This document shows, one piece after another, positions 1-56,038 of a stretch of 56,038 nt of DNA (positions are counted from its first letter, which is position 1; the number at the start of each line of letters is the position of its first letter). The translations under genes were made by a program, and so were the position numbers. The stretch spans positions 1-56,038 of the forward strand of contig CAZVGK010000022.1 of the NCBI GenBank assembly GCA_964626665.1. The letters run 5' to 3'. Below the pieces are notes generated by a model, which made no database searches, was not told the DNA's origin, and was given only the letters and a program-made list of their open reading frames with translations. The stretch is from an uncultured Gemmatimonadota bacterium (GTDB lineage Bacteria; SM23-81; DAOVCL01).

Positions 1-478
1 AATTAAGTTTTTTGAAAGTATTTTCACTGCTTTAATAGTTGCCTCTATGGGTGGTATCATCACGGCAGTCAAATTAGATGTAATAAATAATGTTTTAGTT
101 CTAACAGGATTGCTTTTGCTTCCCATTTGTTCTTGTATCGCACTTTACTTTGGCATACGAAATCTAAATCGAGAGTCAAGGCTTCTTTTTATCGAAGAAG
201 CGTCAATGTTTAAAATACTAAAACTTATTTCGTTACCTGATAAAGTTCCTGAGAGCAAAAGGTGGATACCTGGTGATGAATTTCTTCTACCACCGAAATA
301 CAGAGACTACAAATATGGGATGGATGAAATAAAGGAGAATCCTAATTTTGAAGAATGGCTTGATTTAAGAACTAAGAAGCATGAATTCTCACACGTCATT
401 AATTACCTATTTGCATCTGAAATAGTGATTTCTCTATTGTTAATCATTGCTATCATTTGTTATTACTACTTCGCCTAA
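1..478 (+). CDS. Integron cassette 1: membrane protein (about 3 TM segments), 5' end probably outside the window
   Basis: The frame is open from base 2 (IKFFESIFTALIVASMGG...). It has two N-terminal hydrophobic segments and one C-terminal one. The TAA stop lies inside the attC R'' box GCCTAAC. Confidence 0.75.
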   Translation, partial: IKFFESIFTALIVASMGGIITAVKLDVINNVLVLTGLLLLPICSCIALYFGIRNLNRESRLLFIEEASMFKILKLISLPDKVPESKRWIPGDEFLLPPKYRDYKYGMDEIKENPNFEEWLDLRTKKHEFSHVINYLFASEIVISLLLIIAIICYYYFA

Positions 479-550
479 CACCAGATATACGGCTTCACTT
501 CGCTCCGCCCAAATGCCTTCGGCATTTCGTATATCTGGGAAACGTTAGAT
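473..550 (+). mobile_element. attC site 1 (integron recombination site)
   Basis: GCCTAAC (RYYYAAC) ... GTTAGAT (GTTRRRY), with inner inverted repeat CCAGATATACG/CGTATATCTGG, directly after the stop codon. Confidence 0.9.
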
Positions 551-583
551 GAGATTGCATTTTTATGATACACAGGTAACATT

Positions 584-1510
584 ATGTTAGCTTTGTTTCT
601 TGGAGCTGGCTTTTCAAAGTGGGCTGCGAATTTGCCAGTGGCTAGTCAGTTATTCGATTTTGATATTGAACCATGGGGGCCTCGTGAGTATAAGAAACTT
701 GAGGTTGTAAAATTGCTTAAACATAATTGGGATATATCTCACCCTTATGGGCTTACCGAACAATTTATAGCAGATGCATTGAATTTTCAGAAGAATAACA
801 AAGAGGCAGTTCTTTGGTATCTTGTTCGTAGGCTTTCGGAACCATTCATTTGGAAAGAATTTCATGCACAGAGATGGCGAAGACATGTCTTGATGATCGA
901 TGAAAACCGCAGATTTAATATTAATGGCGTTAATAAAACAAGGAGCTTTCTCCAACGATTTTGCGGTCCAGCATTGGCAGGCATTGTTACTACAAATTAC
1001 GATATGCTGGTGGAATATGCACTCGGGACAAAGGGATTTAATTATGGTGTTCCCAATCAAACACTGATGGGTCGAGGACCTTATCCAGTTTCTCAGTGGA
1101 GGAATCCCGTTGCACTCAAAGGGATGATTCCTCTTGCGAAAATTCATGGAAGTATCTCATGGGATGAAAATGCTTATTATACAGATGGGAGACGTGGATT
1201 AACGGGTCATGCTTTGATTGTGGCACCAACCCCCGAGAAACAACCCTCAGAATCTTTGAAATCTGTTTGGAATTTGTCTAAAAAAATTCTTAGAAAAGCA
1301 ACAGAAATGATTGTTTTTGGGTTTGCATTTAACCCTTACGATGAAGCAGTTTTGAATCTTCTAAAATTTGAAGGTAAAAATTTGAAGTCTGTTCCTTTAG
1401 TCGACATTGAACCCAACACTGAAGCAGCTCACATTCTATGGCCAAACGCTAATATTGTATCAGTAAAGCCTCCGCCAGACGGAAACAAGGAAATACAAGA
1501 TTGGCAATGA
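584..1510 (+). CDS. Integron cassette 2: stand-alone SIR2-like (SIR2_2) domain protein, probable NADase
   Basis: Motifs LFLGAGFS, TTNYD, KIHGS and VFGFAF are typical of prokaryotic SIR2-like domains; flanked by attC sites. Confidence 0.8.
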   Translation: MLALFLGAGFSKWAANLPVASQLFDFDIEPWGPREYKKLEVVKLLKHNWDISHPYGLTEQFIADALNFQKNNKEAVLWYLVRRLSEPFIWKEFHAQRWRRHVLMIDENRRFNINGVNKTRSFLQRFCGPALAGIVTTNYDMLVEYALGTKGFNYGVPNQTLMGRGPYPVSQWRNPVALKGMIPLAKIHGSISWDENAYYTDGRRGLTGHALIVAPTPEKQPSESLKSVWNLSKKILRKATEMIVFGFAFNPYDEAVLNLLKFEGKNLKSVPLVDIEPNTEAAHILWPNANIVSVKPPPDGNKEIQDWQ

Positions 1511-1537
1511 TATGTTTAGAAATATGAGCGCAACTTC

Positions 1538-1614
1538 ATTTAACAGCGTGTTTTCGGTTCGCTTCGCTCACCTAAATGCCTTCGGCAACTTCGCAAACAC
1601 GCAAGACGTTAGTC
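1538..1614 (+). mobile_element. attC site 2
   Basis: ATTTAAC ... GTTAGTC, inner repeat GCGTGTTT/AAACACGC, central AAATGCCTTCGGCA shared with attC1. Confidence 0.88.
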
Positions 1615-1666
1615 GAAATGCCAACTAATAGTCAAACAGTCAATCATGTTCGGAAGGAGGTATTAA

Positions 1667-2674
1667 ATGCATCATATTAAACTCAGTGGCAGTTATGAGC
1701 AGATGGGACGTAAGCAAGGGCGTTTATTAAAGCGGAGTGGCTTTACCCTGCCACCACCAGATGAAAAGATGTTGCGTTTTGCTAGGCAGTGTGAGGAGAT
1801 AGTGGGTCAGTATATGCCAGAGTTGTTAGACGAGATTCGCGGTGTAGCGGAGGGGGCTGAGATAGACTATGAGGCGATTATGACCCTTACCATGACTGCT
1901 CCTTTTGATCCTGATGAGGTACCCAGTTGCGCTGTAGTGGCCGTAATGTCAGAGCGAACAGCGGATGGGCGCATGATTATTGGCCGAAACTATGATATGT
2001 TCGAGGATGTATCGAAGGAGGGTGCTACGACCTATCGCACTTATCCTGAGGGACACTATGCCAGCGTGGGTAACTGCGACATCTGGGTGGGACGTTGGGA
2101 CGGACTGAATGAGGCCGGTCTCTTTACAGGAACTACCGCTCTTTTCTTGCCGGAGCCTAAACCAGCCCTACCAGGCCCGGTCGGTTGGTTCATTGGACGG
2201 CATATACTTGATCACTGCGCAACAGTGGACGAGGCAGTCGAGTTTATTAAAAGTCTGCCTTGCACGGGGAGTGGCGGTAGACTTATAGCAGATAATTCTG
2301 GTAAGGCTGTGGCGATGGAATCAAGTGTGGAAGGGAGAGAGCTTCGTTATCCAGAAGATGGGTTTTTGATATTAACCAATCACGCAGTCTGTCCAGCATT
2401 TGCAGGAAAGGATCGCGATAGCGAGTACTTTGCGGATTCTCAGGCCCGATACAATCGGCTCCATGAGTTGCTCGGTGGGACGAAAGTGATAGACGTTGAA
2501 ATGGTGAAAAAAGCGATGTCCGATCACAAAGGTGGGGTTTGCTCACACAAAGTGGATTCTTCCGGGCGCAAGGACAGCACCATTTGGTCCGTCGTAGCCC
2601 ATCCAGGTGAGCGGCAGGTAGATATTGCAGAAGGACACCCTTGTCGGGCAAAATATCGAACAGTGAGTTTCTAA
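1667..2674 (+). CDS. Integron cassette 3: C45 family Ntn-hydrolase (acyl-CoA:6-APA acyltransferase/peptidase-like)
   Basis: N-terminal GSYEQMGRKQG and PELLDEIRGVAEGA; predicted autoproteolytic Cys88 (S-CAVVAV); GRNYD, DGLNEAGL and TNH motifs; AAGGAGG RBS. Confidence 0.85.
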   Translation: MHHIKLSGSYEQMGRKQGRLLKRSGFTLPPPDEKMLRFARQCEEIVGQYMPELLDEIRGVAEGAEIDYEAIMTLTMTAPFDPDEVPSCAVVAVMSERTADGRMIIGRNYDMFEDVSKEGATTYRTYPEGHYASVGNCDIWVGRWDGLNEAGLFTGTTALFLPEPKPALPGPVGWFIGRHILDHCATVDEAVEFIKSLPCTGSGGRLIADNSGKAVAMESSVEGRELRYPEDGFLILTNHAVCPAFAGKDRDSEYFADSQARYNRLHELLGGTKVIDVEMVKKAMSDHKGGVCSHKVDSSGRKDSTIWSVVAHPGERQVDIAEGHPCRAKYRTVSF

Positions 2675-2731
2675 GACAGAGAATGCAACCACAACAGAAG
2701 GCTGCTGAGAGGGTGGAATAGTTGGCACTTC

Positions 2732-2805
2732 GGCTAACACGGGCTTTGCGGTTCACTGCGTTTGCCCAAATGCTTCGCACTTCGCAAAGCCCGAGAACGT
2801 TATAT
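2732..2805 (+). mobile_element. attC site 3
   Basis: GGCTAAC ... GTTATAT, inner repeat CGGGCTTTGCG/CGCAAAGCCCG, central CCCAAATGC-TTCG-CA similar to attC1 and attC2. Confidence 0.9.
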
Positions 2806-2828
2806 GAAAGACTGTGCCATAAAAGGAG

Positions 2829-3275
2829 ATGATGAATATGGAGAATAAAGAAAATCTAAAAGAATACATGCTAAAGGAGATTGATATAATTCAGGATATC
2901 ATAAAGCGAATGGCATTTAACTCTTTTATGATAAAAGGATGGGCTATAACCCTTGTTGTTGTGGCTTTATTGTTAAAAGGCACAGAGAAGTATCAAGTTT
3001 GGCTTGCCTTTATTCCATTGTTAGTTTTTTGGTTTTTGGACGCTTACTTTTTATGGCAGGAACGGATGTATAGAAAGTTGTATAAATGGGTTATCAATAA
3101 TAGGCTGAAAACAGAAGAATATTTATTTGATATGGATGCTTACCGATTTAAAAATAAAGTTCAGTCAATACCTCGGATTATGTTTTCTATAACTCTAGGT
3201 TGGTTCTATGGTTCTATAGCAATTTTGGTTATAATTTACGCTTTAATATTATTAATCATGAAAGGAGGATGTTAA
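2829..3275 (+). CDS. Integron cassette 4, gene A: small 3-TM membrane protein, putative TIR-associated effector
   Basis: IQDIIKRMAFNSFMIKGWAITL...FWFLDAYFLWQERMYRKLY pattern and three hydrophobic segments; ends 1 nt before the TIR gene. Confidence 0.75.
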   Translation: MMNMENKENLKEYMLKEIDIIQDIIKRMAFNSFMIKGWAITLVVVALLLKGTEKYQVWLAFIPLLVFWFLDAYFLWQERMYRKLYKWVINNRLKTEEYLFDMDAYRFKNKVQSIPRIMFSITLGWFYGSIAILVIIYALILLIMKGGC

Positions 3276-3276
3276 A

Positions 3277-3720
3277 ATGGCAAGAAGAGTGTTTTTCAGT
3301 TTTCACTATGAATACGTTTGGAAGGTGAACCAAATTAGAAGCATGCCAAACGTTATTGGTACATCTGCTGCTGGATTTCAAGACGCTTCCCTATGGGAAG
3401 AAGCAAAGAAGAAGGGAGACAAAGAAATCAAGCGAATGATTGATAAGGGGTTAGAAAATACATCAGTAACTGTGGTGTGTGTCACATACGGTACAACCAG
3501 CAGGAAGTATATTAACTATGAAATTGACAAATCCCTTGAAAGAGGTAACGGGCTTGTTGCAGTACAGATTCATCATTTGAAGGATCAAAATGGGCAAACT
3601 GGCTCACCGGGAGCAATTCCTTCCCAAATCGAAGCGAATGGGTTCAAGGCTTACAAATACACGAATAAAGAAGCTTTGGCACGCTGGATAGAAGAAGCAG
3701 CCCAAAAGGCAGGGAGATAA
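3277..3720 (+). CDS. Integron cassette 4, gene B: ThsB-like TIR domain protein (DUF1863/MTH538)
   Basis: MARRVFFSFHY start, DASLWEEAKKK, TSVTVV, and the putative catalytic Glu in YINYEI followed by GNGL. Confidence 0.88.
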   Translation: MARRVFFSFHYEYVWKVNQIRSMPNVIGTSAAGFQDASLWEEAKKKGDKEIKRMIDKGLENTSVTVVCVTYGTTSRKYINYEIDKSLERGNGLVAVQIHHLKDQNGQTGSPGAIPSQIEANGFKAYKYTNKEALARWIEEAAQKAGR

Positions 3721-3751
3721 AATATAAGAAGGGAAATAGGCACAGTCCATC

Positions 3752-3783
3752 GTATAACACAGCATATACGCAATGCCCTGCCT
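3752..3783 (+). mobile_element. Truncated attC site 4 (left arm only)
   Basis: GTATAAC-ACAGCATATACG left arm is present and complements the start of cassette 4. No matching right arm or GTTRRRY occurs before the mod RBS. Confidence 0.65.
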
Positions 3784-3808
3784 GAAAAATGAATGGAGGA
3801 TGAGGTAA

Positions 3809-5437
3809 ATGGCAACGCTAATTTTTAAAGGGAAAACCTTTGTCCAGAACCATCATCTGGCGGTGAAGTATCATCAACTTGTTCCCAAGAAAGACAAAAG
3901 TTTGACGGATAAGGTTAGTCTCAATGACAACCTCATACTTCACGGTGATAATCTTAAAGCATTGAAAGCTCTTCTTCCCACTTATGCCGGAAAGGTGAAG
4001 TGTATCTACATTGACCCGCCATACAATACTGGAAATGAAAGATGGGTATATAACGACAATGTCAACAGTCCGATGATGCAGGAGTGGCTTGGGAAGATCG
4101 TAGATAAGGAGGATTTTACTCGTCACGATAAATGGCTCTGTATGATGATGCCAAGATTGAAGTTATTGAGAGAATTGCTGAAGGAAGATGGGGTTATTTT
4201 TGTGAGTATTGATGATAATGAACAGCATCATTTAAGAATGTTGATGGATGAAGTGTTTCAAAAGGAGAATTTTATAACAAACATTATTTGGCAAAAGAAA
4301 TTTTCACCACAAAATGATGCAAAATATTTTTCTGATAATCATGATTTTATTGTGGTTTATGCTAAAAAGAAAAATATATCAGATGAAAAAAATGGTTGGA
4401 TCCGCAATTTATTGCCCCGCACAGAGAGTATGGAAGAAAGATATTCCAATCCGGACAATGATCCAAGAGGACTATGGTCTTCAAGTGATTTATCTGTAAA
4501 AACTTACTCTAAAGATTATGATTATCCAATTACTACACCCTCAGGCAAAGTAATCAATCCTACAAGAGGGCGTTGTTGGAGAACATCAAAAAAGAATTTG
4601 ATGAAATTGATAGCAGATAATCGGATTTGGTTTGGTCCGAACGGAAGTAATGTTCCAAGAATCAAAAGATTCTTGTCTGAAGTTCAGAAAGGATTAGTAC
4701 CTCTTACAATATGGCTTCATAAAGATGTCGGTCACAATCAAAAAGCAAGACAAGAACTAAAAGAAATATTCTCGGATTCGGATTTTCCTTTTGAAACACC
4801 TAAACCAGTTGGATTAGTCCAAAGGATTTTACAAATTGCATCAGATCAATCTTCCATCATTCTTGACTCCTTTGCAGGTTCCGGCACAACTGCTCACGCT
4901 GTTTTGGACCTAAACAAAGAAGATGGTGGCAATCGTAAATTTATCTTGGTTGAGTGTGAGGATTATGCGGATAAGATTACTGCTGAAAGAGTGAGAAGGG
5001 TTGTCAAAGGTGTTCCAAATGCAAAGGATGAGAAATTGAGAGAAGGACTTGGTGGCACATTCAGTTATTTTGAACTTGGCGACCCGATTGAGATGGAGAG
5101 TATCTTAGAAGGGGATAAGCTCCCGAGTTTCCTTGAACTTGCCCGATATGTTTTCTATACCGCCACAGGCGAAGAATTTGACCCATCAAAAGTGGATGAA
5201 AAGAGAAACTTTATCGGAGAATCAAAAGAATATGAGGTTTATCTCTTCTATAAGCCGGATATTGAATATCTTAAAGCAACTGCTCTTACGCTTGAAAGGG
5301 CGAAGACTTTGGGTCCATACAAAGGCAAAAAACGATTGGTTTTTGCGCCCAGCAAATACCTTGATACAGATTATCTTTTAGAATACCGCATTGACTATTG
5401 TCAACTGCCATTTGAGATTTACAGATTGAAGGAATGA
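3809..5437 (+). CDS. mod: Type III R-M system N6-adenine methyltransferase (Mod)
   Basis: IYIDPPYNTG (motif IV) precedes LDSFAGSGTT (motif I), i.e. beta class, with an intervening TRD; upstream of a Res gene. Confidence 0.92.
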   Translation: MATLIFKGKTFVQNHHLAVKYHQLVPKKDKSLTDKVSLNDNLILHGDNLKALKALLPTYAGKVKCIYIDPPYNTGNERWVYNDNVNSPMMQEWLGKIVDKEDFTRHDKWLCMMMPRLKLLRELLKEDGVIFVSIDDNEQHHLRMLMDEVFQKENFITNIIWQKKFSPQNDAKYFSDNHDFIVVYAKKKNISDEKNGWIRNLLPRTESMEERYSNPDNDPRGLWSSSDLSVKTYSKDYDYPITTPSGKVINPTRGRCWRTSKKNLMKLIADNRIWFGPNGSNVPRIKRFLSEVQKGLVPLTIWLHKDVGHNQKARQELKEIFSDSDFPFETPKPVGLVQRILQIASDQSSIILDSFAGSGTTAHAVLDLNKEDGGNRKFILVECEDYADKITAERVRRVVKGVPNAKDEKLREGLGGTFSYFELGDPIEMESILEGDKLPSFLELARYVFYTATGEEFDPSKVDEKRNFIGESKEYEVYLFYKPDIEYLKATALTLERAKTLGPYKGKKRLVFAPSKYLDTDYLLEYRIDYCQLPFEIYRLKE

Positions 5438-5484
5438 GTTTGCGTTGATTATGAGAATTATTATTGCCCTTCGCATATAGATTT

Positions 5485-5562
5485 GAAAAACTGCGAACAC
5501 TGTTCGCAGAAATTAGTTGGATGGATATATGAAAACTGCAGGCACTGTCTGCAGAAATTAGG
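5485..5562 (+). repeat. Imperfect ~30-bp direct repeat, probably a DUF1016 gene scar
   Basis: AAAACTGCGAACACTGTTCGCAGAAATTAG and AAAACTGCAGGCACTGTCTGCAGAAATTAG; the first copy translates as EKLRTLFAEISW, resembling the DUF1016 linker motif. Confidence 0.6.
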
Positions 5563-5572
5563 CTGAATAATT

Positions 5573-8089
5573 ATGGAACTCAAAGAATATCAGAAAAAGA
5601 CATTAGAACAGGTCAAGCGTTATCTTGGGTCACTTGCTGAATTTAAGGCAAAGAATGAAAAGGCAACAGAGATAGACCCTGATCTTTCAATAAACTTTCC
5701 GTTAAAGGCTTGGGAAAAGGTTATTGGGATAACTTACTATTCAAAGAAGAATGGATTGAGGGAAGCATTACCAGATTTTTACCTTAAGATTCCCACAGGT
5801 GGAGGCAAAACATTTCTTGCTTGTCACACAATTGATTTGATAAATAGAATTTATCTCAAAAAGCAAACAGGGATTGTCCTTTGGATTGTCCCAACCACAC
5901 AGATTTACAGGCAGACTCTTGCCAGTTTAAGAAATCGCGAACATCCTTATCGTCAGGTTTTGGATATCTCAAGTGGGGGAAGAACCACTGTATTGGAGAA
6001 AATGGATAGATTCACCAAATTAGATGTAGAGGAAAATCTGGTGGTCATGCTATTGATGCTGCCATCAGCCAGCAGGCGGAATAAAGAGGTCCTGAAGGTT
6101 TTTAAGGATAGTGGTAGTTTCGGTGAGTTTTTCCCATGGGAAGATGATAGAGAGGGGAATGAGAAACTCATAAAAGAATTTCCCAATTTAGATTATTTCG
6201 GTGATGGAGGAAGTTTCTATGGCAGGATTGTAAAAACCTCTCTTGGGAATACTTTAAGGGTTCTAAAACCTATAATTATCATTGACGAAGGGCATAAGGC
6301 ATATAGCGAAATTGCTCAAAAGACCATCAGAGATTTCAATCCATCCATAATTGTAGAATTGTCCGCTACACCGCCTAAAGACAGTAATATTTTGGTCAAC
6401 ATCAGCGGACAGGCGCTTAATCAGGAAGAAATGATTAAACTTGATTTGCACATTACGGTTAAAGCAAGCTTGGATTGGAAAGATGCAATGCTGGCGGCTG
6501 TTGAGAAACGAAATCTTTTGGAACAAAGAGCCAAAGAATATGAAGCTAATACCGGAGAGTATTTACGGCCCATTTGTCTCATCCAGGCAGAAAGAACAGG
6601 TAAAGAGCAGAGAGGCACAAGATATATTCATGCAGAAGATGTCAAAGAATACTTGATTAAGCAATGTGGTATTTCTGAGGGTGAGATAGCCATAAAAAGC
6701 AGTGAAAAGGACGACATTGAGGGGATTGACCTCCTAAGCAGGAATTGTCCAATTCGCTATATCATTACCAAGCAAGCATTGCAGGAAGGCTGGGATTGCG
6801 CTTTTGCTTATCTTCTTACAATTTTAACCAATCCAAGTTCACAGCTTAGCATTACCCAGTTAGTGGGAAGAATTTTGAGACAACCAAAGGCCAGAAAAAC
6901 AAGAGTAAAAGAGCTTGATGAGAGTTATGTCTTTTGTTTCCGGCAAAAAGCAAGAGAACTTTTAGAAAATGTGAAAAGAGGGTTTGAAACAGAGGGGCTG
7001 GGAGATTTGGCAGGTAAGGTAACAGTGGATGAAGGAGATACAGAAAGTGAAGAGGCAACAAAAACAAGGTCTGTCAGCTATAGAGAAAAGTTCAAAAAGT
7101 TTGAAGGGCGGATTTATCTGCCCAAGTTCGTTATTCAAGAAAGAGGAAGTTGGCGAGATGTTAGTTATGAGATGGATATTCTGAGCAGGGTTGATTGGAG
7201 TAAAGTTAATCTTCAGGCATTAGCAGATATTTCATTGGGAGAAATAAAGGCAAAGGAAGAAAAAGTTACGGTAAGTCTTAGTAAAGATGAAAAGAAAGTC
7301 ATTGAGACTAAAGAATTCGTTGCCAAAGAAGGAGGTTTGGAAATCAACAAGGTTTTTATCACCCGACAAATCTTGGATATTGTTCCCAATTCCTGGGTAG
7401 CCTATGAGATCGGCAAGAAAGCAATGGATATTTTTTTAAGTAAATATGATGAAAAGACGGTAACAAATAATCTCGTTTTTATCATTGAAGAATTGAGAAA
7501 GTGTGTTGAAAAAGAAAGAGATAGATTGGCAGAGCAAGTATTTAGAGATCTTATTGAAAGAAAAATTTTGTGGTTCTTTTTGCTTTCCGATAAAGGTGGC
7601 TACAAATTACCGAATCATATAAAGGTTAGAAAAAATCTTAAACCTCTTGTGAGGAATGATTACACCCCAATACAGCAAAGCTTATTTGACTTCGTTCCCG
7701 AAGAAGAGTTTAACGAGATGGAGAAGTCCGTGGCACTTTACCTTGATGAGCAGGAAAGACTTTTATGGTGGTACAGAAACTTAGCAAGGCAGGATTATTA
7801 CATTCAAGGATGGAAAAAACATAAGATTTATCCTGATTTTATTTTCGCTGATACTGATGACAAAAAACAAGATGATTACAACAAGATATATGTAGTTGAG
7901 ACAAAAGGATTACATCTAAAAAACGAAGACACTGATTACAAGAAGAGTATTTTTGATTTCTGCAATAGATTGGGACAACAAAGAGATTGGGGAGAACTGA
8001 ATTTAGAATTTGCTGGGAAAAGAATTGAGTTTCAGGTTATTTTTGAAAACGAGTGGGAGACGAGAATCAATAAAATATTCAGGGTTTGA
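5573..8089 (+). CDS. res: Type III R-M restriction subunit (Res; SF2 helicase plus PD-(D/E)xK nuclease)
   Basis: Walker A IPTGGGKT, DEGH, SAT, LQEGWD, QLVGRILR and C-terminal YPDF...VETKG. Confidence 0.9.
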   Translation: MELKEYQKKTLEQVKRYLGSLAEFKAKNEKATEIDPDLSINFPLKAWEKVIGITYYSKKNGLREALPDFYLKIPTGGGKTFLACHTIDLINRIYLKKQTGIVLWIVPTTQIYRQTLASLRNREHPYRQVLDISSGGRTTVLEKMDRFTKLDVEENLVVMLLMLPSASRRNKEVLKVFKDSGSFGEFFPWEDDREGNEKLIKEFPNLDYFGDGGSFYGRIVKTSLGNTLRVLKPIIIIDEGHKAYSEIAQKTIRDFNPSIIVELSATPPKDSNILVNISGQALNQEEMIKLDLHITVKASLDWKDAMLAAVEKRNLLEQRAKEYEANTGEYLRPICLIQAERTGKEQRGTRYIHAEDVKEYLIKQCGISEGEIAIKSSEKDDIEGIDLLSRNCPIRYIITKQALQEGWDCAFAYLLTILTNPSSQLSITQLVGRILRQPKARKTRVKELDESYVFCFRQKARELLENVKRGFETEGLGDLAGKVTVDEGDTESEEATKTRSVSYREKFKKFEGRIYLPKFVIQERGSWRDVSYEMDILSRVDWSKVNLQALADISLGEIKAKEEKVTVSLSKDEKKVIETKEFVAKEGGLEINKVFITRQILDIVPNSWVAYEIGKKAMDIFLSKYDEKTVTNNLVFIIEELRKCVEKERDRLAEQVFRDLIERKILWFFLLSDKGGYKLPNHIKVRKNLKPLVRNDYTPIQQSLFDFVPEEEFNEMEKSVALYLDEQERLLWWYRNLARQDYYIQGWKKHKIYPDFIFADTDDKKQDDYNKIYVVETKGLHLKNEDTDYKKSIFDFCNRLGQQRDWGELNLEFAGKRIEFQVIFENEWETRINKIFRV

Positions 8090-8152
8090 TATGGTAAGAA
8101 TGGATATGTGCGGCGTTTTAAACCGTGCAAAAGATTACGCTTTGTGCCGTTC

Positions 8153-8181
8153 AAATTCTGCTTATGCAGAATTTATTTTAT
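8153..8181 (+). terminator. Possible intrinsic terminator after res
   Basis: Hairpin AAATTCTGC-TTAT-GCAGAATTT followed by ATTTTAT. Confidence 0.4.
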
Positions 8182-8279
8182 ACCAAAATCGTCATGCGAA
8201 TTGTTAACCTTAAAAGTTTAAAGTATCTCTTCTTTTTACCCTCATTCTTGCCATCAACTCCCCAACCCATGGGGGAAAT

Positions 8280-8570
8280 AGCAAGACCATAAAGCAAGCT
8301 CAGTATCAGGCATATAGAGCAGTTAATAAAAAACTTATCAGTCTTTACTGGGATATAGGTAAATCCATTGTTGAAAAACAAGAGAAATTAGGTTGGGGAC
8401 AGAAAATAATTCAGCAACTTGCCGAAGATCTGCAAAAAGAGTTCCCTAAAAATAGTGGCTTTTCTTATGCAAACTTAGATCGAATGGGGAAGTTTCATCT
8501 TGCCTACAAGGACAATCCAAAAATCGCACAACTTGTGCGAGAAATACCCTGGGGACAGAACATCGCTTAA
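8280..8570 (+). pseudogene. DUF1016/YhcG N-terminal domain remnant
   Basis: Manual translation gives SKTIKQAQYQAYRAVNKKLISLYWDIGKSIVEKQEKLGWGQKIIQQLAEDLQKEFP..GFSYANL..M..F...PKIAQLVREIPWGQNIA-stop. There is no in-frame ATG at the 5' end and the nuclease domain is missing. Confidence 0.8.
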
Positions 8571-8922
8571 AGATTTAAGAAGACTTGAAAGAGCAAAAGC
8601 AGATGGGAGTGAGTACATAAAAGGTCTCGTTGAAATTTATAATCGATACAGAATGGGCGACCTAAAATCTACGGAAAGAGAGGAACAAGAATACAAACCT
8701 GTCGAGTTAGTCTGCTGCGAACGGTTGAAATGATTAATTCAGAAGAGTTAAGCTAAGCGAAGGAATTTCCCCTTTCTTCAGAAGCAAGTAACTTCTCGAT
8801 TCATAGATATCCAGATGAGCTTACCCAGCAGTCCTACTGTAAAAACAGGTTTTTAGATCTGTCTGAGAAAAGTTCACTCGCATTTCCACCCTACAAGGAT
8901 CCCTTTGGGTTGAGGATATTTT

Positions 8923-9429
8923 ATGAAGCGCCTTCATCCCTCAAATAATTCCGATTTGGGCACGGTTTTGGAAAGCATCAAAGATCTGCTCAGGTCCAAA
9001 TCTGTCCAGTTTAAAGAGGTGCATCACCAACCGACGAGGACCTCTAGGGAATCAGCGCTGGCGAGGGGTGAGAACCTTGCCATCGGCGGGAAGGCCCTTG
9101 TCTTAAAGGTGGATGATACCTTTAAGCTCTTTGTGCTCAGTGCAGCAAGAAGGCTGGATTCCTCGGCCATAAAGAAGCATTTTCACGCCAAGGGGATTAG
9201 ATTCGCCGGTAGGGAAGAACTTAAAAAATTGACTGGGCTGGAACCAGGTTCCATCCCTCCGTTTGGAAGGCCAATAATCGATTTAGAGCTGTTTGTGGAT
9301 GAATCGATCTTAAACAATGCGAAAATCGCTTTCAACGCTGGTTCCCTGACCGATTCAATAGTGATGGCAGTAAAAGACTATCTGCAATTGGCAGAGCCTA
9401 AGCTCTTTAGCTTTTCGACCAAGGTTTGA
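8923..9429 (+). CDS. YbaK/ProX-type aminoacyl-tRNA editing domain protein
   Basis: HQPTRTS..SA..RG, GGKALVLK, TGLEPGSIPPFG and IAFNAG motifs. Confidence 0.85.
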   Translation: MKRLHPSNNSDLGTVLESIKDLLRSKSVQFKEVHHQPTRTSRESALARGENLAIGGKALVLKVDDTFKLFVLSAARRLDSSAIKKHFHAKGIRFAGREELKKLTGLEPGSIPPFGRPIIDLELFVDESILNNAKIAFNAGSLTDSIVMAVKDYLQLAEPKLFSFSTKV

Positions 9430-9498
9430 TAGAGATCCCCACAATGACACATAGCCCAGTAAGTTTCAATAAGTTAAGCCAATTTGTTCCAGCCCCAA

Positions 9499-9545
9499 CC
9501 AGGGGGCAATTTTAGAGTGCATTATAGCTTGCCCCCGGTTTTTTA
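9499..9545 (+). terminator. Hairpin followed by T tract, possible terminator
   Basis: CCAGGGGGCAA...TTGCCCCCGG followed by a T run; the loop is long. Confidence 0.45.
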
Positions 9546-9640
9546 TGTCTCACTGTAAAACATAGTCCATTTAAGCCCGGTAGTGGATTCTTCCAATTTC
9601 TACTAATCTTCATTTAAACCGATGGGAAGGTGACAGTTAG

Positions 9641-10300
9641 GTGATTAACCTCAAGATGGTGATTTCCCTGCTTCCTCTCAGTCTTATCCTATCCTTGGCC
9701 CTCTTAGGCCAGGGAGAGGACTCTCAGACTATATTGAGGAGAATGGAGGCCAGGGTGGACAGCCTCTCCGACTTTTCCACCGAGTTTGTGCAGAGGATAA
9801 GCTATTCTCTGAGCGGGAAGAGAAAGAGTTTCCAAGGTAGGCTCTACCTGAAGAGGCCAGGGAAGTTCCGGATAGAGACCAAGGATTACGCCTTTGTTTC
9901 CGATTCCCACACCCTCTGGGTCTTCTCGGCCCGCAACCAACAGGTGACTACTTACCAAGCAGATTCCGCCCCTCCCTCCCTCAACCCCTATTCCATCCTT
10001 TTAGATTTTCGGAAGGAGTTTGATCTGGACACCCTTATGGTGCTCAGCGGTTCTGAGAAAAGAACAATTTATCTCCAGCTTCATCCCAAGGATGAGGGAT
10101 ATATAAAGCTATTAGAGATCTGGTGCGATGGGGGGGATCTTCTCCCCCGGAGGGTAAGATATGTGGATAATGCGGATAATTTAGTGGACTTCAATTTCCA
10201 GGTGATTGGTTTTGATCAGGGGATTAGCGATTCCATCTTTAGCTATTCCCCTGCAAAAGGGATAGAGGTAATTGATATGAGGCGGAGGGATGAAAGATAA
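9641..10300 (+). CDS. lolA: Outer-membrane lipoprotein carrier protein LolA
   Basis: Signal peptide, F.Q...G.LYLKRPGKFRIE, VSD..TLW, QV motifs and C-terminal F.YSP..G.EVID; adjacent to rimO. Confidence 0.8.
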   Translation: MINLKMVISLLPLSLILSLALLGQGEDSQTILRRMEARVDSLSDFSTEFVQRISYSLSGKRKSFQGRLYLKRPGKFRIETKDYAFVSDSHTLWVFSARNQQVTTYQADSAPPSLNPYSILLDFRKEFDLDTLMVLSGSEKRTIYLQLHPKDEGYIKLLEIWCDGGDLLPRRVRYVDNADNLVDFNFQVIGFDQGISDSIFSYSPAKGIEVIDMRRRDER

Positions 10301-11636
10301 GTTCTACCTGTTGAGCTTGGGATGTCCCAAGAACTTGGTTGATTCAGAGGCTATGGTTGGCAGGTTGATCCGGGCCGGTTTCTCCTTCACCACCTCCCCC
10401 TCGCAAGCAGATCTTCTCCTGGTGAATACCTGTGGTTTCATCGATGATGCTCAGGCCGAATCGATAGAGGCTATCCTCCAGCTTTCCCAATTAAAGAAGA
10501 AGCTGATAGTGACCGGCTGCTTAGCCCAGATCGAAGGTAGGCAAATCTTTCGCCGTATTCCAGAGGTCTCCGCAGTGGTGGGCATTGCTGGGGAGAAGGA
10601 GATTTCCCAAATCTGTCTGCATCTTATGCAAACCAATCAACGTATTCTCAAGCTGGGCCCCCCTTATCCGGACCAAGGTGAATATACGATCTTCAAACCT
10701 CTTACCCCCTTTTACACCTCCTACCTGAAGATAGCCGATGGTTGTGACAACCGCTGTAGCTATTGTCTCATCCCCAAGATCAGAGGGAGATTGAAGAGCA
10801 TACCAATGGAGCTTGTAATGCAGCGGGCTAGGCTTATGGCCCAGAGGGGGGTAAGGGAGATAATCTTGGTGGCTCAGGACCTCTCCTCCTATGGTGCGGA
10901 TCTCTACGGGAAGCCAATGCTTGCTGAGCTACTCAGGCAATTGGATGGATTGGAGGGGCCAAGTTGGATCAGACTTCTTTATCTTCATCCAGCTCACCTA
11001 AGTCAAGAGTTGATAGAGGTAATAGCCTCTGGGGATAAGATCTGCAAATACCTTGACCTCCCCCTGCAGCACATATCGGACCGCATCCTGAAGGAGATGA
11101 ATCGAAAGACGAGAGGCGAAGAACTGGAGGAACTCATCTCCCTCCTCAGGGCCTCCATACCGGGAGTAGTGTTGCGGACAACTTTCATTGTGGGATTCCC
11201 AGGGGAGAGCGAGGAGGAGTTTGAGGAGCTTCTGAGGTTCGTCTGGATGGGTAAGTTTGAAAAGTTGGGATGTTTTATCTACTCCCCGCAGAGGGGAACC
11301 TCAGCGGCAAGGCTACCCAATAAAGTCCCCTTGGAAGTGAAGAGGGAAAGGCAGGAGAGGCTCCTGGCCCTGCAGGCGGAGGTCTCTCGGATGGTAAACC
11401 AGAGAAGGGTCGGTAGAAGGGAGGTGGCCCTCATTGAGGGGAGGCTCTCTTTAGATACTTATGCTGGCCGCACCCAGGGGGAGGCCCCGGAGATAGATGG
11501 TCAGGTTATCGTCAAAGGGAGGGATCTGAGACCGGGAGATATGGTGATGGTTAGGATCACTGGTGCCTCTGACTTTGACCTTAGCGCCCAAGTAATCAAT
11601 GATGCTAAAGCACAGGGCGCCAGTTTGGGCAGTTAG
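10290..11636 (+). CDS. rimO: Ribosomal protein S12 methylthiotransferase RimO
   Basis: SLGCPKNLVDSE, NTCGFI, radical SAM CDNRCSYC, and TRAM domain with APEIDG. Confidence 0.95.
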   Translation: MKDKFYLLSLGCPKNLVDSEAMVGRLIRAGFSFTTSPSQADLLLVNTCGFIDDAQAESIEAILQLSQLKKKLIVTGCLAQIEGRQIFRRIPEVSAVVGIAGEKEISQICLHLMQTNQRILKLGPPYPDQGEYTIFKPLTPFYTSYLKIADGCDNRCSYCLIPKIRGRLKSIPMELVMQRARLMAQRGVREIILVAQDLSSYGADLYGKPMLAELLRQLDGLEGPSWIRLLYLHPAHLSQELIEVIASGDKICKYLDLPLQHISDRILKEMNRKTRGEELEELISLLRASIPGVVLRTTFIVGFPGESEEEFEELLRFVWMGKFEKLGCFIYSPQRGTSAARLPNKVPLEVKRERQERLLALQAEVSRMVNQRRVGRREVALIEGRLSLDTYAGRTQGEAPEIDGQVIVKGRDLRPGDMVMVRITGASDFDLSAQVINDAKAQGASLGS

Positions 11637-11764
11637 TCTTCGCCCTGTTTTTGTCTCAATGAAACCGCTTCTAAGGATTGAATAATTCCCGAAAGGGTAA
11701 GTTGTTTTCGGAGATTCTTACAAAGCCCCTCCAATCGGGATAGAGGAAAATTCTGAGGCAAATT

Positions 11765-12589
11765 TTGAAGAGAATAAATTGCCTTTGGCTATTTTGGGGG
11801 ATTTTAATTTCAGCCGCTGTGAATAGCCACCCTTCTAATGCCTCAGGCAATACCTTATTGGCGAGGGACGCCAGACATTTTCTCAATGTTGGCTGGGGTT
11901 TAACCCAGGCTCCACTTCACTTTAACCCTACCGATTGGGGGCGAACCTGTCTTCTGGCTGGCTCAACCGGTTTGTTGTTTGCCGTAGACAAAAATGTGAA
12001 AAGATTTACCCTCTCCCATCGCAGTTCCTTCTATGATGAGCTCTTTAACCTCGATCAATACTACGGGAACCGCTATACGTTAGATTCGGCCATTGGATTA
12101 TATGGCTTAGGCTATCTTCTTAAAAACAACAGGGTTCGCCTGATGGGGCTTTATTCCATAGAGGCGATCTTTTACTCGGAGAACTTAACGGCCTGGTTAA
12201 AAATGTTTTTAGGAAGGCGCCGTCCCTGTGCTGGGGAGGACAATCTGGTCTTTAAACCCTTTAAGCATCAAGCCCTCTACAGCTCTCTGCCCAGCGGCCA
12301 CGCCACCGTTGGCTTTGCTGCCTCCACTGTGCTGGCCAAATCACTCAATTGTTCCTACTGGAAGATCTTCTGGTACGGGGTTGGGGTGCTAGTTTCTGCC
12401 TCCCGGATTTACCACAATGTCCATTGGGTATCTGATCTATTTTTTGGCGGAGTAATCGGTTACAGCACGGCAAGCTGGGTGATGAATTTTGATAAGAAGG
12501 GATCAGCGAGCAGGAGCAGACATTTATTTGGAGAGATCTACCCCTACCTTTCTGTCAATGGGTGGGGGGTGCGGGTGCGTTTAAAATAG
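11765..12589 (+). CDS. PAP2 family phosphatase
   Basis: K...GRRRP, PSGH and SRIYHNVHWVSD catalytic motifs. Confidence 0.88.
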   Translation: MKRINCLWLFWGILISAAVNSHPSNASGNTLLARDARHFLNVGWGLTQAPLHFNPTDWGRTCLLAGSTGLLFAVDKNVKRFTLSHRSSFYDELFNLDQYYGNRYTLDSAIGLYGLGYLLKNNRVRLMGLYSIEAIFYSENLTAWLKMFLGRRRPCAGEDNLVFKPFKHQALYSSLPSGHATVGFAASTVLAKSLNCSYWKIFWYGVGVLVSASRIYHNVHWVSDLFFGGVIGYSTASWVMNFDKKGSASRSRHLFGEIYPYLSVNGWGVRVRLK

Positions 12590-12592
12590 GGG

Positions 12593-12619
12593 GATCGGGG
12601 TCAGCCCTTGACATTGGAC
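12593..12619 (+). repeat. Left imperfect inverted repeat bounding the larEBC segment
   Basis: GATCGGGGTCAGCCCTTGACATTGGAC; its reverse-complement partner is at 15877-15903. Confidence 0.6.
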
Positions 12620-12659
12620 AAAAGCTCTTAGGGGTAGCTATGGCAAGTATTACAAGGCG

Positions 12660-12697
12660 AGGTGGCATCCCGATTTATCGGGATGCCACCTTTTTTT
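12660..12697 (+). terminator. Strong palindrome / intrinsic terminator
   Basis: AGGTGGCATCCCGAT-TT-ATCGGGATGCCACCT followed by a T run. Confidence 0.75.
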
Positions 12698-12818
12698 AGA
12701 CTTCCGCAAACCATCAAACATTAGCCCCATCTCCGCTGTTTCATTCAGTGCTCGCTTTAATGGCTAAATCGCCAACTTCAGATTGCCACTTTCCACTCTC
12801 AACTTTCAGTGAAAAAGG

Positions 12819-12847
12819 TTGACTTTCAGCCAGTTCTTAGTTATTCT
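12819..12847 (+). promoter_or_regulatory. Putative sigma70 promoter for larEBC
   Basis: TTGACT-N17-TATTCT, about 230 nt upstream of the larE start. Confidence 0.5.
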
Positions 12848-13081
12848 GTAATAGTGTGATGGGAAGGTCCTTGGTTCCCGTGGATGGGTAGGGAAGGCGA
12901 AGCAACCATAAGCATTTGCATAGAGGCTGTTACAGTTATGTTACTGAAGTGGTATTAAGGGAATGAGATTTGGTTTATGGGAGAGCAGTCTTTATAATTT
13001 TATGGATTCCCTTATTTCTACATAATGGCGAATTAACCTTTAGTGAGTAAAAATTGATGGTGTTTAGAAGATGATTTATAT

Positions 13082-13906
13082 ATGAAAAAGTTTGGACTTT
13101 CAACGAAATTGAAGTTCCTGAAAAATATATTATCTGAGATGGGGGGCGTGCTCATCGCTTATTCGGGTGGAGTGGATAGTACTTTTTTACTTAAAATTGC
13201 CTCAAGTGTGTTAGGAGACAGGGTGGTTGCTGTTACTGCAACTTCGGAAACATATCCGTCAAGAGAGTTGAAGGGGGCCAAGAAAAATGCGAAAATGCTT
13301 GGCTTGAAACATATTGTTATCAATACGAATGAATTGGATAACGAAAACTTTGTATCTAATACTCCCAAAAGATGTTACTATTGTAAGAAGACGCTGTTTT
13401 CTGAGTTAGTAAAATTAGCGAAGCAATATAAATTAAACTATGTAGTTGACGGCTCAAATTATGATGACACAAGTGATTTCCGTCCGGGTATGAGGGCAGC
13501 CTCAGAATTTGGGGTGCGGAGTCCTTTAAAGGAAGCCAAGTTCAGGAAAACTGAAATCAGAGCTCTATCGAAGGAAATGGATTTGCCTACATGGGATAAA
13601 CCTTCTCATGCTTGTTTATCAACAAGATTCCCATACGGCGACAGAATCACGCGAGAAAAACTTTCAAAAGTTGAACTTGCAGAGGAGTTTTTAATGGGAT
13701 TTGGTATCAAGCAATTGAGGGTCAGGATTCATGGTAATATAGCGAGAATAGAAGTTTTAAGGGAAGATATGCCTATTTTTCTTGACAGGGATATATCAAA
13801 AAAAATCGTGAGGAAATTTGAAGCTCTTGGATATGTATACATTACTTTAGATATTCAAGGCTATCGAATGGGCAGTATGAATAAGCAATTAAAAATTAAG
13901 GAATAA
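13082..13906 (+). CDS. larE: LarE, ATP-dependent sulfur transferase for NPN cofactor synthesis
   Basis: PP-loop SGGVDS, RCYYCK, DFRPG, WDKPSHACLSTRFPYG and RVRIHG motifs. Confidence 0.93.
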   Translation: MKKFGLSTKLKFLKNILSEMGGVLIAYSGGVDSTFLLKIASSVLGDRVVAVTATSETYPSRELKGAKKNAKMLGLKHIVINTNELDNENFVSNTPKRCYYCKKTLFSELVKLAKQYKLNYVVDGSNYDDTSDFRPGMRAASEFGVRSPLKEAKFRKTEIRALSKEMDLPTWDKPSHACLSTRFPYGDRITREKLSKVELAEEFLMGFGIKQLRVRIHGNIARIEVLREDMPIFLDRDISKKIVRKFEALGYVYITLDIQGYRMGSMNKQLKIKE

Positions 13907-13909
13907 AAT

Positions 13910-14668
13910 TTGGAAAGAAAGAAGATAAAGAGACTTTTGGAAGATGTTAAGGCTGGTAAAATTGGGGTTAGCAGTGCAATGGAAGTTTTGAAATCATTCC
14001 CGTATGATGATCTGGGTTTCGCTAAAATAGATACCCATAGAGACTTAAGGAAAGAGTTCCCAGAAGTAATATTCTGTAGAGGAAAAACAATAGAACAAAT
14101 AACAAAAATCGTAGAGAGGCTTTCAACGAGAAATGAATTTGTTATGGCTACTAAAGCTGATAGGGAAATTTATAAAGGTATCAGAAGCATAAGGGAAGAT
14201 GCAGTCTATTATGAAACTGCTGGAATAGTATCAATTGGTCAGAGGGAAAAGAAAAAAACTACGAAAACAATATTAATAGTTAGTGCTGGAACATCTGATA
14301 TGCCAATTGCTGAAGAGGCGGCAGTCACCGCAGAAATCATGGGAAACGTTGTGGAAAGACTTTACGATGTCGGTACTGCTGGAGTCCATAGATTATTCTA
14401 CAATAAAGAGAAGTTGTTTAATAGTAATGTCATTATAGTTATTGCTGGGATGGAAGGGGCTCTGGCAAGCTTAGTTGGAGGATTGGTTGATAAACCAGTA
14501 ATTGCAGTTCCCACTAGTGTAGGCTATGGTGCCAGTTTCGAGGGGTTGGCTGCATTGTTAACAATGTTGAACTCTTGCGCACCGGGCGTAGTAGTGGTGA
14601 ATATAGATAATGGATTCGGCGCTGGATACTTTGCAAGCATTATAAACCAGAGGGAGGTGAATAAATGA
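13910..14668 (+). CDS. larB: LarB, NaAD carboxylase/hydrolase (PurE-like)
   Basis: AGTSD, AGMEGAL, AVPTSVGYG and LNSCAPGVVVVNIDNGFGA motifs; TTG start. Confidence 0.93.
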   Translation: MERKKIKRLLEDVKAGKIGVSSAMEVLKSFPYDDLGFAKIDTHRDLRKEFPEVIFCRGKTIEQITKIVERLSTRNEFVMATKADREIYKGIRSIREDAVYYETAGIVSIGQREKKKTTKTILIVSAGTSDMPIAEEAAVTAEIMGNVVERLYDVGTAGVHRLFYNKEKLFNSNVIIVIAGMEGALASLVGGLVDKPVIAVPTSVGYGASFEGLAALLTMLNSCAPGVVVVNIDNGFGAGYFASIINQREVNK

Positions 14669-16407
14669 ATGTAGCATACTTTGATTGTTTCTCAGGTATA
14701 AGTGGAGATATGATTTTAGGAGCATTTATAGATGCTGGATTCGATCTGGAAGAGCTAAAATCAGAACTGAAGAAGCTGAAAATATCGGGATACAAAATTG
14801 AATCTAAAAGCACAATGAGAAATGCAATTTCCGGGACAAAAGTCAATGTCCAGGTAACCAAGCAAACTGCGGAGAGACACCTGGATGATATCGTTGAGAT
14901 TATCGAGAAAAGTGATCTGAGCGATAACATCAAAGAGAGAGCCAAAGGAATATTCAGAAATTTAGCCGAAGCTGAAGCTAAAATACATCACAAGGATATA
15001 CACGAGATTCACTTTCACGAGGTGGGAGCATTGGACTCTATTGTGGATATAATCGGCTCCCTGATTTGCCTGGAAGGATTGAGTATCCAGACGGTCTATT
15101 CGTCGGAAATCCATGTGGGAAGAGGTTTTCTTGAGTGTCAACATGGAACTCTTCCCATCCCGGCTCCAGCCACAACAGAGTTGTTGAAGGATATACCAAT
15201 CTATTCCAGGGGCATAGAATCAGAACTAACCACCCCAACAGGCGCCGCAATCCTAAAAACTATATCCAAGGGTTTTGGAGACATTCCAAAAATGAAGGTG
15301 AAGAAAATCGGTTACGGCGCTGGAAGTAGAGAATTGGAGATACCAAATTTGTTGAGAGTCTATATTGGTGAGGTGAATGACTGTGAATACGAGGAAGACA
15401 AAGTTATTCTTATTGAAACAAACATCGATGATATGAACCCAGAGTTTTTTGATTATGTTTTTGAAATGCTTTTAAAGAAAGGTTCTCTTGATGTTTTTAT
15501 GACACCAATATTCATGAAGAAAAATAGGCCAGGGATCATGCTCGGTGTTTTAACTCGAGAAGATAAACTTGATGAAATTCTCTCAACGATCTTTACAGAA
15601 ACAACAACATTGGGGGTCCGAATTCATCGTTTAGAAAGAAAGAAACTTGTAAGGGAAATTGTTTCAGTCGAGACAAGATTTGGCAAGATAAGAGTGAAGA
15701 TGAGCAAAATTGGAGGGCAAATCAAAAATACCGTTCCAGAGTATGAAGACTGTAAGGAAATTGCGGTTAAACTGGGGATACCTTTAAAGGATATATATGA
15801 TGAGGTGAGAAGAACTGCTCAAGAAACGTTATTTGATGGATTGGATGAAGATTGTATGGTACCTAAGGCAGCTAAATTAGAATTTAAAGGTTTGACCCCG
15901 ATCATTACCATGAGACAATTGAGTTTCAAGTTGAAGCAAATTGGAGTTATACGAACTCCATATACTGATAGTGCACCATATCAGCCTGTGGAGGAGGACG
16001 AGGGAGATTTCCGTATAGTAATTGAGCCCCAATATACCGATGGACTCTATGAACTTGCCAGATTTCGCTATATCTATGTTATTTACTATATACATCAGGT
16101 AAAGCAAGAGGTATCAATGATTGTATCTCCTCCATGGACTGGTGGCGTAAATGTGGGCGTGTTTGCAAGCAGATCACCTGTTCGCCCGAATTACATTGGG
16201 CTTAGCGTTGTTCGTATAAAACGCATCATAAATAATGAGATTTTAACATCGGGCTTGGACGCGTTCGATGGAACCCCGTTGCTTGATATCAAGCCATATA
16301 TAAAGGACTTGGATGCAAAATCCGATGCCAATTATGGTTGGATCGAAAAAATGGATAACCCTGAACATCTCCTTTTACATATTAAGGGTATTCCCCATGA
16401 TTACTAA
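14665..16407 (+). CDS. larC: LarC nickel insertase fused in frame to a C-terminal TrmO/TsaA-like (UPF0066) domain
   Basis: Residues 1 to ~390: FDCFSGISGDM, HFHEVGALDS, TPTGA, ETNIDD, MKKNRPG, ETTTLGVR, PEYEDC. From Met416: IGVIRTPY, GVFASRSPVRPNYIGLS, DGTPLLDIKPY. No stop codon between the two parts. Confidence 0.88.
   Translation: MNVAYFDCFSGISGDMILGAFIDAGFDLEELKSELKKLKISGYKIESKSTMRNAISGTKVNVQVTKQTAERHLDDIVEIIEKSDLSDNIKERAKGIFRNLAEAEAKIHHKDIHEIHFHEVGALDSIVDIIGSLICLEGLSIQTVYSSEIHVGRGFLECQHGTLPIPAPATTELLKDIPIYSRGIESELTTPTGAAILKTISKGFGDIPKMKVKKIGYGAGSRELEIPNLLRVYIGEVNDCEYEEDKVILIETNIDDMNPEFFDYVFEMLLKKGSLDVFMTPIFMKKNRPGIMLGVLTREDKLDEILSTIFTETTTLGVRIHRLERKKLVREIVSVETRFGKIRVKMSKIGGQIKNTVPEYEDCKEIAVKLGIPLKDIYDEVRRTAQETLFDGLDEDCMVPKAAKLEFKGLTPIITMRQLSFKLKQIGVIRTPYTDSAPYQPVEEDEGDFRIVIEPQYTDGLYELARFRYIYVIYYIHQVKQEVSMIVSPPWTGGVNVGVFASRSPVRPNYIGLSVVRIKRIINNEILTSGLDAFDGTPLLDIKPYIKDLDAKSDANYGWIEKMDNPEHLLLHIKGIPHDY
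15877..15903 (-). repeat. Right imperfect inverted repeat, inside the LarC-TrmO linker
   Basis: The reverse complement GATCGGGGTCAAACCTTTAAATTCTAA matches 12593-12619 (first 11 nt identical). Confidence 0.6.
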
Positions 16408-16455
16408 ATAAGATGCAAATGAATGAAAATTGGCATCTCTACTGATGGAGCCAGC

Positions 16456-16998
16456 CTATCTGCCGAAGAACATACCTCCCCCCAAAAGCAGGGAGAGCAC
16501 AACCATCACCAGAGCGGTGAGGATGATCACCACCCCTGCCTTTCCCCTATCTAAGGAGAAGACCTCTATTATCCCCCGGGCGGCGATGTAGATCCCATAA
16601 AGGGCAGCCAGAGTTCCCACCAGCGGGATCCATCCGAAGACGCCTACGGCATTCGTATAGGCCAAGATGCGAAAGGATCCCTCGTAGCTTCCCTGGCCCG
16701 GGAAAAGCTGGGTGGAGAAGAGATAGAGAACGGCGGCAACCAGGAAGGTCATCAGTGTAGCCCCCACGAATGCGGAGAAGAATCCTCTGATCCCCCCTCC
16801 AAAAATAGCCTTAAGCAGGCCATTTGCTCCTAAACAGACCAACATAAAAAGGGCTGGGGGCAGAAATCCCCCCTCCCTGGGCATCTGACGGAAGAAGAGG
16901 GAAGGGTTGATGAGCACTCCCTTCCAGGTCTCCCAGAGGCTGCTGGGGAAGTTGCTGGGGTCAAATTCATTTACCGCTACCTTATCCATCTCATCCAT
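16456..16998 (-). CDS. YIP1 family membrane protein
   Basis: TWKGVLINPSLFFRQMP start, GSYEGSFRILAY and WIPLVG motifs, five hydrophobic helices. Confidence 0.75.
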   Translation of the reverse strand: MDEMDKVAVNEFDPSNFPSSLWETWKGVLINPSLFFRQMPREGGFLPPALFMLVCLGANGLLKAIFGGGIRGFFSAFVGATLMTFLVAAVLYLFSTQLFPGQGSYEGSFRILAYTNAVGVFGWIPLVGTLAALYGIYIAARGIIEVFSLDRGKAGVVIILTALVMVVLSLLLGGGMFFGR

Positions 16999-17086
16999 AG
17001 ATTCCTCCTTTGGTTAGATGAACGGCAATTAAAAATTAAGAATTAAGTTCAATACCTGCTTTAACTAATTCACTAGTGAGCTGGGG

Positions 17087-17150
17087 CAGTTGTCAGTCAT
17101 CAGTTGACAGGGGTTTTTCCTGATACCTGAAAGCTGACCTCTGGAAGCTG
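17087..17150. repeat. Inverted pair of heptamer tandem arrays
   Basis: CAGTTGT CAGTCAT CAGTTGA CAG ... CTGATAC CTGAAAG CTGACCT CTGGAAG CTG. Confidence 0.6.
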
Positions 17151-17152
17151 GT

Positions 17153-18082
17153 TTAAGATCCCCGCAAGTTAGGATAGGCAAGGCCAAACCTCTTCCGATA
17201 ATAGGCCCTGGAACCAATATATCCCCCTAAGAGGAGCAGGGGATACCAGGGGGAAAAGAGGGAGGCAGCCCCGGAGAGAACCAGAATAGAGACCTTGGTT
17301 GATCTGACTACATCCCCTAAGCTTGAGCCAAAAACTGCCCGTACAAAGAAGGGCAAGACCACCAGCGATGAGGCCAAGAGGGGAAGATCCCTGTTGAGGT
17401 AACCCCCTCCAGCTGCCAGGAGGACAAAAAGTGTGGAGAGGAGAACCACCCTTCTCCTGCCCCAGCAAACCCCTAAGGTTCTCTTCCCTGCGATCCGATC
17501 CCCCTCTCTATCCGGTAGGGTGGTGTTCAGGTAGACAGCCCCGATGGCCGGCCCATAGGGCAGGGAATAACGCAGTAGTTTGAGGTTAAGGGAGGGATAG
17601 GCGGTCAGCCAGCCGAAGGAGAAGGCTAAAAGCCCATGACCCAACATATTGGCCAAGAGTGCCCCCCAGGGCCTATCCTTGAGGGAGAGTGGAGGAAGAC
17701 TATAGGCAACTCCCAAGATCAGGGCAACTACGAAGGCAGAACCTAATAAAGGGGCAATTCTGAAACCTCCGAAACAGGCCAAGAGGAAAAGGATGATAGC
17801 CTCGGCCCAGGCATTGCTGGGCTGCACCCATCCCTCGGAAAGGAGAAAAAGCTTCCTGTTCAGCCTATCTGATTCCATATCCCTGAGTTGATTGAGGATG
17901 TATATGGCTCCCATAAGGAAGCTAGCGAAGAGAAAAGTGCGGCCTAAAGGACCGGAATGGCCACTGGCCTTCCTCCCTTGGTAGTAGCCAAGGAGGAGGA
18001 TTGTCCACAGGGGAGGCATAAGCACAAGCCGGAGAAGGAACAGGTGATCCAAGAATTTCCACAACCCACTAAACATCTTCAT
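17153..18082 (-). CDS. UbiA family prenyltransferase
   Basis: NQLRDMESDRLN, YSLPPLSLK and LPDREGDRIAGKRT motifs; multi-TM. Confidence 0.85.
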   Translation of the reverse strand: MKMFSGLWKFLDHLFLLRLVLMPPLWTILLLGYYQGRKASGHSGPLGRTFLFASFLMGAIYILNQLRDMESDRLNRKLFLLSEGWVQPSNAWAEAIILFLLACFGGFRIAPLLGSAFVVALILGVAYSLPPLSLKDRPWGALLANMLGHGLLAFSFGWLTAYPSLNLKLLRYSLPYGPAIGAVYLNTTLPDREGDRIAGKRTLGVCWGRRRVVLLSTLFVLLAAGGGYLNRDLPLLASSLVVLPFFVRAVFGSSLGDVVRSTKVSILVLSGAASLFSPWYPLLLLGGYIGSRAYYRKRFGLAYPNLRGS

Positions 18083-18132
18083 AAGACAATTTCCTGACCA
18101 ACAAGTGAACTTAACGCCCTGAAGCCAGGCTA

Positions 18133-18447
18133 TTTTGACGGGATAACAGGATTTTTATTCATCCTCCCCACCCCCGCTATTACTGTAACCCGAAATTGGA
18201 CCGTAACATTCAAATCAGCTACCAGCGGCACATTTGAATTAGGGAAGAGGCTTCCAGTCCTTCCAAGAGCTGTCAGCCCCGTTCCGACGGGATTCCTGGC
18301 GGAAGAGGTAACTCCTGACAGCACACTCTTCATCGGCATCAAAAGATGTCTCCCACATTCTAACTCGCTTGGATGTAACCCACACAAGGAAAGTATAGGT
18401 AGAAGAGTTTCATTTATCCTGTTTATCCTGTCAACCCTGTCTAAAAA
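18133..18447. repeat. ACAGGAT-family inverted-repeat element, copy 1 (long spacer)
   Basis: TTTTGACGGGATAACAGGATTT ... ATCCTGTTTATCCTGTCAACCCTGTCTAAAAA. Confidence 0.65.
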
Positions 18448-18479
18448 GGATAGTTGAAGTTTCGCCAGCCAAACGTCAC

Positions 18480-20033
18480 CTACCTTGGATTTAGGGTAAC
18501 CACGGGGAGGATCATCTCCTCTAAGGAGACGCCACCGTGCTGAAAGCTGTTGCGATACCTGTTGAGATATTCATGATAGCGGGTGGGATAGACGAAGTAA
18601 TAATTCTCCTTGGCCACTATATAGTTGGTGCTGATGTTCAGCTTGGGCAACTTATATTCGGCAGGGTCCCTAATCAGGATAGCCTCCTTGCGGTCACAGT
18701 TCAGGTTGTCCCCATATTTATATCGCAAATTGGTGGATGTGTCCTTTTTTCCATAGGCCTTTGTACCCCTGTTCCCCAAGATGCTCCCATGGTCCGTGGT
18801 GAGAATGACCACGGACTTCCTCTTAGAGATGAACCGCAATATCTTGAAGAGGGAGGAGTGTTCGAACCAGGAGCGCATCACCGACCTAAAGGCTGACTCA
18901 TCCGCGGCCAATTCCTTTAACAGATCGGATTCCGATCTCCCATGGGTTAAGAGGTCTAAAAAGTTGAATACCAGGGAGACCAAGGGGATCTGGGCAAAGG
19001 AGGAGATCCTCTGCACCAGCTCCTCTCCCTCTGAGGCCTTTATCACCTTCACATACTTGGGTTCAAGTTTGAACTTAAGCCCCATCCTCTTTAGTTGGTT
19101 GTCCAGCAGTTCCTTTTCATATCTGTTCCTGCTTCTCTCCTCATCCGCCCCCTCTGACCAGAGCTGGGGATAGAGCTCGACGATTTCGGAGGGGAAGAGG
19201 CCGCTGAAGATGGCATTACGGGAGTAGGGGGTGGCCGTGGGGATTATGGAGTAGTAATAGTCCCTCCTTACCTCAAAGTAGTCGGCCAAGAGGGGCTCGA
19301 TCTTCAGCCATTGGTCTAGCCTCATACAGTCCACCACGATGAAGAAGACCTGCTTCCGGGAGGCCAAGAGGGGGTAGAGATAATTGGCCACCAGATCCAC
19401 CGATAGGGGAGGGGGATCCTTATCCCGCAGCCATTTAGGATACCAGGTCTCTATATATTTGCCAAACTCCAAGTTGAATTCCCTCCTCTGGTCCTTCTGG
19501 GCCTGTCGTAAGCCCGCCTCCTGGTAACCGTCCAGCCTCAGGTCCCACTCGGAGAGTGTCTTGTGGATCTCTATCCAGTTCTGCCAATGGGGTCCACCCA
19601 AAAGAAGGTTTCTCAGTTGGCCCGATTGGGTCACATAGTCCTGGGGGATCTTCCTCTCCATTATCCTCTTCCCCTCTATGATCCTCTTGCATGCGGAGAG
19701 GACCTGGCTGGGGTTTAGCGGCTTAGTGAGGAAGTCGCTGACCTCCTGGCCTATGGCCTCCTCCATCAGCTCCTCCTCCTCTGACTTGGTGACCAACACC
19801 ACCGGCACGTTGGGGGCCCTTTCCCTGATCCTCTCCAGAGTGGTGAGGCCATCGGCCCCCGGCATCATCTGGTCAAGCAGGATAAGGTCGTACCCCCCCT
19901 GGGCGACTAGATCCACTGCATCCTCCCCATTGGTGGCCGTCTCCACCTGATACCCCCTCTCCCTGAGAAGGATGATATGTGGGCGGAGCTGTTCTATCTC
20001 GTCATCTACCCACAGAATCCTTTTCCTATCCAT
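18480..20033 (-). CDS. porX: PorX-like response regulator (REC + PglZ phosphodiesterase domain)
   Basis: REC domain (ILWVDDE, LLDQMMPG, VTKSEEE) plus PglZ motifs VDCMRLDQW, PTATPYSRNA, TDHG and FQHGGVSLEEM. Confidence 0.88.
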   Translation of the reverse strand: MDRKRILWVDDEIEQLRPHIILLRERGYQVETATNGEDAVDLVAQGGYDLILLDQMMPGADGLTTLERIRERAPNVPVVLVTKSEEEELMEEAIGQEVSDFLTKPLNPSQVLSACKRIIEGKRIMERKIPQDYVTQSGQLRNLLLGGPHWQNWIEIHKTLSEWDLRLDGYQEAGLRQAQKDQRREFNLEFGKYIETWYPKWLRDKDPPPLSVDLVANYLYPLLASRKQVFFIVVDCMRLDQWLKIEPLLADYFEVRRDYYYSIIPTATPYSRNAIFSGLFPSEIVELYPQLWSEGADEERSRNRYEKELLDNQLKRMGLKFKLEPKYVKVIKASEGEELVQRISSFAQIPLVSLVFNFLDLLTHGRSESDLLKELAADESAFRSVMRSWFEHSSLFKILRFISKRKSVVILTTDHGSILGNRGTKAYGKKDTSTNLRYKYGDNLNCDRKEAILIRDPAEYKLPKLNISTNYIVAKENYYFVYPTRYHEYLNRYRNSFQHGGVSLEEMILPVVTLNPR

Positions 20034-21201
20034 TTTCCTCTGTAGTTAAGCTGATTTCAAAGGTTGTCCCCGCAGGGGAGCTCTGCACTAAGGAGAGTTT
20101 CCCCCCGTGGTATTCCTCCACTATCCTCTGGGCCAAGGTCAACCCCAACCCCCATCCTCCCCTCTTGGTGGTGAAGCCTGGGGTGAAGATCTTTCCCCGC
20201 AGCTTCGAGGGGACACCCTTTCCCTCATCCCTCACCCTGATGAGCACCTTTCCCTTCTCCCTCCTGGCCGAAACCGTGATCTTCTCCCCCTTTTCTTTGA
20301 GGGAATCCAAGGAGTTCTTTATCAGGTTCTCTACAGCCCAGAAAAGGAGCTCCCTGTTGCCCCTCAGTGAACCCAGGTCTCCGTAATCCTCCAGGATCTC
20401 TACCTTCTGGGGACTGCGGTTGCGGAAGTAACTGGTTACATCCCGGAGAAGGTTGGAGAGCTCAACGGTTTTTAGCTCCGGCGGCGAACCTATCTGGCTA
20501 AACCGGGAGGCAATGCGGGAAAGCCTCCCCACATCCCCCTCCATCTCCCCGATGATCTCAGCAGGGGAAGGGGCCTCCTTTTCCTTTCCCTTAAGGAGCT
20601 CCAGCCACCCCCAAAGGGAGGATATGGGGGTCCCCAACTGGTGGGCTGTTTCCTTGGCCATCCCCACCCAGATCGACCTCTGCTCATTTCTCTTTATGTT
20701 CCTATAGCCGATAAGCCCTACCAAAAGGAAGAGACCTACCACCCCTACCCCTACAAATGGCATCCACTTCAACTGGTTGACTATCCAGGAATCTCCATAA
20801 TGAAGTTTGCCCAGGGGTTTCTCCTCTATGGAGATGGGAACAGGTGGATGTGCGGAGTCCATCTCTTTTACCATCTGCTTTAGCCTATCCAGATCTTCTT
20901 TGCTGGGGTTCTTCGAGGAGATCCCCACTCCCCGCCAGAACTTCGGCTGGCCCTGGGGGTCAGTCATAATAATGGGGAAGTTGGATTTCTCGATGATCTC
21001 CTCAAAAATGAAGTTGACATCCTTGTCTGTTACCCTCTCCGAGACGGCCAATGACCAAAGCCTGGCATAGGTATGGGATACCCGGATGCCATCCTCTCTC
21101 AGCTTATGCGCCAGCCATTGAGCATAGGCGAGGAAGCCTACCACGATAACCACTGCGCCCCAAATGAGATAGATCTTGAGATGGCCTTTGGAGCCTATCA
21201 A
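20026..21201 (-). CDS. Membrane sensor histidine kinase
   Basis: Two TM helices, H-box KETAHQLGTP, N-box ENLIKNS, DEGKG, FTTK and GWGLGL. Confidence 0.92.
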   Translation of the reverse strand: MIGSKGHLKIYLIWGAVVIVVGFLAYAQWLAHKLREDGIRVSHTYARLWSLAVSERVTDKDVNFIFEEIIEKSNFPIIMTDPQGQPKFWRGVGISSKNPSKEDLDRLKQMVKEMDSAHPPVPISIEEKPLGKLHYGDSWIVNQLKWMPFVGVGVVGLFLLVGLIGYRNIKRNEQRSIWVGMAKETAHQLGTPISSLWGWLELLKGKEKEAPSPAEIIGEMEGDVGRLSRIASRFSQIGSPPELKTVELSNLLRDVTSYFRNRSPQKVEILEDYGDLGSLRGNRELLFWAVENLIKNSLDSLKEKGEKITVSARREKGKVLIRVRDEGKGVPSKLRGKIFTPGFTTKRGGWGLGLTLAQRIVEEYHGGKLSLVQSSPAGTTFEISLTTEENG

Positions 21202-22466
21202 CTTATCCTCTCCCGGCCGTCGAGATAAGGTTGGAGAACTGGAGGAACGATCAGCTCTGCCTCCCTGGTCTGATAGGTCTCCAGCAGGGCGACGAGCAAT
21301 CTGGCCGTAGCCATCCCAGAGCCGTTGAGGGTGTGGACAAATCTTACTTTTCCCTCATCCCTGAACCTGATCCCAGCGCGACGAGCCTGAAAGTCCTCAT
21401 AGTTGCTGCAGGAGGAGACCTCTAAATACTCCCCCTCCCCCGGGGCCCAAACATCTAGATCATAGCATTTGGCCGCGGCAAAGCTGAGGTCTCCGGTGCA
21501 CAGGAGCCGCACCCGATAGGAGAGCCCCAGGAGCTGCAGCACCTCCTCCGCCTCACCCAACAGATCCTCTAACTCCTGGTAGGAACCCTTAGGTCTAACG
21601 AATTTAACCAGTTCCACCTTATCGAATTGATGAACCCGCAGGAAACCCCTTGTCTCCTTACCGTAGGAGCCAGCCTCCCGGCGGAAGCAAGGGGTATAAG
21701 CCACATATTTCAAGGGGAGTACGGCTCCATCCAGGATCTCCTCCCGATGGAGGTTGGTAACGGGCACCTCGGCGGTGGGGATGAGGAAAAGGTCATCACG
21801 TTCACAGAGATACATATCCTCCTCCAGCTTGGGAAGCTGGCCTGTGCCCTCCATACAGCTTCGGTTGGCCAGGAAGGGTGGGGAGATCTCTACATAGCCA
21901 TGTTTTTGGGTGTGTAGATCGAGCATAAAGTTGATCAATGCCCGCTCCAACCTGGCCCCTAAACCTTTATAGAGGGGGAAACCGGAGCCGGCCAACTTGC
22001 TGCCGCGGGCAAAGTCGAAGAGATTCAAAAGGCCCCCCAACTGGAGATGGTCCCGCGGGGGGAAATCGAACCCGGGTTTCTCCCCCCAGGTCCTCACCAC
22101 CGGGTTCTCCTCATCTCCACGGCCTACGGGGACGGACGAATGGGGGAGGTTGGGGATGGAGAGCATAACAACCCTTAGCCTGGTCTCTATTTCCTTTACC
22201 TCCTTATCAAGCCCCTTTATCCTTTGACCCAATTTCCTCATTCTAACTATCTCCTCATCGGCATTCCCCCCCTCCTTCACCAGTTGCCCAATCCTCTTGG
22301 AGGTGAGGTTCCTCTGGTGTTTGAGGCCATCCCTCTGAGCTAAAAGCTCCCTCCATCTTTGATCAAGCTGTAGGAAGTGTTGTAGGTCGACCTTTTCCCC
22401 CTTCTCCCTTGTCCCCTTTTCCACCAATTCTATATTCTCCCTCATGAAACCCTGGTCAAGCATCAT
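21198..22466 (-). CDS. serS: Serine--tRNA ligase
   Basis: N-terminal coiled coil, LIPTAEVP, FRREAGSYG, HQFDKVE, EVSSCSN and HTLNGSG motifs. Confidence 0.97.
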   Translation of the reverse strand: MMLDQGFMRENIELVEKGTREKGEKVDLQHFLQLDQRWRELLAQRDGLKHQRNLTSKRIGQLVKEGGNADEEIVRMRKLGQRIKGLDKEVKEIETRLRVVMLSIPNLPHSSVPVGRGDEENPVVRTWGEKPGFDFPPRDHLQLGGLLNLFDFARGSKLAGSGFPLYKGLGARLERALINFMLDLHTQKHGYVEISPPFLANRSCMEGTGQLPKLEEDMYLCERDDLFLIPTAEVPVTNLHREEILDGAVLPLKYVAYTPCFRREAGSYGKETRGFLRVHQFDKVELVKFVRPKGSYQELEDLLGEAEEVLQLLGLSYRVRLLCTGDLSFAAAKCYDLDVWAPGEGEYLEVSSCSNYEDFQARRAGIRFRDEGKVRFVHTLNGSGMATARLLVALLETYQTREAELIVPPVLQPYLDGRERIS

Positions 22467-24702
22467 GCTCCCCCTGCGGGTTATAGGCAGGGATCATCTC
22501 CCTCAGTTTCTTTATAATCCCTTCCCTCTTCACCTCCTGGGCCAATAGTTCCAGCTTCTCCACATCGGACTTCAGCTTTTCCCAATCATAGTAAACGGGT
22601 TGAGCAACGAGTATCTTCTCGTGGGATGTGGGCTGAACCCCCTCACCTTCTACAAAGAGCTCCTCGTGCAGCTTTTCCCCCTTGCGCAGGCCACAAAAGC
22701 TGACCTCAATGTCCTCATCTGGATTAAGGCCACTGAGGGAGACCATATCTCTGGCCAGATCGACTATCTTTATCGGCTCTCCCATATCCAAAAGGAGGAT
22801 ATCTCCCCCTTGGCCCAGGGCTCCGGCCTGCATCACCAGTTGAGCGGCTTCGGAGAGGGTCATAAAATACCTGGTTACTTCCGGATGGGTAACGGTCACC
22901 GGCCCCCCTCGGGCAATCTGGTGTTGGAAGATGGGGACAACTGATCCCTGACTGCCCAAAACATTCCCAAATCTCACGGTAACAAACTGGGTCTTGCTCA
23001 ACCGGGAAAAGCCCTGCACCCAGAGTTCGGCAACTCGTTTGGAGGTCCCCATAACGGATGAGGGTTTGACGGCCTTATCGGTGGAGATCATCACGAACTT
23101 TTCGGCCCCGGCCTGGTGGGAGGCCTGGACTATCCTCTTTGTGCCTATGATGTTGTTGAGCACCGCCTCTTCTGGGTGGTCCTCCATTAGGGGGACATGC
23201 TTGTAGGCAGCGGAGTGGAAGATGACCTGAGGAGCAAATTCGTCCATTATCCTTTTCAGCTTCTCCTCATTGTTTATGTCACAGATGAGGGGATGTAGAT
23301 CAAGACCAGGGAACCTCTCCCTCAGTTCCAATTGGATATAGAAGAGGCTGTTCTCGGCCCGATCCAAGGGAATCAGTTTGGCTGGATGGAAGCTGGCCAC
23401 CTGCCGGCAGAGCTCTGAACCGATGGACCCTCCGGCACCGGTTATGAGGACCGTCTTCCCCCCTAAATATTCGCGGATAAGCTCCATATCCAGGTCAACC
23501 GGCTCCCTTCCCAAGAGGTCCTCCATCCTCACCTCCCTCACCTGGTTGAAGTGCACCTCCCCCCCGATTATCTCCTTCAGGGGAGGGATGGTCATAAACT
23601 TGGCCTTCGACTCCCGACAATAGCCAAAAATCCTCCTCATCTGGGAGCCGGTGGCCGAGGGGATGGCGATGATTATCTCCTCCACCCCCCGCGTGTTGAT
23701 CAGCTTTGGTATGTCTGAGGCTCTGCCTAAGACCGGGACTCCATGAATCTTCACCCCTGCCTTGTTGGGGTCATCATCCACAAACCCCACCGGGTTATAT
23801 TCCAGGCCCTTGTTCTTTTTTATCTCCCGTAGGAGCATATCCCCGGCATCACCGGCCCCCACAATGAGCAGTCTCTTCCCCGCGGGCTTAAAGAGGGGGG
23901 GGGTCTCCTTTAGCGCCCTGAGGGCGAACCGCAACCCTCCGGTTAAGAGGATCACCAGGGCCCAATCGATGATAAAGACGGAACGGGGATAGCTCGTCAC
24001 CCGCAAAAAATATATGGGGGCCATAATCACCAGGGAGCTGCTCAGGGTTGCCTTTAATATAGAGGCCAGCTCATTTATCCCCGCATACTTCCATATCCCC
24101 CGATAGAGGCCGAAGTAGTAGAATGCCCCAAACCTGATGATGATGACCAGGGGGAGGGTGTTGAGGAAGGTGGAGAAGTCTGGGGAGGGTATCCTGCCGC
24201 CAAACCTGAGCAGAAAGGCCGCATAATAACAGATGGCAAAGATGAGGAGGTCCCCTCCCAAGGCCCCCAGCCTCTTGATGGTTAGGCTTTCCCCCCCGGT
24301 TGCCCTCTCCTCCTTCCCTGGGTTATGGGCAGCCATAAGCCTAAAGGAGCCCAAAAAGATGATTAGGAGGAGCCAGTAAGAGAAGATGACCAGGCGGGTG
24401 CGAGGGAAGGGATCGGAGAGGTTAAAGGTGAGCAGAACCAGGATGAAGACGCCCAGAGTAACCGCCCCGGCCAGGGAGATGATCCGGTTATAGGGGGAGG
24501 ATCTTCTCCCCCGATAGAGACCAAAGAGGGTAAAGAGGAGAAGCCAGAAGCCGGTAATCGCTGCTGCTGGGGCCAGGTAGTTGCCGGGAGGGATAGCCAG
24601 CTTCTCCCCGGGCAGGATCCCGGATTTAAACCTCAGCCAGAAGATGCCGTAGAAGGCCAGATTAACCAACAGGGCGTCAAATAGTGGATCCAATTTTCTC
24701 AT
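22456..24702 (-). CDS. CapD/PglF/WbpM-type UDP-sugar 4,6-dehydratase with a doubled N-terminal membrane domain
   Basis: GAGDAG, GAGGSIGSEL, AAYKHVPLME, STDKAV, RFGNVLGS and GEKLHEEL motifs; two successive 4-TM blocks. Confidence 0.9.
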   Translation of the reverse strand: MRKLDPLFDALLVNLAFYGIFWLRFKSGILPGEKLAIPPGNYLAPAAAITGFWLLLFTLFGLYRGRRSSPYNRIISLAGAVTLGVFILVLLTFNLSDPFPRTRLVIFSYWLLLIIFLGSFRLMAAHNPGKEERATGGESLTIKRLGALGGDLLIFAICYYAAFLLRFGGRIPSPDFSTFLNTLPLVIIIRFGAFYYFGLYRGIWKYAGINELASILKATLSSSLVIMAPIYFLRVTSYPRSVFIIDWALVILLTGGLRFALRALKETPPLFKPAGKRLLIVGAGDAGDMLLREIKKNKGLEYNPVGFVDDDPNKAGVKIHGVPVLGRASDIPKLINTRGVEEIIIAIPSATGSQMRRIFGYCRESKAKFMTIPPLKEIIGGEVHFNQVREVRMEDLLGREPVDLDMELIREYLGGKTVLITGAGGSIGSELCRQVASFHPAKLIPLDRAENSLFYIQLELRERFPGLDLHPLICDINNEEKLKRIMDEFAPQVIFHSAAYKHVPLMEDHPEEAVLNNIIGTKRIVQASHQAGAEKFVMISTDKAVKPSSVMGTSKRVAELWVQGFSRLSKTQFVTVRFGNVLGSQGSVVPIFQHQIARGGPVTVTHPEVTRYFMTLSEAAQLVMQAGALGQGGDILLLDMGEPIKIVDLARDMVSLSGLNPDEDIEVSFCGLRKGEKLHEELFVEGEGVQPTSHEKILVAQPVYYDWEKLKSDVEKLELLAQEVKREGIIKKLREMIPAYNPQGEHDA

Positions 24703-24706
24703 GGGC

Positions 24707-25888
24707 TCATTCCAAGGTATTCTTTATATTCCGGGCAAAATCATGGATGTTCTCTATGGCCACACAAACTTTCTCCACCTCCTCTTCGGGCATGTGAGAG
24801 TAAAGGGGGATACTGAGGAGATTCTGGGAGACCCTCTCCGTTACTGGTAATTTGCCTCTGTAGGAATCATAATATTCCTTGTAAGCTCTTTGCCAGTGAA
24901 TCGGTGGATAAAAATACTTCCTGGTTTGGATCCTCTCCTTTTTTAGGGCTACCGCTAACTCATCCCGATTTAAACCAAATTTATTTGCATCGATGTAGAG
25001 GGAGAAATCCTTAAAAGAACTTCTGCAACCTTTCCCTATCTTTTGGAAGGATATGCCAGGAACTTTACTCAACCTATCTTTATACATCTTCACAAGTTCA
25101 TTGCGTCTGCTCGCGTTCTCCTCCAACATCTCCAGGCTTTTTAAGGCCAAGATAGCGTTCCACTCCGGCATCCTTGCATTTAAACCAACAAATTCACAAT
25201 CGTAATTTCCTGGATCACCATAGTTACGACCCATCCTTACCCTTTCTGCCAATTCATCATCGGATGTAGTCACCATACCACCCTCCCCGGCCACCACTAA
25301 CTTGGTAGGGGTCATACTAAATGACTCCACATCACCAAAGCTCCCCGGCGGTTTGCCTTTATATAAGGAGCCGAGGCCGTGGGCACTGTCAAAGACTAAC
25401 CTTAGCCCTCTTTGAAAAGCTATTTTTTCCAATCCCTCAATATCTGGTGGATTACCAAAGATGTAAACAGCTAATATGGCCGAGGTCTGAGGGGTAATCA
25501 AGGATTCCACCTGTTCAACGTCCATATTATAGGTTTCCGGGTCACAATCAGCGAAGACAGGGGTAAGGTTATTCCAGATTAGGGAGTGAACAGTTGCAGA
25601 GAAGGTAAAACTGGGAACTATCACCTCGCCTTTCAGCCCTAAACATTTAAGGGCTAAGATTAATCCCAAGGTGCAGGAGGAGACGGCAATGGCGTTTTCT
25701 ACTTCCAAATTAATCTCTATCTCCTCCTCCAATTTACGGACATTGATACCCACATTGGAGAGAAGTCCCTTTTCCACGGTTTCTCTCAGAGGCGAAGCCA
25801 ATTCATCGAAGCTGGGGAGGGTAGGCCTCGTAATGGGCAGCCATTCACTGAATAGCGGTTTTCCTCCTAAACGGGCGGGTTTTCTCAT
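24707..25888 (-). CDS. DegT/DnrJ/EryC1/StrS family PLP-dependent sugar aminotransferase
   Basis: PSFTFSAT, FDSAHG and SMTPTK...GEGG motifs. Confidence 0.9.
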   Translation of the reverse strand: MRKPARLGGKPLFSEWLPITRPTLPSFDELASPLRETVEKGLLSNVGINVRKLEEEIEINLEVENAIAVSSCTLGLILALKCLGLKGEVIVPSFTFSATVHSLIWNNLTPVFADCDPETYNMDVEQVESLITPQTSAILAVYIFGNPPDIEGLEKIAFQRGLRLVFDSAHGLGSLYKGKPPGSFGDVESFSMTPTKLVVAGEGGMVTTSDDELAERVRMGRNYGDPGNYDCEFVGLNARMPEWNAILALKSLEMLEENASRRNELVKMYKDRLSKVPGISFQKIGKGCRSSFKDFSLYIDANKFGLNRDELAVALKKERIQTRKYFYPPIHWQRAYKEYYDSYRGKLPVTERVSQNLLSIPLYSHMPEEEVEKVCVAIENIHDFARNIKNTLE

Positions 25889-26895
25889 TTGCTTTTCCTT
25901 AAGAAATTATATTTTAACGCTGCAAGAGCCGAAAGAATAGCAACAAAAGTAAAGACTATTATGGCCCTAAAGGTCGATAATTTAGTAACCAGAACTCCCA
26001 CACCAGCTAAGGAGAAGGCTATCCCCCATAAAATCAAAACAGTCTTTTTCTGCCCCAGCCTTTTCTCCTCCATGATCCTGTTGTAGAAGTGACCTAAATC
26101 CCCTTGACCAAGAGGAAGATGATGGAAAAACCTGCGCAAAATGGTGAGAGCTGTATCATAAATTGGTATCCATATAATGAGAATTGAACCCAAAAGTCTG
26201 GAAGGGATATTTACTTCACCTATAGAAAGAACCCCTAGAGTGGCCAAGGAGAACCCCAAAAAATAACTTCCTGTATCCCCCATAAATAGCTTAGCTGGAT
26301 AGAAGTTGAATCTCAAAAAAGCCAAAATCCCTCCCGCAAGGGTTACTGAACAAGCTGTAGCTATAAACGATCCCCTCAAGATGAAAATCAACAAAAACCA
26401 TAGGGATGCAACTAGTCCACAACCACCGGCTAAACCGTCTAAACCATCTATGAGGTTAGAGGCATTTATCACTCCCAAAAAATAGAACAAGGTAAATATA
26501 ATAGATAGAAGATGATTTGTAAACAGAGGAATTACGAGACCAGCAGAAAGGGGGAAAGCTACAGCAATAAAATGACCTGTAAGCTTAAGCCAGGGGCTAA
26601 TCCCAAAAAGATCATCCAGAAATCCGACAATGCCGACCACCATCAACCCTACAATAATTCCCATCCATAATCTACTCAACAAGCTCGATAGAAGAAGGAA
26701 AAGAACAAAGGGGACTAAGAATGACAGATAGAGTGATAATCCCCCAACTCTGGGAATGGGTTCTCGATGGACCTTTATCCTTCCTGGCCTATCCACCAAA
26801 CCCAAGGATGGTGCAACATCCCTGAGAAAAGGCAGGGTAAATAAAGCTATCAAGAAAGCAGCAAGGAAAAGAATAGGGTAGAGGACCAAACTCAT
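25885..26895 (-). CDS. WecA/TagO-like undecaprenyl-phosphate HexNAc-1-P transferase (MraY family)
   Basis: KVH..PIPRVGG, GFLDD, NLIDGLDGLA and NFYPAKLFMGDTGS motifs. Confidence 0.9.
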   Translation of the reverse strand: MSLVLYPILFLAAFLIALFTLPFLRDVAPSLGLVDRPGRIKVHREPIPRVGGLSLYLSFLVPFVLFLLLSSLLSRLWMGIIVGLMVVGIVGFLDDLFGISPWLKLTGHFIAVAFPLSAGLVIPLFTNHLLSIIFTLFYFLGVINASNLIDGLDGLAGGCGLVASLWFLLIFILRGSFIATACSVTLAGGILAFLRFNFYPAKLFMGDTGSYFLGFSLATLGVLSIGEVNIPSRLLGSILIIWIPIYDTALTILRRFFHHLPLGQGDLGHFYNRIMEEKRLGQKKTVLILWGIAFSLAGVGVLVTKLSTFRAIIVFTFVAILSALAALKYNFLRKSK

Positions 26896-28067
26896 CCCCT
26901 TAATCCAGTGGCTATTTCGTCAAGCATTAGCGAAACCGTGTTCCAGTTGAACCTTTCCTCTACGAATTTTCTGGCCTTAACCCCCAATTCCCTCCGCAAT
27001 CTTTCATCCTTTAAGAGCTTTAGCACTAAATGAGCAAATTCTAAAGGATTATCTGCCACAAATACCCCTTCTTCCACTGATGCGTTGATTCCTTCGTTGC
27101 CAAACTTAGTGGTTACCACCGGTAGCTCCATAGCCATAGCCTCTAAGATTTTATTTTGAATCCCTACTACAAATCGAAGTGGAGCTACAAACAGAGATGC
27201 CATATTATAAAATGGTCTCAAATCCCTTACGAATCCTGTAACAGTAACCAGAGGGTCCTTAGTCAATCTTGAGATTTTGGGTGGGGGATTAGATCCAACC
27301 AAGTATAACTGTGTGGAAGGCAGATCACGCCGAATGGATGGAAGGATCTGGTAATAAAAGTTAAGTGTCGCATCAACGCTCTCCCTTCCCATATAACCAA
27401 CAAATAATAGGGAGTCAGGCAATCGATTTGTTCTTTGAGGTTTAAAATACTCTGTATCCACCCCGTTAGGGATTATTTGAATCATTTCCTTTTTACTTCC
27501 TTCTATTGCCATTTTATCCCACTTAGAAGTTACCCAACACCTATCATAATTTTGAATAAGGTAAGGTTCGTAATTCTTAAGAGAATGATATTCCCGTAAG
27601 AAGATAGCTCTTTCATAGAATTTACTATATCTGCTCATCCTCTTGAAGAAAAGGGAGACGGAATCTGCCAGATCCAAGATGCGGAAGTAATTATTTGATT
27701 TGACAAAGTAAGGCGCCATGCGTAAATGATATACATAGATTATATCTGGCTGAGTATCATCTAAGATGCTTTGCACTTTTGTTCTCATCCTCTTCGATTC
27801 ATAGTAGGAAACTTGAAGGGGGAGGCTATTAAAAGAATACCTTAAAAGCTGGGAGAAAGCCTCTTTTTTGTTGAGCAGAACGGTTTCTACTCGATCAAAA
27901 ACCTTTCTCAGTTCATTAAAGTGTTTTTTTTCTTTGGTAGACTGAATGAAAGATAGCAAATATAGCGTATGTTTATTACTGAGTCTTCGTGCAAAATGAA
28001 AAGGCCTAATTCGGTCCCCTCTATTTAGCGGGAAAGGGAGTCTTGGAGTGAGAAAAAGAATTTTCAT
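26892..28067 (-). CDS. Glycosyltransferase family 4
   Basis: MKILFLTPRLPFPLNRGD start (ATGA overlap with the upstream gene), IPNGVD and GIQNKILEAMA motifs. Confidence 0.88.
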   Translation of the reverse strand: MKILFLTPRLPFPLNRGDRIRPFHFARRLSNKHTLYLLSFIQSTKEKKHFNELRKVFDRVETVLLNKKEAFSQLLRYSFNSLPLQVSYYESKRMRTKVQSILDDTQPDIIYVYHLRMAPYFVKSNNYFRILDLADSVSLFFKRMSRYSKFYERAIFLREYHSLKNYEPYLIQNYDRCWVTSKWDKMAIEGSKKEMIQIIPNGVDTEYFKPQRTNRLPDSLLFVGYMGRESVDATLNFYYQILPSIRRDLPSTQLYLVGSNPPPKISRLTKDPLVTVTGFVRDLRPFYNMASLFVAPLRFVVGIQNKILEAMAMELPVVTTKFGNEGINASVEEGVFVADNPLEFAHLVLKLLKDERLRRELGVKARKFVEERFNWNTVSLMLDEIATGLRG

Positions 28068-28849
28068 ATCAAGCTCTCCCGTGTCCTCCATACCAAGATA
28101 GCTCTCAGAATCCACCAGATACTGCCTAAAATTATCATAAGAAGGAAAATAGACTTAACACGATTTATAATACAACCTAAGGTTAAAAAGAATATTTGAA
28201 GGTCTCTACCAAAAGACAAGTAACCTGGTTTGATAAAATCCTTTAATCCCAAAGATCTATTTAATTTGGTGGCAATTTTTTTCCTTAGAGTGTCTCCATT
28301 TTTGGGCAGTTTACCCAATGAATCAGCGGCATAATTGCCGATTAGTAAGGTAGAAATTAACAGAAATCCCAATATCCAGATGCGCCAATCTTTCGAATGC
28401 TGCCATTGGCCGTAGGTAATTCCGAAAACAACGGCAAATTCTGTTAAGCGATCAAAAAGCCGGTCCAGCCAAGCCCCAAAGGGTGAAGCCATATTTTTAA
28501 ATCGCGCTAGTTCTCCATCTGCACAGTCTAAGACAAAAGAAATCTGGAGCAAAAACGCCCCCATTAGTAAGTAAACATAACTACCTACTGAGAAGAAATA
28601 AGCGGCTCCTAACGCGGTAATAAACGAAAAGATACTAACTTGATTAGGTGTAACTTTCGATTTCGATAACAACCTGACTAAATAAATCGAAATCTTGCTG
28701 TTAAAATTTGTGGCTATTATCCCGTCCTGTGGTTGAATGGCCTTTTTTAATTGTTGCTCAATAGGATCATTGATCTTTACCATTTGCATCTCACATGAAT
28801 ATGAGCTTAGCTCGTTTTGTCTGCAGAGCTCCACATTGGGGTTTAACAA
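28064..28849 (-). CDS. CDP-alcohol phosphotransferase family protein (true start probably near 28789)
   Basis: TPNQVS and the DCADGELAR...GAWLDRLFD signature. Confidence 0.88.
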   Translation of the reverse strand: MLNPNVELCRQNELSSYSCEMQMVKINDPIEQQLKKAIQPQDGIIATNFNSKISIYLVRLLSKSKVTPNQVSIFSFITALGAAYFFSVGSYVYLLMGAFLLQISFVLDCADGELARFKNMASPFGAWLDRLFDRLTEFAVVFGITYGQWQHSKDWRIWILGFLLISTLLIGNYAADSLGKLPKNGDTLRKKIATKLNRSLGLKDFIKPGYLSFGRDLQIFFLTLGCIINRVKSIFLLMIILGSIWWILRAILVWRTRESLI

Positions 28850-28855
28850 TTTGTC

Positions 28856-29998
28856 TTAATGCGTATCAGACTTGGGAACCACCAGAGTCTTTTCATATAC
28901 TTTGAGGGTTTCGCGAGCGCATCTTTCCCAGGAAAAGAACTTGGATCTGGAAAGCCCTCTTCCTCTCATTTTGCTGTAAAGGGCAGAGTCAGTTAGAAGG
29001 TTATAGAGGCTCTTGGCTATGTCTCCCGTATCCAGGGGATTGACAAGCCCCCCTGCATCTCCCACTACCTCTCTCAAGGCGGGGATATTAGAGACTAATA
29101 CTGGTATGCCACAGGCCATAGCCTCTATAGGCGGCAGACCAAACCCTTCATAGAGGGATGGAAAAGCGAGAACCTTGGCCAAATTATAAATTAGAGGAAG
29201 ATCAGCTTCGGGGATGTAGCCCGTAAAGATTATCTGGTCCTGGAAGGAGAGGTCTTTTATTGTCTTCAAAAGTTCAGCATATCCAGAAGCCCTTTTTCCT
29301 GCTATTACAAGCTTGATTTCGCTTAATTGAGAATTTACTTTTAAAACATTCGCATAAGCTTTAACTAAGTTAATTAAATTCTTGCGCGGCTCAATTGCCC
29401 CCAGAGAAAGGATAAACTTCGAGGGTAAATTGTACCTTTTTCTGCAGTCTTCTAAATTTTCCTGATCATAAATTGGCCTGAAGGAATCCTCAACCCCCTC
29501 ATAGACGACATCTATTTTTCCCTCGTCAATCGGCAGATATTCCAAAATGTCCTTTTTGGCACTTTCCGAGATAGCAATAACCCGATCAGCAACTTTAGCT
29601 AATATGGGAGTGATCTTCACGGAATACTTCCAGTAAAGATATGAATCCCTAAGTTCAGGGAACTTAAAGAAAACCATATCGTGAAAAGTGACTACAGATT
29701 TAATATTTAAATGGAGAGGAGGAGTAAAATTGGGGGAATGTAAGAGATCAACCCCATCCTTTTTCAAAAGAGAGGGGAAAAGGAAGTTTAACCATAGCAA
29801 ATAAAGAGGTTTTCTTATCCACCTCTTTTGGATTTTTTGTAGAGGTGGATATAGCAGTTCATTCTTCCTTTCGTCATCATAAAGGAGAATTTCATCCTCT
29901 GGGAGGATCTTCTTCAAATGCCGGTAAAGGTTCTCAGTGTAATTGCCCACTCCAGTTTTTTCTTTTAATAGTAGCCTGCCGTTGATGCCTATCCGCAT
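28856..29998 (-). CDS. Glycosyltransferase family 4
   Basis: TGVGNY, EPRKN and FPSLYEGFGLPPIEAMACG motifs. Confidence 0.92.
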   Translation of the reverse strand: MRIGINGRLLLKEKTGVGNYTENLYRHLKKILPEDEILLYDDERKNELLYPPLQKIQKRWIRKPLYLLWLNFLFPSLLKKDGVDLLHSPNFTPPLHLNIKSVVTFHDMVFFKFPELRDSYLYWKYSVKITPILAKVADRVIAISESAKKDILEYLPIDEGKIDVVYEGVEDSFRPIYDQENLEDCRKRYNLPSKFILSLGAIEPRKNLINLVKAYANVLKVNSQLSEIKLVIAGKRASGYAELLKTIKDLSFQDQIIFTGYIPEADLPLIYNLAKVLAFPSLYEGFGLPPIEAMACGIPVLVSNIPALREVVGDAGGLVNPLDTGDIAKSLYNLLTDSALYSKMRGRGLSRSKFFSWERCARETLKVYEKTLVVPKSDTH

Positions 29999-31140
29999 TA
30001 TTTTATCTCCCTCCCGCTGAGGGCATCCTCATATACAGCCATCGTTTTCTCTATCATTTTCTCTTCAGTGAATTCTTTTTCCACTATGCGGCGCGATGCC
30101 TTCCCCATCAATTTCCTTTTGGTCTTATTTTGCAGAAGTTTGAGAATAGCTTTAGCAAGTTCTTGAGAGCTCTGAAGGGGAACAAGGTAGCCGTTAATTC
30201 CCTCTCTAACTATTTCCTTTACACCTCCCACATCAGTAGCCACTATTGGCTTCCCGAATCCCATTGCCTCTAAAATAGAATAGGGTAAAGCCTCTGACAG
30301 GGATGGTAGGACGAAAATGTCCATAATGGAGATCCATTTCAGGGGATCCTTTTGAAATCCAACAAAATGGATTATACCATCGCCTCCATAATCTAAGGCC
30401 ATATTCTCGAATTTGTCCTTTTGGGGACCATCCCCAACTATCAGGAATTTTACATGTTTACAATTCTGAACTATTAAAGGGAATGCCTCCAAAAGGTATC
30501 TTATGCCCTTCATCTCCGAAAGTCTGCTTACAGTCCCCACTACCAAATCATTGGCTTCAATTTGCAATTTACCTCTCAGATTCGTATGATTGATGATTTC
30601 GAATTCCTTTAAATCGACTCCATTGTGTATAGTAACAAATTTCTGTTTGCCTTTCGAATTTGTCAAATTCTTTTTTAAGAAATCAGAAACACAAATAGTT
30701 TTATCCACAGATTTAGTTAGGAGGCGAATAAAACCGCCGGCTCTTTGAGGGAGATATCCGGTGTGGAAAGTCCAAACTACAGGGGTTCCATTTATCTTTG
30801 CTGCTAAGAGTGAGGAAAGTAATGAGAAGGTGCCGTTGGCGTGGATCAGACTAACATTTTTCCTTCTAAATATCTGTCTTAAGCGGAAGATTGTTGTTAA
30901 TTGACCTTTCACAAATTTGAGCATCAGAATTGGATTATAGGATCTTCTGATAAAACCGAGTGGAAGAGCGTTAACGCCAACATCAGTCCCCTTAAAGTAA
31001 TTATAGATGGCTGAATTGGGCTGACAGATGACTATTGGTCTAACTAAATTCTTGATTTTTGTTAAGAGATGTAGCAAATATACCTGACTTCCCCCAATAA
31101 AATCGCTATATTCTATATAAGCAATGGTAGGTTTTTGCAC
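29998..31140 (-). CDS. Glycosyltransferase family 4
   Basis: GGSQ, IHNGVD and PSLSEALPYSILEAM...TDVGG motifs. Confidence 0.9.
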   Translation of the reverse strand: MQKPTIAYIEYSDFIGGSQVYLLHLLTKIKNLVRPIVICQPNSAIYNYFKGTDVGVNALPLGFIRRSYNPILMLKFVKGQLTTIFRLRQIFRRKNVSLIHANGTFSLLSSLLAAKINGTPVVWTFHTGYLPQRAGGFIRLLTKSVDKTICVSDFLKKNLTNSKGKQKFVTIHNGVDLKEFEIINHTNLRGKLQIEANDLVVGTVSRLSEMKGIRYLLEAFPLIVQNCKHVKFLIVGDGPQKDKFENMALDYGGDGIIHFVGFQKDPLKWISIMDIFVLPSLSEALPYSILEAMGFGKPIVATDVGGVKEIVREGINGYLVPLQSSQELAKAILKLLQNKTKRKLMGKASRRIVEKEFTEEKMIEKTMAVYEDALSGREIK

Positions 31141-32522
31141 TATGGTTTACAAGTTTTGGTATGTTTTATAATCCCATTTACACTTAGATTCATATGGGAA
31201 AACCTATGCATCACAAAAGATAAAGCGATGAGAACCCAAAGATGTTTTAGTGTCAGTGCACTCAAAAAGAAAGACCCCACCAAATAACCTAAGAGAGCGG
31301 ATTGGATTCCTATCACAATTACGGCTTCATCTCTTTTGTGATGCCGCATATCAAGCCGGTATGACATCTCTAAGGAGTTAAAAACCAAAAATATAAAAAT
31401 AATAAAAGAGAAAAAACCGAAGATACCCATCTCGCAGGCTATCTCCAAAGGCGTATTATGGGAGAAATAATGGCTTACCAAAGATGAGGCCGTAGAATAT
31501 AGACCTACTTGATTAGTAAAACTGCCGATCCCTACACCTAATATAGGGTGACTAAGAAACATCTTCAAACCTGCCAAAAGAATCAAATATCTATGATATG
31601 ATGAAGCGGTTCGAGAAGGATTAAAGAAATCTTTACTTGTTATAACCAAATGAAATACATCACCCGCTATATAATTTAGAATGAAACCCGCTATCACGAG
31701 GAGAAATAAATAACGAAATCTCTTGTTCTGCCTGAAAATGAAATAAAGCAAAGCTATCGCCAAAGCAATCACCCCACCTCTAGAAAGGGCCGCAATTGAC
31801 CCCAAGAAAGATATAGCAAAGAGGGAAGAGAATAAAATCTTTAGGGCGATCGACTCTTGAGTAAATATCATAGATAAAGTGATGATTGAAAGGGGCAAAA
31901 GTGTAAGGGCAAAAAAATTGGGATCTCCCATTAGCCCTTCTGCCCGATATAATTGCTCTGTAAAAACTTGGTGAAGCCCAAGAGCACCAGAAGCAGTCCC
32001 GCTTAGAGCTAAACTCCAAAGGAAAACCTTTAACTTCCGTTTATTATCAATCAGATAGGTAACCATCCATAAAAACAAAATGCAAAAGCACAATTCCAAA
32101 AAGGCTAAAAGAGATGGGCCGAAATTTTTGCCAAAGATTACTGACAGAGAAGCAGTACTTAAGAAGAAGATAAGTACCTTAATTTCCCTTGATATCTTAA
32201 TCTTAAAGGCTTGACCATTTATAGCCACATGCAAAAAAATTCCTAAAATGGTTAATATTCCTATTACCCTTGCTATGACTATATTTCCTAAATGGGGGAG
32301 GGGAACCCTGAGAGGAATAGCAAATACGGACAAAATTAGCCCCCAGAAAGGTTTATACAAAATACCCAATAGAAGGATGGTTCCTAGAATGGCTCCCAAC
32401 AAAAGGCCTCCCATCCCGGTATAAAACCCTACCACTAAAACTTCCGAGAGTAGGAGAATCCAAAATCCCTTCCGGGTTAAAACGATGGATGTTGTCTGTC
32501 CTTGGTTATAAACTGCTTCCAT
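31140..32522 (-). CDS. O-antigen ligase/polymerase (Wzy_C) family protein
   Basis: Many TM helices, RAEG..GDPNFFA, SRGG, HPILGVGIG and SHNTPLEIACEMG motifs. Confidence 0.85.
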   Translation of the reverse strand: MEAVYNQGQTTSIVLTRKGFWILLLSEVLVVGFYTGMGGLLLGAILGTILLLGILYKPFWGLILSVFAIPLRVPLPHLGNIVIARVIGILTILGIFLHVAINGQAFKIKISREIKVLIFFLSTASLSVIFGKNFGPSLLAFLELCFCILFLWMVTYLIDNKRKLKVFLWSLALSGTASGALGLHQVFTEQLYRAEGLMGDPNFFALTLLPLSIITLSMIFTQESIALKILFSSLFAISFLGSIAALSRGGVIALAIALLYFIFRQNKRFRYLFLLVIAGFILNYIAGDVFHLVITSKDFFNPSRTASSYHRYLILLAGLKMFLSHPILGVGIGSFTNQVGLYSTASSLVSHYFSHNTPLEIACEMGIFGFFSFIIFIFLVFNSLEMSYRLDMRHHKRDEAVIVIGIQSALLGYLVGSFFLSALTLKHLWVLIALSFVMHRFSHMNLSVNGIIKHTKTCKP

Positions 32523-32565
32523 AAAGTAACCTCTTGAAAAACGAGAGAATCCTCCCTTAGCAACC

Positions 32566-33561
32566 CTATTGAGCTATTGACTGGCCATGAGTCCTATCAT
32601 TTTGGGGAAGTAGTTTGGAGATAAGAACCCATAAGGTTATTATCTGTTTCAGAAAAAAGAGGAAGGAGAATAATATGGATACCTTTAGATTTTTTACTCG
32701 GAAGAGGGGCGTGAGATAGTGAACTAAACCGATTAACAAATAGGAGAAAGATATAATAATCCCTATTCTTAGATTAAAGGCCAAACAACCCAGAAGAGTA
32801 GCTGCTATCCAGCAGAAGAAACCGATATAAGTATTTTTAAAATGTTTTCTCATCAACCTGTGTCATTTTTTAGATACCAAATCCCACCTTCGGATATTGG
32901 CCATCCTCCAGGAAAACTCTTTTGGACTATATGAGGAGGGATGGTTTACCTTCAAATCTGGGTTGTACTTCACTTTTATACCTTTGTCCAACGCCTTGCA
33001 TTGGAACAACCTGTCATAGCTTACCCTTATATCCTCGTCAAAACCACCTATGGTCTGAAAGGCCTTCTTAGAATAAAAAAAATTGGTCCCCGCAAGGCAA
33101 GGAAGCCTATAATTGTTTTCGTCAAAAACAAGCTCTCTCTGAGGAAAAACCTCCAAGGCATACGATGCCTGTTCAAAGATGTTACGAGGATTTATCTCGT
33201 AAGGCCCTCCCACAATATCCGCCCCTTCAAATTTCTCATTGGCCACTTCCAACCAATTGCGTGGGGCTTGAGCATCTGCATCTATTATCCCTATCCAATT
33301 TGAACTGCTCTTCTCAGTGGCAAAGTTCATACAGTAAGGGGCACCCATATTTTGGTCCATTCGGAAGACTTTTACCCTCCCATCCCTCTTGACAAACTCT
33401 TTTGCTATCTGGTAGCTTCTATCTTTAGAGAAATCGTCAACAACCAAAATATCATAATTGGTGTAGGTCTGACAAAGAAGGGACTCTACAGTTTTGACAA
33501 TAGTCTTCTCACCGTTATAGACAGGGACGATAATAGAGATCTTGGGTTTTGGATTTAGCAT
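32566..33561 (-). pseudogene. GT2 glycosyltransferase interrupted by an in-frame TGA at 32863-32865
   Basis: The GT2 domain (SIIVPVYN, VDDFSKD, DAD) ends at AAA TGA CAC AGG TTG ATG; the downstream TM-rich ORF continues in the same frame. Confidence 0.7.
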
Positions 33562-33567
33562 CTTTTT

Positions 33568-34410
33568 TCAATATTTTCCTTTTGCCGAGGGATCTCCAAA
33601 AAGTTTTAGATAGCGGTGGCGAATTTTATCACCTTTAACTATCTTCAGAGTCCTATAAACACAAACCAGAGGAAAGAGCAGACCATAAAAGGTGAGCAAC
33701 ACGAGGTAGAAGAGGGAACGGATTTGATTTGGGGAGGAGAAAAATACTGTAACCAAGACAATGACTGCAACTAAAACCATCACTGATGTGTAACTAAATA
33801 GGTTGCCCGCTATTTGTAGCAACAGTTTATTCTTTCCGCTTGTGACTGTAAAGGAATTTTTTAAAGGTAGCACTACTGGTGCACTGCGGTCACTTAAACC
33901 AATTCTCTTTTTGAAGACCTCTATTATTGCGGAATCCTGACATCCTAGACTCAACTGTTTTTCTAAGACGATGGACAACGATGCTGAGAAGGCCAGGGCG
34001 AAGATGCCTATCTTGGGTATCCCCTGATAGGCGGCAAAGGCCAAGCAGAGGAAGGTTAGTGGATCAACCAAACAATGTCCCACCAAATCCAAGAAGAGGC
34101 CGTTTATGCTGGATTGTTTCTTGACCCTGGCTAGTTCCCCATCCACACAGTCGAAGACAAACCAGAGTTGGAGGAAGAGGACCCCGACTAGGGAGAGGCC
34201 AACCCTGTTGAAGGCCAGAAGGATGCTGCCGGCTACCCCGAAGCCAATGGAGAGAAGAGTGGCCTGGTTGGGGGTCACACCCAGGGGGAGAAGGAGCCGC
34301 GTGAAGTAGATGGAGATCCTCCTCCCCACCAGCTTTCCATACCAGCCATCGTGGGTGCGAGCTGGCACCTGGCCCAATTTTCTTAATTGTTTTATTGAGT
34401 AATTCTCCAT
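33568..34410 (-). CDS. CDP-alcohol phosphotransferase family protein (second copy)
   Basis: TPNQAT and DCVDGELAR...GLFLDLVGH motifs. Confidence 0.85.
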   Translation of the reverse strand: MENYSIKQLRKLGQVPARTHDGWYGKLVGRRISIYFTRLLLPLGVTPNQATLLSIGFGVAGSILLAFNRVGLSLVGVLFLQLWFVFDCVDGELARVKKQSSINGLFLDLVGHCLVDPLTFLCLAFAAYQGIPKIGIFALAFSASLSIVLEKQLSLGCQDSAIIEVFKKRIGLSDRSAPVVLPLKNSFTVTSGKNKLLLQIAGNLFSYTSVMVLVAVIVLVTVFFSSPNQIRSLFYLVLLTFYGLLFPLVCVYRTLKIVKGDKIRHRYLKLFGDPSAKGKY

Positions 34411-34476
34411 TACTTAAACCGGATTATGCGTTAAAAAACTACGAGATTATCAGAATTTACTCGCCTGCGTCAGGAC

Positions 34477-34680
34477 TTTTCTGACAGGGTAACAGGATTT
34501 ACAGGATTTTTATCCCTAACTATACAAGAAAACGCAGAATAACACAGAAATACCAAAAAGTTAGAATGACGATTTATTGAGTCATACTTCTTTAGGATCT
34601 CCTGCCATTTTGGTGCCTTCAGTGTTTAATGGATGATAAGGTTGCTTATCCTGTTCATCCTGTCTATCCCGTCTAAAAAT
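34477..34680. repeat. ACAGGAT-family inverted-repeat element, copy 2
   Basis: TTTTCTGACAGGGTAACAGGATTTACAGGATTT ... ATCCTGTTCATCCTGTCTATCCCGTCTAAAAA. Confidence 0.65.
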
Positions 34681-34686
34681 CACAGG

Positions 34687-35742
34687 TCAAAACCCTTTAC
34701 AGATTCCGGTCTCCAGCAAAGCCTCTTTGGCCTTCTTTTCATCAACCCCTATCTTCTCCAGGATGGTATATCTCCCCGGACGGGTTTGGGGGGCCAGGAG
34801 CATGGCTTGAACTAACTCCCGGGGGGAGAGGCCAAGCCCTTCGGCGGTGAGAGGTAGTCCCAGGGCAGCTAAAAAATCTTTGAGAGATGCAAAATCTCCT
34901 CCCCGGAGATAGGTCGTTAAAATGGTTCCCAAGGCCACCTGCTCCCCGTGCAGGGCGGGCTGGGATGCCACCCTGTCCAAGCTATGGCTTATCTCATGCT
35001 CACCCCCGCTACAGGGCCTGGAGGAGCCGGCTATCCCCATACTTACTCCGCTTAAGACCAGACCGTTTATCAGTCTGGAGAGGAAGTTTAGATCAGCTAG
35101 GTTTGGTTGAGCAAAGCTCAAAACTGCCTCTGCCCCGGCTTCGGCGAGCAAGGCGGCGAAGTTGTCGAACCTGTCTTTTCCCTCTCGATAGGCAAGCCTC
35201 CAGTCCTCCACTGCCGAAAGGTTGGAGATGAGATCACCCACCCCTGCTCGGATCATTCTCAAAGGGGCATCTTTAATTACCCCCAGGTCAGCGATTACCC
35301 CCAAGGGCATCTTCGCCCCCAAGCTCATACTCCTCCCTTCGGATTTGATCACCGCTATGGGGGAGGAGATGCCATCGTTGGAGGAGACGGTGGGGATGCT
35401 TAGGAAATTCACGTTTTCCAAGTAAGCGGCATACTTCCCCACATCTAAGACTGATCCCCCTCCCACCCCCACGACCACATCTGGGAGGTGACCCCCGATT
35501 GCCTCCCGCACCGTAGATACGGCGTCGAGGCTATTCCCCTCTATCAGGGATTCCAGGACCTGAGAGCCCGCGGAGAGCCTCTTGCAGACCCTTTCCCCAG
35601 CAACCCCGTAGGTTGTCTGGTCGTAGAGGACAAGGGCTCTCTGAAAGGAGAGGCTGTGGGAGAGCAGTACCTCGGGGAGCCTATCGATTAATCCCTCTCC
35701 AATCTCCAACACCAGAGGGATGCTTATATCGCGGGAGATCAC
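34687..35742 (-). CDS. Glycerol-1-phosphate dehydrogenase-like (EgsA/AraM/Gtp1 family)
   Basis: GVGGGSVLDVGKY, PTVSSNDGISSP, SSRPCSGGEHEISH and LHGEQV motifs. Confidence 0.85.
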   Translation of the reverse strand: MISRDISIPLVLEIGEGLIDRLPEVLLSHSLSFQRALVLYDQTTYGVAGERVCKRLSAGSQVLESLIEGNSLDAVSTVREAIGGHLPDVVVGVGGGSVLDVGKYAAYLENVNFLSIPTVSSNDGISSPIAVIKSEGRSMSLGAKMPLGVIADLGVIKDAPLRMIRAGVGDLISNLSAVEDWRLAYREGKDRFDNFAALLAEAGAEAVLSFAQPNLADLNFLSRLINGLVLSGVSMGIAGSSRPCSGGEHEISHSLDRVASQPALHGEQVALGTILTTYLRGGDFASLKDFLAALGLPLTAEGLGLSPRELVQAMLLAPQTRPGRYTILEKIGVDEKKAKEALLETGICKGF

Positions 35743-35744
35743 GG

Positions 35745-36473
35745 CTAATTCTCTTTTAATTGAGGCCAGATCTGGCCCCGGGCCTTCTCCAAATCCGCAA
35801 AGTCATCGATCTCCACCCAGGGTTCCCCGCGGAAGCGGACTCCATAGAGGGGATAGTTCTGGGCCAAAAGGTCAATTCCGGCCTCGTAAAACTGGTCCAC
35901 CTTTCCCTCCTTAATTAAGTGGTCAAGTCTCCCCTTGAGCTTCTCCGCCCCCTGGCGAGAGAACTTGGCTATTCCAATATACTCCCCATTCGCCTGGGAA
36001 GGGGGGATCTCCTTACTTATCTGGCTTATTTGCTGGTCCTCATTTAGCCTCACCTTCATTTCCTCTTTCCCTAAGGCCTTTCCCTCGTCGATGAGGAGGA
36101 CATCCCGGGGGGAGGCTTCCACTATCCTCCTTACCAGGGTGGGGCCACAGAAAAGGTCGGAGTTGTAGATAAGGCAATCATCGGCCACTTCCTGGAGAGC
36201 CAACCAGAGGGAGTAGCAGTTGTTCATCTCGGTATAGTGGGAGTTGTAAAGGATACTTATGTTTCCATCCGGAAAGGTGTTGAGCAGATCCCCCACGGCC
36301 TCCGCCCTATGGCCGGTGACAACCAGAATCTTCCCTATCCCTGCGCCCTTGATGTTTTCTATGATTTGGGAGAGGAGGGGTTCGCCCCCTATCTCCAGCA
36401 TACATTTGGGACGGTCCTTGGTCAGCGGATAGAGTCGGCGGCCGACCCCTGCGGCCAATATTATTGCTTCCAT
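35745..36473 (-). CDS. LicC/Gtp2-like sugar- or polyol-phosphate cytidylyltransferase
   Basis: ILAAGVGRRL..T..RPKC, EEMKV, GEYIGI and WVEIDDFADL motifs. Confidence 0.85.
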   Translation of the reverse strand: MEAIILAAGVGRRLYPLTKDRPKCMLEIGGEPLLSQIIENIKGAGIGKILVVTGHRAEAVGDLLNTFPDGNISILYNSHYTEMNNCYSLWLALQEVADDCLIYNSDLFCGPTLVRRIVEASPRDVLLIDEGKALGKEEMKVRLNEDQQISQISKEIPPSQANGEYIGIAKFSRQGAEKLKGRLDHLIKEGKVDQFYEAGIDLLAQNYPLYGVRFRGEPWVEIDDFADLEKARGQIWPQLKEN

Positions 36474-37913
36474 CTACTCTCTTTTCCTCCACCAGCCCAA
36501 TGCCGTAGTAAGAACCTCCCTATCCTCCCGAGAGAATCCACCAAAGCTGTAGAGAAGGCTGAGATAAAGGATAACCGAGGCCAAAAGGAGCATCCAGAGG
36601 TTAAATGATCTGAGCAGGAAAATGGCCAGGCCCATCAGGGAAGCGGCAAAGAATGGCCGGTAGCAGTTGCTCATAATTGGTATCCGATAGAAGAACTTAG
36701 AGACATTTCCATAGACTAATCCAAAGAGGAGGAATTCGGTGGCCAGGGTGGTTATGCTCGCCCCTATGTAGCCAAACCGAGGAATGAACCAGAGGTTGGT
36801 GAGCAGGTTAAAACCGGCCCCGATGCCCACGATATAGGTTCTCCTGCCTTGGCGATTGATGGAGGTTAAAACGGCCCCAAAGGTGTTGTTCACAAACCTT
36901 AAGGGGACAGTCCAGATCAAAACCTGTAGGGCCAAGACTGAGGGGCCGAAATTTCCCCCATAGAAGAGACTGATAAATCGTGGGGCCAAAAGCGTGGTTC
37001 CCAAGGCAATGGGGAGGCCAATTGTAAAGAGGTAGCGGAACGACCCCTGAAACAACTTAATAAGCCTGGATTTATCCTCTAAGTAATCCCGGGACATAAT
37101 GGGGAGAAGGGAAGAGTTCAAAATCCCAGCTATCAAGGGAAGGTTGACCATCAAGGCGGCCGCAGCCTTATAAAAACCCAACTCCTTATCCCCCCTCATC
37201 AGGGAGAGCATTACCTGATCGATCTGGATATAGATTGTGGAAAAGATCAGGTTGAAGCCAAATGGGTAGGCCCTTACCACAAGTTCCTTCCAAATCCGGA
37301 GGTTTGCCCTCCATTGGGGTTGACCCACCCTCCTCCTGTAGATGGAGAGGCCCATTAGAAGATTTAACAGTTGTCCCCCTAAGAAGGCGCAGACCAGCTC
37401 GATCAACCCCCCTCCCAGGAGGATGACCAAAGCCGCTAAGCCAAGGGTGGAGATCTTTCCCAGGGACTGGGCGACCGTCTCATACTCCATCCTCTCCAGG
37501 GCATGGAAGGAACCCCGCAGAATCTGTATATAGGCACCTACCCATAGGTTGAGGCCGGCCAAGAGCACGGCCAACCTTATATCCCAGGGCCGTCTAAAAA
37601 GGTAGATCCCCGTGAAGCAGAGAAGAAGGGTAAAGGAGGAGAGGGCTGTGGCTAGCCCAAGGCCATTGCTCACATAGAGAGGCAATCGCGCCTTATCCCT
37701 TGCCCCCTCCCTGATGATGAAGAGCCCTACCCCCAGGTCGGTGAGGAAGGAGAAGGGGGCCACGAAGGCAAAGACGAATGCATACCTTCCTAAGCCCTCC
37801 ACCCCCCAGCTGCGGGCCACAAGGATGGTGAGGATAAAACCGGTGAGCAGGCTAAAGATATTTGTAAGAGAAAGAGCAAGCGTATTCTTGGCTATTCTTT
37901 GAACCGTCCTGAT
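36474..37913 (-). CDS. wzx: Wzx/MurJ-family polysaccharide flippase (start extended to an ATC codon at 37913)
   Basis: DLG, IDQVML, GFYKAA and IPRFGYIGA motifs. The upstream in-frame sequence reads (I)RTVQRIAKNT, 7 nt after GGAGG. Confidence 0.85.
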   Translation of the reverse strand: MRTVQRIAKNTLALSLTNIFSLLTGFILTILVARSWGVEGLGRYAFVFAFVAPFSFLTDLGVGLFIIREGARDKARLPLYVSNGLGLATALSSFTLLLCFTGIYLFRRPWDIRLAVLLAGLNLWVGAYIQILRGSFHALERMEYETVAQSLGKISTLGLAALVILLGGGLIELVCAFLGGQLLNLLMGLSIYRRRVGQPQWRANLRIWKELVVRAYPFGFNLIFSTIYIQIDQVMLSLMRGDKELGFYKAAAALMVNLPLIAGILNSSLLPIMSRDYLEDKSRLIKLFQGSFRYLFTIGLPIALGTTLLAPRFISLFYGGNFGPSVLALQVLIWTVPLRFVNNTFGAVLTSINRQGRRTYIVGIGAGFNLLTNLWFIPRFGYIGASITTLATEFLLFGLVYGNVSKFFYRIPIMSNCYRPFFAASLMGLAIFLLRSFNLWMLLLASVILYLSLLYSFGGFSREDREVLTTALGWWRKRE

Positions 37914-38095
37914 AGCAAAACCTCCGCTTACTTCCCTAATGGGCCTATTAGGATAGGATTTTTTGTCTCAAAAAGGTAATGAACACTGGGACCGCTGAAA
38001 AAATTATGAGGGAAGGTTCCCCGTGGGAGCAGGACCTCTGTTCCGCCCCGGTCAGATCAGGGGATCTAACCTCTCAGCTACTGAGGTGGGGGTAT

Positions 38096-39169
38096 TCACT
38101 CCTCCATTCTGCCAATTATCTCTGCTATCCGCAAGCTGGCCTCCCCCTCCCCATAGGGGTTCTCCCCCTGTGATGGGAGATGAAGGTCGTTGAGTGCTTC
38201 CTTTATCCTCTCAGGCTGAGTTCCCACTAAGATATTCCATCCACCTTCTACCAGCTCGGCCCATTCGGTCTCCTGACGGAGGATAAGGCAGGGGGTTCTC
38301 AGAAAGTAGGCCTCCTTCTGCATCCCTCCAGAGTCGGTGAGGATGGCCTCAGCCTCCTCCTCCAAGCGCAGCATATCCAGGTAGCCTAACGGTTCGATGA
38401 TCCTGAGATGGGGAACAGCCTGACACCTTTCCCAGAGATCCCAGTGGCGGAGCCATTTCCTCACCCGCGGATGGGCAGGGAAGATGATCGTTCTCTCCAG
38501 GGAGGTAACCGCCTCCACAATGGATCGGAGGTTCTCAATCAGGTCCGTATTCTCCTGTCGATGGATGGTCAACAACAGAAACCTCCCCTCAGAGAGGCCC
38601 AATCTCTCCATAATCCGGGATTCCCTGCGGGCCACCTCCACATTCTCCAAGAGGGCGTCAAGCATCACATCGCCAACCCGATAAACTCCTTCCCCTATCC
38701 CCTCCCTTTGTAAATTCTGCACAGCCCTGAGGGAAGGGCAGAAGAGCAGGTCAGAGATGTTATCGGTCAGCAGCCTGTTTATCTCCTCAGGCATCCTGCG
38801 GTTGTAGCTCCTCAGGCCAGCCTCGATATGGGCAACTTTCACATGGAGCTTAACAGCGGCCAGCGCGCCGGCTAAGGTGGAATTGGTGTCCCCATAGACT
38901 ATTACTAAATCTGGCCGTTCTTTGAGAAGTACCTCCTCCACCCTCTGCAGTATCTTGCCCGTCTGTCCCCCATGGCCGCCGGAACCCACCTTGAGGTTGT
39001 AGTCAGGTCGGGGTATCTTCAATTGTTCAAAGAAGATGTGGGAGAGCTCTCGATCATAGTGCTGCCCGGTGTGGATGAGCACCTCCCTCTGTTCTCTCCG
39101 CAGCACCTTGGAAAGGGGGGCAGCCTTGATAAACTGGGGCCTGGCCCCTACGATGGAGGCTATCTTCAT
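38096..39169 (-). CDS. wecB: UDP-N-acetylglucosamine 2-epimerase, non-hydrolysing (WecB/WbpI-like)
   Basis: VGARPQFIK, HTGQHYD, HIEAGLRS, MPEEINR and TDSGGMQKEA motifs. Confidence 0.93.
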   Translation of the reverse strand: MKIASIVGARPQFIKAAPLSKVLRREQREVLIHTGQHYDRELSHIFFEQLKIPRPDYNLKVGSGGHGGQTGKILQRVEEVLLKERPDLVIVYGDTNSTLAGALAAVKLHVKVAHIEAGLRSYNRRMPEEINRLLTDNISDLLFCPSLRAVQNLQREGIGEGVYRVGDVMLDALLENVEVARRESRIMERLGLSEGRFLLLTIHRQENTDLIENLRSIVEAVTSLERTIIFPAHPRVRKWLRHWDLWERCQAVPHLRIIEPLGYLDMLRLEEEAEAILTDSGGMQKEAYFLRTPCLILRQETEWAELVEGGWNILVGTQPERIKEALNDLHLPSQGENPYGEGEASLRIAEIIGRMEE

Positions 39170-39373
39170 CCCCAGGCGAACTCTAAATAGCTGAAGACCC
39201 GGCCCAGGCAGTCGATAAATGTGGGCATATTCTCTGTTCTAACGAAGCTTCGCCTTCTCGGCCCGGGACGGGCAAATCAACAAGGCAGTGGCAACCCAGA
39301 TTAGGCGGAGCTTCGAATCATAAAATGAAGAATGTAAAGTGCAAAAGTTGAACTTAGCCGCCTTCGGCGGGAC

Positions 39374-39448
39374 TTTTCTGACGGGATGAACAGGATTTAC
39401 ATGATTTTCATTTATCCCGATCATCCTGTCTATCCAGTCCAATAAAAA
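39374..39448. repeat. ACAGGAT-family inverted-repeat element, copy 3
   Basis: TTTTCTGACGGGATGAACAGGATTTACATGATT ... ATCCCGATCATCCTGTCTATCCAGTC. Confidence 0.65.
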
Positions 39449-39524
39449 AAGGAATTTCCTATGCTATGAACTTAGCTCCCTTGGCCTGGGAAGCTGGGAG
39501 AGAAGATTCTCCCTCTGAAAAACC

Positions 39525-40649
39525 TTAGGAGGAAACCGCTGCCCCTCCCTCATAGAAACCTCCGATGGCCTGTACAACTTCCCCCCTCTCCTCCTGGGTG
39601 AGCTCCGGGTAGATAGGGATGGAGATAACCTCTTGGGAGGCTTTCTCCGCCTGGGGCATATCCCCTTCTCGGTAATTCAGGAAGCGATAACAGTCCTGCA
39701 GAGACAGGGGGAGCGGATAATAGACCTTACAGCCTATCCCCTTTAGCTTAAGCCACTCCTTTAGCTCATCCCTCCTCTCGGCCCGGAGGGTATACTGGTT
39801 GTAGATGTGTCGCCCAAAGCCCAGATCCTTGGGGGTCCTCACCCCAGCTATCCCTTTTAAGGCCTGATCATAATATTTGGCATTCTCCTGTCTCTTCTCC
39901 GTCCATCCATCCAAGTGCTTTAGCTTCACCTTGAGGATGGCTGCCTGCAAGGTGTCCAGCCTGGAGTTATAGCCGATCATTGAGTGGTGGTATTCGGAGC
40001 GTCCCCCATGCTTCCGCAATATCTCTACCTTCTCGGCCAGTTCCCCATCATCCGTGGTTACCATCCCCCCATCGCCAAACCCCCCTAAATTCTTGCTGGG
40101 AAAGAAGCTAAAACAGCCCAGCTCTCCGAGGGAACCTGCCCTCCTCCCCTTATACTCGGAGCCAATTGCCTGGGCAGCATCCTCCACCACCTTGAGGCTA
40201 TGCCTTTTGGCTACCTCCAGGATGGGATCCATATCGGCGCACTGGCCAAAGAGGTGGACGGGCATGATGGCCTTTGTCCTGGTGGTGATTTTGGGTTCTA
40301 TTAAGTGCGGATCGAGGTTAAATGTCTCTGGGTCGATGTCCACGAAGACGGGTTTGGCCCCGGCCCGGGAGATGGAGCCGGCAGTGGCAAAGAAGGAGAA
40401 AGAGGTAGTGATCACCTCATCCCCCGGGCCAACCCCCAACGCCCGCAGGGCCAAAAGGAGGGCATCTGACCCTGAGGCTACCCCCACCGCATATTTTGTC
40501 CCCGAATAGGCGGCTACCTCCTCCTCGAATTCCTTCACCTGAGGGCCTAAGATGAACCTTTGGCTATCCAATACCTCATCTATGGCCCTTCTTATCTCCC
40601 CCTCAATCCCCTCAAACCCTCTCTTTAAATCAAGCAATGGCACGGTCAT
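39525..40649 (-). CDS. DegT family aminotransferase (WbpE-like)
   Basis: VASGSDAL, EDAAQAIG, SFFPSKNLGGFGDGG and NSRLDTLQAA motifs. Confidence 0.9.
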   Translation of the reverse strand: MTVPLLDLKRGFEGIEGEIRRAIDEVLDSQRFILGPQVKEFEEEVAAYSGTKYAVGVASGSDALLLALRALGVGPGDEVITTSFSFFATAGSISRAGAKPVFVDIDPETFNLDPHLIEPKITTRTKAIMPVHLFGQCADMDPILEVAKRHSLKVVEDAAQAIGSEYKGRRAGSLGELGCFSFFPSKNLGGFGDGGMVTTDDGELAEKVEILRKHGGRSEYHHSMIGYNSRLDTLQAAILKVKLKHLDGWTEKRQENAKYYDQALKGIAGVRTPKDLGFGRHIYNQYTLRAERRDELKEWLKLKGIGCKVYYPLPLSLQDCYRFLNYREGDMPQAEKASQEVISIPIYPELTQEERGEVVQAIGGFYEGGAAVSS

Positions 40650-40652
40650 CTC

Positions 40653-41405
40653 TCACTCCCATCCCTGATTTTCCAGCAATTGCTCCGGGGGGACATCCCG
40701 CCAGGGCTTTGCCGGGGAACCCAGGGCTATCTTCTGAGAAGGTATGTCCCTGGTCACTACCGAGCCGGCAGCTACCAGGGAGTCCGCCCCGATGGTCTTT
40801 CCTGGTAGGATAGTGGCATTAAGCCCGACCCTCCCTCCCCTTTTCACCGTCACCCCCTTAAAGTGTTTGAATCTCTCCTCGGTGCGGCCGACGAAGTTAT
40901 CGTTGCTGGTGGCCACACACGGGGCCACAAAGACCCGATCCTCTAAGCGGGAGTAGGCGGTGATATAGACATCTGTCTCTAACTTACAATAGGAGCCTAT
41001 CTTACAAAAGTTCTCAATAGCGACTCCCCGGCCCACTATGGTATAATCGCCGATGGTGACGTTCTCCCGCACCGAGGCCAGGTCGGCAACCAGCACCTTC
41101 TGACCTATGCGGCAACCGCGGTAGATGACCACCGATGTGCCAATTATGCAGTCATTCCCAATCTCCGTTCCGGGAAGCTCCATCTCCTTGGTGACCGCGG
41201 TGTTTGCCGCCTTCATCAGGTCCTTGCCGATCACCGTCTGGTCGTCGATCCTCACCCTATCGCCGATCTTAGAACCCTGGTGAATAACCACATTGTTCCC
41301 AATCACGCATCCCTTGCCTATCTTTACCCCCTCCTCTATCACGGTAAAGTAGCCAACTTTCGTTCCTTCCCTTAACTTTGCCTGAGGTGAAATATAGTTC
41401 TCCAT
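40653..41405 (-). CDS. Hexapeptide-repeat N-acetyltransferase (WbpD-like)
   Basis: Left-handed beta-helix repeats, ATILPG..IG and AGSVVTRD. The start is likely MENYIS at 41405 rather than 41558. Confidence 0.85.
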   Translation of the reverse strand: MENYISPQAKLREGTKVGYFTVIEEGVKIGKGCVIGNNVVIHQGSKIGDRVRIDDQTVIGKDLMKAANTAVTKEMELPGTEIGNDCIIGTSVVIYRGCRIGQKVLVADLASVRENVTIGDYTIVGRGVAIENFCKIGSYCKLETDVYITAYSRLEDRVFVAPCVATSNDNFVGRTEERFKHFKGVTVKRGGRVGLNATILPGKTIGADSLVAAGSVVTRDIPSQKIALGSPAKPWRDVPPEQLLENQGWE

Positions 41406-41419
41406 CTGTCTTCCTTTTC

Positions 41420-42427
41420 TTATTTGAACTCTACGGGGGTTCCCCCGTTCTTCAGAGATTTTTGGGCAGCGGCCAAGACCTTGAGCACCCGCAGGCCATC
41501 CTCCCCATTGCTCTTTGGAGTGGCTCTGCTCTCCATACACTGGAGGAAATGTTCGCACTCGGACTTCAAGGGCTCCACCAGATCCAACTTGGGAATGAGT
41601 ATATCCCCATGGCGCAGGCTAAGATACTCCCCATAGCTGGCATAATCCTTGTGGGTGTCCACCCCCTTGTCGTAGATCCTGATTTTCTCCGCCGACTCCA
41701 TATCATCGAAGACGGCCATCTTCTTCTGGCCCACAACGGTTACCTTCCTTATCTTGTGGGGATCAAGCCAACTCACATGGATGTTGGCCAGCATTCCTCC
41801 CTCGAAATAGAGCGTGGAGAAGGCCACATCCTCAATGCCTTCTCGTAGATAAGCCATCCCATTGGCGGTGATCCTCACCGGCTCCTTATTTAAGAGGTAG
41901 AGGATGATGGATACATCGTGGGGGGCAAAGCTCCAAAGGGCGTTTTCGATATCCCTTACCTTCCCTAAGTTGACCCGGGTGGAATAGAGATAGTAGATCC
42001 TCCCCAGTTCCCCGCTATCGATTAGCTCCTTCAGTTTCAAGGCCGCGGGATGATACTCCATTATGTGGCCCACCATCAGGATTCTCCCCTCCTTGTGGGC
42101 CAGCTCCACCAATTTCTCCCCTTCCTCCACCTGCAAGACCAGGGGTTTCTCCACGAAACAGTCCTTTCCCGACTCCAAGGCGGCCTTGGCCAGAGCATAA
42201 TGGGATTCCGGAGGTGTGGCTACCACCACCGCCTGTAATTCCTTATCGGAGAGGACCTCCTCGAAATCGGCCGTAAACTTAACCGAGGGATACTCCTTTC
42301 TGAACCCCTCCAACCTTTGGGGATCCTGGTCACAGCCTATCTTTAGCTGGCAACCGGGAAGGTAATAGAAGTTACGCAAGAGGTTCTTTCCCCAAGCTCC
42401 CAAACCTACCTGTCCGATTTTAATCAT
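41420..42427 (-). CDS. Gfo/Idh/MocA family oxidoreductase (WbpB-like sugar 3-dehydrogenase)
   Basis: GLGAWGKN, FVEKP, MVGH, APHD and SWLDPHKIR motifs. Confidence 0.88.
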   Translation of the reverse strand: MIKIGQVGLGAWGKNLLRNFYYLPGCQLKIGCDQDPQRLEGFRKEYPSVKFTADFEEVLSDKELQAVVVATPPESHYALAKAALESGKDCFVEKPLVLQVEEGEKLVELAHKEGRILMVGHIMEYHPAALKLKELIDSGELGRIYYLYSTRVNLGKVRDIENALWSFAPHDVSIILYLLNKEPVRITANGMAYLREGIEDVAFSTLYFEGGMLANIHVSWLDPHKIRKVTVVGQKKMAVFDDMESAEKIRIYDKGVDTHKDYASYGEYLSLRHGDILIPKLDLVEPLKSECEHFLQCMESRATPKSNGEDGLRVLKVLAAAQKSLKNGGTPVEFK

Positions 42428-43635
42428 CTGTCTTCCTTCCTCTTTCTGGTCAGCAAATTCCTGAGCCTGAGATAATCCGCCCGGAGAAGGGAGGATATGC
42501 GGGAGATCTTTTGGGAGTCCTCAGAGGACCTGACCCTCTCCATATATTCCAACCCAAAAGCCAGAAAGATGCCGACGAAAAGGCTTAGTAGGCCAGCCAG
42601 GCCGACCAGAACCGTCCTTTTGGGTTTGCTCTTCTGGGTAGGGGGGATGGCCTCATCTAAGACCTGCACGGTGGGCGTGTCCCTCTTCTCCTGGATTTTG
42701 GCTTGTTCATACTGCTGGGTTAAGAGCTCAAATATCTCCTCCTCTACCTTCAAATCCCTGGTCGATCTGGCCAGTTCCAGGGCGAATAAGGGCACCTGGG
42801 AGAAGGGAAGGAGAAAGTCGTCCTCCCCACTTCCAAACTCCATCTTCCTTAGCTGTTTGTCGTATTCGTTTATCTGGGTCCTTAGCCGTTGCACCTGTGG
42901 GTGGTTGTTCCCCATGCTTTGCCGCAGGACCCCTAGCTGTATCTCCAAAAGGGCCTTCTCGGCCCTCAGATCGGCGGCCTTCTCTATAGCTGCCTTGGTC
43001 TGATCCGACAGGGAGATAGCTTTATGGACTTCCTGAAATCTCTTTAGCCTCTCCTCAGCCCTCTGCAGCTCGGCTCGGGTGGAGTCCAGCCTCTCCTCAA
43101 TAAAGATGCGAGCACTTTTAGCCCGGGAGGTGGACTTCTCCCGATTCACTCCATCCAGGGCCTTTACCAAGGAGTTGGCTACTCGAGCCGCCAGTCTAGG
43201 GTCCTTCTCTGTAACCTTAATCCTGATAATCCCCTCGGGGGAGACATCGACATCGGTATGACTGTGCAGGGTCTTCATTGCCTCCTGTAGATCTTTCGTC
43301 CTATAGACCTTTAGCAACCCGTTCTTCTTGATCACCATCTCGGCCACAGATCTGCTCTTCAAGATGGCGGCAAAGACATCAGAAGGGGTAGACGCCCCGG
43401 GGAGGGAGAGACCTCCGCTCAAGGAGGCTAAAGTGCCCAGGCCTGAAGGGAGGGAAAGACCTCCTCCCTCTCCCTGAGGAGGGAGGATGGAGGTGGTAGC
43501 CGTATACCACTTGGGCAGGAAGAGGCTGATTAAGACCACCAATAGGCAGACCCCAATGAAGTTGAGGCCAATCATCCTGCGCCACTTGGCCAGGACCATC
43601 AGGTAATCCCAGAGATTTGCTTCCTTCTCTTGCAA
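42424..43635 (-). CDS. Wzz/GumC-type chain-length determinant (no kinase domain)
   Basis: N- and C-terminal TM helices, coiled coil, and VLDEAIPP.QKSKPKR motif. Confidence 0.88.
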   Translation of the reverse strand: MQEKEANLWDYLMVLAKWRRMIGLNFIGVCLLVVLISLFLPKWYTATTSILPPQGEGGGLSLPSGLGTLASLSGGLSLPGASTPSDVFAAILKSRSVAEMVIKKNGLLKVYRTKDLQEAMKTLHSHTDVDVSPEGIIRIKVTEKDPRLAARVANSLVKALDGVNREKSTSRAKSARIFIEERLDSTRAELQRAEERLKRFQEVHKAISLSDQTKAAIEKAADLRAEKALLEIQLGVLRQSMGNNHPQVQRLRTQINEYDKQLRKMEFGSGEDDFLLPFSQVPLFALELARSTRDLKVEEEIFELLTQQYEQAKIQEKRDTPTVQVLDEAIPPTQKSKPKRTVLVGLAGLLSLFVGIFLAFGLEYMERVRSSEDSQKISRISSLLRADYLRLRNLLTRKRKEDR

Positions 43636-43669
43636 ACTTAGCTCCCTATGGAGATTTCCATCACTTATT

Positions 43670-45292
43670 TTATGGTTTAACCGCTTGTTTAATCACAATA
43701 TAGACGGTGGCAACCTGGGAGAGGACAGTAATCGCCTCCTTTGTCACCTGCCACCAATTCCTCTCCGGTTTCTCCGGCACCCATATTGTATCACCCGGCT
43801 TAAGCCTCCTGGCCTGCTTAGGCCATACCCATTCTCCCCCCTTAGCCCTAATCACCCTGATTTTCCCCTTTTGAGCATTAGGGCCATAACCCCCAGCCAC
43901 CTGTACATAATAATTCAAGGGTTTCCCCGGGATGTATCCCACCCCTCCAGGAAAACTCACCGTTCCTAACACCCAAACCGCCAGTGGTTTGGGGGGAACC
44001 TCTATGCGGTCACCATTCTTTAGCAGGATGTCCTCGCTGGAATTCCCTTGGGCGAAAAGCTTCTTAAAATCAACCGATAATTTTCCCCTCTTCTCCCGGG
44101 ACCTTAGCTTGAAGTATTCATACTCGGTATGGGTCATGTCGGTGACGGACATATCCTTTAACCTCGCAAACTCCTTGTCCTTCTTCTCCTCTTTTGCCTT
44201 CCTGAGGACGCTGGCGAGCTCTATTGCCGCTTTGGGGGTAAAGCCGCCCGCCTCCTTAATCACCTGGCTTAAGGTAGTAAAGCCCTCCCTTATGGGATAA
44301 ACACCGGGATGAAGAACCTCCCCTTGGAGATAAACCTTCTCCTTTAGGTGATATTTTGGACGGGAACGGACAAAGATGCGGTCATCCGCCATTAAGGCTA
44401 AGTTGCTCTGGTTTCTCAGGTCTATCCGTAGGGTCTTAGTGCTTATTCCATTGGGGTTAAACCTGGTTAAAAGGATGAGGGATGAATCGGCATCAGGCCT
44501 GAGCCCTTTGGCTAACTTGATGAGGTCAGTGACCTTATCTCCCTCTACCCATTCATAGTCCCCAGGTTCATTTACCGCCCCATAGATATTCATAATTCGC
44601 TCCACGGGAGGAACGGAGATGACATCCCCATCCTGCAGGTAAGGGTCTTTCTCTCTATCGCCTAAGGCAAAAAACCTGAAGATATCCGCCCTGGACTGGG
44701 AGCCATCCCGATGGGTAACCACTATGTTCCGTTGGGAAGGCTCGCTAAGGGAGAGGTGATGGAACTTCTCCTTATCTGAAACGGTTTCTGTGTCTGGCTC
44801 GGTTTGCTCCGGCTCGCCAGTCCACCTTAAGAGATCTGAGACCCTATCCGTGGCCTGGACTACCCAGCTTCCCGGCTTACCCACCTCTCCAGTTGTCATT
44901 ACCCTAAATCTCCTCAGAGAAGTAAGGTTTGTGGTAACCTTCACATTTCTAAACCTTTGGAGAACTGCCTTCTTCACCTTCACCTTGGTCTCTCGCAGGG
45001 TTAGGCCGGCCACCTGCAGTTCCCCCACCGAGGGGATGAGAAGTTTCCCCTCCGGGGTAACCGTGAGAGGGAAACTTATATCCTCTTCCCCCCAGATATT
45101 CACCACCAGTCCATCACCTGGTCCCAGAATATACTCGGACGGATCGACTGCACTCTCCAGGGCCTGCCCTTTCAGGTAAGGAAGGGATGGCTGGACCATC
45201 CGCTGCAGGTTCTCCTTTTGCTCAGTGGACTGGGCCAGGCAAAGGCCGCCCAAAAAAGAGAACAGCAGAAAAAAAACAATAGTTCCTTTCAT
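43670..45292 (-). CDS. Polysaccharide export protein with SLBB domains (Wza/KpsD-like)
   Basis: YILGPGD poly-export motif and repeated GEV..PG.Y SLBB domains; the ATG overlaps the rmlB stop. Confidence 0.88.
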   Translation of the reverse strand: MKGTIVFFLLFSFLGGLCLAQSTEQKENLQRMVQPSLPYLKGQALESAVDPSEYILGPGDGLVVNIWGEEDISFPLTVTPEGKLLIPSVGELQVAGLTLRETKVKVKKAVLQRFRNVKVTTNLTSLRRFRVMTTGEVGKPGSWVVQATDRVSDLLRWTGEPEQTEPDTETVSDKEKFHHLSLSEPSQRNIVVTHRDGSQSRADIFRFFALGDREKDPYLQDGDVISVPPVERIMNIYGAVNEPGDYEWVEGDKVTDLIKLAKGLRPDADSSLILLTRFNPNGISTKTLRIDLRNQSNLALMADDRIFVRSRPKYHLKEKVYLQGEVLHPGVYPIREGFTTLSQVIKEAGGFTPKAAIELASVLRKAKEEKKDKEFARLKDMSVTDMTHTEYEYFKLRSREKRGKLSVDFKKLFAQGNSSEDILLKNGDRIEVPPKPLAVWVLGTVSFPGGVGYIPGKPLNYYVQVAGGYGPNAQKGKIRVIRAKGGEWVWPKQARRLKPGDTIWVPEKPERNWWQVTKEAITVLSQVATVYIVIKQAVKP

Positions 45293-46239
45293 AACCTTTT
45301 CTCCCACCAGTCCTTGTTCCTTAGATACCACTTCACGGTTTGCTCCAATCCCTCCGGCAGACTGTAAAGGGGCTTCCAGCCCAGGCTTGCCAACTTCTTG
45401 GTGGAGAGGGAGTACCTGCGGTCATGTCCGGGGCGGTCCCTAACGAACTCTATCAGACCTTCGCTTTTGCCTAAAATCCTCAGCACCTTTTTAATGAGCT
45501 GAAGGTTGGTCAGCTCAGCTCCGCTGGATATGTTGTAAATCTGGTCATCCTTCCCTTTCTGGAGAATGAGGTCAATGGCCCGGCAGTTGTCCTCCACATA
45601 GGTCCACTCCCTGCGGTGCAAACCATCCCCATAGAGAGGAAGTCTCTTCCCCTGCAAGGCCCTGGTTATGAAAAGGGGGAGAAGCTTCTCCGGATATTGA
45701 CGGGGACCATAGTTGTTCGAACACCTTATTATCATCACCGGTAGCCCATAGGTCCGGTGATAGGAGAGGGCCAAGAGGTCCGCGGCTGCTTTGCTGACCG
45801 CATAGGGGCTTGATGGATTCAAAGGATCACCTTCAATAAAGCTACCCTTTTCCCTGCTTCCATAGACCTCATCTGTGGATATTTGAATAAACTTTTTGTT
45901 CTGCTTTTTTGTCGCTTCTAAGAGGCAGTGAGTCCCTAAGATGTTTGTATGTAAGAAAACATCTGGTGCTTGAATGGAGCGATCAACATGGGTCTCAGCG
46001 GCAAAGTTAACCACCAGATCAGAATCTGAGACAAGCTCATCATCGAGGCCCTGATTGCTGATGTCCCCCTGAATGAAGCGAAAATGGTGGTTGTCTATCC
46101 CCCTGGGGAGGTTGTCCAGCCCTCCGGCATAGGTTAGCTTGTCCAAGACAAATACCCTATAGTCTTGATGATGCTTGAGGAGGTAATCAACGAAGTTGCT
46201 GCCAATGAAGCCGGCCCCACCGGTGACCAAGATCTTCAC
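45289..46239 (-). CDS. rmlB: dTDP-glucose 4,6-dehydratase
   Basis: GGAGFIGSNF, DKLTYAG, AAETHVDRSI, STDEVYG, YAVSK and DRPGHDRRY motifs. Confidence 0.95.
   Translation of the reverse strand: MKILVTGGAGFIGSNFVDYLLKHHQDYRVFVLDKLTYAGGLDNLPRGIDNHHFRFIQGDISNQGLDDELVSDSDLVVNFAAETHVDRSIQAPDVFLHTNILGTHCLLEATKKQNKKFIQISTDEVYGSREKGSFIEGDPLNPSSPYAVSKAAADLLALSYHRTYGLPVMIIRCSNNYGPRQYPEKLLPLFITRALQGKRLPLYGDGLHRREWTYVEDNCRAIDLILQKGKDDQIYNISSGAELTNLQLIKKVLRILGKSEGLIEFVRDRPGHDRRYSLSTKKLASLGWKPLYSLPEGLEQTVKWYLRNKDWWEKRL

Positions 46240-56038: not shown

What the first reader, a model, noticed from the sequence alone, without database searches (positions are those of the whole stretch)
12593..15903. larEBC lies inside a 3.3-kb unit bounded by GATCGGGGTCA inverted repeats; the right repeat forms the fusion linker
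Seen: left GATCGGGGTCAGCCCTTGACATT starts 4 nt after the PAP2 stop. Right (reverse complement) GATCGGGGTCAAACCTTTAAATT ends 6 nt before the TrmO Met. The enclosed genes are AT-rich relative to rimO/serS. From recall, GGGG(A/T)CA-type terminal repeats flank some RAYT/HUH (Y1) transposase elements, and an ATGGCAAG follows the left repeat as in such genes. Inference: a non-autonomous element mobilised a cofactor-biosynthesis cluster and created the LarC-TrmO fusion by read-through of its end.
Basis: partly seen in the sequence, partly recalled or inferred. Interest (0 to 1): 0.7.

Follow-up and report, generated by a model that had tools for sequence, protein, structure and literature searches.

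The report
Repeat remnant fuses larC and trmO
The two matching 11-base ends are real but are not partners: the right one is what remains of a small mobile repeat that lay between two separate genes, and a 146-base deletion inside it joined a nickel-cofactor gene to its neighbour.

Summary
GATCGGGGTCA lies at 12593-12603 (+) and 15893-15903 (-), and the arms match at 19 of 23 bases.

The 3.3-kb-unit interpretation does not hold:
- The arms belong to two different genus-restricted repeat families. The left arm belongs to F3 and the right arm to D.
- Both families carry the GGGGTCA head published for inverted repeats that flank RAYT-like tyrosine (Y1/HUH) transposase genes (TIRtron/TIRYT; GGGGWSAS motif).
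- A congener carries a 322-aa Y1 transposase gene flanked by D repeats. The window's own genome keeps only a stub of this gene.

A metagenome relative (91-96% identical locus) has separate larC (396 aa, with its stop) and trmO (165 aa). An intact 173-bp D-D inverted-repeat element lies between them. In the window, a 146-bp net deletion removed five larC codons, the stop, the left D repeat and most of the interior. larC now reads in frame through the surviving D repeat (residues AKLEFKGLTP) into trmO.

In the relative, the F3 arm lies on the other side of trmO. The low-GC stretch also includes trmO.

This is a new member of a known kind and of modest interest. One side lead: LarC N-domain plus TrmO-like fusions recur in other lineages. 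Earlier notes of this scan on other pieces of this genome also reported REP and TIRYT-type repeats.

The parts
12593..12603 (+). Left 11-mer GATCGGGGTCA of the finding
12597..12624 (+). Solo copy of repeat family F3 (RGGGTCAGCCCTTGACATTKGACAAA), head GGGGTCAG pointing left
   Evidence: There are 12 copies at up to 7 mismatches and 0 in a shuffled genome. The family is present in all three genomes of the genus. This copy scores 0.13 bits on the family-D matrix.
12659..12699 (+). Terminator-like hairpin (15 pairs) plus T run behind PAP2. The same hairpin lies next to Yip1 in the relative.
12689..13016 (+). Multi-copy module M: an 80-nt stretch (R80), a promoter-like site at 12819-12847 and most of the larE leader
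   Evidence: Copies lie at C59, C6, C47 and C11. The downstream genes are unrelated.
13082..13906 (+). larE (274 aa)
   Evidence: TIGR00268, 339.6 bits against a cut-off of 150
13910..14668 (+). larB (252 aa)
   Evidence: NF033503, 291.2 bits against a cut-off of 175
14665..15837 (+). LarC part of the fused ORF, residues 1-391
   Evidence: PF01969 matches residues 4-378. It is 96% identical over 391 residues to the unfused 396-aa LarC P0002.
15838..15909 (+). Linker, residues 392-415 (GLDEDCMVPKAAKLEFKGLTPIIT). It is built from element interior, the D repeat and the trmO leader. The deletion junction is at 15838-15840.
15872..15899 (-). Surviving right terminal repeat of a family-D inverted-repeat element, head GGGG at 15899. 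It is read in frame as AKLEFKGLTP.
   Evidence: It scores 40.5 bits on the D matrix. It is orthologous to the right repeat of the intact element in L026.
15910..16407 (+). TrmO/TsaA-like part, residues 416-580. It is a separate 165-aa gene in the relative.
   Evidence: TIGR00104, 123.1 bits against a cut-off of 93.25. The separate gene is L026 ORF 4243-4740.
12860..16431 (.). Low-GC block (0.375-0.42) holding larE, larB, larC and trmO. With my query, LarC was not found in the two congeners.
16456..16998 (-). Yip1-family gene. Synteny with the congeners G001 and G002 begins here.

Best explanation
The two arms are unrelated leftovers of two families of small mobile repeats. These repeats are the terminal inverted repeats (TIRs) of RAYT-like single-strand-DNA tyrosine transposase elements (TIRtron/TIRYT type) that populate this Zixibacteria genus.

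Shown:
- A 173-bp gene-less element with two 28-bp family-D TIRs sat in the spacer between separate larC and trmO genes. It still does in a close relative.
- In the window's lineage a net 146-bp deletion runs between two short imperfect direct repeats, CGTTATTTGATG and CGTCTTGGATG.
- The deletion took out the last five larC codons, the stop codon, the left TIR and most of the interior.
- What is left (34 bases of interior, the right TIR and 10 bases of trmO leader) is open in the larC frame. One 580-aa LarC-linker-TrmO protein is therefore encoded.
- The left arm is a solo TIR of another family (F3). It sits in a block (repeat, terminator hairpin, R80) whose position differs between the two genomes.

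Inferred:
- The D element transposed into the spacer after the low-GC lar-trmO block entered this lineage, because D is restricted to the host genus.
- The deletion arose by slippage or illegitimate recombination.
- The fusion is tolerated, because the LarC C-terminal tail is variable among homologues.
For: 1. The right arm is a D copy (40.5 bits; 31 copies at 22 bits or more; shuffled maximum 17.2).
2. D is confined to the genus. Counts are 23, 9 and 7 hits in G000, G001 and G002, 0 in 38 other genomes, and 0 for the reversed control. An exact scan of the species-genome collection gave 5 stretches, all in two other MAGs.
3. D occurs as head-outward inverted pairs of 94, 218, 274 and 427 bp with unrelated interiors.
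4. G001:C158 carries a 322-aa ORF with Y1_Tnp (4.7e-16) plus a DnaA-type HTH. Its best NCBIfam hit is REP-associated tyrosine transposase, at 78.1 bits against a cut-off of 80. D repeats flank it at 132-154 (+) and 1159-1181 (-). HYH and RYIHLNP motifs are visible.
5. G000 has a 323-aa paralogue (38% identical, 84.1 bits) flanked by another GGGGTCA-headed family. It also has a stub of the D transposase (68% over residues 284-321) abutting the D copy at C10:34923-34950.
6. Relative L026 has larC at 2845-4035 with its stop, a left D TIR at 4053-4080, a right TIR ending about 4225, and trmO at 4243-4740. The element folds with a 28-bp stem, z = -8.4.
7. The window aligns to L026 up to 15838 and again from 15841, skipping 148 bases of L026. 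The alignment shows a gap of 146 plus 7 columns.
8. LarC identity to the unfused P0002 (96%) ends at residue 391. All 120 listed best LarC homologues are 381-411 aa and carry PF01969 only.
9. The fused junction is bridged without differences by contigs of runs X20 (15704-16400) and X21 (15764-15984). A contig of run X22 carries 148 extra letters exactly there.
10. Published TIRs of TIRYT genes share GGGGWSAS and form moderately abundant families of singles, dimers and clusters.
Against: - L026 is a single 6.2-kb metagenome contig. Only the junction itself is backed by a second assembly (X22).
- X20 and X21 are salt-marsh runs of one year and may come from one campaign. X1 may be the source of the window.
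- No locus with larC and trmO adjacent and without the D element was found, so the insertion step is inferred.
- The D head is GGGGTCAA, which fits 7 of the 8 positions of GGGGWSAS.
- The G001 transposase scores just under the NCBIfam cut-off (78.1 against 80).
- No transposition has been observed, and no target duplication is evident at D pairs.
- Both arms point their heads outward and share GATC before the head. A composite element would look the same.
- How the F3 block came to lie left of the lar genes here and right of trmO in L026 is not explained.
Confidence: 0.85

Rival explanations
1. F3(+) at 12597 and D(-) at 15899 are the two ends of a 3.3-kb non-autonomous element. A Y1 transposase mobilised it with larEBC as cargo, and read-through of its right end made the fusion.
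For: - Both arms are genuine TIR-family copies with heads outward.
- They share 11 bases including GATC.
- Mixed-family head-outward pairs at kb distances exist elsewhere and enclose genes. Examples are D/F3 at C4 (1,113 bp), D/H at C17 around an AbiEi gene, and G/D at C36 around toxin-antitoxin genes.
- The F3 block abuts native PAP2.
Against: - The right arm's real partner is the left D TIR behind the larC stop in L026.
- In L026 the F3 arm lies right of trmO.
- Homology of the F3 block starts about 14 bases outside the head.
- The left arm scores 0.13 bits on the D matrix.
- Low GC continues through trmO.
- There are 35 head-outward pairs within 5 kb among 100 copies, 16 of them more than 700 bp apart. 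Such pairs are therefore common here, and this one is the widest.
Confidence: 0.06
2. The fused reading frame is an assembly or sequencing artefact, and the organism really has separate larC and trmO.
For: - The window is from a metagenome-assembled genome.
- Repeats often break or collapse assemblies.
- L027, the 100% identical contig, may be the same assembly.
Against: - Contigs from three runs bridge 15838-15910 with 0 differences: X1 at depth 131.9, X20 and X21.
- The long form appears only in a run from another habitat, with many other differences.
Confidence: 0.03
3. The D repeats are integron-type attC sites, and the lar genes are a gene cassette captured by a tyrosine recombinase.
For: - D copies lie mostly behind stop codons of small genes, many of them toxin-antitoxin genes.
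- The genome holds 23 matches to the integron-integrase model, many of them fragments.
- The head GTCAAAC/GTTAAAC resembles the GTTRRRY core site. This is my reading, and the consensus is recalled.
Against: - No match reaches the integrase cut-off, and all 14 control genomes ring as well.
- None of the 23 matches lies on the window's contig.
- D repeats flank a Y1 transposase gene, not an integrase.
- Copies are scattered over at least 19 contigs beside housekeeping genes.
Confidence: 0.03

Closest known systems
TIRtrons / TIRYT (TIR-associated tyrosine transposases; Di Nocera, De Gregorio & Rocco 2013, PMC3733652; abstract and the section 'REPs and tyrosine transposases' read)
   Same: - A RAYT-like Y1/HUH transposase gene is flanked by long inverted repeats. 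The downstream repeat overlaps the gene's 3' end.
- The repeat head fits GGGGWSAS.
- The repeats form moderately abundant families of singles, dimers and clusters.
   Different: - Here at least seven families share the head in one 3.2-Mb genome.
- The transposases carry a C-terminal DnaA-type HTH.
- The host is an uncultured Zixibacteria genus.
- One repeat has become coding sequence in a gene fusion.
REP / REPIN elements with RAYT transposases (Bertels & Rainey 2011, PMC3116915 and PMC3337134; search listing and abstracts only)
   Same: These are short gene-less repeats, often as inverted doublets, thought to be moved in trans by a single-copy Y1 transposase. They lie mainly behind genes.
   Different: - The D unit is not a palindrome. 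It folded better than nearly all shuffles in 1 of 3 copies tested.
- It carries neither the GTAG nor the CGTC tag.
- Doublet spacing is variable (94-427 bp).
REPs and other miniature repeats inside genes (stated in the abstract of PMC3733652; in-frame Rickettsia palindromic elements are recalled, not from a call)
   Same: Repeat sequence is translated as part of a protein.
   Different: The repeat did not insert into a gene here. A deletion joined two genes across the remnant of an intergenic element.
LarC nickel-insertion cyclometallase, and the LarC1/LarC2 split of Lactiplantibacillus plantarum (the split is recalled; PMC13510736 and PMC11796402 seen in the search listing only)
   Same: A full-length PF01969 domain lies in a larE-larB-larC cluster.
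   Different: The last five residues are replaced by a 24-residue linker and a TrmO/TsaA-like domain.

Membership tests
TIRtron / TIRYT repeat system | Y1 (HUH) transposase of the RAYT-like kind | tested here: met
   - PF01797 matches at 4.7e-16 (G001:C158) and 1e-09 (G000:C58).
- NF047646 scores 78.1 and 84.1 bits against a cut-off of 80, while the IS200 model scores 19.5 bits.
- HYH/HFH and RYIHLNP motifs are seen in the alignment.
TIRtron / TIRYT repeat system | The transposase gene is flanked by the repeat in inverted orientation | tested here: met
   - G001:C158 has D copies at 132-154 (+) and 1159-1181 (-) around ORF 154-1122.
- G000:C58 has repeats at 3329 (+) and 4383 (-) around the 323-aa ORF.
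TIRtron / TIRYT repeat system | The repeat head fits GGGGWSAS | tested here: inconclusive
   F3, B, E, G and H heads (GGGGTCAG or GGGGTCAC) fit all 8 positions. The D head GGGGTCAA fits 7 of 8 (consensus).
TIRtron / TIRYT repeat system | The repeat forms a dispersed family of singles, dimers and clusters | tested here: met
   There are 31 D copies, including 4 inverted pairs and a cluster of 3. Seven families total 100 copies, against 0 in a shuffled genome.
TIRtron / TIRYT repeat system | Mobility of the repeat by the transposase | not testable with these tools
   The support is indirect only. D is genus-restricted, yet it sits inside a low-GC block that was not found in the congeners.
Classical REP / REPIN | The unit is a 20-40-base imperfect palindrome | tested here: not met
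   Single D units fold no better than shuffles in 2 of 3 copies (z = 0.36, 0.27 and -2.42). The left arm gives z = 0.66.
Classical REP / REPIN | An unpaired GTAG or CGTC tag at one end | tested here: not met
   The heads are GGGGTCA. The tags are as defined in the abstract of PMC3733652.
   The left arm scores 0.13 bits on the D matrix and the right arm 40.5 bits. They belong to separate families.
   In L026 the F3 arm is at 5031, right of trmO, and both D repeats lie between larC and trmO.
   G001 and G002 share synteny only from Yip1 rightwards. rimO-lolA lie on other contigs, and the best PAP2 matches are 33-38% identical, with one short 57% fragment.
Nickel-pincer cofactor biosynthesis cluster LarE/LarB/LarC | Family models matched above their cut-offs | tested here: met
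   LarE scores 339.6 against 150 and LarB 291.2 against 175. LarC PF01969 scores 506 bits over profile positions 1-375.
TrmO/TsaA tRNA methyltransferase | Family model above its cut-off; tRNA m6t6A activity | tested here: inconclusive
   TIGR00104 scores 123.1 against 93.25. Only the N-terminal domain is present. Activity was not tested. A second paralogue (31% identical) lies on C13.

The most novel reading that the evidence does not exclude
The TrmO/TsaA-like protein next to larC may not be a tRNA methyltransferase. It may be a working partner of LarC in nickel-pincer cofactor synthesis.

The two domains are joined in at least three separate ways:
- Full LarC plus TrmO here, made recently by a deletion through a transposon end.
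- The LarC N-domain (profile positions 1-243) followed by TrmO_N in P0122 and P0123.
- TrmO_N inserted into the LarC N-domain, beside the conserved H-x-H-E region, in P0124-P0126.

In the last two forms the LarC C-terminal part is missing. The window's fusion would then have survived because the two proteins already act together.
Probability: 0.3. Interest if true: 0.65.

Novelty: new member of a known kind. Interest (0 to 1): 0.35.

Why it matters
This locus is a clean, dated example of how miniature transposon ends supply raw material for new proteins. The before state (relative) and the after state (window) of one locus show a deletion turning an intergenic inverted-repeat element into a 24-residue inter-domain linker.

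It also extends the TIRYT/TIRtron repeat class, with its GGGGWSAS head, to an uncultured Zixibacteria genus. There, at least seven repeat families share that head.

The side lead may be worth more. No paper in the library I searched links LarC with TrmO/TsaA. A recurrent fusion of the two would point to an undescribed component or variant of nickel-pincer cofactor biosynthesis.

Tried and rejected
- **Riboswitch in the larE leader.** Rfam at E up to 1 gave only two sub-threshold chance hits in 12400-13300. The leader is a multi-copy module with unrelated downstream genes. Rejected.
- **Empty site in congeners.** No clean PAP2-Yip1 junction exists. Synteny holds only right of 16457.
- **Classical REP.** The D unit is not palindromic and has no GTAG or CGTC tag.
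- **Integron attC.** See the rival explanations.
- **ATGGCAAG as a transposase start.** G001's gene starts ATGGCCCG. The 19-codon frame at 12640 overlaps the terminator hairpin, and L026 has 41 extra bases right after ATGGC. F3 elements of G001 have ATGAGCAA at the aligned place, which is suggestive only.
- **A transposase with F3 ends.** Only short Y1 remnants were found inside F3 pairs in G001. No full gene was found.
- **Target duplications at D pairs.** None is consistent.
- **lar genes next to close TrmO-like homologues.** None lies beside the 68% and 54% homologues (L036, G024:C81). In G003, larC is followed by another gene, which by my reading looks like holA.
- **Complex prediction of LarC with the TrmO-like protein.** No verdict: score 0.00 against a mark of 0.32, and controls were not run.
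- **RNA evidence.** No RNA holder is listed.
- **Technical.** timed out and was rerun.

Full report
**1. Observation.**
The left string starts at 12593, behind the PAP2 ORF that ends at 12589. The reverse complement of 15881-15903 is the right string, and it ends 6 bases before the ATG at 15910. The 11-mer GATCGGGGTCA is exact, and the arms agree at 19 of 23 positions.

The genes are rimO, a PAP2-family gene, larE, larB and a 580-aa ORF. That ORF has a full LarC domain (PF01969, residues 4-378) and a TrmO_N domain (437-550).

GC is 0.375-0.391 for larE, larB and the LarC part, against 0.521 for rimO. It is also 0.408 for the TrmO part and rises to 0.551 only at Yip1. The composition break is therefore not at the right repeat.

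**2. Chance.**
As a bare inverted 11-mer the pair is ordinary.
- There are 2 matches at up to 1 mismatch against 1.11 expected, and 34 of 100 shuffles reach 2.
- The window holds 115 exact inverted 11-mer seed pairs within 4 kb.

**3. Each arm is a dispersed repeat.**
Scanning the whole genome (window = contig C22 of G000) showed that the right arm matches a 28-base motif, GGGGTCAAACCT(T/C)TAA(T/A)TAC(T/C)AATTTAG. I call this family D.
- A position matrix finds 31 copies at 22 bits or more. There is a gap down to 16.9 bits, and the best hit in a shuffled genome is 17.2. The right arm scores 40.5 and the left arm 0.13.
- The left arm belongs to another family, F3 (RGGGTCAGCCCTTGACATTKGACAAA). 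It has 12 copies at up to 7 mismatches and 0 in a shuffled genome.
- Clustering all GGGT[CT]A-headed sites showed further families with the same sharp head: B, a B variant, E, G and H.
- Seven family strings at up to 6 mismatches give 100 copies, against 0 in a shuffled genome.
- These copies form 35 head-outward inverted pairs within 5 kb. Of these, 17 are same-family and 18 mixed, and 16 are more than 700 bp apart. The finding's pair is the widest.
- A uniform scatter of about 50 plus 50 copies over 3.17 Mb would give roughly 4 such pairs (my arithmetic). The repeats therefore cluster, and a mixed pair at 3.3 kb is unremarkable in this genome.

**4. What the repeats are.**
- D occurs as inverted pairs of 94, 218, 274 and 427 bp with heads outward and unrelated interiors. 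It also occurs as three direct copies on C18 and as many solo copies, mostly just behind stop codons.
- About half of the 20 D loci scanned have toxin-antitoxin genes nearby.
- D is confined to the genus. Counts are 23, 9 and 7 hits in G000, G001 and G002, none in 38 other genomes, and none for the reversed control.
- An exact scan of the species-genome collection found only 5 stretches, in two other MAGs. One of their record titles reads Candidatus Zixiibacteriota.
- Single D units are not palindromes.
Two of them lie between GGGGTCA-headed repeats.
- In G001, D copies at C158:132-154 (+) and 1159-1181 (-) bracket a 322-aa ORF. It has Y1_Tnp plus a DnaA-type HTH. Its best NCBIfam hit is REP-associated tyrosine transposase, at 78.1 bits against a cut-off of 80, while IS200 scores 19.5.
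- The upstream repeat ends 33 bases before that ORF's ATG. The stop codon lies inside the downstream repeat.
- G000 has a 323-aa paralogue on C58 (38% identical, 84.1 bits) between copies of the B-variant family.
- G000 has no close orthologue of the D transposase. It does keep a stub (68% over residues 284-321) at C10:34810-34920, directly beside the D copy at 34923-34950 and in the same geometry.
- F3 is also present in all three genomes. In G001 two F3 inverted pairs enclose short Y1 remnants.
- This matches a published class. Di Nocera et al. 2013 describe RAYT-like genes flanked by long TIRs ('TIRtrons', 'TIRYT'). Some of those TIRs share GGGGWSAS and form moderately abundant families of singles, dimers and clusters (abstract and one section read).
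- F3, B, E, G and H heads fit that motif fully. D fits 7 of 8 positions.
I reached it independently.

**5. How the fusion arose.**
- The 120 best LarC homologues listed are all 381-411 aa and carry PF01969 only. The best, P0002, is 96% identical and ends ...LFDEKRAT. Identity to the window's protein stops at residue 391.
- The contig encoding P0002 was recovered as L026. It has larE at 1263-2087, larB at 2090-2848, larC at 2845-4035 with its stop, and 17 bases later a D repeat at 4053-4080.
- A second D repeat in inverted orientation ends about 4225. Then come 17 bases and a separate trmO at 4243-4740.
- The 173-bp element folds with a 28-bp terminal stem (z = -8.4).
- The window aligns to L026 at 12684-15838 (91.0%) and 15841-16431 (95.2%), skipping 148 bases of L026. 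The pairwise alignment shows gaps of 146 and 7 columns.
- The break lies between CGTTATTTGATG at the larC end and CGTCTTGGATG in the element interior (my reading).
- The deletion removed five codons, the stop, the left repeat and most of the interior.
- The linker (residues 392-415) is made of 34 bases of interior, the right repeat (AKLEFKGLTP, residues 403-412) and the trmO leader.
- L026 is taken as the ancestral state. It has the normal LarC end, and that tail is variable among homologues.

**6. The fusion is real.**
Contigs of run X1 (possibly the source), X20 (15704-16400) and X21 (15764-15984) bridge the junction with 0 differences. A contig of X22, from another habitat, has 148 extra letters between 15838 and 15841. 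X20 and X21 may belong to one sampling campaign.

**7. The left arm is not the partner.**
- In L026 the block homologous to window 12583-12780 (F3 arm, hairpin, R80) lies at 5021-5262, between trmO and Yip1. A second copy of the 80-base R80 stretch sits left of larE at about 890-970.
- Homology of that block starts about 14 bases outside the F3 head. Other F3 copies have unrelated flanks there.
- In L026 the flank reads GGTC, not GATC. The 11-base identity therefore shrinks to 9 in the relative.
- L026 has a Phd antitoxin gene where the window has PAP2.
- How the block changed sides is unresolved. R80 begins a multi-copy module, so recombination between dispersed copies is a plausible route (inference).

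**8. The lar block.**
- With the fused protein as query, LarC was not found in the congeners G001 (90% complete) or G002 (97%). They have only a 32-35% TrmO paralogue, which G000 also has on C13.
- Synteny with both congeners starts at Yip1.
- rimO-lolA are elsewhere in G002, so no empty site could be shown.
- The block including trmO was most likely acquired horizontally (low GC plus absence in congeners; inference).
- The genus-specific D element entered its larC-trmO spacer afterwards.

**9. Side lead.**
A search with residues 405-580 among proteins of 319-1015 aa found 15 proteins. Five of them carry both PF01969 and PF01980.
- P0122 and P0123 have the LarC N-domain (profile positions 1-243) followed by TrmO_N.
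- P0124-P0126 have TrmO_N inserted inside the LarC N-domain.
- In P0125 the insertion comes right after a histidine-rich stretch and before the conserved DIIG region (my reading).
- All five lack the LarC C-terminal part.
- Against a tight link: the 68% and 54% TrmO-like homologues have no lar neighbours, and G003's larC is followed by another gene.
- No paper in the library holds LarC together with TrmO, TsaA, YaeB or PF01980 in a relevant sense.
- A structure-based test of binding gave no verdict.

**10. Verdict.**
- The 3.3-kb cargo unit is not supported.
- The thing is a new member of a known kind (TIRYT-type repeats), with a neat before-and-after record of a deletion that turned a transposon end into a protein linker.

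Noticed in passing
window 12689-13016; G000 C59:596-937, C6:69974-70400, C47:3044-3244, C11:52954-53261: The 330 bases upstream of larE (R80, a promoter-like site and most of the leader) are a multi-copy module with unrelated downstream genes. On C59 and C47 the module abuts a C-terminal fragment of a tyrosine recombinase. The larE leader keeps a matching pseudo-frame (GGIKGMRFGL... against GGTKGMRFGL...).
   Followed up: partly
L026:~890-970 and 5177-5262: In the relative, two direct copies of the 80-base R80 stretch flank the lar-trmO block. The F3-hairpin-R80 block sits right of trmO there, but left of larE in the window. This looks like a circular permutation of the same parts.
   Followed up: partly
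P0122-P0126 (protein database hits): Five protein clusters elsewhere join a LarC N-domain to a TrmO_N domain in two further architectures. All five lack the LarC C-terminal part.
   Followed up: partly
G000, 23 places (e.g. C52:515-1324, C59:361-591, C47:3254-3445, C28:42374-42487): There are many matches to the integron-integrase model, all below its cut-off and many of them only fragments. Several lie right beside GGGGTCA-headed repeats; for example, a G copy ends 8 bases from the fragment on C28.
   Followed up: no
G000 loci L105-L124: Family-D copies sit preferentially behind toxin-antitoxin modules: AbiE, MazE, PIN, ParE/Phd, HicAB, PemK and DUF433/DUF5615.
   Followed up: partly
G000 C6:71289-71386, C1:163499-163597, C14:47983-48081, C1:216269-216368, C27:50186-50285, C14:51009-51109: Family B forms six inverted doublets of a fixed 98-101 bp. 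This is REPIN-like and unlike the variable D pairs.
   Followed up: no
G000 C4:150737-151321; G002 C9:58743-59330: A LarA-type gene (Lar_N, 197 and 202 bits) is present in G000 and in G002, although LarC was not found in G002 with my query. The lar block of G000 may therefore replace or restore an older pathway.
   Followed up: no
G000 C13:62132-62581 and G001 C75:14754-15203: The other TrmO paralogue shows one TAG inside the match in both genomes. This may only be the alignment running past the natural stop.
   Followed up: no
L026:4765-5020: The 257 bases between trmO and the F3 block in the relative are a mosaic of other dispersed repeats. They have matches at 18 places in G000 (C3, C6, C14, C16, C19, C33).
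   Followed up: no

What the first reader, a model, noticed from the sequence alone, without database searches (positions are those of the whole stretch)
14665..16407. LarC nickel insertase fused to a TrmO/TsaA-like SAM-binding domain
Seen: full-length LarC continues without a stop through a ~25-aa linker into a complete UPF0066 domain. That domain ends in a His-containing tail (EHLLLHIKGIPHDY), and Met416 has no obvious RBS. This LarC lacks the long His-rich insert seen in many homologues. Established: LarC inserts Ni into the pincer cofactor using CTP; TrmO methylates t6A37 in tRNA, but many paralogues are uncharacterised. Inference: either a functional link (SAM-dependent tailoring of an NPN-like cofactor, or Ni handling) or a recent accidental fusion. 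I do not know this architecture as described.
Basis: partly seen in the sequence, partly recalled or inferred. Interest (0 to 1): 0.75.

Follow-up and report, generated by a model that had tools for sequence, protein, structure and literature searches.

The report
LarC fused to His-tailed TrmO-like domain
A nickel-cofactor enzyme gene (larC) has recently been welded by a small deletion to the gene that followed it, and that partner belongs to a histidine-tailed branch of a "tRNA methyltransferase" family that keeps turning up joined to nickel-handling proteins, so it is probably a mis-named nickel helper.

Summary
ORF 14665-16407 (580 aa) is a complete LarC, a 23-aa linker and a TrmO_N/UPF0066 domain ending in a three-His tail.

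The fusion is real but very young. A relative with about 97% nucleotide identity (L096) has the same larE-larB-larC-tsaA-like order as two genes. The window lacks 146 + 7 nt, which removes the larC stop and joins the frames. Independent contigs reproduce the junction. No other full LarC + TrmO_N protein was found.

The link is still not an accident of this strain. TrmO_N domains of the same clade are fused to LarC1 in two other topologies: C-terminal, and inserted in the Ni-binding His loop. They are also fused to CooT and NicO, sit behind hypA/hypB or next to larE, and often carry poly-His tails. The SAM-pocket residues are kept, but the tRNA-binding TrmO_C domain is missing.

Best reading, at about 0.5: a nickel-handling accessory of LarC. 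SAM-dependent tailoring is less likely. No biochemistry exists.

The scan noted TrmO-like domains in nickel contexts before on other DNA, but not with LarC. My literature searches found no description.

The parts
13082..13906 (+). larE (ATP-dependent sulfur transferase), first gene of the lar block
   Evidence: NCBIfam TIGR00268 LarE scores 339.6 bits against a cut-off of 150. Pfam gives PP-loop hits.
13910..14668 (+). larB; its stop overlaps the larC start (ATGA)
   Evidence: NCBIfam NF033503 LarB scores 291.2 bits against a cut-off of 175. Pfam AIRC. The overlap is read.
14665..16407 (+). Fused larC-tsaA-like ORF, 580 aa
14665..15384 (+). LarC1 (nickel-site) domain, residues 1-240, with His108, His116, His118 and His160
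   Evidence: The alignment to solved M. thermoacetica LarC (12bi) has E 5.8e-109 and is ungapped over this part. These His are conserved in 25, 23, 25 and 24 of 25 LarCs. Their role is taken from section 6 of PMC13510736.
15397..15840 (+). LarC2 (CTP-binding) domain, residues 245-392
   Evidence: NCBIfam NF052512 scores 153.4 bits. PDB 6bwo matches at 5e-25.
15838..15841 (+). Deletion junction. Relative L096 has 146 more nt here, holding the larC TGA stop and an intergenic hairpin.
   Evidence: DNA alignment A3. The same extra 148 letters appear in contigs of runs X23 and X24.
15841..15909 (+). Linker, residues 393-415. This is the translated remainder of the former larC-tsaA-like spacer. A second, 7-nt gap relative to L096 lies at about 15904-15909.
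15910..16404 (+). TrmO_N-type (TsaA-like) domain, residues 416-580. Met416 is the start codon of the separate gene in L096.
16357..16404 (+). C-terminal tail with the clade motif H-x3-H-x5-H (His568, His572, His578)
13000..16450 (.). Low-GC block holding larE-larB-larC-tsaA-like
   Evidence: GC is 0.36-0.42 inside against 0.46-0.59 in the flanks. No LarC match in the two same-genus genomes searched.
12819..12847 (+). Promoter-like site upstream of larE. It follows the terminator-like hairpin at 12659-12692 that ends the PAP2 gene.
   Evidence: Consensus scan only.

Best explanation
**What it is.** This is a genuine in-frame fusion of larC with the gene that followed it in the operon larE-larB-larC-tsaA-like.

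**How it arose (shown).**
- In the ancestor the two were separate genes about 207 nt apart, as they still are in relative L096.
- The window lineage lost 146 nt, holding the larC stop codon and an intergenic hairpin, between short GATG-type repeats.
- It also differs by 7 nt just before the old start codon. The net loss is 153 nt, or 51 codons.
- LarC therefore reads through 23 former spacer codons into Met416 of the partner.

**State of the two parts (shown).** Both are intact and under purifying selection. The LarC part keeps all features of an active nickel-inserting cyclometallase.

**What the partner is (shown).** It is not the tRNA enzyme TrmO. It lacks the tRNA-binding C-terminal domain, and the genome has a separate TrmO_N paralogue. 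It belongs to a clade of TrmO_N beta-barrels marked by a C-terminal H-x3-H-x5-H tail.

**How it most likely works (inferred, about 0.5).**
- The domain binds Ni(II) through the His tail, probably as a dimer like other TrmO_N proteins.
- It supplies or buffers nickel for the His108/116/118/160 site of LarC1. This would do in trans, or here in cis, what the long His-rich insert does in other LarCs.

**Unexplained.** The AdoMet-pocket residues are strictly conserved, so the domain probably still binds SAM or a similar amino-acid-type ligand. What that ligand does here is not known.
For: **Fusion origin**
- L096 has larC (396 aa, own stop) and a 165-aa gene starting MRQLSFKLKQIG, with the same flanking larE, larB and Yip1 genes.
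- Alignment A3 shows the 146-nt and 7-nt gaps.
- Contigs of runs X23 and X24 carry the same extra letters. Contigs of X20 and X21 match the window exactly across the junction.
- L095 is 100% identical.

**Selection**
- dN/dS against L096 is 0.08 for the TsaA-like part (3 of 165 aa differ) and 0.24 for LarC.
- The larC-tsaA-like segment is 96.8-97.4% identical to L096. larE is 85.2%, larB 89.9% and Yip1 89.4% identical. The pair seems to have moved or recombined as a unit.

**LarC is intact**.

**Not TrmO**
- No PF18389 TrmO_C match.
- A second TrmO_N gene lies on contig C13, 33% identical and without the tail.

**Link to LarC elsewhere**
- 5 of 15 long TrmO_N proteins and 20 of the 150 nearest cluster representatives also carry PF01969.
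- They come in two other topologies. One is LarC1 followed by TrmO_N; in L053 this is followed by separate LarC2, LarB and LarE genes. The other has TrmO_N inserted in the LarC1 His loop, with its His tail running into the LHE motif that aligns with the window's FHE at His118.
- L025 has the gene about 2 kb upstream of larE-larB-larC on the same strand.
- L042, L043 and L046 have LarE directly upstream. NCBIfam confirmed the L042 protein as LarE at 195.6 bits against a cut-off of 150.

**Nickel theme beyond Lar**
- Fusions to CooT (2), NicO (1) and Fur+LarC1 (1).
- hypB-hypC or hypE-hypA-hypB directly upstream in L048 and L059.
- Poly-His tails of up to 39 His in 80 residues.
- Signal-peptide or lipobox forms, read by eye.

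**Tail as clade marker**: the motif is present in 78 of 121 rows of the clade and in 0 of 91 rows outside it. All 27 LarC-fused rows lie inside.
Against: - No nickel binding, SAM binding or effect on LarC has been measured anywhere that I could find.
- The four AdoMet-contacting residues (Gln, Arg, Asp, Lys) are conserved: Arg, Asp and Lys in all 42 clade sequences aligned, Gln in at least 90%. That fits an enzyme or ligand-binding protein better than a simple metal carrier.
- Most close relatives are not near lar or hyp genes. Only 7 of the 48 genome loci whose neighbours I scanned have them within 3 kb. None of about 50 metagenome loci with 69-88% identical copies has a lar gene in the fetched flanks.
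- The commonest neighbour is a class-I SAM methyltransferase of about 190-230 aa (10 of 48 loci), then NifX-like proteins (5 of 48). These point to something broader than nickel, or different from it.
- The clade node has SH-like support of only 84 on a FastTree tree, and the rows were chosen by similarity to the query.
- The full LarC + TrmO_N form was found only in this population, so the fusion itself may be neutral.
- The genome already has HypA.
Confidence: 0.5

Rival explanations
1. The domain is an active SAM-dependent methyltransferase that acts in the pathway. It might methylate the pincer cofactor or its precursor to give a tailored NPN variant, or a residue of LarC or of the cofactor's user enzyme.
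For: - All four AdoMet-binding residues defined in AF0241 and E. coli TrmO are conserved (passages of PMC4132733; alignment to 2nv4; Arg, Asp and Lys invariant and Gln at 90% or more in A5).
- It scores above the NCBIfam TsaA cut-off.
- It is adjacent or fused to LarC in several lineages.
- New users and variants of the pincer cofactor are being found (PMC13524815, section 6 read).
Against: - Clade members with signal peptides or lipoboxes would lack SAM outside the cell (read by eye).
- A conserved three-His tail, poly-His tails and fusions to CooT, NicO and hyp-operon positions are not explained by cofactor tailoring.
- Most close relatives have no lar genes nearby.
- The passages and sections I read of the two LarC/NPN papers report no methylated NPN. 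A term search of each for 'methyltransferase' gave 0.
Confidence: 0.17
2. The fusion is a neutral accident between functionally unrelated neighbours. A highly mobile TrmO_N-type gene landed behind larC, and a later deletion fused them. The domain does nothing for LarC.
For: - The fusion differs from an unfused relative with about 97% nucleotide identity only by the deletion.
- The full LarC + TrmO_N architecture was not found elsewhere.
- Copies of the gene at 65-88% identity occur in many bacterial phyla and in Methanosarcinales and Asgard archaea, mostly without lar genes.
- The two same-genus genomes lack the lar block.
Against: - There are independent fusions to LarC1 in two other topologies, one of them exactly at the nickel-binding loop.
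- lar adjacency is seen in WOR-3, Thermotogae and Thermodesulfobacteriota genomes.
- Two indels that are not multiples of three (146 and 7 nt) add up to an in-frame product.
- dN/dS is 0.08 in the fused domain.
- larC and the domain share a younger history than their flanks.
Confidence: 0.2
3. It is an assembly or binning artefact: two genes joined by a collapsed or chimeric contig.
For: The genome is a 63-contig assembly. The block has an atypical GC content.
Against: - Contigs assembled separately from runs X20 and X21 match the junction with 0 differences.
- 18 runs hold all sampled words of 15500-16420.
- L095 is identical over 12.7 kb.
- The downstream Yip1 gene is shared with L096, so the block sits in the same place in a relative.
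Confidence: 0.02
4. It is an ordinary TrmO, the tRNA m6t6A37 methyltransferase, that happens to be fused.
For: NCBIfam equivalog TIGR00104 scores 119.5 bits against a cut-off of 93.25.
Against: - There is no TrmO_C domain. Passages of PMC4132733 report that Asp194 and Arg196 of its DPRxxY motif are needed for the E. coli activity.
- A second TrmO_N gene in the genome passes the same model, so the 'equivalog' call cannot hold for both.
- The clade has the metal-type features listed above.
Confidence: 0.03

Closest known systems
LarC, the CTP-dependent nickel-inserting cyclometallase of nickel-pincer nucleotide biosynthesis (L. plantarum LarC1/LarC2; M. thermoacetica LarC, PDB 12bi; LarC2 6bwo)
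   Same: - Residues 1-392 are a full LarC, E 5.8e-109 to 12bi.
- The four functionally important His are kept.
- There is a LarC2 domain.
- The gene sits in a larE-larB-larC operon, and a LarA-family gene is elsewhere in the genome.
   Different: - It carries an extra 165-residue C-terminal TrmO_N-type domain.
- LarC1 has only 8 His and no long His-rich insert.
- Variation in how LarC parts are joined is already known: L. plantarum joins LarC1 and LarC2 by a programmed frameshift (PMC13510736 introduction passage). A third domain is not mentioned in what I read.
TrmO/YaeB/TsaA, class VIII beta-barrel AdoMet methyltransferase (E. coli TrmO; A. fulgidus AF0241, PDB 2nv4; 7btu, 1xqb, 3okx)
   Same: - TrmO_N domain, 3.4e-21 to 2nv4.
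- Gln, Arg, Asp and Lys of the AdoMet site are conserved.
- Like the archaeal YaeB proteins, it is a short form without the C-terminal domain. PMC4132733 (passages) suggests these may have another target.
   Different: - No TrmO_C/DPRxxY domain.
- It has the clade-specific H-x3-H-x5-H tail.
- It is associated with nickel-handling proteins.
- A separate paralogue is present in the same genome.
Nickel metallochaperones with His-rich motifs (HypA/HypB, UreE, SlyD, CooT/CooJ)
   Same: - A conserved His motif, often extended to poly-His.
- Clade members are fused to CooT or placed directly behind hypA/hypB.
- The proposed role is feeding a nickel-insertion site.
   Different: - The fold is unrelated, being a methyltransferase-type beta-barrel with an intact ligand pocket.
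- No metal binding has been shown.
- That those chaperones use His-rich motifs is recalled knowledge, not a result of a call.

Membership tests
LarC (nickel insertion protein, PF01969 / TIGR00299 + NF052512) | Full-length match to the family model, both LarC1 and LarC2 parts | tested here: met
   PF01969 positions 1-375 of 375, E 7.5e-152. LarC1 229.3 bits and LarC2 153.4 bits, both above cut-off. 12bi matches at 5.8e-109 over residues 1-381.
LarC (nickel insertion protein, PF01969 / TIGR00299 + NF052512) | Histidine cluster of LarC1 needed for activity (H108, H116, H118, H160 in M. thermoacetica LarC) | tested here: met
   All four align to His in the ungapped alignment to 12bi. They are conserved in 23-25 of 25 LarCs. 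The functional data come from section 6 of PMC13510736.
LarC (nickel insertion protein, PF01969 / TIGR00299 + NF052512) | Operon or genome context with LarB, LarE and a LarA-family user | tested here: met
   LarE and LarB lie directly upstream and score above their NCBIfam cut-offs. One Lar_N gene is on contig C4. Its best NCBIfam model is below cut-off, 389.6 against 500.
LarC (nickel insertion protein, PF01969 / TIGR00299 + NF052512) | CTP-dependent nickel insertion activity | not testable with these tools
   Needs an enzyme assay.
TrmO (tRNA m6t6A37 methyltransferase) | N-terminal beta-barrel TrmO_N domain | tested here: met
   PF01980 E 1.6e-31. 2nv4 matches at 3.4e-21.
TrmO (tRNA m6t6A37 methyltransferase) | AdoMet-contacting Gln, Arg, Asp and Lys | tested here: met
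   These are the Q of APYQP, the R of ASRSP, the D of GLDAFDG and the K of LDIKPY. They align with Gln22, Arg82, Asp111 and Lys122 of AF0241.
TrmO (tRNA m6t6A37 methyltransferase) | C-terminal TrmO_C domain with the DPRxxY motif needed for tRNA methylation in bacteria | tested here: not met
   No PF18389 match. The protein ends 30 residues after TrmO_N with EHLLLHIKGIPHDY. The requirement is taken from passages of PMC4132733.
TrmO (tRNA m6t6A37 methyltransferase) | m6t6A formation on tRNA | not testable with these tools
   Needs an assay.
Nickel metallochaperone or accessory protein (functional class) | Conserved metal-ligand motif | tested here: met
   H150 and H154 are invariant and H160 is at least 90% conserved in A2. 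The tail motif is present in 78 of 121 clade rows and 0 of 91 outside. A motif is not binding.
Nickel metallochaperone or accessory protein (functional class) | Recurrent genomic or domain association with nickel enzymes' maturation genes | tested here: inconclusive
   Fusions to LarC1 (20 of 150), CooT (2) and NicO (1). lar or hyp genes lie within 3 kb in 7 of 48 loci, though three of those are close kin. The other 41 loci show other neighbours.
Nickel metallochaperone or accessory protein (functional class) | Ni(II) binding and transfer to a target | not testable with these tools
   Needs biochemistry.

The most novel reading that the evidence does not exclude
The His-tailed TrmO_N clade is a new family of nickel-delivery proteins built on the class VIII methyltransferase barrel. 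The conserved 'SAM' pocket is repurposed. It would hold SAM or another amino-acid-type ligand that, together with the three tail histidines, forms or gates a Ni(II) site. The module would hand nickel to LarC1 and, in other genomes, to Hyp- and Coo-type maturation systems. Thousands of genes now annotated as tRNA methyltransferase TrmO would then be mis-named.
Probability: 0.3. Interest if true: 0.8.

Novelty: new variant of a known kind. Interest (0 to 1): 0.6.

Why it matters
**For LarC.** How LarC acquires nickel is not settled. The 2026 cryo-EM study saw no nickel at the His cluster (PMC13510736 section 6). A dedicated, genetically linked helper domain would give a handle on that step. The natural pair offers a ready-made comparison: fused in this genome, and unfused in L096, whose LarC and partner proteins are 95-98% identical.

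**For annotation.** NCBIfam's TrmO 'equivalog' passes both paralogues of this genome and also the poly-His forms. A sizeable clade is therefore probably annotated with a function it does not have.

**For evolution.** The case also shows, almost base by base, how a two-gene operon segment becomes a fusion protein.

Tried and rejected
- **Complex prediction**, LarC1 (1-240, 30-row alignment) against the TrmO_N-type domain (42-row alignment): no answer, score 0.00. This says nothing either way.
- **Structure prediction** on alignment A5: not accepted five times because the shared queue was full. I therefore have no model, no fold search, and no view of where the tail sits relative to the pocket.
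- **Combined alignment A6** for a full-length model: the LarC rows were misaligned (L096 LarC showed 48% identity instead of about 95%), so I dropped it.
- **DNA alignment of the whole 3.5-kb block**: over the size limit. I replaced it with per-gene comparisons in a script.
- **A mistyped reference** gave stop codons. I corrected it.
This is the corrected report.
- **N-terminal extension of about 100 aa** on many relatives:
  - No credible PDB sequence hit; the best was E 0.18.
  - The Atlas puts it nearest DUF8180 clusters at 0.77, below the level that counts.
  - The 'CooJ-like' label from earlier notes is therefore not confirmed here.
- **Rfam**: no riboswitch near the lar genes.
- **Own genome**: no CbiM/NikM or NicO transporter family found, at 99.65% completeness.
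- **Literature**: LarC+TrmO gave 0 papers. Combinations of LarC, TsaA, UPF0066, YaeB, nickel-pincer, nickel, CooT, CooJ and PF01980 and LarC with 'fused' or 'domain architecture' gave no listed paper that, by its title or abstract, links the two families. The only co-mention I read is a 2010 note that PF02663 (FmdE) occurs fused to PF01980 (PMC2954224 passage). Subscription journals and supplements were not searched.
- **Rejected reading, canonical TrmO**: the defining C-terminal domain is absent.
- **Rejected reading, assembly error**: independent contigs agree.
Full report
**1. The observation**

The window holds one open frame, 14665..16407 on the + strand, of 580 codons.
- Pfam matches the whole Ni_insertion profile (PF01969, positions 1-375, residues 4-378, E 7.5e-152) and TrmO_N (PF01980, residues 437-550, E 1.6e-31).
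- NCBIfam finds LarC1 (71-234), LarC2 (247-364) and TsaA (420-555), each above its curated cut-off.
- LarC homology ends near residue 392. Unfused LarC homologues stop 0-25 residues after the equivalent point.
- A 23-residue linker follows. The TrmO_N homology begins at Met416.
- The tail EHLLLHIKGIPHDY is there.
- The 25 nt before Met416 hold no Shine-Dalgarno-like site, whereas the larB/larC junction has GAGGGAGGTG.
- LarC1 has 8 His.

**2. The surroundings**

- larE (13082-13906) and larB (13910-14668) lie directly upstream on the same strand. Both pass NCBI's LarE and LarB models.
- A terminator-like hairpin closes the preceding PAP2 gene, and a promoter-like site precedes larE.
- Downstream, on the other strand, lie a Yip1-domain membrane protein, a UbiA-family protein and a response regulator-PglZ protein.
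- The lar block has GC 0.36-0.42 against 0.46-0.59 around it.
- The genome is 3.17 Mb in 63 contigs and 99.65% complete. It has this one LarC and one LarA-family gene on another contig.
- It has a second TrmO_N gene of 158 codons. That gene is only 33% identical to the fused domain and lacks the tail.
- It has HypA and [NiFe]-hydrogenase large subunits. No CbiM or NicO family match was found.
- The two same-genus genomes searched have no LarC match, only the housekeeping-type TrmO_N.

**3. How the fusion arose**

A scan of metagenome contigs returned L095, identical to the window, and L096, a 6.2-kb contig from another habitat.

L096 has the same gene order: larE, larB, larC, the TrmO_N-type gene, then the convergent Yip1 gene. 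There larC is a 396-codon gene with its own stop (...RRTAQETLFDEKRAT). The partner is a separate 165-codon gene starting MRQLSFKLKQIG, which is the window's Met416.

The DNA alignment shows two gaps in the window:
- 146 nt are missing just after ...TTATTTGATG. This segment holds the TGA stop and a CCGGCTA...TAGCCGG hairpin, and its ends lie in short GATG/TGGATG repeats.
- 7 nt are missing immediately before the ATG.

Neither gap is a multiple of three, but together they remove 153 nt and put the two genes in one frame. Which of the two states of the 7-nt site is ancestral cannot be told without an outgroup.

Support from reads and contigs:
- Logan contigs of two hydrothermal-vent runs (X23, X24) carry the same 148 extra letters and the 7-nt insertion.
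- Contigs of two salt-marsh runs not flagged as the source (X20, X21) match the window exactly over 15704-16450 and 15764-15984.
- Eighteen further runs hold all sampled words of 15500-16420, but they may be the source campaign.

The fusion is therefore real, recent, and fixed in one population.

**4. State of the two parts**

Divergence against L096:

| Gene | Nucleotide identity | dS | dN/dS |
|---|---|---|---|
| LarC | 96.8% | 0.083 | 0.24 |
| TrmO_N-type part | 97.4% | 0.10 | 0.08 (3 of 165 residues differ) |
| larE | 85.2% | 0.59 | 0.14 |
| larB | 89.9% | 0.34 | 0.16 |
| Yip1 gene | 89.4% | 0.45 | 0.07 |

The larC-partner segment has a younger common history than its flanks. This suggests that the two were exchanged together.

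The LarC part aligns without gaps over its first 243 residues to the solved M. thermoacetica LarC (12bi, E 5.8e-109). His108, His116, His118 and His160 are conserved. That study found H108A, H118A and H160A nearly abolish activity, and H116A reduces it to about 60% of wild type (PMC13510736, section 6 read).

**5. What the partner domain is**

By sequence it is a TrmO_N barrel: 2nv4 3.4e-21, 7btu 1.1e-18, 1xqb 4.1e-18.

The four residues that contact AdoMet in AF0241 (Gln22, Arg82, Asp111, Lys122; passages of PMC4132733) all align to identical residues. Arg, Asp and Lys are invariant in 42 clade members, and Gln is conserved in at least 90% of them.

It lacks the TrmO_C domain. The same paper reports that Asp194 and Arg196 of that domain's DPRxxY motif are necessary for tRNA methylation in E. 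coli.

A phmmer search of 1.84 billion cluster representatives gave 6239 hits at E<=0.001 and 62 at E<=1e-30. Pfam on the best 150 showed:
- 20 with PF01969.
- 2 with CooT.
- 1 with NicO.
- 1 with HMA.
- 1 with an ABC ATPase.
- Among the PF01969 rows, one also with Fur and one also with a NifX-like domain.
- 5 with TrmO_C, all among the weaker hits.

The nearest relatives share the tail H-L-x-L-H-[IVL]-x-G-[IL]-P-H. In several it runs on into poly-His stretches, including Desulfitobacterium and Desulfosporosinus genomes with up to 39 His in 80 residues.

On a FastTree tree of 212 domains, every row with the tail motif (78) falls in one clade of 121 rows, and none of the 91 rows outside has it.
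- All 27 LarC-fused rows, the NicO, CooT and ABC fusions and the lar- and hyp-context rows are inside.
- The TrmO_C rows, the genome's own paralogue and the HMA fusion are outside.
- The node has SH-like support of 84 only, and the rows were picked by similarity to the query. The clade is a working unit, not a proven one.

**6. The link with LarC elsewhere**

Besides the window's order (LarC1-LarC2-domain) there are two other arrangements.

LarC1 followed directly by the domain:
- Examples are P0001, P0002, P0029, P0031 and P0038.
- In the Thermotogae contig L053 this 422-residue protein is followed by separate LarC2, LarB and LarE genes.

The domain inserted inside LarC1:
- Examples are P0003-P0005 and 15 or more others.
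- The insertion lies in the His108-His118 segment of LarC1. By eye the break follows the AERxAH motif that resembles the window's AEAKIH108, though MAFFT placed that part poorly.
- After the domain's own H-x3-H-x5-H tail the chain re-enters LarC1 at the LHE motif that aligns with the window's FHE at His118.
- That segment is where the solved-structure paper places the putative nickel site.
- One inserted-type gene whose neighbours I examined (L068) is not in a lar operon.

Number of origins:
- The window's fusion is independent of all others, because its unfused sister exists.
- The tree needs 4 changes for the C-terminal type (at least 2 forced by well-supported branches) and 3 for the inserted type.

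Other lar contexts:
- In a WOR-3 genome (L025) the gene lies on the same strand about 2 kb before larE-larB-larC. Between them are a methyltransferase, a NifX-like protein and a MinD/ferredoxin ATPase.
- In three related Thermodesulfobacteriota genomes LarE is the gene directly upstream. NCBIfam confirmed this for L042.

Where the window's exact architecture was not found:
- None of the 40 other genomes searched has a frame spanning both parts.
- No protein of 319-1015 residues in the 5.8-billion-sequence collection spans LarC2, linker and domain. That search depends on shared words.

**7. Other contexts, for and against nickel**

I scanned 242 neighbouring ORFs within 3 kb in 48 species-representative loci.

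Nickel-maturation genes are near the gene in 7 loci:
- The five lar cases above.
- hypB-hypC directly upstream in a Bacteroidota genome (L048).
- hypE-hypA-hypB directly upstream in a Bacteroidales genome (L059).

Commoner neighbours are:
- A class-I SAM methyltransferase of about 190-230 residues (10 loci).
- Small NifX-like proteins (5 loci).
- DUF1684 (3 loci).
- MFS transporters (4 loci).
- Metallo-beta-lactamase-fold proteins (4 loci).
- Homocysteine S-methyltransferase (3 loci).

Further points:
- About 50 metagenome loci with 69-88% identical copies show no lar gene in the fetched flanks.
- The nearest copies, at 65-83% identity, are spread over many bacterial phyla and over Methanosarcinales and Asgard archaea. 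The gene is therefore very mobile.
- Some members begin with a signal peptide or lipobox, as read by eye.

These facts fit a general metal-handling role better than a dedicated Lar enzyme. They also leave room for a SAM-linked function that I cannot name.

**8. Mechanism and confidence**

*Shown:* the anatomy, the deletion, the intactness of both parts, the absence of the tRNA domain, the recurrent fusions, and the conserved tail and pocket.

*Inferred:* the tail binds Ni(II), and the domain feeds or buffers nickel for the LarC1 His cluster. Three observations lead to this:
- The domain is repeatedly joined to LarC1 rather than LarC2, once exactly at the nickel loop.
- The tail is a histidine motif that is often extended to poly-His.
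- Other partners are nickel proteins.

I put this at about 0.5. Rivals: an active methyltransferase acting in the pathway 0.17; a neutral fusion of unrelated neighbours 0.2; canonical TrmO 0.03; artefact 0.02. The rest is unknown.

The conserved pocket is the main unexplained fact.

**9. Known or new**

LarC and TrmO are both well known. In the library I could search:
- No paper holds both LarC and TrmO.
- No listed paper or 73 links UPF0066, YaeB or TsaA with nickel-pincer biosynthesis or with nickel chaperones, judging by title and abstract.
- A term search of the LarC structure paper and of the 2026 NphT paper found no 'fused', 'fusion' or 'methyltransferase'.

Earlier notes of this scan, unchecked AI notes on other genomes, had already tied TrmO-like domains to nickel. 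They recorded fusions to FmdE in nickel-importer operons, a CooT-adjacent form with a His-rich linker, exported forms, and an ORP-type operon.
- My results agree with that theme and add the LarC link.
- I tested only parts of them. The proposed CooJ/DUF8180 nature of the N-terminal extension was not confirmed by Pfam or PDB sequence search. It got only a sub-threshold Atlas hit.

**10. Verdict**

This is a correct observation of a real but very young gene fusion. Its value is as a pointer to an uncharacterised, probably mis-annotated, nickel-associated branch of the TrmO_N family. It also provides a natural fused and unfused pair for experiments.

Noticed in passing
L019:7650-8000, L020:1672-1989, L021, L024, L026-L029, L032, L036 (N-terminal part of the TrmO_N-type gene): Many of the closest relatives carry an extra helical N-terminal segment of about 100 residues with a conserved (L/M)-x-Y-W-I-N-H-N-x-x-H...A-N-x-H-I-E motif. 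It has no Pfam hit below E 0.001 and no credible PDB sequence hit. The Atlas puts it nearest DUF8180 clusters at only 0.77.
   Followed up: partly
L055:7992-8771, L056:1031-1666, L058:8001-8636; also P0025, P0032, P0039: Desulfitobacterium and Desulfosporosinus copies, and some metagenomic ones, extend the three-His tail into very long His-rich tails of HEHKHDHSHEH type, with up to 39 His in 80 residues. Their neighbours (radical SAM, glyoxalase, Ogt-like, Mn catalase) are not obviously nickel genes.
   Followed up: partly
P0018, P0019, P0028: Clade members with an N-terminal hydrophobic signal or lipobox-like segment, as read by eye, yet with the AdoMet-pocket motifs intact. An exported 'methyltransferase' is odd.
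   Followed up: no
L015-L041 and L097-L147: Copies 65-88% identical to the window's domain occur in Eubacteriales, Bacteroidales, Desulfobacteraceae, Atribacterota, WOR-3, Spirochaetota and Actinomycetota, and in Methanosarcinales/ANME-2, Promethearchaeota and Helarchaeota contigs. This points to wide and recent horizontal spread among sediment anaerobes.
   Followed up: partly
L015, L023, L025, L029, L036, L038, L041, L042, L043, L046: A class-I (UbiE-like) SAM methyltransferase of about 190-230 residues lies within 3 kb of the TrmO_N-type gene in 10 of 48 loci, in several directly beside it. It often comes with a NifX-like protein, DUF1684 or a DUF59-type protein. This may be a conserved module of unknown function.
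   Followed up: partly
window 13082-16998 compared with L096:1263-5809: Divergence is a mosaic. larC and the TrmO_N-type gene are about 97% identical to L096, while larE (85%), larB (90%) and the downstream Yip1 gene (89%) are much more diverged. This suggests recombination inside the lar block.
   Followed up: partly
L096:4036-4242: The larC-partner spacer of the unfused relative holds a 7-bp-stem hairpin (CCGGCTA...TAGCCGG) preceded by a T-run. It is deleted in the window. Whether it is a regulatory element was not examined.
   Followed up: no
window 15910-16404; L002:1438-1914; L055:7992-8771: The NCBIfam 'equivalog' model TIGR00104 (TrmO) scores above its cut-off for both paralogues of this genome and for the poly-His form. 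Automatic annotation will therefore name all of them tRNA methyltransferase.
   Followed up: yes
L068:5508-6881: An inserted-type LarC1/TrmO_N protein (457 aa, no LarC2) sits beside a SLAC1/TehA-type channel, a pyridine-nucleotide disulfide oxidoreductase and a radical SAM gene. No lar genes lie in the 5.5 kb upstream. LarC1-type domains may work outside pincer-cofactor synthesis.
   Followed up: partly
G000 contig C4:150737-151321 (L004:859-2118) and C4:133552-134817: The genome's only LarA-family gene scores best to the malate-racemase LarAH6 model, but below its cut-off (389.6 against 500). It lies about 16 kb from a [NiFe]-hydrogenase large-subunit gene, far from the lar biosynthesis block.
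   Followed up: no
window 51645-56038 (-): A ribosomal RNA operon: 5S, 23S, two tRNAs in the spacer, and the 3' part of 16S cut by the window end.
   Followed up: no
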